DNA of 63,881 nt, filler included, from Reticulomyxa filosa (lineage: Eukaryota; Protista; Foraminifera), in the NCBI GenBank assembly GCA_000512085.1. It is 24 parts of 24 records of this genome, joined end to end, with 100 filler letters (N's around TTAATTAATTAA, not from the genome) between each part and the next. Parts side by side here need not be neighbours in the genome. Positions count along the whole stretch, not along the records: positions 26,798 to 27,895 come from ASPP01043545.1; 23 more parts are not named here. One strand, given 5' to 3'. This document shows, piece after piece, positions 1 to 63,881 of this stretch (the stretch's first letter is position 1; each line of letters opens with the position of its first letter). A program made the translations under genes and the position numbers. The notes beneath the pieces were generated by a model. The model had not been told where the DNA came from. It saw nothing but the letters and a program-made list of their open reading frames with translations, and searched no databases.

Positions 1-317
1 CATCCAAATCAACAACAGAATTCCCTTCGTTGTTGCAATCGAAACAACCAAGCCAAACGTTGACATTCACACTGACGATGAGCCCTTCTTTAGATCTAAC
101 TGCTGACGAAACTTATGGAGTATGACATTTCCTCAATGGTCTTTGCGCTCGCAAATATCGACGTGGCGATTGCAATGGGAGTCATTGAATTAATGATTGA
201 TGATTGTAGCCACACGTGGCCGAAAAGTTGTTTTTGTGATTGACAATCGAAACACGTGAAGTCCCATGAGTACCGACTTCTCAACCAACAGTGGACACAA
301 AGATATCATCAACACGT

Positions 318-485
318 GACCAAACTGGAGTTCCAACACACGATCAAACGGAATCACCAACATATGACCAAACAGGATCACCGATACAGGGCCGAACTAA
401 GTCATCAATACGTGATCAAACTGAATCGCCAACTTACAATCAAACTGGATCATCAACATATAGTCAACATGAAGCTCCAACACGC
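318..485 (+). repeat. Degenerate 24-bp tandem repeat (7 units) encoding DQT(G/E)SPTY-like octapeptides
   Basis: Units begin at 318, 342, 366, 390, 414, 438 and 462 (e.g. GATCAAACGGAATCACCAACATAT). The frame stops at 504-506 and the upstream frame is interrupted, so this may be a remnant of a Ser/Thr/Pro stalk. Confidence 0.8.
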
Positions 486-1699
486 GATGAGATAGGATTT
501 CCATGAACGTAATACTTCTTCATTGTTTGCATTGTTCATTCCACAAATGTCGGTCCATCAAAACAAAATATTTGCTATTTATGCACTTTTCCTTGCAAAG
601 GCTAAAGCAAAATGATGAGTTATAGTTTTTATGCAAAGATCTGGGATGTTAATAACATGGAGGCATTTGATGATTTGTTTTTTTGAAAGGGAATATAAGT
701 TAGTACTTTTGATGAATGAGCAGCAAGCAAATAAATAAAAAACTTAAAAAAGCACATTACATACTTTTTTTTTTACAACTTCGTTATTAATTAGATCCCT
801 TTTCCCATAAAACAATTACAAAAAAAAAGGAGTCATTGTCAATATTTTTTTTTTAAGCAAATAAAAGTTCAATATCCTCCCTTTTCCCATTGAGACGTGC
901 ACTACCACAAGAAGAAACAAGCCAAGAGACCCAGCGACATTTGGCTTTGACGACACCATCAAAAATGAAGGTCATTTCTTCCAAAATGAGTGCAAACTAA
1001 CAAAATGGTGAGAAAAGGCCTCTATAAGTCGCTTCTCAATTCACGCAGCAGTTCATTTGAATGCATTCCACAACCACACAACGTCTAGTTTGGAAAATTA
1101 TTTACAAAATGCTTGGCAAAGATAAAGGTTTGATGTTGCAACATTCTCCACAAATTCTTCTATCTTCTTGTAACACTCCTCACAAACTTACATTGAGCCG
1201 CTAAGCTTCATACTAGAGACATGTACTGTATAAGTGCCAAAAAAAGTATTAAAAAAAGCCAAATGTGGAGGATTGTAATCATAACAACAAATGTTTGTTT
1301 ACTTTTATCTTTTGAATCATCTCTTGGTGAAATTGATCAGAAATGTCCCAACAAAATAATTACGATGTCATGTTTTTTGTCTAATGTTCTCAGTAATCTT
1401 CATGCAATCTCAAACAAATTATTAAATCCAAAAAACCACACAAAATTACTTTGATTTGAGCAAGGTAATTGTGACACACTTTTTTCTTTGGTCGGATTTA
1501 TTATTGCTTCAATTTTTTTAAACGTCAAATTTTTTTTGATTGATCAGCACCTTTTATTTTATCATTTTTTTTTTGAAAAGTTTTATTTAAAAAAAAAAAG
1601 TTCAACAATCAAATAACAGCAATTACTACAAAATCATCCTTTTTTTTTGTTTCCCCACAAAAAAAAAAAAATTGAATATTTGAGGGCAAAAATCAACGC

Positions 1700-2350
1700 A
1701 ACAAAAGATTTGAGCATGATATGGCTCAGATCAAAAACACACCAAGTTTTTGATGACATGCTAATTGAGTTGGTAGACGGAGTCTGTGTACCAAGAATAA
1801 AACGCTAGCAATTCTTTGGCAAGTAAACACAAAGTCTTGAAACTCTTCTGACGCACTTTGTGCAAAAGGGTGTGATTTCAAGATGCAATGGTAGGAGTTG
1901 CATTACTTGGAGTTCATTCAAACGTGACGTTGATCCAAATTGTTCCAAATCAGCACTTTGAAACTCCAAACGACTGGGGAAAAAGGGGGATTTTTTCGAG
2001 TTCCAAAAACTCAGTTACGTGTTGTTTGAGTTTAACAGGATCCCACCAATCGTATTATGTTTGCGAGGGACCATCATTGCTGTGATCATCATCATCATCC
2101 TTGCCGGCATCAAAATTCGCATAGATATATTTGGAAACCTTCCCTATGCTTTTCAATACACTTCCTGAGCCATCCAAAGCCAGATTGGCTGAACCACGAC
2201 AGCTGCGAGAACGTCGTCATCTCATTCTCTTCCCATCACACATCTGCACTCCCTCGCCACATTGTTTCTCACGTCCCAATACGACAATGGTTTCGGAGGA
2301 TTTGGCAACACTCACAGTGAACTGCTTCGTGCAGCTTTCCAAGCTTCATT
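1700..2350 (-). pseudogene. Decayed coding-like sequence, product unknown
   Basis: Minus-strand reading looks like protein (..SVLKSIGKVSKYIYANFDAGKDDDDDHSNDGPSQT*YDWWDPVKLKQHVTEFLELEKIP..) but has several in-frame stops. Boundaries are approximate. Confidence 0.35.
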
Positions 2351-2714
2351 GACAAGTTCAAAAACTCCATTACGCAATTCAGTTTCTAATGTCATTAGGA
2401 GATACGACAGAGAAAGATATACAGCATGCCAATAATAGTAATAGTAAAATGGAGTCAGATCAATCGATACAAGACATTAGCACATTGGAGATGGCAAAAA
2501 AGAAAACTACGTCTGCAAAACGGTCGGACATAGCAATATCCCAAGAACATAGTCAGACGTCATCACTTCTTTTCGATTGTGAAGGGTCCGACAGAAGAGA
2601 GTCAAAACTAAACCGGAGGACCAACGTGACCATTCTTTGCCTTACCAACAATAAAGATCGAAATGATCAACATGACTTGCCGAAACAGCTCTTGCGTAGT
2701 ATTGCTCATCCCTC

Positions 2715-2814
2715 NNNNNNNNNNNNNNNNNNNNNNNNNNNNNNNNNNNNNNNNNNNNTTAATTAATTAANNNNNNNNNNNNNNNNNNNNNNNNNNNNNN
2801 NNNNNNNNNNNNNN
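2715..2814. other. Artificial contig linker N44-TTAATTAATTAA-N44 (first of 23)
   Basis: Identical 100-nt spacers with stops in all six frames at 2715-2814, 3892-3991, 5883-5982, 8194-8293, 10591-10690, 12754-12853, 15075-15174, 16383-16482, 18406-18505, 20823-20922, 22001-22100, 24043-24142, 26698-26797, 27896-27995, 30175-30274, 36480-36579, 37858-37957, 39116-39215, 40365-40464, 42557-42656, 48761-48860, 52810-52909, 62352-62451. Genes are truncated at them. Confidence 0.98.
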
Positions 2815-4038
2815 TTGAAAATAGGTTAAAGTCTAGCAACGTTTGTCTTTATTAAAAAGTAATTTTAAAATGAATTGAAAAAAATCATAACATGTGTTTA
2901 CAATTTCTTTTCAAACTCAATAATGTTTTGAATATGCCACATACATTACAAGTTAGTTGGACTTATTCAAACATATGAAATCTGTGTACATTAAATGTAA
3001 ATATAAATTCATTTTCTTTTTTGTGAATATGAGATATGGAATTTGTATTGGATAGTATTTGAATTAAGAATTTAGTAACAGAACGTCAAATTGTTGCAAA
3101 CTGACACATTTAAATAACTTTTAAGCAATTAAATTAAATATTCTTCATTAGCAACGCACAATGCAAATTTTTATATTAATTTGTGTAATTATTTGGAAAA
3201 ATTAAACTTATTAATCAAGATCCATTTTAGTAAAATGTTGGACAAAAATCAGTGCAAATAAAGTAGTGAATGATACTGTCAACTATGAAATCATATTGTG
3301 ATAAATTTATCTTACACAATTTCAAATAAACTATGTTATTCTGAAAAGAAATAGTAAACATTGTCGAGTTCAATTTTTTCTTTTGTTAGCTGCCTGTATA
3401 AATTGTGCATATCACAAGAGATTATTGTATTTTAATACAAATTGCATCTTTGCAGGATCATTTGAGTAATTATTTCAAAAGCAAGCTAATGTCAATACAA
3501 TGACAATGTTTTACAATTCTTTCAGTTAGAACAAAACAACAACTCGTTCTTAATACTGCAAATAGAGCACCGATTGAAAATAAATACGATGATTACGCCA
3601 ATAATAGTATGTTCACAATTTTTTTTCAAAAAACTAAATTTAATTCATTGTTGTATGAATGTGATTTGCACAAATTTAAAATGATTGGAGACACAATGTA
3701 TTTAAAAGTAACAAGAAACAATGAATTGCAGAAACTATTGCACGAAGTGATAAAGAATGACCATTTGCATGATTTAGTCACACTTCAGTGCACAAACAAA
3801 AAAGAGAAACACAAACTCGATGAAAATATCAATAATAAAAAAAGCATTTATTTTAAATAATAACACTATTCACATCACTGTTAAGTCACTANNNNNNNNN
3901 NNNNNNNNNNNNNNNNNNNNNNNNNNNNNNNNNNNTTAATTAATTAANNNNNNNNNNNNNNNNNNNNNNNNNNNNNNNNNNNNNNNNNNNNGACAAACAT
4001 AGGAAGAAAAGAGGAAAGTCATACCGCCAACCAATATA

Positions 4039-4147
4039 ATGCGATCGACAGTGGCAATGGACAAAAGTGTGATAAACTTTAACGACGACGCAGATCACAA
4101 AGGAACAAAGAAAAGAAGCAGCACCGACGATAATGACGATGGTAATA

Positions 4148-4179
<32 letters not shown>

Positions 4180-4516
4180 GAAGATGGGCTATCGGATAAG
4201 CACTCGTTGGAAATGGAAATCGACTTGGAAATGGTGGAAGATGCATTATCGGTGATCGAACTGAATGACATGGACTTGAAGGACGACAATGACGAGGAGA
4301 GCAAGCATACGGACGTGACGACACCCAATCAAAAAACGATGGAAGCACAAGGCAGTTATAAGCCAGCAAAAACAACAACAGCAGCAGCAGCAGCAGCAGC
4401 AACAGTAGCGACAGTAGGAACGGTGACATCTCCAGTTGCGTCGTACGCGCAGTCGAGCAGCAGCGTGACGTCACCAGCGTCGAGCATGCATCATACCATT
4501 ACAACAACAACAACAG

Positions 4517-4549
<33 letters not shown>

Positions 4550-5427
4550 GTGCTACCAATGCGAAAGCGAGTCGCGACGTATTGAACAAGCGCTTGGTGC
4601 AGATGAACAGCAATAGCAAAGATGCCGTCTCGTGGAGTGGCGTGGACATCAATCCCAATGGCTATTCTTCCTCCGGAGATGAGGCTATGACGAGACCGTC
4701 GCTTTCGAATGAAGATGATGATGAGTTCAAGAACAAAGGCAAAGATAAAGATAAAGAGAAACGAAAAGCGGCTGAAAAGCCTTTGCTAAAGAATACCAAT
4801 AGCCTATCAATGGCCGAAGACAGTGTAAGCATGGCCCATTACGACGGGATCAGCAAGGCGTTGGGAGTACGCACCGACATGCCCGCGGGCATGAGCGACC
4901 CCTTTGGCATGGACGAGTTCCCTTTCGAACTGACCGATGACCGCAGTCGAATCAAGCTGATGAAACGCGATGTCGACCAGTTGGACATGATCACGTCCGC
5001 CACCACCACTATCAATGACGACCTGGCCAATCCCAATGCGCTCGCAAGCGAAAAGAACCTGAAATTAAAAGAGTCCATCTTGAACAGCAAACACTTGTAC
5101 AACCAACTGTGCAAAGAAAACGAAGCCATCGAACACATCCTGCAACGCATCCAAGCCGAAAATCAGCTGTTGAGGGAGCTCAAGGTCATCGCCAAAGACA
5201 ACCTGGCGACTTTGGACGAAATGCTGGCGCTGGTCAGCGAACAGGTGCTATTGTATTACAAACAGTTTGTCAGCGTATCCATGTCCTGTGACATACTCGC
5301 CGATCTGTGTGAAGTCACGTCTGCGATCCAGTACAATACACCCATGGCAACTGCCGATCTTCACACTCATTACCATCGTCCCCACAGCGCAATTTCGCCT
5401 AATGATAACAAATCCAAACACATTACC

Positions 5428-5477
<50 letters not shown>

Positions 5478-5882
5478 GAATGAAGCTCGACAAGAATGTC
5501 TGTACTATCAATCGGCAATCATTGATTGCAACGAAGTGTGCGACAACTTGGACATGACCAAAGACAGTCTGAGTTGGTGGAACGAACACCTGTGGAAGAA
5601 GGAAGAGTTTGCCAATGGGAGTCTGTTGGAAATCTCCGTCGTTAAAATCAACCGCTGGCATGAAGACACCTTGCGGGCTGTGTATTTAGATTGCACCAAT
5701 GGCAACATTGCCATTCACGATCCCAACCCCAGTCGTGCTGACAAAAAGATTGACAAAATCTTTGACAACGATATCATCGAACACATTGAATTCCGAATCA
5801 ATACGGAGTCAACTACCAATGACTCTTCCGTCATCGATAATAACAATAATAGCAATAATAATAATAATAATAATAATAATAA
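4039..5882 (+). CDS. Partial unknown protein with acidic, poly-Thr, poly-Ala and poly-Asn tracts and a central coiled coil
   Basis: Uninterrupted ORF of about 615 codons with coding-like composition, running into the linker. No family recognised. Confidence 0.7.
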
Positions 5883-6130
5883 NNNNNNNNNNNNNNNNNN
5901 NNNNNNNNNNNNNNNNNNNNNNNNNNTTAATTAATTAANNNNNNNNNNNNNNNNNNNNNNNNNNNNNNNNNNNNNNNNNNNNTCCGGGTTTTAAAAACCC
6001 GGAATTCAAACCCTTCGGTCCAACGTTGGAACCGAAAGGGTTTGAAAAAATGATACGCATACCCCTATAATTTGGTATACGTTTGTCTTGTAATTGATGG
6101 GGGGGACAGCAATTAGTAGATACACCAGAA

Positions 6131-8193
6131 ATGATCGCACATCAGGCAACATTCCAAGCCGGAGGAAATTTATTTATCGGTGGGAACAACATGTCGCAAA
6201 CGCTAAATATAAGGGGTACAATTCTGAACATTCTCGGAACAGACGAAATGTTAATGCAAATGTTGTTGTATTTGGAAACGAGGATGAAATACTTACGACC
6301 GGATAGCAATTTCGCAATTGGATCCGTTATATTTGGCAATAAGAAGTTGAACGGAGATCATAAGCAGGACGTGGTAGCCCAATCGGCAACGTCGATCACA
6401 TATGCAGTATATGCATTTGTGGCTCTGTGCTGCATCACGGCTGTGCTCGCAAAGATCCATGAAGCGTATATGGGCACGGACACGTTGCGAAGTGCGGGCT
6501 TGGTGTTCTTTGGTTTGTACGCGTGGGACTTTTACAGTGACGCCGTATTTATTGTGCGCTTGGCACAAGTGGGCGCGTGGTATTTGTTCCTCGTGGGGAT
6601 GGCCTTTTTGGTGATTCCTTACGTGCTGAATCTGAAACATTTGCTCGCTTTCCAAAAGCAATGGATGGCCGACCCTGCCATGAGTGAGCGCTTGACGTCA
6701 TGGCTGATCAACTACTCCCGCTTTTTAATTTCCACGACGATGATAAGTGGTAGTGTATTTGCCGCGATTGAATTATTCAATACCAATCTGTTTGGATTGG
6801 AAGTGATGTCAATGGGATTGCCAGAAAGACAATTGAAGAAATCGGCAGTTGAACGACTCTACAGTAATATCCTCTTTGAAAACTTGCCGCAGATATTGAT
6901 CCAATTCTTTTATAGCTATTTCTATTCGAATGCATTCGATGGCGGGAAAATTGATCGCGTGGTCATTTACGCGTTCGCATCGAGTATTGTTTCGATTGTG
7001 ATTGCACTCATCGATTTGTGGACTTCGTTGGAACTGATCCAGTCGATGAAAGAAGACAATATCTTCTTTGGAAAAGGAGCCACTTCGGGAGAAAACCCTT
7101 TGACCAACAAAACCTTCTTTTTCTTCATTGAAGACGAAGAAATTGTCGAAAAGAAACACATGCTACGACAAAAACATTGGGGACTACGTGAAGCACTTGG
7201 TGAGTCTTTGGAAGTCCATCCACGGACCATTGAGCTTACTCAATTGGTCCCTTCCACCGAAGGACTCAAAGTCGGTTTTACCGTCTTTACCAATTTCAAA
7301 ACAAAAAATGAATTGACACTCGCGTTGTTAGATTCCTTTGTTTCTGGCGCATTTTGTAAAGTTTCGTTTTTGTTTTTGTTTTTTTTTTTCCCTATATCTA
7401 CGCATCACGAATGTATACGTATGTTTAAAACAAAAAAAATAATAATAATAACGTATATAAGAATGTTATGAACAATATACAAAAAGTAGTTTTGATTGGT
7501 TGGGATGGGATGGAATAGAGCATTTGTGCCAGCTGGAAACTAGACGATGTTCCGGTATGTGGTATGCTGCAGACGATAGTCGATAACCGCATTTGGTAAA
7601 AGAATACATTGAGAGAGAATACAGGGGGGGGGGGGAAAAAAAAAGAGAGAATTGAATCTCACAATGCATACGTATATAAAAACGATTACCAAATTTGTGG
7701 CTTGTTTTGTGTTTTAAATTGCGACGAAATAAAAGTGTGGTGCATATTGACGGAACAGTCGATTATGACTTTGACGCAAGCAGAATAACAGGCTACAGAC
7801 GAAGCACGGCGTGGGTGGAAGAACGACGTATCGTGTTGGAAACCCAAAAAAAAAGGAAGTACAAAAGATGCAAGAGGCCAAAGACCTGTTTGAAACTTGG
7901 GACTACCTTGGACAGGATACAACAGCTCCAAAAGAACAGATGGGTGAGCAAGCGGATGAACCACTGATTGTATCCCCGACTGTGGGAAGTCAGCAACCGA
8001 CAACGATTCGTCGACTGTCAGCAACGCCCAAATTCGCGCCATTGTCTTCGCCGGCGATAACCGCCCGATCATTGCAAGTCCAACAAAACACTTTGTCGCA
8101 CGAAAAAAGGATATCGTCGCAATCAGACGTCGAGGGAGTACGCGCGGAGCTTCAACAAGAATTGGGAATACAATTACAACTGCAAGAATTCGA
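6131..8193 (+). CDS. Partial multi-pass membrane protein with an ENLPQILIQ (XK-related-like ExxPQxxxQ) motif and cytoplasmic tail
   Basis: About 6-7 hydrophobic segments in ORF 6131-7360. Intron 7361-7461 (GT..AG), further exons to the linker, probable A-run indel near 7856. Confidence 0.7.
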
Positions 8194-8293
8194 NNNNNNN
8201 NNNNNNNNNNNNNNNNNNNNNNNNNNNNNNNNNNNNNTTAATTAATTAANNNNNNNNNNNNNNNNNNNNNNNNNNNNNNNNNNNNNNNNNNNN

Positions 8294-10590
8294 GCAACAA
8301 CGTCGTGTCAGTCGATAATTGGATCGACAATTCAAAAATCATTCCATCATTTGACAAAACAAAGCAATGAATTACTTCAATGTCAGCAGTCGATTGTATT
8401 ATTCTCCCCCCCTCTCCGTCCCTCTCAAATACCTTGTCACTGCGGATATGAACGAATTGTTCGAATCTCTCGGATGCAAGAAGTGGAATGGTCTTCTGTT
8501 GACAAGACTACCACTCAAAAAATGGTAGTTCTAAGGAACGAACCTTTCAATGATTCCAAATAACGGAATGATTGATGGTAGTATTGTCATTGAAACTGAA
8601 GCACTCACTCGAACAGTAAAAATTCAATTTATCACATTCACAAGGATTTGCTATTCCTCTTTCCTGCCACATGACGTTATGATCGTGATTGGATCCATTG
8701 CTTGAAAAAGTATTATATGTATGTATTTATATATTCAACATAACATCTTTATACGTATATTGATTATTTATGTTGTATGTGGTACTTGAAATTTTTTAAT
8801 AAATATTTAAATTGTACAAATGAAAAAAGGCAGTTGTTGCTGTTTATATTGCCATTGGTGCTGCAGTGAGTTCCCAGCAATAATGGCAACAGCATGTATT
8901 AATGGTTGCAGATATGAAAGTAAACAAAGTGGCAAATCATTATCAAATTGTTGCTGATGGAAATTCAATATAACGAATAATGGAGCCACACTACAACATG
9001 TGTGCTTGTCGCTGAACAAATATCGATTTTAGTGACAGCATGAATTGGATATGGATCATTGTATTGCGCTTTGAATGGCGTATAATTTGAAAAAAAAAAT
9101 TAAAGGTTCATATCATGTAATGTGGTGCATGATATATTGAAACAAAATCGAACGATTTGAAAGTGGTGAGCTAATTATTATCATGTCATATGCGCAACCT
9201 ATATTCCAAGTTATAATGTGATTGAAACATGTATGATCAATACATACGTAAATAGAGTACAATACCTGTCTATCGAGTATTATTGATTGGAGAAGAAAGA
9301 GATATAGTTGATTGCATTTTCCGGTTCAATTGCCGCAAGAGTTGTGTGCCTTGCGTTTGTCGTGCAAGCGCGTATTATCTTTGCTGAACTGCTTCCTGGA
9401 TCGACTATAAAGTACGGACGACGTGTTGGGTGGCCTCAAGAAAGTAAGAAGTTGAAGACGATGAAGAAAAAAATGTGAATGTTATCAGAAAATATGCGAC
9501 ATTGCGACCGGGCAAACCACTGCATCAGTAGAATAATCGCATGTAATAATGGTTCAATTTAGTTGTGCGAAACTCCAAGACACCAGCAAGAAAGAATAGG
9601 AAGAAGAAGATGAAAATGAATAAAATAAAAAGAAAGTCAAGTCCGTTTCGTGTTGGATTTGTTTAAAAGGAAAAAAGAAAAAATTAGTTGATAGGCTTTA
9701 CTGGAATTGGTTATGGATTCGCAAAACGCGCAAAGTCGCCACTCGCGGCGTAGACTAACTTCCAATAGCAGTGGTAACCCGAAGTATTTGTTTGTCATCA
9801 ACGTATGTGGACATAAGTCTCTGGTGCTGTGCCATGCCAAGAATTATTCGCAAAGATAGTGTCCAACTGCGATATACCGGCGCCAACGAACAATATAAAC
9901 TTGATCGTCATGGAAATGGCACTAATTTTATAAATTCAGAACAACAATCGAAACTGGTCGTGTGCGTGCGCACATGCGCAAATTTGGATTTTAAATCATG
10001 CACGTGCTGATGGTATGAATGGTAAGCTCGCAGGCTACATTGAGCATTGACAATTGATGAATAGATAGAACTTGTCGCATTTTCTAGCTCAATCATTGCA
10101 ATAGTTGTTTGTTTTGTGTTTGCGGGAACAGATGACTATTATCTTTACCAAACTGCAACTATTGACTATTGGAGACGTGTTGGATTGCACTCAAGAAAAC
10201 AAGCAAGAAGAACAACAGCGAATACGTCAATAATAATTAAGAAAATACGATACGCTCAATCATCGTATCGCCAATCCAAAAATTACTAAATGGACGCGAG
10301 AATTTCCAACAATGACTATTTTCCAAGGACAATATCATAAGGTCGACTAGAGCGAATGAATTTGATGTTTAGAAAATATCAATTATATGATGGTGTTGAA
10401 ACAGTTGCAAAAAAATTCTTATAGTTCAATCTAGACCTTGACGCTGTCTGACTATGAAGGCGAGCTTGTTAAGAAGAAAGAAAAAAAAAATGTGTAATAT
10501 CGCACAAAATGTAAACTTATTGATATCGCAAGGACAGAGCAGCGATTGGATTGGCCGAAGAAATGGACGTTGAAGGAAATACATAATCAC
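8294..10590. pseudogene. Contig of coding-like but stop-riddled DNA (probable pseudogene remnants)
   Basis: Moderate-GC blocks separated by intron-like AT/TA tracts, but no ORF above about 80 aa and no recognisable family. Confidence 0.3.
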
Positions 10591-11703
10591 NNNNNNNNNN
10601 NNNNNNNNNNNNNNNNNNNNNNNNNNNNNNNNNNTTAATTAATTAANNNNNNNNNNNNNNNNNNNNNNNNNNNNNNNNNNNNNNNNNNNNTGATTTGTTT
10701 TTTTGTTTACTTTTTAGATTATGCGCATTTGCGAAGCGACAAAAATGTTTAAAATTTTGAATTTCACTCGCGACAACGCAAGCCTATGCAACTTGTGTTT
10801 TTAAAAATTTTGTAAACTTTTTTTTTATGCTTTCACATCTTCAAAATTTTCAAATTTTTTCAAAGGAATTTTTATTGAAAAAATATTTTAATTTGTTCCA
10901 GAAAAAGTTTTAAGTTATTCACACCTTTCTGTTTTTTTATCAAACCAACTAATAGGACAACAAAAAAGCAGTAATATTTATGTCTTAAATTGAATATGAC
11001 GAACATCAATTTACTTTGATTTCTCATCGAAATCAACATTAGCAGTTTGTTCCTATTGTTATTTGTCCATAAAATGATTTTAAAAAAATATTTATATCAT
11101 AAAAAAATTAAAGTTTAACATTTGTCTTTTCTGCTTGTTGTTGAGTGCCTTACTCGACCATAATTTTCTACCAATTTTGCTTAATGTTTTATTTGGGCCT
11201 TCAATTCTTCAGCTGTGACATTTGCGAATTGATTTTCTGCTAATTAATTGTCTTTGTGTCATAATCATTGGTTTTTATTAAAAACATTATACAATATTAT
11301 TGAAATAATATCAAATGTACATCAATACAACAAGTTGTCGAAACCCTAAATCCCCCTTGTTATATTTTTGGTTTTTGTATCGCTCTAACTTTGCTTTGTT
11401 ATGTCAGATACTTTTTTAGTCAATGTAAAGTTCGGGTGATAAACCTCGACTGAAATTTTCTTAAATTTATTTCAATTTTTTTGGTCAATTGCTTTAAACA
11501 TTTTACAACCAGGCACTTTTTGATTGGTTTGTTTCTCTCAACAACGGAAAAACAAAAATGGTCACAAACCAAAAAAAAACAAAAGAATATAACAACCAAC
11601 AAAAAGTTGTTGACGAGAAATTTAAAAAAATAAAAATTGAAAACGAGCAAGTCTTCAAACATATACGAAGAAAAATACAAAAATAGAAGAAAAAGCCGAG
11701 AAG

Positions 11704-12753
11704 TCACAATGGTTTCTGTTCTTCACGAATATTCCAATTGAATTTGCTTCTGTTTATATTTTTATGTTTATTTTTTAATATTTCCAAACGGAATGACAAA
11801 ACGGAGAGTATATAAACGCCACAGAATTGATGATAGACCCAGAGCGTAGTATATGTATACACAAAGATAAAGAAAAAACCTGAGCTGGTAAAACCATTCA
11901 GCTCCAAACGCATGTTGTTTGAATGTAGGCAATGGAAATTCGCTACCGACGATTTCAACAACGTCTCCTCTTTGCAGTTGAACAGCATTTGCTGAGCCAT
12001 CGAATTGTGCGATAGGAAGATATCTAGCTTCATTCGGCACTCGTATTTGAATAATGGAAGTGTCTGGAACAATGACGGGACGGAATGACAACGTGTGCGG
12101 ACAAATGGGCGTGATGCAAATGCTCGGTACCATGGGCGACACCAGTGAGCCACCAGCACTAACGCTGTAGGCAGTACTGCCCGTCGGCGTTGCAATGATT
12201 AGGCCATCTGCATTCACCGTTGTCACTTGTTCTCCATCGACAAACAACTGCACAGCGATCATGGACGCAAAGGGTCCTCGAGTGATCAATACTTCATTCA
12301 GCACCGTATGTTCCGTGCCCATTTCAACAAACTGGAATTTTCAAACAAATCAAAATTTATCATCTAGCAAAACATTAATTTTCCAAAACAACAAAAAAAA
12401 AATGAATAACATATATAAATGTATATGTATGTACATATATATATGCATACATATAATAAATATATTATATGTATATACATTAACATTACTTCAAATTTGC
12501 GATCTGATTCGAGACCAGAAATGGACACTGTGCGCAAAAACTTGAGAGAGCGATCTTCATTTCCAAATTCGGCCTCGTCATCTGTTGTTTCTGGACTGCC
12601 CATGGTTGTAGCCACGCCAAGCTCTTCAATCAATCCGTCGTATCCCACCAAACTTGGGCTGTCTTTGTCCACTCTGCTTTTCATTGTTTTGCTGGTACTG
12701 TTCTTTTTACTGGCATAGGCCATGCTCGTATTTGTATTATTGTTATTATTGTT
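11704..12753 (-). CDS. NADK: NAD(+) kinase, C-terminal part
   Basis: VLNEV, ADGLIIATPTGSTAYSVSAGG and ITPICPHTLSFRP motifs. Intron 11750-11879 joins WFYQL to RSKFNWNIREEQKPL*, a typical NADK C-terminus. 5' end is lost at the linker. Confidence 0.95.
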
Positions 12754-13103
12754 NNNNNNNNNNNNNNNNNNNNNNNNNNNNNNNNNNNNNNNNNNNNTTA
12801 ATTAATTAANNNNNNNNNNNNNNNNNNNNNNNNNNNNNNNNNNNNNNNNNNNNAAAAAAAAAAAAACACCCCAAAAAACAAAACAAGTCACAGTTCTACC
12901 ACTGGCTGCTTTTAGTTACAACGTCCAACTTTTTACATACACTAGTAAACGTTAGCGTCTCTAATGTACTTAAATAATAAATGTCCGAGACAGTTTTAAT
13001 TCAAATACAAATAGTTGACAAAGATTAAACACCAAAAAAGTTAAAATTTACTCACCAAGCAGTTGAAAAAAACAAAACGGGACTGTCAAAAAAAAAAACA
13101 TTC

Positions 13104-13750
13104 ATGAGTGATAATCGTAAAACTGGACGTAAAGCTAGTGCTAGTGGAAGTGGACGCATAGGGCGTGCCAAAAACACTAGTAAGCCGAAAGAAGTGTTAA
13201 GGACAGGCAAATCTGCGAGAGCAGGCTTAGCACTTCCAGTTGCACGTATTCATCGCTACATGAAACAAAGAAATTATGCCAAACACATTGGTACCGCAGG
13301 CAGTGTATTTTTAGCTGGAGTGTTAGAATATTGTAAGTTTCTTTTTCTTTATTCTTTATTTATTTACTCTTTTCGGAGATGAAGAGTGATCAAATAGGTG
13401 TTGCAGAGTTATTGGAATTGGCAGGAAACGCTTGTTTAGTTTCATTTTGTTCTAGGAAACTTCTCCGGAAGAAAATGTATTAACCAACAAAATTACAAAA
13501 AAAAAAAGCAACATAAAATAAAATAAAAATCAATTCTGCAGGCAAAGACAATAACCGAAAAATAATATCCCCACGGCATATCCTTTTGGCAATAAAGAGT
13601 GATGATGAACTAAATTTGTTGTTGGAGAATGTTTGTATTGCATATGGTGGTGTTCAACCACATATTCACCAAGCACTCATTACTAATAAAAAAAAGGGCT
13701 CACAAGATTCTGACCAAAGTTTTTTTACTCCTCAAAAAGGTTCACAATAA
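13104..13750 (+). CDS. H2A: Divergent histone H2A (157 aa, two introns) with SQ motifs in the C-tail
   Basis: Exons 13104-13332, 13398-13433, 13542-13750 give [87 protein letters not shown]. Confidence 0.95.
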
Positions 13751-14846
13751 TATAGTTAAATGTGATAATCGGACTTGTAAATTTAAAAAAATTAAAAAAT
13801 CGGACTTAGATCTCCAAAAAAAGGTTTTAATTTTTGAACACGCAATTGTTCTGCATAAACCTTTTTAACAGGTTAATTTAAAATAATGTGGGTGATATAG
13901 ACCCATTACTTACTTTGTTTCTTTATAATTTTTATGCTTTGAAATTTTTTCCGTTACCTGACAGTTGTGTGTCTGTTAGTATTTTTGTTTAAACAACCAA
14001 ACTTATTACGATCTTATGCATAATAAATATGTCACATTTTTAACTCATTTAAAAAATTTGGATCAGTGCCGTGTATATACTTATTCGCACTTTTTTCCAC
14101 TGTGTGTCTATATTGATAATTAAAATAAGCGCAATTTAATATATTTATTCAAAAGGAAGTTAATATGGCGCAATATCGCATTGTATTTGGATAAATGTTA
14201 CAAGTTTTCCACAAAAAAAAGAAATATTAGGTGATCCACTTTCTTTTATTTACAAACAACAATTATTTGCAATATTTAATTTTTTTCGATAGATACTGTT
14301 TGTGCTTAACATTACATGTTTTTAATGCATTAGTTAATTAAATGATGTGATTAATATATGTATGTTAAACTAGGTTTAGAAATGCTATATTAATAGTAAT
14401 GCTACATATATTTCGCTTTGTATTATTTCATTGTCTGTTAATTCAATATAGTTAAAATACGTTTTCACTTGAATATTGTATGAATTAAATTGATTTTTAA
14501 TGTCAGCATTTTTTTGAAATTACTGTTAATCTTGCAAACACGTTTGGCTGAACGTGACAAAGAACGAATAAAGAAATTGAATTTCACTTAGAGTTCTAGT
14601 GGATTGTCATATAATGTCAATACGTAATGTTAAGCGTTTACCACCTCTTCTATGTGCTAGTGATGAAATTAAAAATTTGTCCAAATTCATACATATAAGA
14701 ACATGTGCATAACTTGTGATTAGTTTTTCTTCACCTACGTGTTGTACAAGCGGAACTGTTACGGCTATAGGGGTGCAAAGACAAAAGGGCGGCAGAGATG
14801 AGACTTGATTAAGCAAAAAAAAAATAATCATATATATACTATCATA

Positions 14847-15023
14847 ATGTCAAACAAGAAGCCACAAAAAGGGAAAAAGGACGTTGTTGCACAGAATGGG
14901 CATAATAATCCTCAATCAAAAAATAAAAGTGCTCAGAAGAAGCTCCAAAAGTCTGCGGGGCACGAGCATATTCGTAAAGCCGAAGAGTTGGAAAAGACGG
15001 GAAAATTTAAATTAGCAGTGCAA
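14847..15023 (+). CDS. First exon of an unknown Lys-rich protein
   Basis: ATG at 14847, MSNKKPQKGKKD..HIRKAEELEKTGKFKLAVQ, then a GT and the contig end. Confidence 0.45.
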
Positions 15024-15799
15024 GTTTAGAATAGCTGAAAAGCATTAAAAAAATAGACATCACATAAACAACAANNNNNNNNNNNNNNNNNNNNNNNNNN
15101 NNNNNNNNNNNNNNNNNNTTAATTAATTAANNNNNNNNNNNNNNNNNNNNNNNNNNNNNNNNNNNNNNNNNNNNTAGTAAATATGAAAAAAAAAGAAGAA
15201 AAAAAATGAAATGAAAAAAAAGGAAAAAAAAGGAAAAAAAAAATGAAGTAAAAAAAGAAAAAATGAAAAGATAAATGTTTATAATTTTATTTTTTAATTT
15301 TTTTTGTTGAAGAATTGTTGCTCGTGCGAGTGCAACAACAATAGTTAAGTATTTTTTTTGTTTTGTTTATTTATTTAAAAAAATTGATAACATACTTATA
15401 ATATTGTAGATTGGCATTGGACCAGGTCATTCGCATAATCAAATGCGAGCTAAAAAATGTGGTGGATATATAAAGTGGATGATTGCAAGAATCAAGCATT
15501 GCACTAGACTCAGCGGCACGATACAACCAACAGCGCCATTTTCATTATTATTCAACGTAGCTGCTGTATCATTATCTCCATTTTATTTGTTGGCGGCAAC
15601 GCATTGAACATGTCGTATATATGAATAAACATTTATTCGTCGTTTGGATGATTCTTCTATTGACATATATGAGTATCATCTGCTCGCATTTCAAATCATA
15701 AATAATTCTTTTCTGACAACATCCAGAACTCGCTACTCAACATACAAGCTATTCCTGAAAGTGAAGTTATCTCAAAAAAAAAACACAAACACCCACCAC

Positions 15800-16240
15800 A
15801 ATAGTCGTATCGTCCAGCTCCATTGATAAAAATGTACCGGAATAGTCTTTATTAGACAAAGGTGGCAATGTGAACTCGAAGAAGCTCTATACATAATCGA
15901 TATTTTACGCGCTTAAGAATTGAATGTTGCCTTCAAGATACCACCGAACATGCAGTCCTACGTTTTCAATATCGTATCCTTTGCTGATCATATTTGGTCG
16001 AATTGAAAGCATTGAACGACTTTCCTCGGTTGCAAATGATATTGGCACTCCGATAACAGTGTGCTCCATTGTCTCCTCTTCAAGTCTCATTTGAATATCG
16101 GTCAAATACCGAGCATGACCAGCCAATTTGTGAATATGGTCTCCAATTTATTAATGTCGCCGTTGTCAAGTTAGTATATCGTTCATCTGGGAATCGGTGG
16201 CGAGCACATGTGCATTTAGTAACGTCCAGAAAAAATGAAC
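15800..16240 (-). pseudogene. Possible cadherin-like repeat remnant
   Basis: RLEEETMEHTVIGVPI..GNIQFLSA*NIDYV*SFFEFTL loosely resembles cadherin xExxxxGTxIG and LDYE patterns, with in-frame stops. Confidence 0.25.
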
Positions 16241-16482
16241 ATACGGATCGCACTCAATAATCTTGTAATGATTTTGCAAATTTATCTATTTGCATATATC
16301 TACAATTACAGTATCAATCTTAAAGTATAATCATACCGACGAGTGACCACAGTATTGACAAAGGCAACGTTCTCTATTTCAANNNNNNNNNNNNNNNNNN
16401 NNNNNNNNNNNNNNNNNNNNNNNNNNTTAATTAATTAANNNNNNNNNNNNNNNNNNNNNNNNNNNNNNNNNNNNNNNNNNNN

Positions 16483-19400
16483 AAAAAAAAGAAAATTGAT
16501 TGCTACTTTTGATTCTGAAATCATTTCCTAAAACTTATTTTGTTATTATCATTTGACGTATTTCCATTTCAGAGTGCCCCGTAAAAGAGGGGGCAAACAG
16601 AAGAGAAACGATTGAGTGGAAACTTGTCTCTCTAAACTGCAACATGGACTCGTCGCTGGTATATGAAAATATATTAACAACATTGCAAATCTTAGTTGTA
16701 GTTCCAGTTGTGTCAAGTGCAAAATATGTAACTAGAGACAGTTCAAAGGAAAACGTGCAAATACATTCGAATAATCACGACAACATGGGCACAACAACAA
16801 TATCATTGAATATGTTTGTCAGCTACTCTCTCAGGCAAACACGAAAATCGAAAATGTGGAAGTATGTGCCATCTCCACAATTTTGTAACAATGTAAAAAG
16901 AGTGTCATTGGCGCAATTAAAAAACTCACGTATACGCATTCTCAAAAGCACCTTAATGATCGACCCAACGCAATCCAATGAAAGTGTAAATACAAAAACA
17001 CCAGCAATGAATATTTTCATGTCTACATCGCGCATATCAGCGACATCATACATATTAATCTTCAAATCAAAATACAGGTAAATAACAGTAATTAAAAGAT
17101 TTAATGTAAAAAAAAAAATGCTTATGAAAAAAAAGGGAGTTTACGTATAGCAATAGATGATAAGGGGATGATGGATTGTATATATGGTTGATTTGACTTC
17201 AGATTGATTTTTTTAAAAAAAACAAAAACATAGTGACTTGGAAATTAGCGAGTATATCACAATCTTGTTAATGAAGAATAAAGTTGAAGACAATTGCTTG
17301 GGTGCGGATGTTGGACTTTGCAAAAATTCAAAATCACAATCCGTTTTAATTGTGACACCATACGTTGGAAATGTGGAATTGCTGCGACTGTATGTATCAT
17401 TAGAAGCAACATTCAGTATTCATGCCACTGTGTCCATTCGACAATGGTGTGCATATCATCGCCATACATCCTCGTCTATTCTTCGCTCACCAATGCACAA
17501 ATCGATTTACAATATCATTTTGCAAATGATATTCGACATTGCAATGTTAGGTTCCTTTTTTTTTTTGCAACATCTTTTTTTCTTAAATACAAACAAACAA
17601 CAAAAAAATTGATAGATTATACCATATGGCGAAGTTCAAATTGAACATGGACGGACGAGGACGAATTGACAAATGGACGGGCCAGTTGCGATTGCTGGCG
17701 ACAAAAAGTCAGTCGTCATTGCATTGTTTAGCACCTGCCTTAATGGCGATAGAAGCGCTGTTTGCGCAAATTAGGATGTGTAAAAACACAACTGACAAGC
17801 AATCAAATTGCGAGTCAGTGGTGATAGCCATCCTTTTTTGTACATCAGAGCTACTTCTCCAAGGCATGGTCTACAAATGCACTTATGCCACCAACAACAC
17901 TATCGCATTTCAACAATTACTTCAATCAACACATGATCCAGCTCCTGCTCCAACACTCATATACACAGCGCAAATCGTTATTGGAATCACAATGCTTTGG
18001 AGTTTTGATGATAATATCCAAAATTTTCATTGCACCATCCACATCAAAATGTGACCGATATGGCCTTGTTAAGTAATTTTGTATTTTATTTTTTGTTGTT
18101 GTGATATAAATTATTCGTTTGTGTGTTACTTGCATATGTTCAATGAATAAGGAGCTAGGTGATGTACAAGTGATTGATGAAATGGAACCGCGCACAATGA
18201 ATGGATATTACATTTAATTGCGCTTGTGGCGATGCAAGAGACAGGCATACAGGCAATTACAAAGCGCCAAGAGAATGTAATATCTTTTGTGTTTTATTTA
18301 TGCGACTTATACCTATATTATGTGTTGTATACAATAGGACATAACAACGTGACACAAAGAGAAAAGAATACGGGGTAGAAACCACCCTGTCTCCGAAAGG
18401 AGAAANNNNNNNNNNNNNNNNNNNNNNNNNNNNNNNNNNNNNNNNNNNNTTAATTAATTAANNNNNNNNNNNNNNNNNNNNNNNNNNNNNNNNNNNNNNN
18501 NNNNNTGAGTATATCGGAGCATATCAAATCTCCAAGCTGTGTGTTTCACCAAAAGTATTGCTTTGTCCATTACATTTCGTTGCAACGCATAGATTGCCAA
18601 ATATCTCTGTTTCACTAACGGTTTTATCTCCAGTTTGTTGGAATTCTGTTCCTTTTTTAATCTTCGCAAAGTGTCCAATATTCAAATCATGTCTCCAATG
18701 TCCACATTTCCAACGAGTGATTCTTTCCTCTTTTCGTTTGCTAGTCCATGCAATGATCCAAGGACAAGGTCTCAATATTTTGTACGTGTTTTCTTTTTGT
18801 TTGTAGCTTTATCACCTAGCTCACCATTAACTCCACTGTTTGTGAATTTGGAGTATTCTAGTCCCTGTCAATTTAATGACAAAAAAACAAATTAATTCGC
18901 TATCATCGATTTTGAGAACACACGAACAAGCAAAATATATTTATTAAAAAAGCGCTTTGAATAAATAAAAAAAAAAAGACAAAACAGTCGCGGCTTCACT
19001 TTGATGAAATACTCTAATCATTTCTTGTCGATCTTGCTTGGACGACGATAGCCAGGTTTTTTTGTATTGAGAAAACAATCCAATCACCAAACGAATTGCG
19101 ATAATCCACAATTTGAATATTCTCCACCAAACTGATACCCAATTTGCATCTTTGATGTGTGTGTGGCATTGGAAACCACATACAACATAGTTGCAAGTAC
19201 ATATAACATGTAACCATGGGCACTTGAATAAATGACTCAAATCACCATAATTGGAGTGAATGCATTATGTTCGAGATGAATGTTATTTGTTGTGATTGCA
19301 AAACACATAACACTCCATTGCCACTTTTGCTTCGTTTTCATCCTTTCCCAGTGATGTATTGTATCTATCTTTTTTATCCACTTTGTCTATATGGACATGG

Positions 19401-20822
19401 ACACGTCTTGCCTCTTACAATAGGCTTGTACTTCTTGCACTGGTACATTGTCATTGTCGTCATTCCTCTTACACGCGGTCAATTGCTACTTATCATGTTG
19501 TTTGAAGTAGTCGATAAACTCCTAAATTATTGGTCCATATTTTCGTCTTCCCTTTTTTTCTTTCCATTAATATCCTCTTCCTCCTTCTCTCACTCCAAAT
19601 CAAAACTAAAGCACTTCACAATAAAGGGACATATGTTTACATTGCCTTGATTAATGCATATTACAACCACTGAAAATGTGTACAAACAATATGTATCCAT
19701 ACCAACCTTTAAATAGTGGCTGCTATCCTGCAAGTCGACGTTCATGTTTTTTTTTTGTGTCTTCTCTTTTTTTTCTTGGGCTGCATGCTGATGTGTGAAC
19801 CTAACCATGAAGCAACCAGTCTTTGCAATATTCCAAGAAAGCTGAGTTGGATACCAACAGCGTTGCGATGGATATATGAATTCACATAGTTTCTTTCATC
19901 TTTGTTGGCAACTCGTAATGCGATTATATTTATGATCGACAATGTAATTGTGGCGTGCTCCTCAGATGATGCTTGATCAATTTGTTGAGAAGTTTCCAAG
20001 ATTATTGAGTTTAATCCACATCTTATTTGTTGACACGTTTCCACATTCAACATTGTGTTCAAATCGTTTTTTCTTGCAATACCTTCATTTAATAACACTC
20101 TATTTGACGACTGTATCAATGAGTTTTCATGTTAATACGTTCAATGTTGACTGTCCATGGCGACACAATTTGTAGAGGATATAATTTGGGCAGCAGAAGC
20201 AATGAGCACACAATTCAAGTATTTACAATAGTGCCAATATTATATGACGTTTTTCACATATCCAAGAATTCATTGCTTGCGCAACAACCAAGATATAGTC
20301 TGCAAATAGATTGTGTATTATATGTCGACGCTGCTTTGGGTAACCTTTTGATAATTCATAGCGCTTTCACTTGCAATGTTTTGTGTGAATATTATTCTTA
20401 GCCATAAATCTTTTGGATTGCTTCAATCTACAGTAAACACAAAAAAAGCCAAATAATAACTCACCAATTGAAGATTATTGTGGAGGGGATCGATGATGAT
20501 GAAAGAAGAAGTGCTCGAATTTCATTTTGATTGGCTATATGGACATGACTGGCTTTTCATGTGTGCCAGCAATAACTGCAACAACTTTCGTTATGTCATT
20601 GATACCCTCTTTTGGCTAGAGGATTATTTGAGTGAGTATTGCTCATTCGTGTCTTGATATGACACCTTGGAGGTAATATCCAATTTGTGAAGATATTCCA
20701 ATGCTGCAACAATTGAGATCATGTGTCATTGCAAATTGAATATTCATATTCTATCGGCAATTATGGATTTAATAGAACTGCAAGTCGATTGTTGCAAAGA
20801 GCATGTAAGTGTGATTTGTTCT
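16483..20822. pseudogene. Two contigs (16483-18405, 18506-20822) of decayed coding-like DNA
   Basis: Short broken ORFs on both strands with protein-like snippets (e.g. minus-strand IVAALEYLHKLD near 20680-20720) but no coherent spliced frame found. Confidence 0.3.
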
Positions 20823-20975
20823 NNNNNNNNNNNNNNNNNNNNNNNNNNNNNNNNNNNNNNNNNNNNTTAATTAATTAANNNNNNNNNNNNNNNNNNNNNN
20901 NNNNNNNNNNNNNNNNNNNNNNTATTGTTTAAAAATACTGTTGGACAAATATGTACACATATATATGTATATAAG

Positions 20976-22000
20976 ATTGTGGTGCCATTGGCAATATTTA
21001 TTCGGCTCATCATTATGCAAACAACTACATTGAAGCCGCGGAAATGACAATTAAAGGATTGTGCGATTGGTTGGGAACTGTGGCTTTCCTGCAGACGATC
21101 AATATTACTTGCTTTATGCGTCACGGTAAATTATATATATATATGTATATATGCATATACATATATGTATATAAAACCACAAAAAAAAACAACAATTCAG
21201 TACTTAAATTGCAAGAGAAATGGGGGTTTTGTGTTCTTTGTGATGGGAACCGGAACTTGTCCAGAACGGAACATTGCCGGACATTATATTGATAACTCAT
21301 TACAGCGCGTTTTACCGGTGTGGTTTCAATTAGGTCTGTTTTAATGATTATAAATTGTGTTTCTTTCAAGACAGAAGCAAAGACAAAATACAGTTTGGTA
21401 ATTGCTGTGATACAGGATTGTTGGATGATCAAAGTAGCATAAAATGGAATAATTACAGTTTGCAAGAGTTATATACAGAGCACATTTCATTGGCGTATGA
21501 AATGGCAGTGCAATCGATGGTATTGTTAGAAAATGTCGGCAACACATTGCCGTTCAAACGCAGCGAAATGAACCAAACAATTTGGGCGATTGTCGGTCCT
21601 TGCGCGAACAACTCGGTGTGCTATCGCGGAGATTACACTGCGGAACCAGAGAGCATCATACCTCCGTATTTGGCGTTTGTAAGTGAATTCAATGCGTCGA
21701 ATTTATTGTATGCGCCCGGTTGTGTGGACACTGCCTGCAGCGAGTTGAATCCTGAAATGGTGGATGCGCTTTTGAATGTCGTAAAGCAGGCCGATGTCGT
21801 GATTTATGTTGGAGGGATTAGCACTCAACAAGAAACTGAGGGAATCGATCGAAGCAAAATTGAGCTGCCTTCCAATCAATCTGTGCTGTATCATAAAATG
21901 TATGATGTGATTATGTTGCAACGCAATGGCGGTAATAATATCACTTTGATTAGCACTTTGTGCTATGGCGCGCCCGTCACGGATATCTTCTTATTTCAAA
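20976..22000 (+). CDS. Glycoside hydrolase family 3 (beta-xylosidase-like), internal fragment
   Basis: (D)CGAI nucleophile motif right after an AG at 20975, then IDNSLQRVLPVWFQLGLF, HISLAYEMAVQSMVLLEN..LP, AIVGPCAN, ADVVIYVGG, ETEGIDRSKIELPSNQ. Confidence 0.9.
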
Positions 22001-22469
22001 NNNNNNNNNNNNNNNNNNNNNNNNNNNNNNNNNNNNNNNNNNNNTTAATTAATTAANNNNNNNNNNNNNNNNNNNNNNNNNNNNNNNNNNNNNNNNNNNN
22101 AATATATATATATATATATGTATATGTACATATATGTATATACACATACACGTATATGCGCCTGTTTGTTATATAAAATGGTGGAGATAGAAAAAAAAAA
22201 AAAAAAATGATACCATAGAACATGGAATTAGGATTGAAGCGACATCAAGAAGATTACGACAACGGAAGAAATTGGTGATAGTAGGTGAAAAGAACCTGGA
22301 GGGGTTAAAGAAGCTACTGGTCGTCACACACACAATGAGATGACTGCCGTGCAGCACCAGCAAGAGAAACAACTTCCAAAAAAAAATGAAGCCATTGAAA
22401 TGATAACACAAAATGTTTCGGTTTTTTTTTAAAAAAAAAAAAGTAAATAAATAATGTATATCATTACAC

Positions 22470-24000
22470 TTGGAATGATAAAAAACAGTCGAAAGAAACG
22501 CAGCAAGCATTGGAAAGAGGAAGTTTGAAGGAAAAGCACGAAGAGTATGAGGACAAAGTGTGACGACTACAGCGAAGAGAACGACAGTGTTCACAAGCGA
22601 ATGGAAGTGGTTGTAACGAAACTGAAAGAGCTGCGACAGCACGTGATTGCAGTGAGTGAAGAACATCGGATGGCATTGCAACGACATCAACACAAGATGG
22701 AAATGCTGGGAGAGTCGGTCCATCGCACAAACTTGGATTTGTTGGAACAAACGGCGCAAAACAACGAGATGCGCGTCGTGATAGCAAACTTGAAAGAGAG
22801 CTGCAAAATGCACGTGGCGTAGCCGAAGAAACCAAAGTCATGAAAGAATACGAAAACAGGCTATTTGACATGATGAGGAAATATCATTGCGGAACAGACA
22901 GCCGCTCTGCAGCCTCGTCTTTATCGGCAACCATGGAAAAAGGCAATAAAAGAGATATTTGGAACTTTGCTTTGCATCGAATGGACAAACTCGAACATCA
23001 ATACAAGCAAATTCAATATCTGCTGGCGCAATTTCGCCATTATGAAGAGGATGCGGATGAGGATGGAGAAATAACATTGCAAGAGAACAGACGAGAGGTA
23101 ACGTGTAACGTGATTCTCGAAAACCATGACAGTTTACTAGAGGAGATCAAGGCATTGAAACAAAAAGAATGGGACTTGGAACACAACAATAAATTGCAAA
23201 TGCAACAAATCGACGAGCTGACCAAAGCCTTGGACTTGTTGACAACCAAGCACGAGACAGACATGGCTGCACTGAACGAAGAAATGGAAAAGGTATCGGC
23301 GAACCATCTTTTGGCAGACTTTAAAGCCGTATCGAATGAACGCCTCGTCATCCAATCGCGCAAAGAAAAAAACGAATATCAACAACAACTCGAACAGCAG
23401 TCGAAGCAATTGCGACAGCAAGAAACCGCCTTTGCGGAATATCGCACCAACACGTTACGCGCAGAAAGAGATTTGACAGCTCAACTGACTGACGCGCTTT
23501 CGAAATGTCAACAGTTGGAAGAATCGCAAGCCCATGCCAAAAAGGCCGAACAAGAGCTGCGAAAGCAATTGCAAGGGACGACAGAAGACAAGGCCGCGTT
23601 GCATGCAAAGTTGCAACAGCTGCAGCAGCAAGCGCAAAGCGACGAAAACAGATGGAAGGCGCAGGTGACGGACCTCTTGGACAAGTATCAGATGGTCGAG
23701 GAAAAATGCTGCGAACAGTGCCATGAATTGCAATTACTGCGGAATCAACTGGTTACGGCCACCACGAAAGTGGAGCACACGACGAGCCAATTGGACGAAC
23801 AAGCCAAGCAATGGCAGCAATACCATCACCAGGTTGAAGCGCGATGTAGCCATTGGCATCTCGTCCATGCCAACCTGCACAACGAATTGCAAGGCGTTAC
23901 TTTTCAAACTGCCGTGCATCACGTCTTGCGACAACGATGGAAAAAAAATAGGACGAAACATGAATCGCAATTGGTACAGTCGATTCAATTGCTTCATCAG
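22470..24000 (+). CDS. Coiled-coil protein fragment
   Basis: E/Q/K/L-rich heptad pattern in ORFs 22547-22822 and 22840-24021. One extra A near 22793 joins them (LKRELQNARGVAEETKVMKEY). Confidence 0.75.
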
Positions 24001-24277
24001 GTCTTATATACGTATACGTAATATTTATTATTATTATTATTANNNNNNNNNNNNNNNNNNNNNNNNNNNNNNNNNNNNNNNNNNNNTTAATTAATTAANN
24101 NNNNNNNNNNNNNNNNNNNNNNNNNNNNNNNNNNNNNNNNNNTTTTTTTTTTTTTTTTTGTCTCCCTCTCTATGGTATAATGAGACTCCTTGACTCTGAG
24201 TGACTTTCTTTGTTGCTCTTTTTTTTTGTCGAGCTTGTTGATGAAACCCAAAAAAAAAATATTGGAAATAACCAAAG

Positions 24278-24795
24278 GTGCCAAAGTCCATTGTGTGAAC
24301 CGTAAAGGCGCGGAAGAAGATCCCACATTCGGAATATGCCTTCACAGCCTTGGTATTTTACCAGCAAATACATTGGATCGCTCTTTTCGTGAGCGGTTCT
24401 TACCGTTTCGTCCAGGAGATCACAGAGAAAAAGTTCCGCGAACACATACTTGGTTTTGGACATTCAAACATCCCAAAGTAGGTGCATTAAACGAATGTTG
24501 CTCCGCTGCTCCCATCTCTTTTCACAACTACAAACGAAATGCCGAGAGCTCCTTCCAGGAATTAAGCAACTTGTATAATGTACCCGAAGGTGTCAATGGC
24601 AAAATATTTGAAGTGCCCAACAAACCCACTCCGTTTTTGCACGACGACTTGCCTTTTCAAGTGGATAAATATATGAACATTCCAGATCCACCAAGAGGTC
24701 AACGTATTTGGAAAGGGCCCTCAGTTGGAATGGTTTGTTTTCAGTGTGAAAGTTTTCGTTACAAAAATTACAGCACTCATCTAAGTCATGTTTAA
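24278..24795 (+). CDS. GT31 core-1 beta-1,3-galactosyltransferase-like (C1GALT1 family), C-terminal exon
   Basis: EEDPTFGICLHSLGI, DRSFRERFLPFRPGDH, WFWTF and CCSAAPISFH match the family pattern ED..G.CL..G / D..GRERF.PF.P..H / CCS..AISFH. Exon start is approximate. Confidence 0.85.
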
Positions 24796-25183
24796 CATCA
24801 TCAAACCTTACTTTTTTTTTTTTTTTTTTTTTGCATCGCGCTTGTCAACACCATTTCATGAATTATTACACAATCTTTGTGATTTGTTTGATTTGTCTGT
24901 TTTGTGATTGTCGCGAATGTTCAAATGTTGTTTATGCATTGGAAGTTAATATAATAGTTTTACCGGCTGTGTTGACCACTAGCATTTCTTTTCTAACTTA
25001 AACCGAACGTCAAAAACTTAAAACCTAAACGTACATTTATAAAAAATTTATATGACTAACAGCTTCTATCCACACAAACTTTTGTGATTGGTGGTGTACG
25101 AACTAAATACTGAGATGTAATAAAAAAAAAAAAAGAAGCTGACACAATTTACTCCATTTTTTTTGCTTTGTTTTAAGCAAATC

Positions 25184-26581
25184 TCAAAGGCCTTGCGTGT
25201 TTTTTTCCGTTGGAGAGAGCAGTTGATCGTCAATCATATGCTCTTCACTATCTAGGAATTCAACTACATGTTCGCCTCTTTTTTCCAACACATATCCACG
25301 CATTTTATATCGATTGTCCAGATTAGTGTCTTTGGGATCAATTGGTTTGAAATTCCCTTTTTTTTTTTATTTTTTTTATTTTTCACTGTTTGCATTTGTT
25401 AAAAAAAACAAGTTTGCAAATATCTCTACGTACCAGCCTCCATTTTTACGGTCAAATTCCGGATGACAACTTTGGAGTTGCATTTTGCGCGAATGATTAA
25501 AGTGCCGTCCAATTCCAAATTGTGTATTTCAATGAACTCTCCATCAATAGCTAAGGTAGAATCTCCAGTGATATGCACATTTCCTTTGATTTTGCTTTGT
25601 ATTTCTTGGACAGTAACGGCAAAGGATGGATGCAGAACCACTCTTGCACCATATTCCACTGGGATATCACCAAAAAACTTGATTTTCGGTTCACTTTCAT
25701 CAATTCTGGCGCCACCAGCTCGCAATAGCTCGCGATAACATCGATACATACCAGCTTCACCAGAAAATGCTGTCATGGCATATCCTAGTAAGCCATAATT
25801 TTTTTGCGCATCCACAATGTTGTATTTCACCGGCACAAATGCAAACCAAGACGCATACTGAGTAACTCCGACAGCTTCTTTATCTTTTCCAGCTATTTGT
25901 CCATATAGGTTACACAAATTAAATACGTGAAAAGAAAGAAAAAAAAAAAAAAAAAGATGAAAGGGCGAAAAAGAGATAAAGAGAGGAAAAAATGGACTCA
26001 CTCAAAGCTTTTGAATAGTCCTGCATCATTGATTCAAGCACTGCGAATGATTTAAACAGAGTTTTAGTTTCGTCAGCATATGTTACATTGATAAACTCAG
26101 GAATGGCACCTTTGCTTTTTTCCAGCACCCGATTATACGTACCTAGCTTTAAAATGAATGTATTGCAATTGCCAGGGTATTTGCTATATCCAGTTAAACT
26201 ATCCATCACATCTCCTTCGCTATTTCCACAGGAGCGTTGCAGCAGTGAATCCAATTGATTGTATGTCACACTAGTCGTTAATTTATCGCCATTGCCAGTG
26301 TGGCTTAATTGAACGATCGTATCAAAAGGTTGTTTTGGTTTCCGAGGGATTGTGACGAAATTCATATCAAACTGATTGACTACACTCACTCCCAAAGCAC
26401 TAATTAGACTTCGCATGGCCACGCCATTGGTATCTTGCAAAAACACCAGCCAATCAATTCCCATTTCCTTCCATTTTTGAGCTGTTCCTGTGGAATACAT
26501 TAGCGCATGAACAACGCCATGTCCTCCTCGCTTTGATGAAATTTCATATTTTCCCTCCATTGCAAATTCAGCATTACTATT
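25184..26581 (-). CDS. USP: UDP-sugar pyrophosphorylase-like protein (divergent), 5' truncated
   Basis: GHGxVH, WLVFLQDTNG, ALGVS, YNQLD, YPGN, IPEFIN, LESMMQDY, FVPVK and C-terminal MRGY. Exons about 26581-26002, 25892-25434, 25356-25184. Confidence 0.9.
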
Positions 26582-26660
26582 CTTTTGTTTTGTTTTATGT
26601 GCATTCTATATTGTTCATCATGATATATTATACATTTTTGCTGTAGAAACCTCTTTTTTT

Positions 26661-26691
<31 letters not shown>

Positions 26692-27315
26692 GGGGGANNN
26701 NNNNNNNNNNNNNNNNNNNNNNNNNNNNNNNNNNNNNNNNNTTAATTAATTAANNNNNNNNNNNNNNNNNNNNNNNNNNNNNNNNNNNNNNNNNNNNAAA
26801 CGCGTTTCATCTTGCTTTGAATACTTATTTTTTTTTTTTGTAGTTCTTTTTTTAGGTCGAGACATGATTGTCTCTTATTTTTATTTATTTACTTTTTTTT
26901 TTTTTTGAAGTTTTCCTTTTTATTTGGGGAACGACAGATGTTGCTGTCTTTTACTTGGACAAAAAAATAAGTGTGGTGTTTTAACAAATCGTACTTCCTG
27001 GGGCACTTTTATTAATAATGAAAACAGAGTTTCAACAATGAAATAAACCTTAATTTTGTATGAACTCAGACAATGCAATGTTAGTTAAGATCGATATAAA
27101 GAAGCGATAGATTATATGGAAAATAGATGCAACTGCAAAAAAAAATACATAATTGAAATGTAACGTTATACATTAAGTAAATACCATGTTTTACCGAAAG
27201 TGTTTTCTTTCAAGTTAACAAGTCTTAGTTTGCCTAAGTTTTTAAGAGGGACAGTTTGAATAAAAATTCTAGCATCAAGGCAGTTCATTTGTAAATAGCG
27301 ATAGAGAATTGACGA

Positions 27316-27850
27316 ATGAGAGGCGTGAAATTAGTAACAATAGGTGATGGAGGAGTGGGTAAAACCTGTTTTCTGATTACTTACACAACAAGAAGCTTTC
27401 CAGCGGAATATATTCCCACCGTGTTTGACAACTACTCTGCGAACATAACGTGGCAAAACGTACCATTTCAACTTGGATTGTGGGACACCGGGGTAAGTTC
27501 AATATAATATGTGTATACGTATATATTTTTTAGCATATATTGGAACACAATCCATAATGTGCACGTATATACAATTGTGCGAATTGCAACAGGGAAAAGA
27601 AGGTAATGCTGACAACGCATATATGCATCTGAGCTCTCTTTTGACTTAGCCCGAACAATGAGTATTTTTTGTTTTGTTTTAAAGTTGATTTGATCGAATG
27701 GTAATAAAAAAACAAAAGACTATGACCGTTTGCGACCACTGTCGTATCCACAAACGGACGTATTTTTAATATGTTTTGATATCACTCGAAGGCCATCTTT
27801 GCAAAACATAGAAACCAAATGGGTTCCTGAGATCGCACATCATGCTCCTG
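27316..27850 (+). CDS. RAC: Rac-like Rho-family small GTPase, 3' truncated, with a 10-nt micro-exon
   Basis: [23 protein letters not shown] and [16 protein letters not shown], in exact register with Rac1 numbering. Exons 27316-27492, 27593-27602, 27719-27850. Confidence 0.95.
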
Positions 27851-28078
27851 GTTTTTTTTTTTTTTTTAAAAAAGTCTTTGATATATGCATATGTANNNNN
27901 NNNNNNNNNNNNNNNNNNNNNNNNNNNNNNNNNNNNNNNTTAATTAATTAANNNNNNNNNNNNNNNNNNNNNNNNNNNNNNNNNNNNNNNNNNNNAAAAA
28001 GACAAAAAAATAAAAATAAAAAAAATAACCAACACATACACACACACACACACAAAGAAATCCATTCAAATTCAAACA

Positions 28079-30140
28079 TTGCGCGTAGACGAGTCTTGGT
28101 TTGGATACTTGGATCAATTGAAAACGCGGTTGGATTTTCTGTTATATTTATTGACCCACTCATCCTTACGTTTGTCACGCAGACAATACACAATGATTTG
28201 GAACCAGTTTACAAGCGATGCGTTGTGTCGTGAAGAAATGGATCTGTGTTATTTGTGGTTGTTGCAAGGGTCCATCCCTACACAGTGTCTATCGTTACAA
28301 AACACCACGCATTTGAAGCTGTACGAACCGCAAGATCAAAAGTTTTTGTTCGATCAGTGCATTAGTCGATTGCAAGCTGCACATCTTTCGGAAGTTACTT
28401 GATCAAGCAATTATTCTATCTATATATGTACATATATATGTATATATTTGTATATTGTAAATAGACTGGATATCTGTTGGCGGCATCTTTTTTTTGTGCT
28501 TCGAATAAACGCAATGGAAGTTTGGTAATGGAAGGATATAAACAACCCAAGTGGTCAACAACAGAAAACAGATCTGGGACGTCTCAGGGATTAGCAACGA
28601 AATATAATTCGTTATCCCAGGCCAAGGAGTTTTTATCAGCAGTGATGCCCTTTTCTCCGACCGAATCTGCTAGAAAAATGCTGGGACAGTATATAACGTA
28701 TTTGGATAGCAATGACACACCCAACGAAGATGACTCCAACTATTTAGTCAACCCGGACGATCATTACGTCGATCCGAAAATGCTACGAGTGACGGATTAC
28801 AAAATATTGGAAGGCGTGCCCTACTTTTGGGAGGTTGTCTTGAAAGCGCGTCTGCCTAAAGTCGGTGCTCAAGCGAGTGAATTGCTAAACGCTCTGCACT
28901 TTAACTTTACATCCAATTTGAGGCCGAAGGAGCAATCGGATATCCGAAGTGAGTATGTGAGGAAGTGCTTGAAGCACTTATCCAATGCCCTCGTCACAAA
29001 GAAAGAACAAGAAGACGCTCCTATGGTCGTCAAGCGGATGATCCGGTTGTTGCGATCGTTTTTGGAGGGCTTTGTCACTATTAAAAAAGAGAGTGACGAC
29101 ACAGTGGATGTAGAAGTCAAACCAAACAAGTTCTTCCGCTTGGCAAGTTATAAACTCACGCTGGTAATGAATGAAACGCTCAGTCATTTGTACAAAACGA
29201 TCCACCGTCGTTTACAGAAAATACACAATGGTATATTACTTCAGGACATCATCATCAAATGGAACAAAGACGTCACGTTGCTTTGCAACCAGACCCCAAT
29301 CTCACAAATCGATTGGCGCAAATCCCGAGTGTTGGAAGTCCTTCGATTTGAACAAACTTTCGTTCGAAACTTTACTCAATGGTAATTTTTTTTATTTTTT
29401 TTATTTTTTTTTTTTTTTGGTATCTTAACTCTTGTGGTCAATTTCCAATTGTAATTGAAATGATTAATTATTTGAAGTACATATAATATATAATTGGCAC
29501 ATAAATATATGTATATGTTTATGTAATTATATATTATATGTTTATGTATATCTGCGTTTGTGTGTTGTTGCTATCCTATATACATATATATGTATATATA
29601 TGTATATGTATATATCGAAACAGCCCGCAAAATCAAATCATATCACAGGGCTACTTGTTCCCAATTGAGTCCTCGTATCCTCAACCTCCTCAACACTCAA
29701 AATTGACTGGATTCAAGAATGTAACAGAATTGCGGGATTTCCACAAAGATCAAGTCGCCTTTGACCGTCTGTTTCCATTACTGAAGAACCCCAAAGTGGC
29801 TCCAATTGTTTGGGATATTCTGGAGCTGTTACCACCAAGCTATAACCACGTGCAGAGAGTATTGAATTTGGTAACGCAAGGAAATCTGGACCCGAGCCAA
29901 TTTTTTCAATTGTTCACCGTCAAAGATCCTTATCAAATGCTTTATTATTTGCAAATACTGTCGGCAGTAATCTTGGGCATGGAATACCATAGCGAATATC
30001 TCACCTCGTTCAATCGACGAATGACGCACAACGACTGGGTTTCCAAGTTTGTTTCTTGTGGTGGTTTTGGATTGCTTTGTGAGCTGTTATTTGCGGACGA
30101 AATGATGGAATCGTCTTCCCCGTTAGTCTTTTCTATCAGG
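28079..30140 (+). CDS. USP9X/USP24/USP34-like deubiquitinase, N-terminal helical-repeat region (fragment)
   Basis: RLDFLLYLL..L.LS..Q...IW, LEGVPYFWEVVL..ASELL, VWDILELLP, MLYYLQIL and FVSCGGFGLL resemble the non-catalytic region of the FAF/USP34 family. Three or more exons; no catalytic domain in the contig. Confidence 0.65.
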
Positions 30141-30274
30141 GGTTTCTAATAATAATAACAATAATAATAATAATNNNNNNNNNNNNNNNNNNNNNNNNNN
30201 NNNNNNNNNNNNNNNNNNTTAATTAATTAANNNNNNNNNNNNNNNNNNNNNNNNNNNNNNNNNNNNNNNNNNNN

Positions 30275-33200
30275 CATTAACAATAACATTAACAGTAACA
30301 TTAATAGTAACATTAATAGTAATAGCAATATTAACAATGGCATTAATAATAACATTAACAGTAATGTTAACAACTACAACCACAATAACTACCCTGTTTA
30401 TAATGATTACGGTGGAAACAATCGCGGGCAATACTATTCATACAACAATCCCAACACTTATGTCGATCGCGTGTATAATGATCAATCCAACGGTTACGAA
30501 AGACAAGGTTAGCACATTAAAAATAAATTAAAAAAAAATGAAAAGAAATTTTGAAATTGTGAAGATCGACCAATAAAAAAAAAAAAAAAAAAAAAACGGT
30601 AAGATACCCCAATTTTGCAGAAGATATGACAATGTTATCAGCCGTGCCAAAGGTGCCTGAATTAATTGAAGTCCCAGAGTTCAACTCTGACCCAGTTGCT
30701 TTCCAACGACAACACATACCAAAAATAAAAGCATAATAAAGAAACCCTCAAAAAAAAAACAGGAAGTCCTTGAATTAAATCGCCGGTGTGGGTTCATAAT
30801 ACTTTTGAACAGCCGATTGTTGGAGTTGCAATTAGAAAGCAAGTTGAACTTTCCCAAATTGGATATTGGCAAAAGAGAAGAGAAATTAAAAGTTTTGTTT
30901 TCTTTTTTTTTAAAAAAAAAAAATAGGTGGTGTAAACATTACAATTGAAACTGTGAAATTCAATAACAACAAAAAATACATAAATAAATATGTATACTAA
31001 AAAAAAAAAAAAAACTATATATATATATATGTACATATGTGTACATGGCGGTGTCTGGAAAGGAACTGTTTGGAACACATTACGAGAAGATGATTCAAGA
31101 AAAAGCAGAATTGGAACGCACTCGTCGTAACAATGAAAAGGAGCTGAATCAATTGCGTCCATTGCGCCAAGTGAATCAAGACTTAATGCGTGAAATCAAT
31201 CGTCTTCAGAGAAAACAATCGATCCATTTTGTCAAATGTCAAATCCATTGTTTAGTTGAATTTCAATACACATTTCACATTTATACATAAATATATGCAT
31301 AAATATATACATAAATGTATACATATACACATATATGCATATATGTATATACATACATGTATTCGATAGAATAATGCTGATATCCGATCAATGCTATCTG
31401 AAAAGAGTAGACAATATGTGCAAGACATTGAGTACCAACTGAACTACTACCGAATACAAGTGTCCACGTTGCTTCGCGAAGTGGAGAACTTGAGACATGC
31501 GTGCAATGGCTGCATGGACCGAGTGGGACAGGCGCAGTCGGACTTGACCGCGGCCAGAGACGAAATGTCGGCGCTGGTGAGCCAGATGAAGGAGGTGGAC
31601 GAGCAAACAAAAGCGGACAAAGATGATGTGCGTCGATTGAAAGCGGAAATGGAACAGATGAAATCGCAAATTGACACGGACAAGCAGGCGTTGCAATGGC
31701 AATTGGAACATATCAAAAACGAAAAGGAAGTGCTCAGCGAGGCCTTATCCAATGAACGGTCCAAGCAAGCCGCCCTCGAATACGAAGTATCTTCAGATGT
31801 CAAGTACGCTAAACAAGTCAAGGAGTTGCAGGACCAATTGAGTATGATCGAAGCTAATAAAATCCAAGTCCAAGACCAATGGGAAAAAGTTTATCATTTA
31901 TTTGTTTATTTATATATATGTATACACCATATACATATACATGTACATATATGGTGTATTTATGTATATAAAGAGGGTGAAAGATAACCAAGAATTAGCA
32001 GACAAATTCAGAGCGAAATATGAGTCAGTGAAACAACACATAAAAACGCTGGAATTACAACACAACGAGTACGTCCGTGTGAACGAAGCCCTGAAAAAGC
32101 AAAACAACGAGTTTCGACAAATGATCACCAAGTTGCAACAGCAACTGAAGCAGGTGATGATGAACAACATGGGCATGATGAACGGAATGTCAATGATGGG
32201 AATGGGAGGAATGGGAGGAATGGGACCGATGGCCGCCATGGCTGGCTTTACCAATATGAATGCCTTGGCTCGCATGAATGCGCAATTCTTGTCGCAACAA
32301 GAAGCCATGAAAAACCAGAAAACTGATGTCAATTCCTTGTCTTCTGTCGATAATCTCAACAATAATAATAACAGTAATAATAACAATAACAACAATAATA
32401 ATAATAATAACAATGGCAATAACAATAACAAGAGCAGCAACAACAATAATAATAATAATAATAATAGTAACATTAATAATAACAGCAACATTAATAATAA
32501 TAGCAATATTAATAATAATAGTAATATTAATAGTAATATTAATAATAATAGTAATATTAATAATAATAATAATAGCAACAGTAATAATTATAATAACAAT
32601 GACAATCGCAGCAATAACAACAACAAAAACAATAAGAACAATCAAGTTTCGAATAATGACAATATACAGCCCAAACGCAGATCTTCTTCGAAGGAAAACC
32701 CTCCCAAACCTGTTGTTATGTTTTCAAAACTAAGAAATTACATACATATGTGCCGTATGTTTATGTACTTGTTTATACGTAGAGATACGTAGAAGTTGTA
32801 TACGTATTGTATGTATTATAATGATCATCTCTCTCAAACAAAAAAAAAAAAACAAATGCAGCCACAGGAAATGCAGAAAAAAAAGCCAGAGTTGAAACAA
32901 GCACCCTTTGGTGAAGGAGTTCCGGATAATGAAATACCCAAAGAATTGTTGGAACAAGAAGAAGAAGAAGAAGATAATGAAAATGACATGTTCAATAACA
33001 ATCAATTGAAACGAGAGTTCAGTGATCCAATCAATCCACAGCCCATGCAAGAAATTTGGGGCAGAAAAACCAAAAACATTAGTCAAAAAGGATCCAAGAA
33101 AAGAATGCTTGTAGAATGGCACTTTGTTACATCCGACAGTTCTGCTTTTAGTTTTTATTTTGGCTCTTTTTTATTTTTGTTGGCTTTTGCGCATTTTTGG

Positions 33201-33487
33201 CTTTTTATTGTTGTTGCTGCTGTTCACTCCTTGCATTAGGTACACCACATACCATCGTGTTGCAACACACGCAAGATAGCAAGACCAAGACGCGTCGCAT
33301 GTTGTGGGTTGATGGCAGCGAGAAATATAATAACAAATCGAGCGCTTCTTCATTTCGAATTGAAATAGATAGGGACGTTATTGTTGTCATGATTGAGCTC
33401 ATCGGAAATGAGTACCAATACAAATTGACAATCAATGGCCTAAGTTATTCTGAAGCTTTTGAAATATGGAAATCGCAAAATAAATAA
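30275..33487 (+). CDS. Multi-exon coiled-coil protein with Met/Gly- and Asn-rich tracts and a C-terminal FAIM1-like domain
   Basis: Coiled-coil exons near 31045-31220, 31369-31888 and 31980-32715. Terminal exons give VEWHFVTSD..PHTIVLQH..RRMLWVDGSE..YQYKLTINGLS; stop at 33485-33487. 5' structure uncertain. Confidence 0.7.
32359..32640 (+). repeat. (AAT/AAC)n poly-Asn tract; similar tracts near 5428-5476, 5840-5882, 43720-43750, 47775-47840 and 61225-61345
   Basis: Trinucleotide runs visible directly. They generate many spurious poly-I/poly-L ORFs in the track. Confidence 0.9.
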
Positions 33488-33876
33488 AATGTTAATTTTC
33501 AAAAACTACTTTCCTACATTTTTTTTTTTTCACGGATGCAAAATACTTTTTTTTTCTCTGTTCTTGCTGTAAAATCGTTTTCAATTGCGAAAAAAAAAAA
33601 CAACAACTCTTAATCGCTTCATACTATTCGACTACGTTTCAAAAGCCATAATTTTGCTGTTACTTACACAAAAAAAATAAAATACGAATTGCTATTTTTG
33701 ACTATTTAGTTTCGACTTATTGTTGAAATGTATAAAAAAATAACCAATTATGTTATTTCCTGCACGTAGATGTACGAAATAAATTGCCAGGCGAGTAGAC
33801 AATTTGTTCTGTTTTTGAGTGGCAAAAAGAATCACAAATAACTCGGAAAAAACTCACTGAACTTTCTAACGAAGAA

Positions 33877-35700
33877 ATGTCGTTATCTAAATTATATGTC
33901 AACGATGGTACAAAAATACGTACAATACCTTCGCCATCACAGACAATGAGAGAACAACCCTCAACTGTGCAATCGATAGACTCAGCTGACGTTTTGACGA
34001 CAGTTAACGACAAAAAAGAAGACAATGAAGAAGTAATGAAGGAGGAACACATTGCAGAGATATTGGATTTTAGGAGACATTGGGATGCAGATTGGAGAGC
34101 TGGGAATACGGAAGCAGCAAAAAGGGTTGAAGAAGCTTTAAATAATAATGAGCATAAGTTAATTGTTGTCGCGTATAATTCATCAGAATGGAAAAATGTA
34201 AAAGATGAATATTATTTCTCAAATTTTTCTTTTATAAAATTGGTGAATGATGATAATATAATTAAAGAAGAATTTGATGAATATTGGTTATTTGAGATTA
34301 GAGACAAATTAATTATATTAGATAATATATGTATTGATGGAAGTATTTATATTGTAAATTGTGAATTACAATGTAAAAAGAATGTTGATATTAAATCAAA
34401 TATATTTATTACTAAAAATGGTATTTTTAGTGAAGAAGAAAAAAAAGATATTAAAATAATTGAATGGAATACAAAAATATACTATGAAATTTTAATTAAA
34501 CTTCAAGATATTGAAGAAAATCTGAATAAATATTTTTTAGAAAAAAAATGGGATGATTGTTTTATTAATTCAGAAAAATATTTAAAAATTTGTATTGAAA
34601 CATTTGGATTAAATAATTATTATGTTGCAACTGCATATAATAATATTGGAATTCTTTTTAAAGCAAAAGAACAACCTGACAAAGCAATTGAATTTATAGA
34701 AAAAGCAATAAATATTATGAATAATTATGAAAAAGATAATATGTTTATTGCTCAATTATATCATAATCTAGGAGAAAGTTATAATAGTTTAGAACAACAT
34801 GATATTGCAATTAATTTATTTGAAAAAGCGATAAAAATTAAATTAAATTTATTTAATGAAGATCATAGTAGTATTATTCGTACATATAATAGTTTGGCTT
34901 TTAGTTATTATCAAAAAGATAAAAATATTACAGCATTACAATTATATGAAAAGGTATTAAATATTAGATTAAATAAATTTGGAAATGATCATATTGATAT
35001 TGCATCTTCTTATAAATGCTTAGGTAGATGTTATGATAGCATTGAAGATTTTTATACCGCTATTAATTATTACAAAAAATCATTAAATATTATAAAAATA
35101 TGTAATAATAACCAAAGTGATATTGCTGTTATGTATTATGATATAGCTAGGATTTATTATCATGTAAAGCAATACGATGATGCAATTGATTATCATCAAA
35201 AAGCATTAGAAATTAGATTAAATAATAGCAATAATGATAACAATAATTCTATAGATATTATTAATTCTTATGATGAATTAGGATTATCTTATTTTAATAT
35301 TGAAAATTATGATGAGTCAATTAAATGTTGGGAAAGTTCATTAAAAATTAAATTAAATATATTTGGTAAATATCATTCCGATGTTGCTTTTGTATATATG
35401 CGTTTAGGATCATCATATTTTGTTAAAGGTTTCTATTCTAATGCAATTGAATGTTGTGAAAATGCATTACAAATAAGAAAAACAATTTTTCAGAAAATAA
35501 ATAAAGATCTTTCTGATACTTATCTTGCTTTAGGAGCAATCTTTGAAAAGATTGGAAAAAAAGAGATTGCTATTCAATATTTTGAAGAATTATGGAAAGC
35601 ACGAAGTCAATTGTTTGGAGAATGGAATCAAGATACAGATTATGCCAAAAAAAGACTGACACAAATTGAAAATGAAGATTATTTAATTATTTGCGATTAA
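33877..35700 (+). CDS. Intronless TPR-repeat protein (kinesin-light-chain-type ~42-aa TPRs), 607 aa
   Basis: About 8 repeats of A..Y.NLG..Y......D.AI..Y.KAL.I.L..FG..H.D. Complete ORF ending TAA. Confidence 0.9.
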   Translation: MSLSKLYVNDGTKIRTIPSPSQTMREQPSTVQSIDSADVLTTVNDKKEDNEEVMKEEHIAEILDFRRHWDADWRAGNTEAAKRVEEALNNNEHKLIVVAYNSSEWKNVKDEYYFSNFSFIKLVNDDNIIKEEFDEYWLFEIRDKLIILDNICIDGSIYIVNCELQCKKNVDIKSNIFITKNGIFSEEEKKDIKIIEWNTKIYYEILIKLQDIEENLNKYFLEKKWDDCFINSEKYLKICIETFGLNNYYVATAYNNIGILFKAKEQPDKAIEFIEKAINIMNNYEKDNMFIAQLYHNLGESYNSLEQHDIAINLFEKAIKIKLNLFNEDHSSIIRTYNSLAFSYYQKDKNITALQLYEKVLNIRLNKFGNDHIDIASSYKCLGRCYDSIEDFYTAINYYKKSLNIIKICNNNQSDIAVMYYDIARIYYHVKQYDDAIDYHQKALEIRLNNSNNDNNNSIDIINSYDELGLSYFNIENYDESIKCWESSLKIKLNIFGKYHSDVAFVYMRLGSSYFVKGFYSNAIECCENALQIRKTIFQKINKDLSDTYLALGAIFEKIGKKEIAIQYFEELWKARSQLFGEWNQDTDYAKKRLTQIENEDYLIICD

Positions 35701-36617
35701 TATCTTCATTTAATTACATGTAAGTAATACTATAATAAAACATTTTTAAAAATATAAAAATAAAAGTTTGCTCTTAAAATTATCACTTCAATCATGAAAA
35801 TTTATCATCCAAAGAAAAATATACACGCACTTGTTGAATATGATAAACAAACTAAACTGAGGAATATTTAAATATTATTTTTTTTCTTTATGAATTTTAT
35901 GATAAGTTTATTCATGAAAAATGAATATTTTTTTCAAAAAAGTGAATGATATTAAAAGTTAAAAAAATATTACGCGTTTTATTGTTTCTGAAGATTACAG
36001 TAAATTGAAAAAAAACTGGTACTATTATGAAGAGAATCGATTTTCTCTATGAAAAATAAATATTTGTATGATTTTGCATTAATACATATAAATCAACATG
36101 TATTGCCAAGAATTAACTGTCATTCTCATAATTTAAACTATAAGACACAATGTTTGTTATGTCATCTTTTAATATTTGTTTGAAAAATTTTTACTTTCTT
36201 GTTGTATGTTTCAACATAAAATCAATATAGTTAAATTCATATATAAAAATATTGTGAAATAAGCACATCAATAGCCAACAAAACAATATTCTAAATAGTT
36301 CCGCCAAATTAACTTAAAATAATTTTCTTTATTTGTCACAAAATATTTCGTTGGTTCCTTGTAAAATGACTTCAAAATATCTTTAATTCATTTTAGTGAT
36401 CACTGCAATGTTATCTGTTAAATACAGCAACAATTGCAATCATTATCAACATATACTAATATTTTTACTTTAAAAAGTTNNNNNNNNNNNNNNNNNNNNN
36501 NNNNNNNNNNNNNNNNNNNNNNNTTAATTAATTAANNNNNNNNNNNNNNNNNNNNNNNNNNNNNNNNNNNNNNNNNNNNATATATATATGTATGTGTGTG
36601 TTTAATTGATGAAATAG

Positions 36618-37142
36618 TCTTCAGATCGTTATTTGGCGACCTTGCGACTGCAAAAAATTGGGTTTGTATTTCAAACTTTCAATTTGATTAGCACAATGAG
36701 CGCGTTTGAAAACGTCGAGTTGCCAATGATAATCCATGGCAAACTATCGCGCAAAGAGTGCAAACAACGGGCGATCGAACTTTTGGAAATGGTCGGTCTA
36801 GGAGATCGGCTGGAACACTTGCCATCTGAACTGAGTGGTGGTGAACAACAAAGGGTCACCATTGCCAGGGCCTTGGCCAATCAACCTGAAATCCTTTTGC
36901 TCGACGAACCGACAGGTGACTTGGACACTAAAAATACCATCGAAGTCATGGACATTATTTACGATATCAATCGCGCCAAACAAACCACTTGCTTGATGGT
37001 CACGCATAACCCCGACTTGGAATGCTATGCTGACCGCATCTTGTATGTTAAGGATGGCAAGTTCCAAAAACAGGCCATCAACACCATTCAAACCAAACTA
37101 GAACTTGATACCTACTTGGCTTACATCAACGAAGAATACTAA
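36618..37142 (+). CDS. ABC transporter ATPase of MacB/LolD/FtsE type, last exon
   Basis: IGFVFQTFNL Q-loop, ENVELP, LSGGEQQRVTIARAL signature, LLLDEPTGDLD Walker B, VTHN switch. Preceded by a TA-rich intron ending AG at 36617. Confidence 0.92.
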   Translation, partial: SSDRYLATLRLQKIGFVFQTFNLISTMSAFENVELPMIIHGKLSRKECKQRAIELLEMVGLGDRLEHLPSELSGGEQQRVTIARALANQPEILLLDEPTGDLDTKNTIEVMDIIYDINRAKQTTCLMVTHNPDLECYADRILYVKDGKFQKQAINTIQTKLELDTYLAYINEEY

Positions 37143-37397
37143 ATTTTTATCTCTTAACGCTTCATTTACTCATTTGATAATAACACAAGCCCTTTTTTTT
37201 ATTATTATCAAAAAAAATTATCTTTAACAATTTATATGTAACTCCTGTTCAATCTCTTTCATTTTTTTTTTTGGAATTGTTCTTAATTACAAAAATAATT
37301 ACAAATATTAAAAAACTGACACAGTGCGAGTGATTTCTTTTACTTGCAAAAGATATTTTCGTATGATAATTTCTTGTAAAAAAGTTAAAAAGAAAAA

Positions 37398-37503
37398 CGT
37401 CCAACTTGACATACGGGCCACTGCTTCTATGGACCAGGCCAGCGACTTCACAGCATGTGCCCACCATGCCTACCCATCCTAGTTTCGTGGAGGTTCCGTA
37501 GAG
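37398..37503 (-). ncRNA. Candidate structured non-coding RNA (unassigned)
   Basis: GC-rich island in AT-rich intergenic DNA. Minus-strand pairings UACGG/CCGUA, ACC-UCC/GGA-GGU, GGCAUG/CAUGCU, GUCGCUG/CAGUGGC, followed by a T-run. Confidence 0.3.
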
Positions 37504-37957
37504 AATTTGGATGTTTTTGGATCTACTATTGTAGAATTTTAATCTTATATAATGATTAATCTATATAGTTGACCTAAATTTTTTATCACACTTTTTTTGC
37601 AGGGAAAATGTTGTTCATCTTTCAAAGTAACACTTTCTTGTTGAACCTGCTAAACTTTATACAAGCATTTGACTCTAAATAATGGCAGAGCTCGTGTCTC
37701 TGGAGATAATGTTCTCAATCTTGGTGTTCATGATGATAGTGATTGTGAGTGTCCATATGTGTATAAAGCCTTCAGGAGTTGAACAATAAGTATGGCCATC
37801 GAATCAAATTACAAGATCGATTGCAATTGTTTATAGCTGCCGGAGCTTTGCTGTTTTNNNNNNNNNNNNNNNNNNNNNNNNNNNNNNNNNNNNNNNNNNN
37901 NTTAATTAATTAANNNNNNNNNNNNNNNNNNNNNNNNNNNNNNNNNNNNNNNNNNNN

Positions 37958-39061
37958 ATGACGATGATGATAATGGCGATGATGATGATGATGAAGGGTA
38001 TGAGGATGACGATGAAGACGACGACGCCCAAAGTGGGGAATTGATGAAAAATAAAACAACCAAAAAAAAACGCAAAGTCATGTCTGTATTGCCCATGGAA
38101 CGCGTGAAAAAAAGAAGTCATTCTTTGCGAGATATGGACAACCAACAATGGTCGGAAATGATCGAAAAACACCTTTTTCAAAACAAAGAGCTGGAAATCT
38201 ATCACAACGAAGCACGCCTAATCTCTCATTTCAATTCTTTAAATGCTCACATTACTGTCCATTTTGACGAGTCCATACCTATGCAAGTTAAGTGTTGTGC
38301 AAGTCATTTGATGAGTTAATGAAGAAAGAGAAAGAGAAAGAGAAAAAAAAAAAATGACAATGAACAGCACAAACATAGAGATACTCAAAAAAAAATATAT
38401 ATATATATTTTTTTTGTCATTGCTACACCCACATATATAGACCTTGCTTGGCTATGGAAATATCAAAGATGTTGTAATGACGGTTCCTCTGATGTGCGTG
38501 CTAGAAAAACCAGTCATCTCTCAAGAAAGAGCAGATGACTATTTTTTGACAGTTTGTGTCCAGTTTGTGTCGATGCTTTTTCAATCAAATATAATATGTA
38601 TATTTGTATACGTATACGTATACGTACACGTATGATGTATTACAAATGATAACATCCTGGCCGATATATATATGCTTATCAAAAACAAAAAACCAAAAAA
38701 AATAAACAGTTGAAATGGGAGATCTTGAGTAGTTTTGGGGACAATATTCGTGATATGAAAGTGGAGGTTCGATCGAGTGAGAAAAAGAGAAAAACAAGGA
38801 TAAATGAGTTGGAAGGTAGCAAGTTTGATACCGAAGACAAGGAGGAAGAACACCAGAAATGGATAACCGTATCGGACCCTTCGCAAGTGAAAAAGTTTGT
38901 GAAGGAAAAACCGGAAAGCTGCTTGACCACAATTCTATGTTCACACAGCCCACTTCATGTACAAAAAGGAGTGTATTACGAGTTTCGTATTGCTATTCGT
39001 TGCAAATATCCAATTGAGCATCAAGTCCTATCCAATCAACATTTGATTTATGTACCATTAG
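37958..39061 (+). CDS. Fragment of an unknown multi-exon protein with an acidic segment
   Basis: Exon-like blocks near 37958-38287, 38441-38550 and 38710-39061 flanked by GT/AG. No family recognised. Confidence 0.55.
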
Positions 39062-39859
39062 GTTAGCGAAGAGAACGCGTTATATACGTACATATACATA
39101 CATATATATATATATNNNNNNNNNNNNNNNNNNNNNNNNNNNNNNNNNNNNNNNNNNNNTTAATTAATTAANNNNNNNNNNNNNNNNNNNNNNNNNNNNN
39201 NNNNNNNNNNNNNNNTTTTTTTTGCAATATACTGTATCCATGGAAATCGAGTTTATAATTTGTAATCTATCATTATGACATTTTTTTTTATATTGAATAT
39301 TTTATCATGTCATTTACTGATTATGAATTTGAAACAGCAATCCTTGAAATGTAGAGTATTGTGTTACTGCATATTAATATGCATGCCAAAAATGGAAAAG
39401 CTCTTATCGATCAAGGTCCTAAAAGAAATTTCTTTTTATAAAATAAAGAAATGAATATATACGTAATCTATTTCACTTTAAATCAAAAATTTTGTTTTCG
39501 CACATTGCAATCATGTTCCAAATAGTATTTCAGCCTTTTTTTATTTATGCAGTTCAACAATATAAAAATTAGATTGTTCTGTTATATATTTGTGTGCTTG
39601 TTCCTTTTTGATTGTGGAATCTATTATTTTCACCTTTTTGTGTTCTATGGATTTTTTATATGTCAAAAAGGTATATTTTTTTAATATCCATAAATATGTT
39701 CATATCTAAATAATATTTTTCCTTCGAAATTTCGGTGTTTAGTTTCGTTCACAAGTTCATTGTTGTTATCCCTCATAAAAACTCAAATAAAAAAAACATT
39801 ATCATAATCAATAATCTCTAATCAATCATTATAACAAAACCTACCTTCAGAAAAAAACA

Positions 39860-40364
39860 ATGAGCAACATAGAAGATGAAAAAACTTCAAAAGAAAGAGA
39901 AACTGGGGTGTCTCCAGTTTTTCTGGAGAATTCTTGTTTTAATAAAGAGTGGATTTTGCAGTTGAACCAACAAGAACAAATTAACTACTTTATTTGTTTG
40001 ATTTGCAAACAAGTTGCAAGAAACTCTATTGAAATGAGTTGTACGCAACACCAAGACTTGAATGAATCGCTTATTGTTGGAGCCAATTGTTTAAAGCAAT
40101 TCTTAAATGCTAATCCTAATTCTTGTCCTGTTCAGCATCATAATGGTTGTTTGTATTCTCCAAACAGAGCAGTTCAACTACAAATTAGTGACTTACGTGT
40201 TATTTGTCCACGACAATTTCGACAAGACTCACAAACAACTACTCAAGGGCAACAACCAGGAGAAGAAGGAAATGAAAAAATAACTTGTGATTTTAAAGGA
40301 AAAATCAAAGAATTAAATAGTCATTTGGATAATTCCTGTCCTTTGAAATTATTGGATTGTTGGT
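39860..40364 (+). CDS. RING-like/TRAF-type zinc-finger protein, N-terminal part
   Basis: ICLICKQV..C..H..GANCLKQFL..SCPVQHH, then L.VICP..CDFKGKIKELNSHLDNSCPLKLLDC (TRAF-type zinc finger). Confidence 0.8.
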
Positions 40365-40547
40365 NNNNNNNNNNNNNNNNNNNNNNNNNNNNNNNNNNNN
40401 NNNNNNNNTTAATTAATTAANNNNNNNNNNNNNNNNNNNNNNNNNNNNNNNNNNNNNNNNNNNNCTAAAAAAAACATAATTTACATTTGAAATATTAGAT
40501 CGATGCTTTGATTTTTCAATAAATTAAATTCCAATCAAATAGAGAAG

Positions 40548-41171
<624 letters not shown>

Positions 41172-42656
41172 TGCAATACAAATACTCTGATCAAATTGTA
41201 TAACAGTTTGTCAACATTTCTGATATTGTAAATTTTTTCCTGTTATCGCAATGAACAAAAAAAAGACTCAAAGAATAAATCCCTTATTTTTATTTTAATT
41301 TGTTCAATGTAAACATAAGAAAGCACTTTGATACAATTTGTTCCATTGTTTTTAAAAAGTTGTTTTAAAAAATGATTCTTTGTACAAATCTTTTAAAAAC
41401 AGCGTAAAAGGTGGTCAGTTCCAAAAAAATTCGTACGAAAGATTCTCCTTTAATTGCAAAGACAAAGGAATATAGAACGATAATAAAGAATAGTTTCCTT
41501 GTTTTAGCACTTGCAAGACGACATTTTCTGGTTACTTGGGGGGCAACAGCCCAGTGACACATCGTTGACACGTCAAGATACAAACACGAATCGCAATAAC
41601 ACAGAAACTGATTTATGTACAAAACCTAATTGTAAATAATTAGTTCTGCTCGATTGTTGTCAATGAAATAATCTCTGCACTGTTCAAACGACCAAAGATT
41701 TCAATTTACTATGTAAACACTTGGTTTGGTCCAGTTTGAAAATCGCCCCTTTTTTTTTATTATTAAGCAATACGAGTTTAATAATGATGTTATTGATATA
41801 GTCATTTGCTTACGTAATTTTTTTTTGTTTTGAGTTATTTTTTAAATATCAAAATGAACTGATTTTTTTGCGAGGACCCACGATAAAAAAAAAGTTCTCG
41901 TTTCATTTGCTTTCATAAATAAGGAGAGAAATTTATTAATCGTTGCAAATACTACAAAGTTAGTACATTTCTTTTGTGTAGAGAAAATATGTTTGGAACG
42001 GTTTAAAGTTGGGCGTTAACAACTTGATGAACACTCAGTGAACAAACGTTCCGATCGAAAGAAAATGTTTTTTTGTATCATTTTTTTTATCTATTATCAT
42101 AACAAATAATCTACATCAAAATACTTTAGTTGATTAAAAAAAATGATGTTTTTTTTTAGAGTTGCGAATTCGCTAAGCGGTAAAGAGTAGCAAAACTGCA
42201 ATCATAATTGAGAATTTTTTCCTCTTCGATTTATGCAAGAGAGAAATTTATTTTTTTTAAGTTTTTTGATTATTTTGTTTGCTTTTTTTAATAAAATGAA
42301 AAGTCAATCAAAAACTAATACTCAATAAGTGTAGAGCTCACAAAAAGTTCTACTGAATCAACACGTTCTCTTGGTTAATTCGTAAAAAATTTTTGCTACA
42401 TTATAGTCTCTCTAATGACAAGAAAAAACCACGTCACCTAAGTTTTTTTATTATAAAAAAAATTCTCCGTAGGTTTTTTCCACTCCAATAAATAAGATAT
42501 AACAACAATTGTGGATAAAAAATGTTTGACGTTTTAAAGACAACAAACAAAAAGAANNNNNNNNNNNNNNNNNNNNNNNNNNNNNNNNNNNNNNNNNNNN
42601 TTAATTAATTAANNNNNNNNNNNNNNNNNNNNNNNNNNNNNNNNNNNNNNNNNNNN

Positions 42657-43713
42657 AAGGAGAAGGAGAAGGAGAAGGAGAAGGAGAAGAAAGATAAGAA
42701 AAAAAAGGAAGAGAAAGGAAATAAGAGCAAGAAAACGAAATCCAAGAGAAGAGTGCAAAATAAAACAACAGCAGCAGCAACATCAGCAACATCAGCAACA
42801 TCAGCAACATCAGCAATATCAGCAACATCAGCAACGTCAACAACATCAACAACGACAAACAGGTCAAATGATGACAAGCAACCCAAAAAATACGAAAGCG
42901 CAAACGAATTGCTGAGTATGCGATTGCTCTCGCCATTTGGGTCGATAAAGCGTATGGTACAAAAACAGAAAGAAAAGTTTCATCACAGCGAGCGAGACAT
43001 TCGCATAATTCGCGGGACAATGGAAGAGCTGGCGCGCCATCGGCTGACGCATAGTTGCAAAATCACCATTGTTAATGGGTTCATTGACGCTGATCCACGT
43101 CCTTTCTACGCCTATCATTTACGCATTTCAGATGTGAAGTCGCGGCATAGCAATAAGAGTAATTCTGCAACAACAACAACAACAACAACAGCAGCAACGC
43201 ACGCACATGCACACGCGCATGCATCTTCTTCTTCTTCTTCAACAGAGCCTTCCCCAACGCGATGTTTGGAATGGACGATGACAACGAGATACAGCAAGTT
43301 GCACGAGTTCCATCGGTCACTTCGAAGCGACAAGCAGCTAAAGGACAATAAGCAACTGGCACTGCTCACATTCCCCAGCAAAGACAGGTTTAGCGATTCC
43401 ATGTCCGCGTACTTTGTCGCCAAGCGACGCGAACAGCTGCAAACCTATCTGGACACGTTGTGCATGAACAAATGTGTCGTGGAGACCTCACTGTTCCACG
43501 ACCTGCTTATCCCGCCTGACATTGTGGAAAAGTACTCTCGCGTCTCGGCGTCCGGCAAAGACAAGGCCAAGGGCCACGACGACAATCGCATGGCCACTAA
43601 TACTGACAGTGACGAAGGCAGTAAGGCGGATGAAGACCATAGTCTATCGGACGATGGTCATAATAATGATGATGATAATAGTAATGATAATGATAGTAGT
43701 GATGATGATGATG

Positions 43714-43752
<39 letters not shown>

Positions 43753-44126
43753 GCGATGATGATGATGATGATGATACAGATAATGAAGGAGGAGAAGAAA
43801 AACGAAAACACATTGAATTCGAAACAAAGCAATCCAAAAAAAAAAAAAAGATGAAACGTCGAGCACGGACGTCGACGTCGACGTCGAGCAGATTCTCCAC
43901 ATGGATAGCAACAGTTTGGACGCCGGCGGTCGTGCTGTTCCATTGCCGTCGGAGACAAAACCCTATGCAAAAACTCGCATCACCAATGCAAACAAGGACG
44001 AAACCGAAGAGGATCCACTCATCACGACCGACACTGATTCCATATCGAGTCAAAGTTATTTTTTATGCATACACTTATAATTCATCTAACGTATATACGT
44101 ATACATTGTACATATACACATATGTA

Positions 44127-44157
<31 letters not shown>

Positions 44158-46050
44158 CAGGCTCTTCCGAGGATCGGAAAATCTCTCCGTTAAAAGGGGT
44201 AGTGGACGCGGCAAGACCAACGGTAGTGAGTGGTTTGACCTTGTTGCTGTCTTCTCGTGGACTGAATGACGGAGCCAGTCGGACGGAAGAGTCAAAGAAA
44301 AAAGACGAGGATGTCATGTCTCCTCCGACGCGTTGCAATAAGACGGAGCCAGGTCGACGAGGCAAGCCAAGACGCTATTCGTTTCCAAATTGCGACTCTT
44401 CGAACCATCACAAGTTTTGCACCGACCTGTGGGGAGATGAGAAGACGTCGCTTGAGTACGTTTGGATGAACGAAAATGCGGAAAAAGACGAGCAAGCGTC
44501 TACGGAGCCTGTCACTCCATTGTGTTCTTTTTTAAGTCTCTCGCCTATCCCATCCCAAAGATCGGCATCGGCGTCGCTATCAACACCAATCACCATTACC
44601 ACAGCCATTACGACACCCGCGAGTACTGTCGTTGCTGCAACGCCCGTAGTGCCCATAGCGCCCTCTTCTTCCCTCCAAACCAAAACGCAAACGAGTGATG
44701 TCGAACAGCCGCTTCCCAAACAAACGGAAAAACAAAATAAAACCGCTTTGCCAAATCACAAAAGCGAGGACAGTAACTTGTTGTCATCAAATGAGGTTAA
44801 ATTATTATCCAATATATGTATATATATATATGTATATATGTATATGTAAATATTTATATGTACGTATACATATATAAGCATATATACCATATATACAATA
44901 TATATATATGCATATATAGTATTCACAATTAGTAGAAGAACTGTTGCATATGATGGAACTATTTTTGAACTTGAAGACACGCAATTGGGTCGGAAACAGC
45001 GCTCAAGCCGTGATAAACTTTTTGCTTCGTTGGTGCTTTGATGGGTATGTGACGACAATGATGGAGAAACAGATGGGACAGTGGAAACGTGACGATATGA
45101 TATCGAATAGCTTGCAATGGATTATGAGTTGTGTATGGCCCAATGGCGTATTGTTCAAAGCACAAACGCAGGCAATAACTTCGGAAGAAAAGCGACGAGC
45201 GTATGACGAAGCCCGGCAATTGGTGGCTTCGTTACACCAACTGTTGCCCAAACATGTGTTTTGGTTAATTGGGAAACAACATATTAATGAATGCTGTTTG
45301 CGATTGTTCGGCTTTTTGCAACAAGAAAGAGTCCTTAAACATATCGCCTTTGTTGCTCTTCATCAGTTGGATAAGCAACTCTTTCCTTTGGACATTACCA
45401 AAAAACGCACTCCAGTTCGATATAGACCGACTCCGTTTTTGGATCATTCGAACTCGTATTTGCATTCGCATTCGCATTCCTATTCACTTGGCAATATCAA
45501 TCCCAGCGCTCCTTTCCCAATTTCCGTCACTCCATCCTCACACCCTCCCCAAACCATTGTCCCTTTGCAGTCGCGCAATTTTTCTTATTCGAATCTTGGC
45601 CGTGACAAACGTAGCACGACCCATGGAGCTTCACGGCCATTATCGCGTACGTCTTCTTATAAAACTATCTTGGACAAGACTGAACCTAACTTTGCTTTGG
45701 GTATTCACCGTTCCCAACCCGTCTCCTTTCAGGAACACTTTTTGCCGAACGACTCGTCTTATATTCACACTCCGTCTTCCAATCATTCACATATCTACTC
45801 CGATGACGGCAAGGACGACCAAGGCCAGATCAGTGACAATCTTATTCTGTGGGATGATCCCGAAGAACATGATGAGAACGAAATTGAACAGGACGATCAT
45901 GATATTGCACGCTATCATATAAATAAAACTTATAGCCATCCCCACTCTTCCACCCTCAGCTCAATCTTCCCTTCTCAAAAATTTAAGAAATTTTTGGGGA
46001 TGGAGTCGTCACCTCAACCCAACAAGTCCACTAATATTTCGCATCGATAA
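42657..46050 (+). CDS. Sorting nexin with PX and Nexin_C (PXC) domains (SNX13/14/19/25/Mdm1-like), 5' truncated
   Basis: PX: FYAYHLRI..RYSKLHEFH..FPSK..FVAKRREQLQTYL. Nexin_C: ELFLNL..NW..VWPNG..EEKRR..A..LIG..RLFGFLQ..LKH..LFP. Introns near 44056-44160 and 44796-44919. Confidence 0.85.
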
Positions 46051-47090
46051 CTCGTTCCACACACACTCCCCCTTTTGTTCATCATACATATACATATATA
46101 TATACCCTATCTATACACAATACCTTTATACCTTTTCAAATCCTTCACGTAGTTGAATGATAATTCTCACTTCCTTGGTAATCTGGATTGTCTCTTCCGA
46201 ACTCGATTAATATCGATCAAACTGGCCACAATTCACTAACCACTACTTTATTGTAAGCAAAATTGAGGATGGTCTTTTGCATTGTTCATAACCAACATAA
46301 ATTGTGAAACGATGTTTTTCTTCTTTTTTCCCTTTAAATAAAATTTTTTCAAGTTTGTCCATTTTTAGGTTCTTTTTTCCTAAATGGAAGGTGTTTTTTT
46401 TTGTTCCACCTCTAGGAAAAAAAAGAGAGTCACTGTTCGTTTGTTAAAAATTGATGTGACATTGTTTCAGTGATTGACCAAAATCTTCCTGTTTTTTCAC
46501 ATTTTTTCTTTAGTATATGTCAAGTGCGAGTGCCGTAAAAAAAGCCCATCGCCAAAAGACACTTTTAAATAAATTGAATTTTGTTTAATCCTTTAACTCC
46601 AAATCTTTTGAAATCTTTAAAAAATAATTCATTCCGTCAGGGTCATTAATATTTTTTCTTCTATCGGCATTTATAAAGCGCTAAGGAAAGTTAGTTGATT
46701 GATTCTTAACAAATATAAAGTTTTTTATGTTAAATTTTGAAATACAGTGAACAATATTTCAACAGTTTTACAAACTCCTTTGAAAAAAAAAACTTTCTTT
46801 CCAAATTGTATGTAAATATTCCCCCATTACAAGCATCAAAAGTCTTACAATTCGACATCCAATGAATTCTGTCTACACAACAAAAAAGAAGGGATAAATA
46901 AATAATACGACCTAAAAACAAAGCATTTAATTTGATAGTTAATCAAATTTGTTGTTTTCTAAGATTTTTTCCCACAAAAGAGAACACCGAAAAACATAGT
47001 CCCTTCTTCCAATTTCGGACGATCCAATATCAACGTCTCTTTTTCAAAAACAAGCAATATTAATGGAGTATTGGTCCAACACGGCACATA

Positions 47091-47787
47091 TTAGATCTTG
47101 TTTATGCTAGAGACCCCACCAAGGGGATCTGTCTGAGCAAGGTCTTTACTGTAAGCGCTTTTAATTGGAGTCTGGATTTTGTTTGTTGTCATAGTGCGCT
47201 CGAATTGATGTTTCAAAGGATTATTCGAATATTTTGTATCCGACAGAGAGTTGGTATCGCCGTGTCGTACATATTGCTATGGAAATATGTTGTCAGTACG
47301 TGTAATGCGAATAAAACAAAGTAAAAACAAGATAGCATCAATAACCTGTAACACCTTCCATTGCTCTTCATTTTGTTTGCGCAACTTTGTTGTATACAAA
47401 TGATCGGTAGAAGATGGAGGTTGCGTGGTCAAGTCATTGACTGGCGATGGAAAAAACAAAGTGTTTGCACGGTGTTCAACTTCGGTGTTTTCTTTTTTTG
47501 GAAACACCTCTTCGTGCTTTATGAGGCCGGAGGAGGTAAGTGAGCCTTCTTCTTTTTTCAACAGCTGTTTCGATGACTGGCCATACATTGGATGCATGCG
47601 CTCAAGAATCTGGCGCATTTGATTATTCTCTTCAGTCAGTCGCTGATTTTCGGTCCGTAGCAATTCATTCTCGGCTTTTTCATCGCTACGGTTGTTCGCA
47701 AGTTTGTTAATTTGTGCTATCATATTTAGTATTGCAAATGATCAACACGACAAAACAATAACAAATATATTCAAATAATAATAATTA

Positions 47788-47826
<39 letters not shown>

Positions 47827-48717
47827 CTATTATTATTATTATAAGATATGCAATTGTGACAAAAGAAAAAATTGGAACAAACCAATGTGCTGTTGCTGCG
47901 TTTGATGAAGCTGCGACGTCGAATGATTTAAACTGTTTTGCATTTCTAAAAGTTTGTGTTTGTTTTGTTGGATGACTTGGTGTTGGCTTTGACAAATGGA
48001 CTGAAGTTCGAGAACTTGCTTATTTAAGTTGGTGTTTTCATTTTGCAAACACTCCAATTGACTGTTGCATCGCATTAGTTGCGACTTGAAGTTGTCCGTC
48101 TCTTTCGAGTGCTTTTCGATCAGCAGCTGTTGCGACTTTTGAAACCCACATATGCGGTTGTGCCATTCGTCAATGCGGTCGTTCATTTCGTTCATTTTTA
48201 AATGGTAGTAGTTTTTCTCCAATTTCATTTGAGCCGTTATCTTTTCCATTTGCAGTATCAGCGTATTTAGTTGGACATTGTATTGATGCGTTAGCGACTG
48301 TTTACGAGTCTATTCACGCAAGAGAGAAGAAGAAGAGCACAAATTCAAAAGACTTGTCACATAAGTAAACAAAAGTTACTTGTTCTGTTTCCAGTTGCGA
48401 CTTGGTCGATCGTATTTTCTGTTCGTATTCACGTTTTATTTGTTCATTGTCCAATTCGCATTGCTTTTTTGTTTGTTGGTTTGGTTTAGATTAGTGGGTA
48501 ATTACACACATTGTTTTTTTTTTTTTTTAAAAAAGTTTGTTGGAACAATCAAGACACATACACACATAATAAAAAAAACAACTTGAATGGAGTTTTGAGA
48601 AGTTTCTAATTGTTGCTCTAACATGGACAAATTGTCTTGCATCTTTTCTTGAATGGCTTGTAACTCCGATTTCAGTTTGTCAATCTCCTCCTCTTTTTCC
48701 TTTTTCAACATTCGCAC
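47091..48717 (-). CDS. Multi-exon coiled-coil protein, C-terminal part
   Basis: Q/E/K-rich exons in ORFs 48502-48717, 47839-48249 and 47277-47723. Last exon QYVRHGD..GGVSSINKI* has its stop at 47091-47093. Confidence 0.7.
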
Positions 48718-48860
48718 TGTCTTTTTTTTTTTTTTTTTTTTTAATTGTTTTTGTGTTTGTNNNNNNNNNNNNNNNNNNNNNNNNNNNNNNNNNNNNNNNN
48801 NNNNTTAATTAATTAANNNNNNNNNNNNNNNNNNNNNNNNNNNNNNNNNNNNNNNNNNNN

Positions 48861-51800
48861 AATGCACTGTCTATCACACGCAAACAACCGTTGCTAAATG
48901 AATCAGTTTGAACAGCTCCACAGTAATTGTCGTTCCATGTTGACGTTTTGATTAGTGTTCGTTGATATTGTAAGTAAATTAAGTTTTGATTTCCATTGAT
49001 TGTATTCTGTTTGAAGTGGACATTGTTCCATTGCATTATTCCAGTTGTGTTGTAGGTGTTAGTTGTTTGAGGGCAAACCCAATTTTTGTTGCATTTGCTC
49101 GAATCGGTGCTTGTTGGCACTGAAGCAATTAGAGGACCATCGTTGCTGATGAAGTTCACCTGATTGAGTAAAATTCGTGCAAATTCTAGATTTTCTGGAA
49201 GTCCTTCGATTGTGATTAGTGGATAGGTGCTTGTCGTGGAACTTGTCCAATTGAAATTGTTAATGGCAAAACTTGCTTTGCTTGCAGTTGTCTTTGGTTG
49301 AATTCTCAAAAAGTTGTTGTAATGTTGGTTAATGTGTATATTGCTTAGAGTTGCCGACGAGGTTTCAAACGAGTATAGTATTGTTCCGTTTGTGTTTTGA
49401 AAAGTATTGCTTGACAAGTGTATGTTCGACCACGTTTGCCCATTGATGAGAAAAGATCCATGAGGATACAAAATGTTTGAAATTTGATTGTTTTTCACTT
49501 GGACATCAACACACGAGGCTTGAATCCATACCGTGTCGGTGATATTGATAATGTTATTGTTACTAATGTCAACAACAAGTTTGGTATTGGTTGCATTGCA
49601 TTTGGACTGTTTGGTGCTGTCAATTGATGCATCAATCAATGGGGAACTTGAGTGAACATAATTTTTCCATGTCACCTGGCGGAATATGATTTTGGGTTGA
49701 GTGGAAGCTTTGCCCGGTACAAAATCGGTGGTTACAATTGTGGTTTTTTGATTGTGATCTAAAACAATATTTCGAAAATATGCTTTGTCATTGGAGGACA
49801 AATTTTCCAATACAAACAATCCCATCTGCCAATTGTTCAAGCGCGAAAACGAACAGTTTTGGATTGAGATAATGTGTGATCGATCGGCATTGTCATTAGA
49901 ACTTCTTTGCCAGCGCATAAGAGAGCCTCCGTTTGCAGTGATGCGATCATAGTTTAATCCGTTGAGAACCACAGACACGTCAGCGAATGAGAACAATGAC
50001 GAATTTTGCGAGGGATTTTGAAGTTCAAACGTGATACCGTCAATGTACAACGAAGCTTGGCCAAGATTTTGTGTCAATTCACTTGCAGTTGCAGCGACAT
50101 GCAATAAATATCCTTGTCCACCACTGTCCGCTGAGCCTTGGTCATGCCATTGCTGGATAATCGAGTTGGCATTGGTATTAACGGATTGCAAAATGATCTT
50201 TCCAACTCCTCCTTCGGAACTTGACATGCAATCTGTGCTTATTGTTTGTTGTAAATTGAACGATGCAACATTTTCGAAATAAAACGCTCCACCGCCGCCG
50301 TTTAAACTTTTGGATTGAAAAAATGTTATATCATTCCAACTGATAGTACTTCCATTCGATGCATAGACGGACCCTCCATTGCAATTACTTTGCTTGCATT
50401 TGTTATACGAAAAAGTAATACTTTGTAGTTTCATTTGGACATCATTGATGGCAATTGCACCACCTCCATTTCCACCATTACAAGTGTTGTTGGAAAACTG
50501 ACTTTCAATTATTGTGAGTACTGATGCCCGAGAATAGACCACACCACCATTGACTGCCCCTGTGCATTGACTCGCTGTGATATTGACCAAGGTCAAATTT
50601 ACACTGTGTTGAGAATATATGGAACCGTAATCGGATGAATCCGACTGATTTGCACATTTTTGATTACTATTTGCACACTGTCTTGGGCGAAAATTGAAGC
50701 ACCCTCGGATGCCAGATTGTTGGAAAAACTACCTCCAATGATAGTGCAGTATACGTTATCAATGGCATATACGGCACCACCTTTGCCGTTGCTTCCAGTA
50801 CTGTGCATGTTTTTGAAAATATTATTTAACAATTGCACGCTCGTGCCAGAGTTTTTCAGCACGACTCCCGAACTTCCTTCGTGAATGGTACTACTACTTG
50901 TTATCGAATTGAATGTGTTTTGATGCAACGAGCCCACACTCGAACTTGTTATGCGAACAATACCATTGCCATACGTATCGCTGGTTTCAAAAGTGTTGCT
51001 TTCAATGAGAAAAGGTCGAGTATTCGACAAACACAAAGCCGAAGTTTTAAAATTTGTCCATTGGTTGTTGGTTATTTTGACCAAATCCACAGAGTTTTGT
51101 GCACTGCTAGAAGCCGTTGAAACAATTTTTACACCAACACAACTTTGAGATTGTTGTGAAGAAGCACTCCACAAAGAGTTGTCAAATACGTTGTTGTCAA
51201 GCCAAAAGTTGATTTGATTGTCCCATAAATTGATTGTGCTGTTTGTAACCTTATTACTTTTGAATGTTGAATCCTTTACAGCCAATAATGACGTGTGCGC
51301 TGTCACCAATGAATCAAAACTGTTCCACTGCATCGTTGTGCCGCTGTTGATTCGTAGCTCACTGCTCTGTGCCTCGATCATGTGAGTACCACTGTTGTTG
51401 AAATATTGCGCTCCGGAGATATTGAGATATGAGTTTTGTGCATTGATTAATGAACCTCCGGAATTTTTGCCAAAATACGCAGTGTTAGATATTGCAAATG
51501 ATGGAACGTTCTTAATGTGAAAAGAGAAAAAAAATTGATTTTATTATTATTATTATAATAGATAAAGAAAGAGGAATAAACAAAGCAATATAACATTACC
51601 TTCAATTGTACAGCAGTTTTCGTATTGTGGTTATTGATAAATGAAATTGGAGTCGTCCAAGTTTGAGCATCAGTGCCATTGTATAAAATCATATAATTTC
51701 CACTGATGGTATTGCTGTCAAATATTACGTTATTTGTGAAAATAATTTGTCCAGTGCCTTGAATACGAATAAGCTGTGCAGCTGCGATATTCAAAAATCG

Positions 51801-52809
51801 CACATTGTCCAAATATAATATTCCGCCGTTGTCAATTTGAAATAGATGGTTAATGCTACGTGTATTGTCCGATTCAAATGTAACGTTCTTGATATACAAA
51901 GTACTGTTTTTGAGAACCGTCAAAATTGGAGAGCTGACGTGAACAGCAGAGGCTGACGTGTTTACGCGAATGAACGTTTCTTGATATGTTTTGCCTTCCA
52001 TTCTAAAGTAGTACCAATCAAAAGTGTAGCTTGATATCAATGGATAGATACCACTTCCCATATTGAGGACATCTCCATCTGTCACAGGTTGTCCTAAGAC
52101 GTAACTAATACTCTTGCATGTTGGAGTTGAAGTCGGAGACATGGTCGGCGCATAGCTCGGGCTTCTGCTCGGATGTCTCGTTGGGTTTCTTGTGGGATGT
52201 CTGGTGGGGGGCTGAGAGGGAGCCCGAGATGGATATTTGGTTGGGTTGTTCGTGGGATGTCTGGTGGGAGGTTGAGAAGGAGATCTCGTTGGATATCTGG
52301 TCGGATTGTTCGTGGGATGTCTCGTTGGAGACATTGACGGAGATCTGCTTGGGGCAGGTGTGGGTTGGTAAGTTGGTTTTGTTGGATGGACTGTCGGCGC
52401 TTTCGTTGGATGTCTCGTTGGATGTTTTGTTGGATGTCTCGTCGGATGTCTTGTCGGATGTTTCGTAGGATGTCTGGTGGGATGTCTGGTAGGGTGTCTC
52501 GTCGGATGTCTCGTCGGATGTTCCGTTGGGTGTCTCGTTGGATGATTCGATGGATATTGTGTTGGACTTCTCGTTGGAGATTTCGTTGGATCCAATGTTG
52601 GACGGTTCGTTGGATGTTTTGTCGGCTCCAATGTTGGAAGGTTCGTTGGACGTTTTGTCGGCCCCGATGTCGGGAGTGTTGGTTGTAATGTGGGTCGCTC
52701 TGTTGGATGTTTTGTTGGGGGGTTCGTCGGCCGTTTTGTTGGAGATTTCGTTGGATTATTAGTTGGATGTTTGGTTGGTTGTTTCGTCGGATACTTTGTT
52801 GGATATTTT
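48861..52809 (-). CDS. Large extracellular protein fragment: PT-rich stalk followed by Pmp/pectin-lyase-like beta-helix repeats (GGAV/GGAI, FxxN)
   Basis: Open through PTRH repeats, one intron near 51511-51599, motifs GKGGAVY, FSNNLASEGASI, NGGVVY, FSNNTC..GGGAI, GGGGAFY. Frameshift near 50650; truncated at both ends. Confidence 0.8.
52119..52809 (-). repeat. 12-bp tandem repeat (CCAACGAGACAT-like) encoding PT(R/K)(H/Y/S) tetrapeptides
   Basis: More than 50 degenerate units seen directly, with higher-order PTRHPTNNPTRYPSRSPSQP-like blocks. Confidence 0.92.
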
Positions 52810-53000
52810 NNNNNNNNNNNNNNNNNNNNNNNNNNNNNNNNNNNNNNNNNNNNTTAATTAATTAANNNNNNNNNNNNNNNNNNNNNNNNNNNNNNNNNNN
52901 NNNNNNNNNTTCAGCACAACATATATACGCAATCTGTGAGCCCTTATCATCGACCGGTTCAATTCAAACCAACAACCGCCTTCTATGGACATCAAAAAGC

Positions 53001-54289
53001 GTGAATTACATCTATGCTTGGGGAGTCAATGAACATTATCCGAAAAGATTTCCAGTCTCGGAAATATATCCAACACAACCGATCCTATGTTCTACTTTGA
53101 GCAAGCTCTTGCCCATTTCAGACATTTGCTGTTTGCGCAACGCCACAATTTTTATTACAGGTTGGTTTGTTATGTTTATATTATATGTTCCATTCCTTTT
53201 TTAAGAGTCAAAATCAAACAAACAAATATATATATATATATTTATTTATATATTTCTTTTTATATACATATATTTATTTGTATTTATTAAAGTAAAAACA
53301 AGACATTCCAACACAAATGGTGCAACATATGTAATACTACTGCACTTTTGCTAGCATTTCAGCGCAAGTATGTTCCGATTCTTAACAGCTTTTTACGCGA
53401 ATGCGTTGGGACCACAAAGTGGATGCTGTTTTCGTTTCAGTACATGATCGAGCTGATGTGCAAATATATTGGAAACAATAGCATTTACTATTGTGGACAA
53501 ATCGATGGTCTGAAAGATTTTGTTGTGGAAACAAATGATCACAAAGCAAACGGATATGAAGATGGAAGTGATGATGGGGATGAAAGCATGGGTATTCGGA
53601 TGATTCAACATGCGCGATTGGACGAAATATGTGCAGACAAAGTCAGCTGCGGGGAGAGCCATGTGACGATCTTGGATAAGAACAAAAATGTGTTGTATGG
53701 ATTTGGAGAAAATTTGGAAAATCAATTGGGAACGCAGGAAGAAGAAGAAGAGGAAATTGAAAAGACTATTGGCAATGTTGATCCTTTTCAAAAGAATATT
53801 ACCCGATTTCATTATTCCAAATATCGACCCATTGAAATTTGTTTTGAAATGACTTACTTTGCCAAACGTAACAAAACTATTGTCGATGTCATTTGTGGCC
53901 GACATCACACTTTGGCTCTCGTTGAAGAAGAGTGGTGCATTTATGCGTTTGGCAACAATAAAGTCCCCTTTGTGATGCTAAATTTGCAACAGCAAATCAC
54001 AAATGCTGAATTGCTTTGCGACAACTTTAACAGACATGAATTGATTATCATCGCTGGTGAACAAATTACTGACATATTGGTAATTGTCGATCACAATAAT
54101 TTACTTTTGTCTGGAGGACAAAATCAATATGGCCAAAAGTCATTGACTGGAAAGGAAATTGGTAAAGACAGTTTTAGAACAATTGCGCAGGTGGAAAAAC
54201 AGAAATTGATTGAACAAATTGGAAGTAAGAATATCGTTGAATATGCCTTCCTGTTGTCCGAGTCAACATTTATTTTAACACGTGAATGA
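53001..54289 (+). CDS. RCC1-repeat protein
   Basis: IYAWGVN, VSCGESHVTIL..LYGFGENLENQLG, VICGRHHTLAL..IYAFGNN, GQNQYGQ. Intron after about 53160; true start not determined. Confidence 0.8.
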
Positions 54290-54929
54290 TTTTTTTTTTT
54301 CCTTGCAGTTATAAAAAAGTTTTTTTACAACATCTTTTTGTAATATCAAAATTGTTCATATTTGATCAAGGGGATCACGCATATTACCGATCGATCTACA
54401 AATATACATTTTTACTTTTTTTTTTGGCATTATGTTCAAGCAAGTTCCGGGCAGAAATCTCATCGCTATGAAACCTTTTATTAAAATTTTAAATTGTATT
54501 GGTTTCATTATTGTGCATGCTGTTGGACCCAACTAGTTTGCCCTTTGATGGAATCTCAAAATTTGTAATGATGTGCAAGGCTTTGTGACGTCCTAAAAAA
54601 ATGAAATAACAGTAAAAACACGGATAGACTTAGAGACGTAAAAAGGGAACGAAAGTTCCGCCGTTCTTTATTTTATTTTTTGAAATGGAACCAGCTGATA
54701 GAAAACGAAAAGCAAGTTTGCCAGCAGAACAAGTTCATGAGCAAGTGAAAAAATTGAAACCACAGACAGGAGTTGAGTAGGTTCTTGGCAATATGCCAGA
54801 ACAAAGATTTTACAGTAGTTTTTATCCACGTTCCTTTTTTCGCAACAATTCAAAGTGTGACACATTTATTTTTCACTTTTTTTGTTTGTTTAAAAAAAAT
54901 TGATCAATTGAAAGGATGCTGTAAGACTA

Positions 54930-56512
54930 AAGGTAAAGGTCGAAGAAGATACGAAAGTTGACGTCGGAACAAATGCAGAACCCCCAAAAAAACACAAAAA
55001 ACATCGCAAATCGGAGCTGTACGAAACATTAGGTGTAGAATCGGACTCAGACTGTTTAATCGGTTCTATGAGTAATGAGGAGGATGACCAAGCCTCATGG
55101 CTTGGGTATCCCCCAGATTCATCTGCCGATTTTCCTTTGCCTATTGATAATCAGCAAAACAACAGTTTTGTTGACATTTTTTTTTCCTTTCTCGTTAGTT
55201 GTCTCCAAAAAAAAAAACAAAATAATAATAATTTTTTTTTTTTGTAAAAAGCTAACGAAGATCCGAACTTTGACACATTGTTGTACAACTTGGCAAGATT
55301 GGATGTTGCTGGTGATTCAACTGATGAAAGGTGTCCTTTGTGCAATGCCAAGATTCCTTTGCAAAAGTTTGCGAACCACGGTTAAGTTTTTTCATTTTAT
55401 TCAATGCTTGCACAAAAAATAAAAAAGTATTGATTGCAAGTTTTTTTTTGGTGACGGATGGATGGGGGAAAAAAAAACAATAATCAATAGTATATTCGTG
55501 CTTGGACAACCTGCCCTCGGACCAGTTGAATGACATAGCAAAACAAACGCAAGAGGACGAAGCAATGGCCCTCTCTCTCACAGTTGTGCTAACTAATGAC
55601 TTGTATTTTTATCTGTTGATACTTGTTCATTGGGGGATTAGTCATATCGGATTGGGAATGTCCATTAAAAAAAATAGCAAAACTTCGGAAACAATCCATA
55701 TTCAGCTTCGTTTGAAAGCCAATGCCCAATATGTGGAAAGACGCTTGCCGTGGGGGAGGGTATGAACGTGCACATGAACGAGTGCTTGGATGTTCAAGAA
55801 AACAAGAAAAGGAACAAAGGAGAAAAGACGAAGAAAGCGTACAAGAAACAGTCGATTTGCTGGGCTCTTTTCACGTAGAAGAGAAAAAAACCAAACCACT
55901 GAAACTGAATGATCGTCAGATGGCGGCATGTGCCAACCGATTGCTGCAAGAGCAAAAAGGCTCCGACACCTACGATGAAATGCTAAACATGTTTAAGTGC
56001 TTGGGATTCAACGCCAAAAATATGAAAAAAGTGGTCGACAGTCAAAAAAATGCCATGGAAAATACAAGTGGCTCTGAGTTTGACCCAAACAATACATATG
56101 CAGAGATGAATGACAACATTACCGGACCGTCTCGATCTAGGGCCACTGATAGCCATCGACAAGACAAAGTCAACACGGTTCCATTTTCTGATAATATTCT
56201 ATATAACGAAACAAATACGAATGAAATTGACATGAAGCCTCAAAAAAAAATGAAGAAAATTGGGAGCTTGACCGCCAAGGAGGAAGTTATGCGAACCAAG
56301 AATTGACCAAAGAACGAAGGCCTTCACCAAACTTGGAACAGATGAAATTGAATGAAAATAAAATGGCTCAGTCTCCACCACCCCAAAGTGGAAGTGCGCC
56401 ACCACCATCAATTAGTTACAAATCTGCGGATGTAGACAATTGTTATGTTATGGACGAAGAAAGACAAAGGCTTGCAGCTAATACTCCATTGCCTGACGAT
56501 GACGATCTGTAA
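54930..56512 (+). CDS. Unknown multi-exon hydrophilic protein
   Basis: Exon-like blocks separated by T-then-A introns (about 55176-55251, 55381-55490). ORFs 55722-56306 and 56303-56512 are offset by a probable 1-nt indel. Start uncertain. Confidence 0.55.
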
Positions 56513-57146
56513 AAAGAGAGTCCTTATTGTTTTCTTTTGTGATAATTTTTTTTTTTTTGCTTTCCTATGCAAGTGTGATTTTTAGAGGCTACAAATGTCG
56601 AAGTCTTGTTTGTTGCTGTGGTTGAAAAACAACAACTTTTTTTCAACACAGCAGTTCAGTCATACTAACAATCTTTAATATTGGCGTGTGGTAATGAGTA
56701 ACAAAATAAAGGAAAATCTTTGAAAATGTGTGGGTTTTGGTTGAATTTTAGCGTTTTCGAGCCTACAAAAAAAGGTCTAAAACGCAACTTTTGCTTGCTC
56801 AAATAAAATGTGAGATGAACGGTGCAGACTATCATTTGAGTAACAATATGTTGTTCCTTCATTTTCGCACTTTCTTTGTTAAATAAGCAAGTTTAAAAAA
56901 AGTAAAACTGGACACACTTCAACATCTTTCAGTAAAATTTTTTCGATTGTTTTTAAAATGATTTCATATATACTTGTTTTGGATTGTTGCTACATTTGAG
57001 ATCCTTAGAAAGTTAGTCAATGAGCAGTGAATAATGTAAGGAGCTTGAGTCGTACCTTTCAAAAACATTCAAAGCATAAAGAACCTTTTAAATTCAATTG
57101 CTTATCTTTGATTTTCTTGTGCACAAACCTTGACAAAAGCAAGTAT

Positions 57147-57483
57147 TCATTGACGATTTCCATCAAATTCCCATTGTCTGCGACATAAAGGACATTTCTG
57201 TTGTGATCTTGGTTCGTTTATCCATTCCAATATACAATGCATATGAAAATGATGTTTGCAAGTCCCCCACACTGAAGTATTTAATTCGTATTTCATGTGC
57301 ATTTACTCACTTCAGAAAAAAAATGTTTTCAAAAACGAGAGTACCGGGAATACAGTCATCTCCAGGAGTTTTACATTTTGGGCAACACATTTCAAACGGT
57401 TGAGAACAAATACTGCACAACTCTTCTTTGGTAATCCATTTCCAAGCAGCGATGCCATGCCATGCTTTGACTTTAACTTTCAT
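57147..57483 (-). CDS. APC11: Anaphase-promoting complex subunit 11 (RING-H2), 87 aa, one intron
   Basis: Exons 57483-57345 and 57271-57147 give [87 protein letters not shown]. Confidence 0.96.
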
Positions 57484-58026
57484 ATTTATTATGAGGTGAT
57501 CAATAGAAGCTGAACGTCCACCGAAAGATGTTTTATACGCTGTATTTCCCTTTTTCTTTTGTTTCAGTGCTGTATTGCTTTAATAAATTTTACAACAAAA
57601 GACAAGAGTTTTGCTTCATATCGTTTCTGAATTTTTGTTTGACAATTGAGTGGATATATTGTTTATAAAATGACAGAAAGTCTAATGTACAGAAAAAAAA
57701 CAAATGCAAATATGAATGTTATCTATTTGCACTGTTGATGCAAACTATGGCCCATCAATCGGTATGCATATAATGCATTAATGCAAGCTAACAGACTTTG
57801 ATTTTTTAAAATATTTTTACTGTGGTATATTATGTTTAAAATTCTTTTCAATGATTTAATCAATATGAAAAGATAATTTAAGATATGTTACCCATTATCG
57901 GACTAATCAAACAAAGCAAAATATACATTTAAATCTTTTTGTGGATAGATTATAAGGCTATGGTTGTATTGCCAAGTATCGTAAACGATCTCAGTAAGTT
58001 CACTTCTTTTGAACAAGGTGCTTGAA

Positions 58027-58937
58027 ATGCAAGAATCAACCCCATCATCCAAAAGAGCCGTTTTGCTCGGAAGTTTTTTGACTATAGGTATAATCGGTTA
58101 CCAATATTTTAAATGGAGCAAGCATCGAAAACCTGTAATTGCAGTTGATTTAGACGAAGGTAAGTTAGGGTTGGTATGTGCTCGTTTCTTCTTGGGCAAG
58201 AATACTTATTGTGTGGACAGTGCTGGGAAGATTTGTAGAGGCCATGTGCAAGTTTCATACCGATCACTACACTCACGGAAAGTACAAAGTTGAGAAAATG
58301 TAGAATTTTTTCGAATTCAACAACTTGTTGGCAAAAAAAGGGCAAAAAAAAGGTTTCAGACTTCCACAGTTACATGTTCAATGAAGTGTGGGGTTGTTCG
58401 GTTGAAGAAGCAACAAGAGTTGTGGATGAGTTTTTGGACTCAGAGACATTTCAAAAAGATCATATTGAAATAATTCCTGGTGCGTTTGAAGTGTTAAATA
58501 AATTAAAAGATAAGTACGACTTCGTAGTTGTCACTTCACGACAGGCAAAACTTGAAAAATTAACCCGCGCTTGGGTGCGAAAGCACTACCCAGGAATTTT
58601 TAAGGACATTCGCCTTGGGAACCACTTTTCCAGTCAAGGGAAAAAACTCTCAAAAGCAGAAATGTGTAACCAAATTGGTGCTTCCGTTTTAATTGATGAT
58701 TCTATACAATACACTGCCGAATGTGCTCAATTCATGAAACATGTTAATTGTCTTATCTGTTTTTTCTTCCTTGGTTCACGATCCCGTTGTGCATTTGTAT
58801 CAATAAAACAAAAGGTTATATTATTCGACTGGAATGGTTCATATCAATGGAATAAAAAAGAAATCGAACACAAAAATATTGTCCGACTTAAAACTTGGGA
58901 AGAAATAGATCAGTTCTTGTCAACACACGAACTGTAA
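58027..58937 (+). CDS. HAD-superfamily 5'(3')-deoxyribonucleotidase-like protein (NT5C family) with an N-terminal hydrophobic anchor
   Basis: IAVDLDEVL motif I across intron 58160-58220, IPGAFEVL, VVTSR, KAEMC, VLIDD. Further introns 58289-58352 and 58743-58814. Confidence 0.88.
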
Positions 58938-59691
58938 CGTTCAATTACTTTATCTGGATTAATCATTTTTTTTGTGTAAGGAAATAAAATGAGAGCAATA
59001 AGTCAATGATTTAAATAAAATTAAACGCGATTTTTGTGTCATATATAATTATTTTTTATATTTTCTGTTCAAACTATCATAAGTTGCAAGAAAAACTAAA
59101 CACTTAAAATAGATCACTTTTATAATACTGTATGAAGTTCGCATAATTATTACATTTTTAGTTCAATAAGTTTTTTGACTTTTTTTAAAGTTTTCACACA
59201 TTTGCTTTTGATTGTTTAAAGAGTTATAAAACCATAGCGAATATCACAATTTATTTATGAAAACTCAGTATTATGTTTTATTTTCAACAAATAGATAATC
59301 AAAAAACTTTAAAAAGTGTTTTTATTTATTTTTATCCCAAAAATATGCTTCTACGTTAAAATTAATTTTTCTAATCTCAAATATAGTCATTGTCATAATT
59401 TTACTAATGTTTAGTTTTCCATCGAAACGTTTCAGAGTAAGAGGTAAAAATTACAACGATGGCATACTTGACAAATAGAGATTGCCTGGTAAAGAAAGAA
59501 AAAGGAAAGAAAGAAAAAAAAAACAACAAAACAACCAAAAAAAGGGCGAAGCTTTTGCCGCTTCTGTCCAGAGAAACACTAAGCACAAAATCTCGAAAAA
59601 ACGATAAACCAAACTAAAGTGAAAAATGGTGATATAAAAAAAACTCAAAAATACAAAAGAAAATGTAATTTTGTTGTCGTAGTGGACACAC

Positions 59692-61241
59692 TCAAATTGT
59701 GTCTTCGTCATCGTCGTCCCATAAAATGTCGGGCATATCATGGTTTCCATGTTCATTATCAAGAAAAGGCGCAACAAAATTTTTAGAAGTCCATATTCCT
59801 GACGTATTAAAATTACATTTGTCTCTTGTCACAAGACGTAAAGAATCTATTTTTTGTGACTCTTCTTCATGGATTTGGCGAGTCTGAAAACTGACACTAC
59901 ATGACCTTTCGCGGAAATGAGCATCATCATCACTTGCACTTTCATTGACCGGTTCGACAATTTTAGGTAATTTTCTCGAGCTGTTTTTGTTACTTTTGGC
60001 CGGTTTTCGAGGTTGCAAAGGTGACAATGGAGTTTCACAGGGAGGAGTAGGTGGGATTGGTGTGCTATTTTCAGACGACAATGTATCACTTGGCTTCAAG
60101 TTTTTTACACTTTTGGTTTTTCTTTTTCCTTCTCTTTTTCCCTTTCTTTTTCTTTGTTTTTTTCTTTCTCTCTATTTTTTTCTCTTTCTTTGTCTTTTTC
60201 TTTTTCCTTTTCTTTTTCTTTTTCTTTTTCTTTTTCTTTCTCTTTTTCCTTATCTTTTTCTTTTCCTTATCTTTTTCTTTTCCTTATCTTTTTCCTTATC
60301 TTTTTCTTTTTCCTTATCTTTTTCCTTATCTTTTTCTTTTTCCTTATCTTTTTCTTTTTCCTTATCTTTTTCTTTTTTTTTGTCCTTCGAAGTGGTTTTG
60401 ATTTGTTTCTCATTGTCATCCGGCATTTTACTAGGTTTCTTGGCAGGCACCAAAAGCAGGTGACTTGGCAGGTGCCAAAGTGAGTGACTTTGTATTTATT
60501 TTCTGCTTATTCTTGGCTTTTACTTCGGGGATGGGTTTAAGCGTGTTTGTGTTGGAATCAGCGCGCTCGGTTGTGTGTCGTTCCTCAGGGTTGCTATTTT
60601 TTGTGTTTTTTAATCGTTTCCTTTGATCGTAGCCTTTGCTTCTGCTCTCTGTGCCTCTGCCATGGCCGGAAAGGATATTGGGCCATAAGGAGGTATCAAA
60701 CTGAATCGATGGGGTCTATATTCCGACTCAGTGTCCTCATTGTCTGAAGCAATTTCCGGAGTTGGAGACATTGTATTCAGTCGCGCTCCAAATGTATCCA
60801 ATGACTTGAGTATATCATTTAAGTTGTTCATTTTTCCTATTGCAAAAAAAGAAAAAAACTTTTTTATAATTGCACAATTATTGTTCTCTTTAAAATTGTG
60901 TTTACATAAGAAAATGAATTGATTACGAAATATACATACACGTATATGTGTATATACACATACATAACCTTTCTGTAAATGCAAGTTTGAAAGAGCAGGA
61001 TTGATCGCACTGCGACAAGAAAGTGGAGTCACATCTTCTTCGCTGTTGACAGTGACAGCTTGATTGGACCCATAGCTTCTGCGCTGTACGGGTGCAGATT
61101 GCATTCGTGGGAGTTCCGTATTGGATTCTTGAGCAGCAATCTCTATTGTCTTTTCCAAATTCTTGTCCGATTCTTTGTCGTTGTGACTTACCTCTTTTTG
61201 GAGTTGCAATGGTTTGTTGTTGTCATTGTTATTATTAATAC

Positions 61242-61281
<40 letters not shown>

Positions 61282-61902
61282 ACTATTATTATTATTGTTA
61301 TTATTATTGTTATTATTATTATTATTGTTATTGTTATTATTATTACTATCCAATGAATGTTCAATGACGGGGGAAGCGTCTTCCACATTAATTTGTATCG
61401 GTGTGTCATCTCCAATGGGAGTAGTCACATCTTCGATTGTCGAAGCCCTTACACTAATGGCGGCAGGTTTGGAGGCCGGTCGTTTGAGTTGTGGAGGCAG
61501 CGATTCGTTGTAGACTTTGGATTGAGTCAAATCGGACGGATCAACATCCCCAGATGGTTCATACAACAGTACATCGCGTGCATTTCCTTGCTTTTGCTGT
61601 TTTTGATGATGTTGCTGTTGTCGATTTTCATCTGCCTGCTCTTGGTTCAAATTGACCAAGTCATTGACCATTACTGCCAAATCCCCTTTTTCAGTTTCGA
61701 GAGATGCAAGAGCTTGAGTCAAACGCTGGTTTTCAACTTTCAGCTCGTTCAATTGATCCTCCAAACTATTGTTCTGCTCCTCCAATATGCTGTTGTCACT
61801 TTCCAATCGGGTTAATTTGACCATTGCTGCTTCTTTCGAGGCTATTTGGTCCAAAAGTTGCTGACCACATATATGTATATATATATACAAACATACACAT
61901 GC

Positions 61903-61934
<32 letters not shown>

Positions 61935-62309
61935 GTATATGTATATCACAACAAGCAAATCAGAAAAATTGGAGTCTCTTCTTCTCCTTCAATCTCATGA
62001 TGTTATACACTGCAAATAATTAGAAAAATGTAAGCACCTTATAAATTTCATCTTTTTTGCTTCTTTCAAGGTCCAATTTGTCGCTAAGTTTACTGATGTA
62101 CGCATTCATTTCGTTGACTTGTTGGAAGCTTGTTTTCGAGACGCCTTCTCGCTCCAGGTCTTTTACTGATATTTGGAGCTGCAGCTCCGCCTTGTCCGCA
62201 CGCAACTTTTCCACTGTCAGTTCCATTTGTGCAAATTTTTCTTTCCATTTCTTTTGTTCACTGTCAAGTTTTTCTTTCAGTTTTTTCGTATTCTCCCCAT
62301 GCAACGGCG

Positions 62310-62310
<1 letters not shown>
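59692..62310 (-). CDS. Large coiled-coil/low-complexity protein, C-terminal part (multi-exon)
   Basis: Coiled-coil exons near 62037-62300 and 60970-61860, a poly-Asn tract, a KEKD repeat and terminal ..WDDDDEDTI*. No family recognised. Confidence 0.7.
60120..60380 (-). repeat. Purine-rich repeat encoding (KEKD)n
   Basis: Tandem TCCTTATCTTT/TTCTTTT units on the plus strand. Confidence 0.85.
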
Positions 62311-62351
<41 letters not shown>

Positions 62352-62489
62352 NNNNNNNNNNNNNNNNNNNNNNNNNNNNNNNNNNNNNNNNNNNNTTAAT
62401 TAATTAANNNNNNNNNNNNNNNNNNNNNNNNNNNNNNNNNNNNNNNNNNNNGTGTAAAACAAAACAAAACAAAACAAAACAAAAGATAC

Positions 62490-63573
62490 CATCGTGTGGT
62501 CGAATGATCTTTTTTCTTTTTTGTTCTTTTGGCTTGTGACTTTTTTGTGAAGTGGAGGATTCAACGGCGATAGTTTCTATCTGCGATGGGACAACGCGGT
62601 TGTGTTCATGACTGGGTTTTGGAATGGCAGCAACATCGGCTTCTTTTTCTTCGTGTTTGTTATCGTCTTCTTTGTGTTCTTCCTCGTCTTCGTTCTCTTC
62701 CTCTTCCTCGCGTTCGTCCTCCTCCTCCTCTTCTTCCTCATTTTCGTCGTGTTCTTGTCGGTTTTGTTGTAATACTTCGCGTTGTTGCTGTTGTTGTTGA
62801 TATTGTTGGTGTTGTTGGTGTTGTTGGTGTTGTTCTTGTCCTTGCTCATGTTCTTCATCATTTTCTTTTTACCTCAGTACGCATTTCAACCTTGTCTCGT
62901 CGCTGCTATGCTTCCGATTGTTGTCATCCGCCACTTCTTGATTGCCGCTATGGCGTTGACGTTCGTGTTCCTCCACGCCACTATACTGTCTGTCTTCCTC
63001 GTCTTCGTTCTCTTCCTCTTCCTCTTCTTCTTCTTCTTCTTCTTCTTCATCCTCTTCTTCCTCCTCTTCATCCTCGTGTTCTTCCTCTTCGTCGTGGCCT
63101 GCAACCCCTGCTCCTGCCTCTGCGTCCTCCTTTTTCTCCTCATGGTCGTCTTTCTTCAGCTCTTCGTTGGAATGGCGATGGCCCGCGCGAGCAGAGTGGA
63201 ACGACCGCTTTTGCGATTTACCGCATTGGCCGGAGTTCCGCTGCCATTGCGTGCCAATGTGTGTCTTCTTCTTTTTGGTCTGCGTGCCACTCGTAGTGGA
63301 GATGATGCTGTGTCCACAAATGACATTGTTCGCGTTCGAGTTTCCAACAGTCGCCGTCCCCGCAGTAGTAGAAGTAGTAGTAGTGGTGTCCCCCGTCCCA
63401 GCACTGCCAACGGGGGTCAAGCTCACATTGTTGACAATCACTCGATTGTCGCCCATCAGCAGACGCAGTTCCACCGGCAGTGCCAGTTTGGATAATTGCA
63501 GGATCATTTCCTTCGCAGCGCTGGCAGTGGCACTTTTCTTGCGACTGTCCATGCCAACACTCTGAAGGCAAGT
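62490..63573 (-). CDS. Fragment of an acidic low-complexity protein
   Basis: Poly-E/Q-rich frame. One added A near 62891 extends ORF 62869-63792 to a GT donor near 62489. Confidence 0.55.
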
Positions 63574-63881
63574 GTCAGTTGTCAATTGAAACCCAATCCA
63601 AAAAAAAAAAACAACAGTTTTGCATGTATATTTTTTTGCTCCCTCTCCTCTCTTCCTTCGTTCCTCCTCTCTCCCTATGCGATACAAAAAGCAAAGTGTA
63701 AACAAGCAACGAACGAATGGAGAGAATCGACAAGCATATACATTACAAGGTAAGTTTGGTTTTGATAGTTCAATCGACAGACGGCCTTCCAAATGCTCTC
63801 CTGCTTCTCTGACACTGTTGGGGGAGTGATTGATCGAGTATTCTTTGATATCTTTTTTTTTTTTTTTTTTTATTTTTTTTT

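What the first reader, a model, noticed from the sequence alone, without database searches (positions are those of the whole stretch)
27481..27730. Rac-like GTPase whose switch II comes from a 10-nt micro-exon encoding a natural Q61K (plus A59G)
Seen: exon 1 ends ..TGG GAC ACC GGG|gtaag (27492) and exon 3 starts ag|AC TAT GAC (27719). Direct joining is out of frame. A 10-nt segment cag|GGAAAAGAAG|gtaat (27593-27602) restores frame and register, giving WDTG-GKE-DYDRL where Rac1 has WDTA-GQE-DYDRL. Known: Gln61 positions the hydrolytic water, Q61 substitutions such as Ras Q61K impair GTP hydrolysis, and atypical Rho proteins (Rnd, RhoH) differ at positions 12/59/61. Inference: this is a GTPase-deficient atypical Rac with G12 and the effector loop intact, and skipping the micro-exon (a frameshift) could act as an off switch.
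Basis: partly seen in the sequence, partly recalled or inferred. Interest (0 to 1): 0.75.

Follow-up and report, generated by a model that had tools for sequence, protein, structure and literature searches.

The report
Rac lacking its catalytic glutamine
A Rac-type GTPase gene fragment, likely from a foraminiferan, contains a 10-base stretch that exactly fills the gap in its switch II region and would, if spliced in, put lysine where the GTP-splitting glutamine normally sits, so the protein is predicted to stay mostly switched on; tiny exons at this spot are ordinary, and nothing here shows that skipping it acts as an off switch.

Summary
The sequence observation is confirmed. Exon 1 (27316-27492) aligns to Rac1 residues 1-58 and exon 3 to 63-106. 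The 10-nt AG/GT-bounded segment 27593-27602 is the only one of 20 frame-keeping splice models that restores G60 and E62; 0 of 20,000 shuffles matched it. The gene looks selected: 5 of 60 conserved columns differ against 31 of 46 variable ones (p 2e-10), and two of the five are positions 59 and 61. Impaired hydrolysis is inferred from RAC3 Q61L and A59G data, not measured. Splicing, expression and the two codons are unverified: no genome, no reads, no orthologue (best about 70% identity), and the 1.1-kb contig ends before G4, G5 and the C-terminus. The micro-exon is not special: another eukaryote's canonical Q61 Rac has a 13-nt exon with the same downstream intron. Natural non-Q61 Rho domains also recur (10 of 288 motifs; a G59/R61 case in L009). 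The skipping off-switch has no support. Verdict: a likely independently arisen, hydrolysis-impaired Rac paralogue; modest interest.

The parts
26798..27895 (.). 1,098-nt contig that holds the gene; joined to its neighbours only by N/TTAATTAATTAA/N spacers, so flanking genes are not true neighbours
   Evidence: segment list
27316..27492 (+). exon 1: Met1 to Gly59 (G1 GDGGVGKT, switch [14 protein letters not shown]); in-frame TGA at 27310 rules out an N-terminal extension in this exon
27490..27492 (+). codon 59, GGG (Gly; Ala in 113 of 115 aligned relatives)
27493..27592 (+). inferred intron 1, 100 nt, GTAAGT..CAG, phase 0 after codon 59
27593..27602 (+). inferred 10-nt micro-exon: Gly60, Lys61, Glu62 and the first base of Asp63
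27596..27598 (+). codon 61, AAA (Lys; Gln in 109 of 116 aligned relatives, Lys in 0 of 116)
27603..27718 (+). inferred intron 2, 116 nt, GTAATG..AAG with an A-rich acceptor; branch-like TTGAT at 27685 and 27690; phase 1 in codon 63
27650..27661 (+). possible but unsupported extra 12-nt AG/GT segment; it would keep the frame and insert four residues after Glu62
27719..27850 (+). exon 3: rest of Asp63 to Pro106 and first base of codon 107 ([27 protein letters not shown])
27767..27769 (+). TAA reached if the micro-exon is skipped (stop at codon 76, 81 nt before the next donor)
27851..27895 (+). start of inferred intron 3 (GTTTTT..), cut by the contig end; G4, G5, Rho insert and C-terminus are not in the window

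Best explanation
This is the 5' half of a divergent Rac-like gene whose switch II residues 60-62 likely come from a routinely included 10-nt exon, and whose product is predicted to hydrolyse GTP poorly because it would carry Gly59 and Lys61 in place of Ala59 and Gln61. Shown: the sequence, the register against Rac1, and conservation of the P-loop, switch I and the rest of switch II. Inferred: splicing at these sites; GTP/Mg binding (G1-G3 intact, G4/G5 unseen); loss of the Gln that places the attacking water, hence a mostly GTP-bound protein that would engage Rac-type effectors without needing a GEF and would be controlled by expression, location or turnover, as RhoH and Rnd are. The micro-exon is most likely a by-product of intron gain at two nearby sites; skipping it would give a stop at codon 76 and would be a splicing error rather than a regulated state.
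For: Exact register; unique model among 20; 0 of 20,000 shuffles. No stop or frameshift in 106 codons at about 70% identity to the nearest of 298 fetched proteins. 5 of 60 columns conserved at 90% or more differ, against 31 of 46 variable columns, Fisher p 2e-10, on 116 distinct alignments from 142 proteins; two of the five fall on the named positions 12/59/61, hypergeometric p 0.016, a test made after seeing the result. RAC3 Q61L strongly and A59G weakly to moderately suppress hydrolysis (PMC9473360 passages). Intron sizes and an A-rich AAG acceptor have an in-window parallel, itself inferred from frame continuity (77-nt intron). A canonical Rac in 6 of 86 fetched loci (near-identical copies of one gene) has a 13-nt AGQE exon with the same downstream intron position. 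An unspliced G59/R61 Rho domain exists in L009, and an E61 Rac in a cluster of 3 members from separate assemblies.
Against: One assembly sequence only; no read or transcript confirms the junctions or codons. No orthologue with G59/K61 turned up: 0 of 288 motifs in fetched proteins, 0 matches to a WDT[AG]GKEDYDRL pattern in metagenome and viral contigs. About 45% of a normal Rac is missing, so a downstream break is not excluded. A T-rich AG at 27684 lies 34 nt before the productive acceptor and would give a stop if used. Intron 1 has no YTRAY-like branch motif. No data on a K61 Rac were found in the passages read.
Confidence: 0.6

Rival explanations
1. A silent or recently disabled paralogue of an expanded Rac family; G59 and K61 are real bases but have no function now.
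For: High Rho copy number is reported for this kind of organism (PMC5499878 passages); the model has a long end branch, 0.59 against a median of 0.19; the 3' half is unseen.
Against: Changes avoid conserved columns (5 of 60 versus 31 of 46); no stop or frameshift in 106 codons; all five splice signals seen are canonical GT or AG.
Confidence: 0.14
2. K61 is real and the protein works, but it still cycles or acts otherwise: a GAP supplies the catalytic residue, as recalled for Rap (Asn thumb) and Rab/TBC (Gln finger), or the domain is the N-terminal part of a larger scaffold of the RhoBTB kind.
For: The closest motif match, G59/R61 in L009, heads a Rho-BTB-Kelch protein; several other non-Q61 domains sit in multi-domain proteins; the GAP-facing G12 and N92 are kept.
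Against: No trans-supplied catalytic residue is known to me for RhoGAPs (recalled, not searched); the tree does not group the model with L009 (mostly unresolved).
Confidence: 0.13
3. Base-call errors: the true gene reads A59 and Q61 and is a canonical Rac with a micro-exon.
For: Each codon is one base from the canonical one (AAA/CAA, GGG/GCG); the assembly is fragmented and rich in homopolymer runs; no reads were available.
Against: It needs two independent substitutions; the gene differs from the majority residue of 79 Rac hits at 38 of 107 positions, so it is a divergent paralogue in any case.
Confidence: 0.06
4. Regulated skipping of the micro-exon is the off switch for a constitutively active Rac.
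For: Skipping gives a stop 81 nt before the next donor, a plausible decay target; GTPase-deficient RhoH is regulated at the mRNA level (PMC2565660 passages).
Against: Any exon whose length is not a multiple of 3 does this. The same layout occurs in a canonical Q61 Rac; about half of plant micro-exons are not multiples of 3 and most coding ones are usually included (PMC8831610 passages).
Confidence: 0.07

Closest known systems
Rac1/Rac2/Rac3 (classical Rac subfamily)
   Same: Best PDB matches for exon 1 (E 2.6e-23); identical switch I core and [17 protein letters not shown]12 kept; lies outside the RhoA-like and Cdc42-like clusters in the tree.
   Different: G59 and K61; also G13, R26, D83 at conserved columns; about 65-70% identity; C-terminal half unseen.
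GTPase-deficient atypical Rho proteins: Rnd1-3, RhoH, RhoBTB
   Same: Substitution at positions 59 and 61, the sites named for this class (PMC9029563 passages).
   Different: Gly12 is retained; the residues are Gly59/Lys61; no N-terminal extension; the sequence is Rac-like, so the state likely arose independently.
Human RAC3 Q61L and A59G disease variants; NRAS/KRAS Q61K
   Same: Same positions; hydrolysis suppressed in the RAC3 variants (PMC9473360 passages).
   Different: Here both changes are together in what looks like a wild-type gene; Lys at 61 in a Rac was not among the variants in the passages read.
Ultra-short coding micro-exons (plants, PMC8831610); switch II micro-exons in other Rac genes (L069 group; earlier AI notes on Naegleria)
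   Same: 15 nt or shorter, not a multiple of 3, carries conserved residues; shares the intron within codon 63 with L069.
   Different: Upstream intron follows codon 59 (codon 58 in L069), and the exon encodes Lys61.

Membership tests
Rho family, Rac-like | G1 GxxxxGKT, switch I (F28, Y32, T35, F37, Y40) and G3 DxxG in Rac register | tested here: met
Rho family, Rac-like | G4 (TKxD) and G5 (SA) motifs and the Rho insert helix | not testable with these tools
   contig ends at 27895 in intron 3; no continuation in the window; no genome held
Rho family, Rac-like | C-terminal polybasic region and CAAX box | not testable with these tools
   as above
Rho family, Rac-like | Falls with Rac rather than Cdc42 or RhoA in a tree | tested here: inconclusive
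   outside the starred RhoA-like and Cdc42-like clusters, but the Rac region is an unresolved bush on 106 columns; exon 3 alone scores about equally on Cdc42 and Rac1
Classical cycling Rac | Ala59 and catalytic Gln61 | tested here: not met
   Gly59, Lys61
GTPase-deficient atypical Rho (Rnd, RhoH, RhoBTB) | Substitution at 59 and 61 | tested here: met
   class definition from PMC9029563 passages
GTPase-deficient atypical Rho (Rnd, RhoH, RhoBTB) | Substitution at Gly12 | tested here: not met
   Gly12 kept
GTPase-deficient atypical Rho (Rnd, RhoH, RhoBTB) | No intrinsic or GAP-stimulated hydrolysis; GTP-bound in cells | not testable with these tools
   needs biochemistry
Rnd or RhoH subfamily by descent | Closer in sequence to Rnd/RhoH than to Rac | tested here: not met
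   the best 60 PDB rows for each exon are Rac, plant Rac-like and Cdc42 chains, with no Rnd or RhoH; Rnd and RhoH were not rows in the tree
RhoBTB-type fusion | BTB domains after the GTPase domain | not testable with these tools
   3' part missing
Coding micro-exon | AG/GT-bounded internal segment of 15 nt or less that restores frame and conserved residues | tested here: met
Coding micro-exon | Junction-spanning RNA reads | not testable with these tools
   no run was listed for this stretch

The most novel reading that the evidence does not exclude
Foraminifera evolved their own always-on Rac that mimics two human activating mutations at once (A59G plus Q61K) and, having lost hydrolysis as its timer, is switched off by regulated skipping of the 10-nt exon that carries Lys61, coupling splicing to control of the pseudopodial network.
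Probability: 0.06. Interest if true: 0.72.

Novelty: new variant of a known kind. Interest (0 to 1): 0.33.

Why it matters
If real, it is a wild-type Rac carrying two substitutions known as activating mutations in human RAS/RAC proteins, and an independent origin, outside animals, of the hydrolysis-impaired state of Rnd and RhoH while keeping Gly12. It offers a natural test of how A59G and Q61K act together. It is also likely missed by gene finders: the seven Rac proteins listed for Reticulomyxa filosa in the supplement of PMC5499878 are 165-302 aa, longer than the roughly 107 codons of this gene on the contig, so it is probably not among them. The ceiling is low because non-Q61 Rho domains and switch II micro-exons both recur elsewhere.

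Tried and rejected
No whole genome is held, so paralogues in the same organism could not be compared. No sequencing run, and no RNA holder, was listed for 27250-27850; this is no evidence either way. Three protein searches, one representative search and locus scans found no orthologue: best identity about 70% over the model and 69% over full-length exon 1. One search used a strict threshold and showed 1 of 106 candidates; one search scored only the 7,980 candidates sharing most words and listed 120, which favours canonical Rac. Exact look-ups of five unspliced window translations: 0 of 5 in the collection; the spliced product was not looked up. A degenerate WDT[AG]GKEDYDRL pattern gave 0 matches in metagenome and viral contigs; the Q61 control was run only on viral contigs (2 matches), so the metagenome blank has no matched control. 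Rejected gene models: single intron from 27497 (weak donor, deletes two switch II residues), 18 other two-intron models (lose G60 or E62, or add residues), the acceptor at 27684 (stop), read-through of the unspliced interval (four stops). Two three-intron models with an extra 12- or 21-nt exon keep the frame and are not excluded, but distort switch II. The tree (46 rows chosen by hand from the fetched set) put the model next to an E61 Rac, P0232, at 90/81, below the starred level, so no orthology is claimed. No structure was predicted. Literature: no paper on this gene or on a natural K61 Rac in searches (66 and 67 returned 0 papers); a term search in 12 of 19 supplementary files of PMC8296547 found nothing. 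The genome paper of the presumed organism did not appear in these listings and was not seen.

Full report
Setting. The window is a string of short contigs joined by N/TTAATTAATTAA/N spacers; the finding lies on a 1,098-nt piece, 26798-27895. The AT-rich DNA with short introns suggested the foraminiferan Reticulomyxa filosa (my recall), and earlier AI notes on other pieces of this genome say the same; I did not confirm the species independently. No genome and no sequencing run were available.

Observation. All coordinates are right. Exon 1 runs from ATG 27316 to 27492 and encodes 59 residues that align without gaps to Rac1 1-58. The peptide from 27718 aligns to residues 63-106 of Cdc42 and Rac1. 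Between them a Rac needs three codons and one base. I listed every frame-keeping model with GT or GC donors and AG acceptors: 1 with one intron and 19 with two; only cag|GGAAAAGAAG|gtaatg (27593-27602) gives G60-x-E62-D63. In 20,000 dinucleotide shuffles of the interval, 4,377 held some open 10-nt AG..GT segment but none reached the observed match to GQED, and the pattern is found once in the 63.9-kb window. The introns are 100 and 116 nt. The A-rich acceptor has a parallel in another window gene, a 77-nt intron inferred from frame continuity, and branch-like TTGAT motifs lie 29-34 nt before it. Weak points: a T-rich AG at 27684 would give a stop if used, intron 1 shows no such branch motif, and two three-intron models with an extra 12- or 21-nt exon keep the frame. 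Exon 3 ends at 27850 and the contig stops 45 nt into the next intron; no further Rac exon is in the window. G4, G5, the insert helix and the C-terminus are therefore unseen.

Are G59 and K61 real and selected? The model is a divergent paralogue: 38 of 107 positions differ from the majority residue of 79 Rac hits, and the best identity among 298 fetched proteins is about 70%. Against 116 distinct alignments from 142 more varied relatives, 5 of 60 columns conserved at 90% or more are changed (13, 26, 59, 61, 83) versus 31 of 46 variable columns (Fisher p 2e-10). That is the pattern of purifying selection, not decay. Two of the five changes hit the three positions (12, 59, 61) that define GTPase-deficient Rho proteins (PMC9029563, passages); by chance p is 0.016, a test made after the fact. 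Error would need two separate substitutions. None of this replaces raw reads.

How unusual is it? Among 288 switch II motifs in the fetched proteins, 278 keep Gln61 and 10 do not (one of these, P0221, is an engineered construct); Lys61 occurs once (P0042, a multi-domain protein) and G59 with K61 never. These sets lean towards canonical Rac. Of 36 fetched loci with an uninterrupted switch II, 4 lack Gln61: L009 reads WDTGGREDYDRL, that is G59 with a basic residue at 61, at the head of a Rho-BTB-Kelch protein; L010 and L012 have Ala; L014 has Pro. A full-length E61 Rac, P0302, belongs to a 3-member cluster from separate assemblies and is 68% identical to each exon; the tree joins it to the model only at 90/81. 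A degenerate K61 pattern found nothing in metagenome or viral contigs (Q61 control on viral contigs only, 2 matches). So losing Gln61 is a recurrent minority state; this exact pair was not found elsewhere.

The micro-exon. Switch II is often cut by introns: fetched loci show donors after codon 58, in codon 60, after 61 and in 62. Six of 86 loci, near-identical copies of one gene, hold a 13-nt exon for A59-G60-Q61-E62 between introns of 58 and 54 nt, with the downstream intron at the same base of codon 63 as here. Earlier AI notes report 10- and 13-nt switch II exons in Naegleria Rac genes (not checked by me). In plants about half of the 1-15 nt exons are not multiples of 3 and most coding ones are usually included (PMC8831610, passages). 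A frame-shifting switch II exon thus occurs in ordinary cycling Rac, and needs no regulatory purpose. Skipping here would stop translation at codon 76, 81 nt before the next donor, but nothing shows that it happens.

Mechanism. Shown: sequence, register and conservation. Inferred: splicing; nucleotide binding; slow hydrolysis. In RAC3, Q61L strongly and A59G weakly to moderately suppress intrinsic hydrolysis (PMC9473360, passages; echoed in PMC11364392 and PMC11968283, passages). Gln61 is key for intrinsic and GAP-driven hydrolysis, and RhoH, which lacks it, is regulated through mRNA level and phosphorylation (PMC2565660, passages). Passages of PMC6562738 and PMC9988006 mention Q61K only for Ras, so the effect of Lys in a Rac is extrapolated. 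With F28, Y32, T35, F37 and Y40 kept, the protein would likely bind Rac-type effectors while mostly GTP-loaded. I put this at 0.6; a silent or 3'-broken paralogue at 0.14; a protein that still cycles through a trans-supplied residue (recalled from Rap and Rab GAPs) or heads a larger scaffold at 0.13; regulated skipping at 0.07; base-call error at 0.06.

Comparison with what is known. It works, most likely, like Rnd, RhoH and RhoBTB, but is not a member of those subfamilies: Gly12 is kept and its best solved relatives are Rac and Cdc42. PMC5499878 (passages; supplement rows) reports high Rho copy number in R. filosa and lists seven Rac proteins of 165-302 aa, whose sequences I could not fetch; this gene is probably not among them. 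PMC7600811 (passages) covers atypical Rho in early animals only. Ten searches listed no paper on this gene or on a natural K61 Rac; the library lacks most subscription papers, and 7 of 19 supplementary files of PMC8296547 were not searched.

Verdict. New variant of a known kind, interest 0.33.

Noticed in passing
L012:1123-1830 and L010:1114-1821: Intronless Rac-like GTPase (Pfam Ras E about 1e-42) with a twin-arginine-like N-terminal leader, Ala at 61 and no CAAX box, lying directly after a tRNA-Met and a methyl-accepting chemotaxis gene and before short bacterial-type ORFs. It looks like a bacterial gene of eukaryotic origin that may be exported and hydrolysis-impaired; no TAT signal model was hit in Pfam or NCBIfam at the thresholds used.
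   Followed up: partly
L009:131-1507: Rho-BTB-Kelch protein with an uninterrupted WDTGGREDY switch II (G59, R61), the nearest motif parallel to the finding.
   Followed up: partly
L069:1542-1554 (also L070, L071, L073, L074, L076): 13-nt micro-exon for A59-E62 in a canonical Rac of an AT-rich, intron-dense eukaryote.
   Followed up: yes
L001:1501-2046 (also L018, L019): A canonical, intronless Rac-like gene with a CAAX-type end on a 119.6-kb viral contig, next to what reads as a ribonucleotide reductase-like ORF by eye.
   Followed up: no
P0302: 202-aa Rac-like protein with Asn at 11, Glu at 61 and no CAAX box, in a 3-member cluster from separate assemblies.
   Followed up: partly
window 12854-13750: A histone H2A-like gene (name recalled from its sequence) split by short introns with a short internal exon of about 36 nt; intron-bearing H2A with a divergent N-terminal part.
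   Followed up: no
window 25150-26697 (minus): Multi-exon gene that reads like a UDP-sugar pyrophosphorylase (name recalled; no NCBIfam hit for one exon); used only as a splice-site reference.
   Followed up: partly
window 51450-52808 (minus): Long ORF with many P-T-x-x-P-T repeats followed by a beta-helix-like, Asn/Ser-rich region, likely a surface protein.
   Followed up: no
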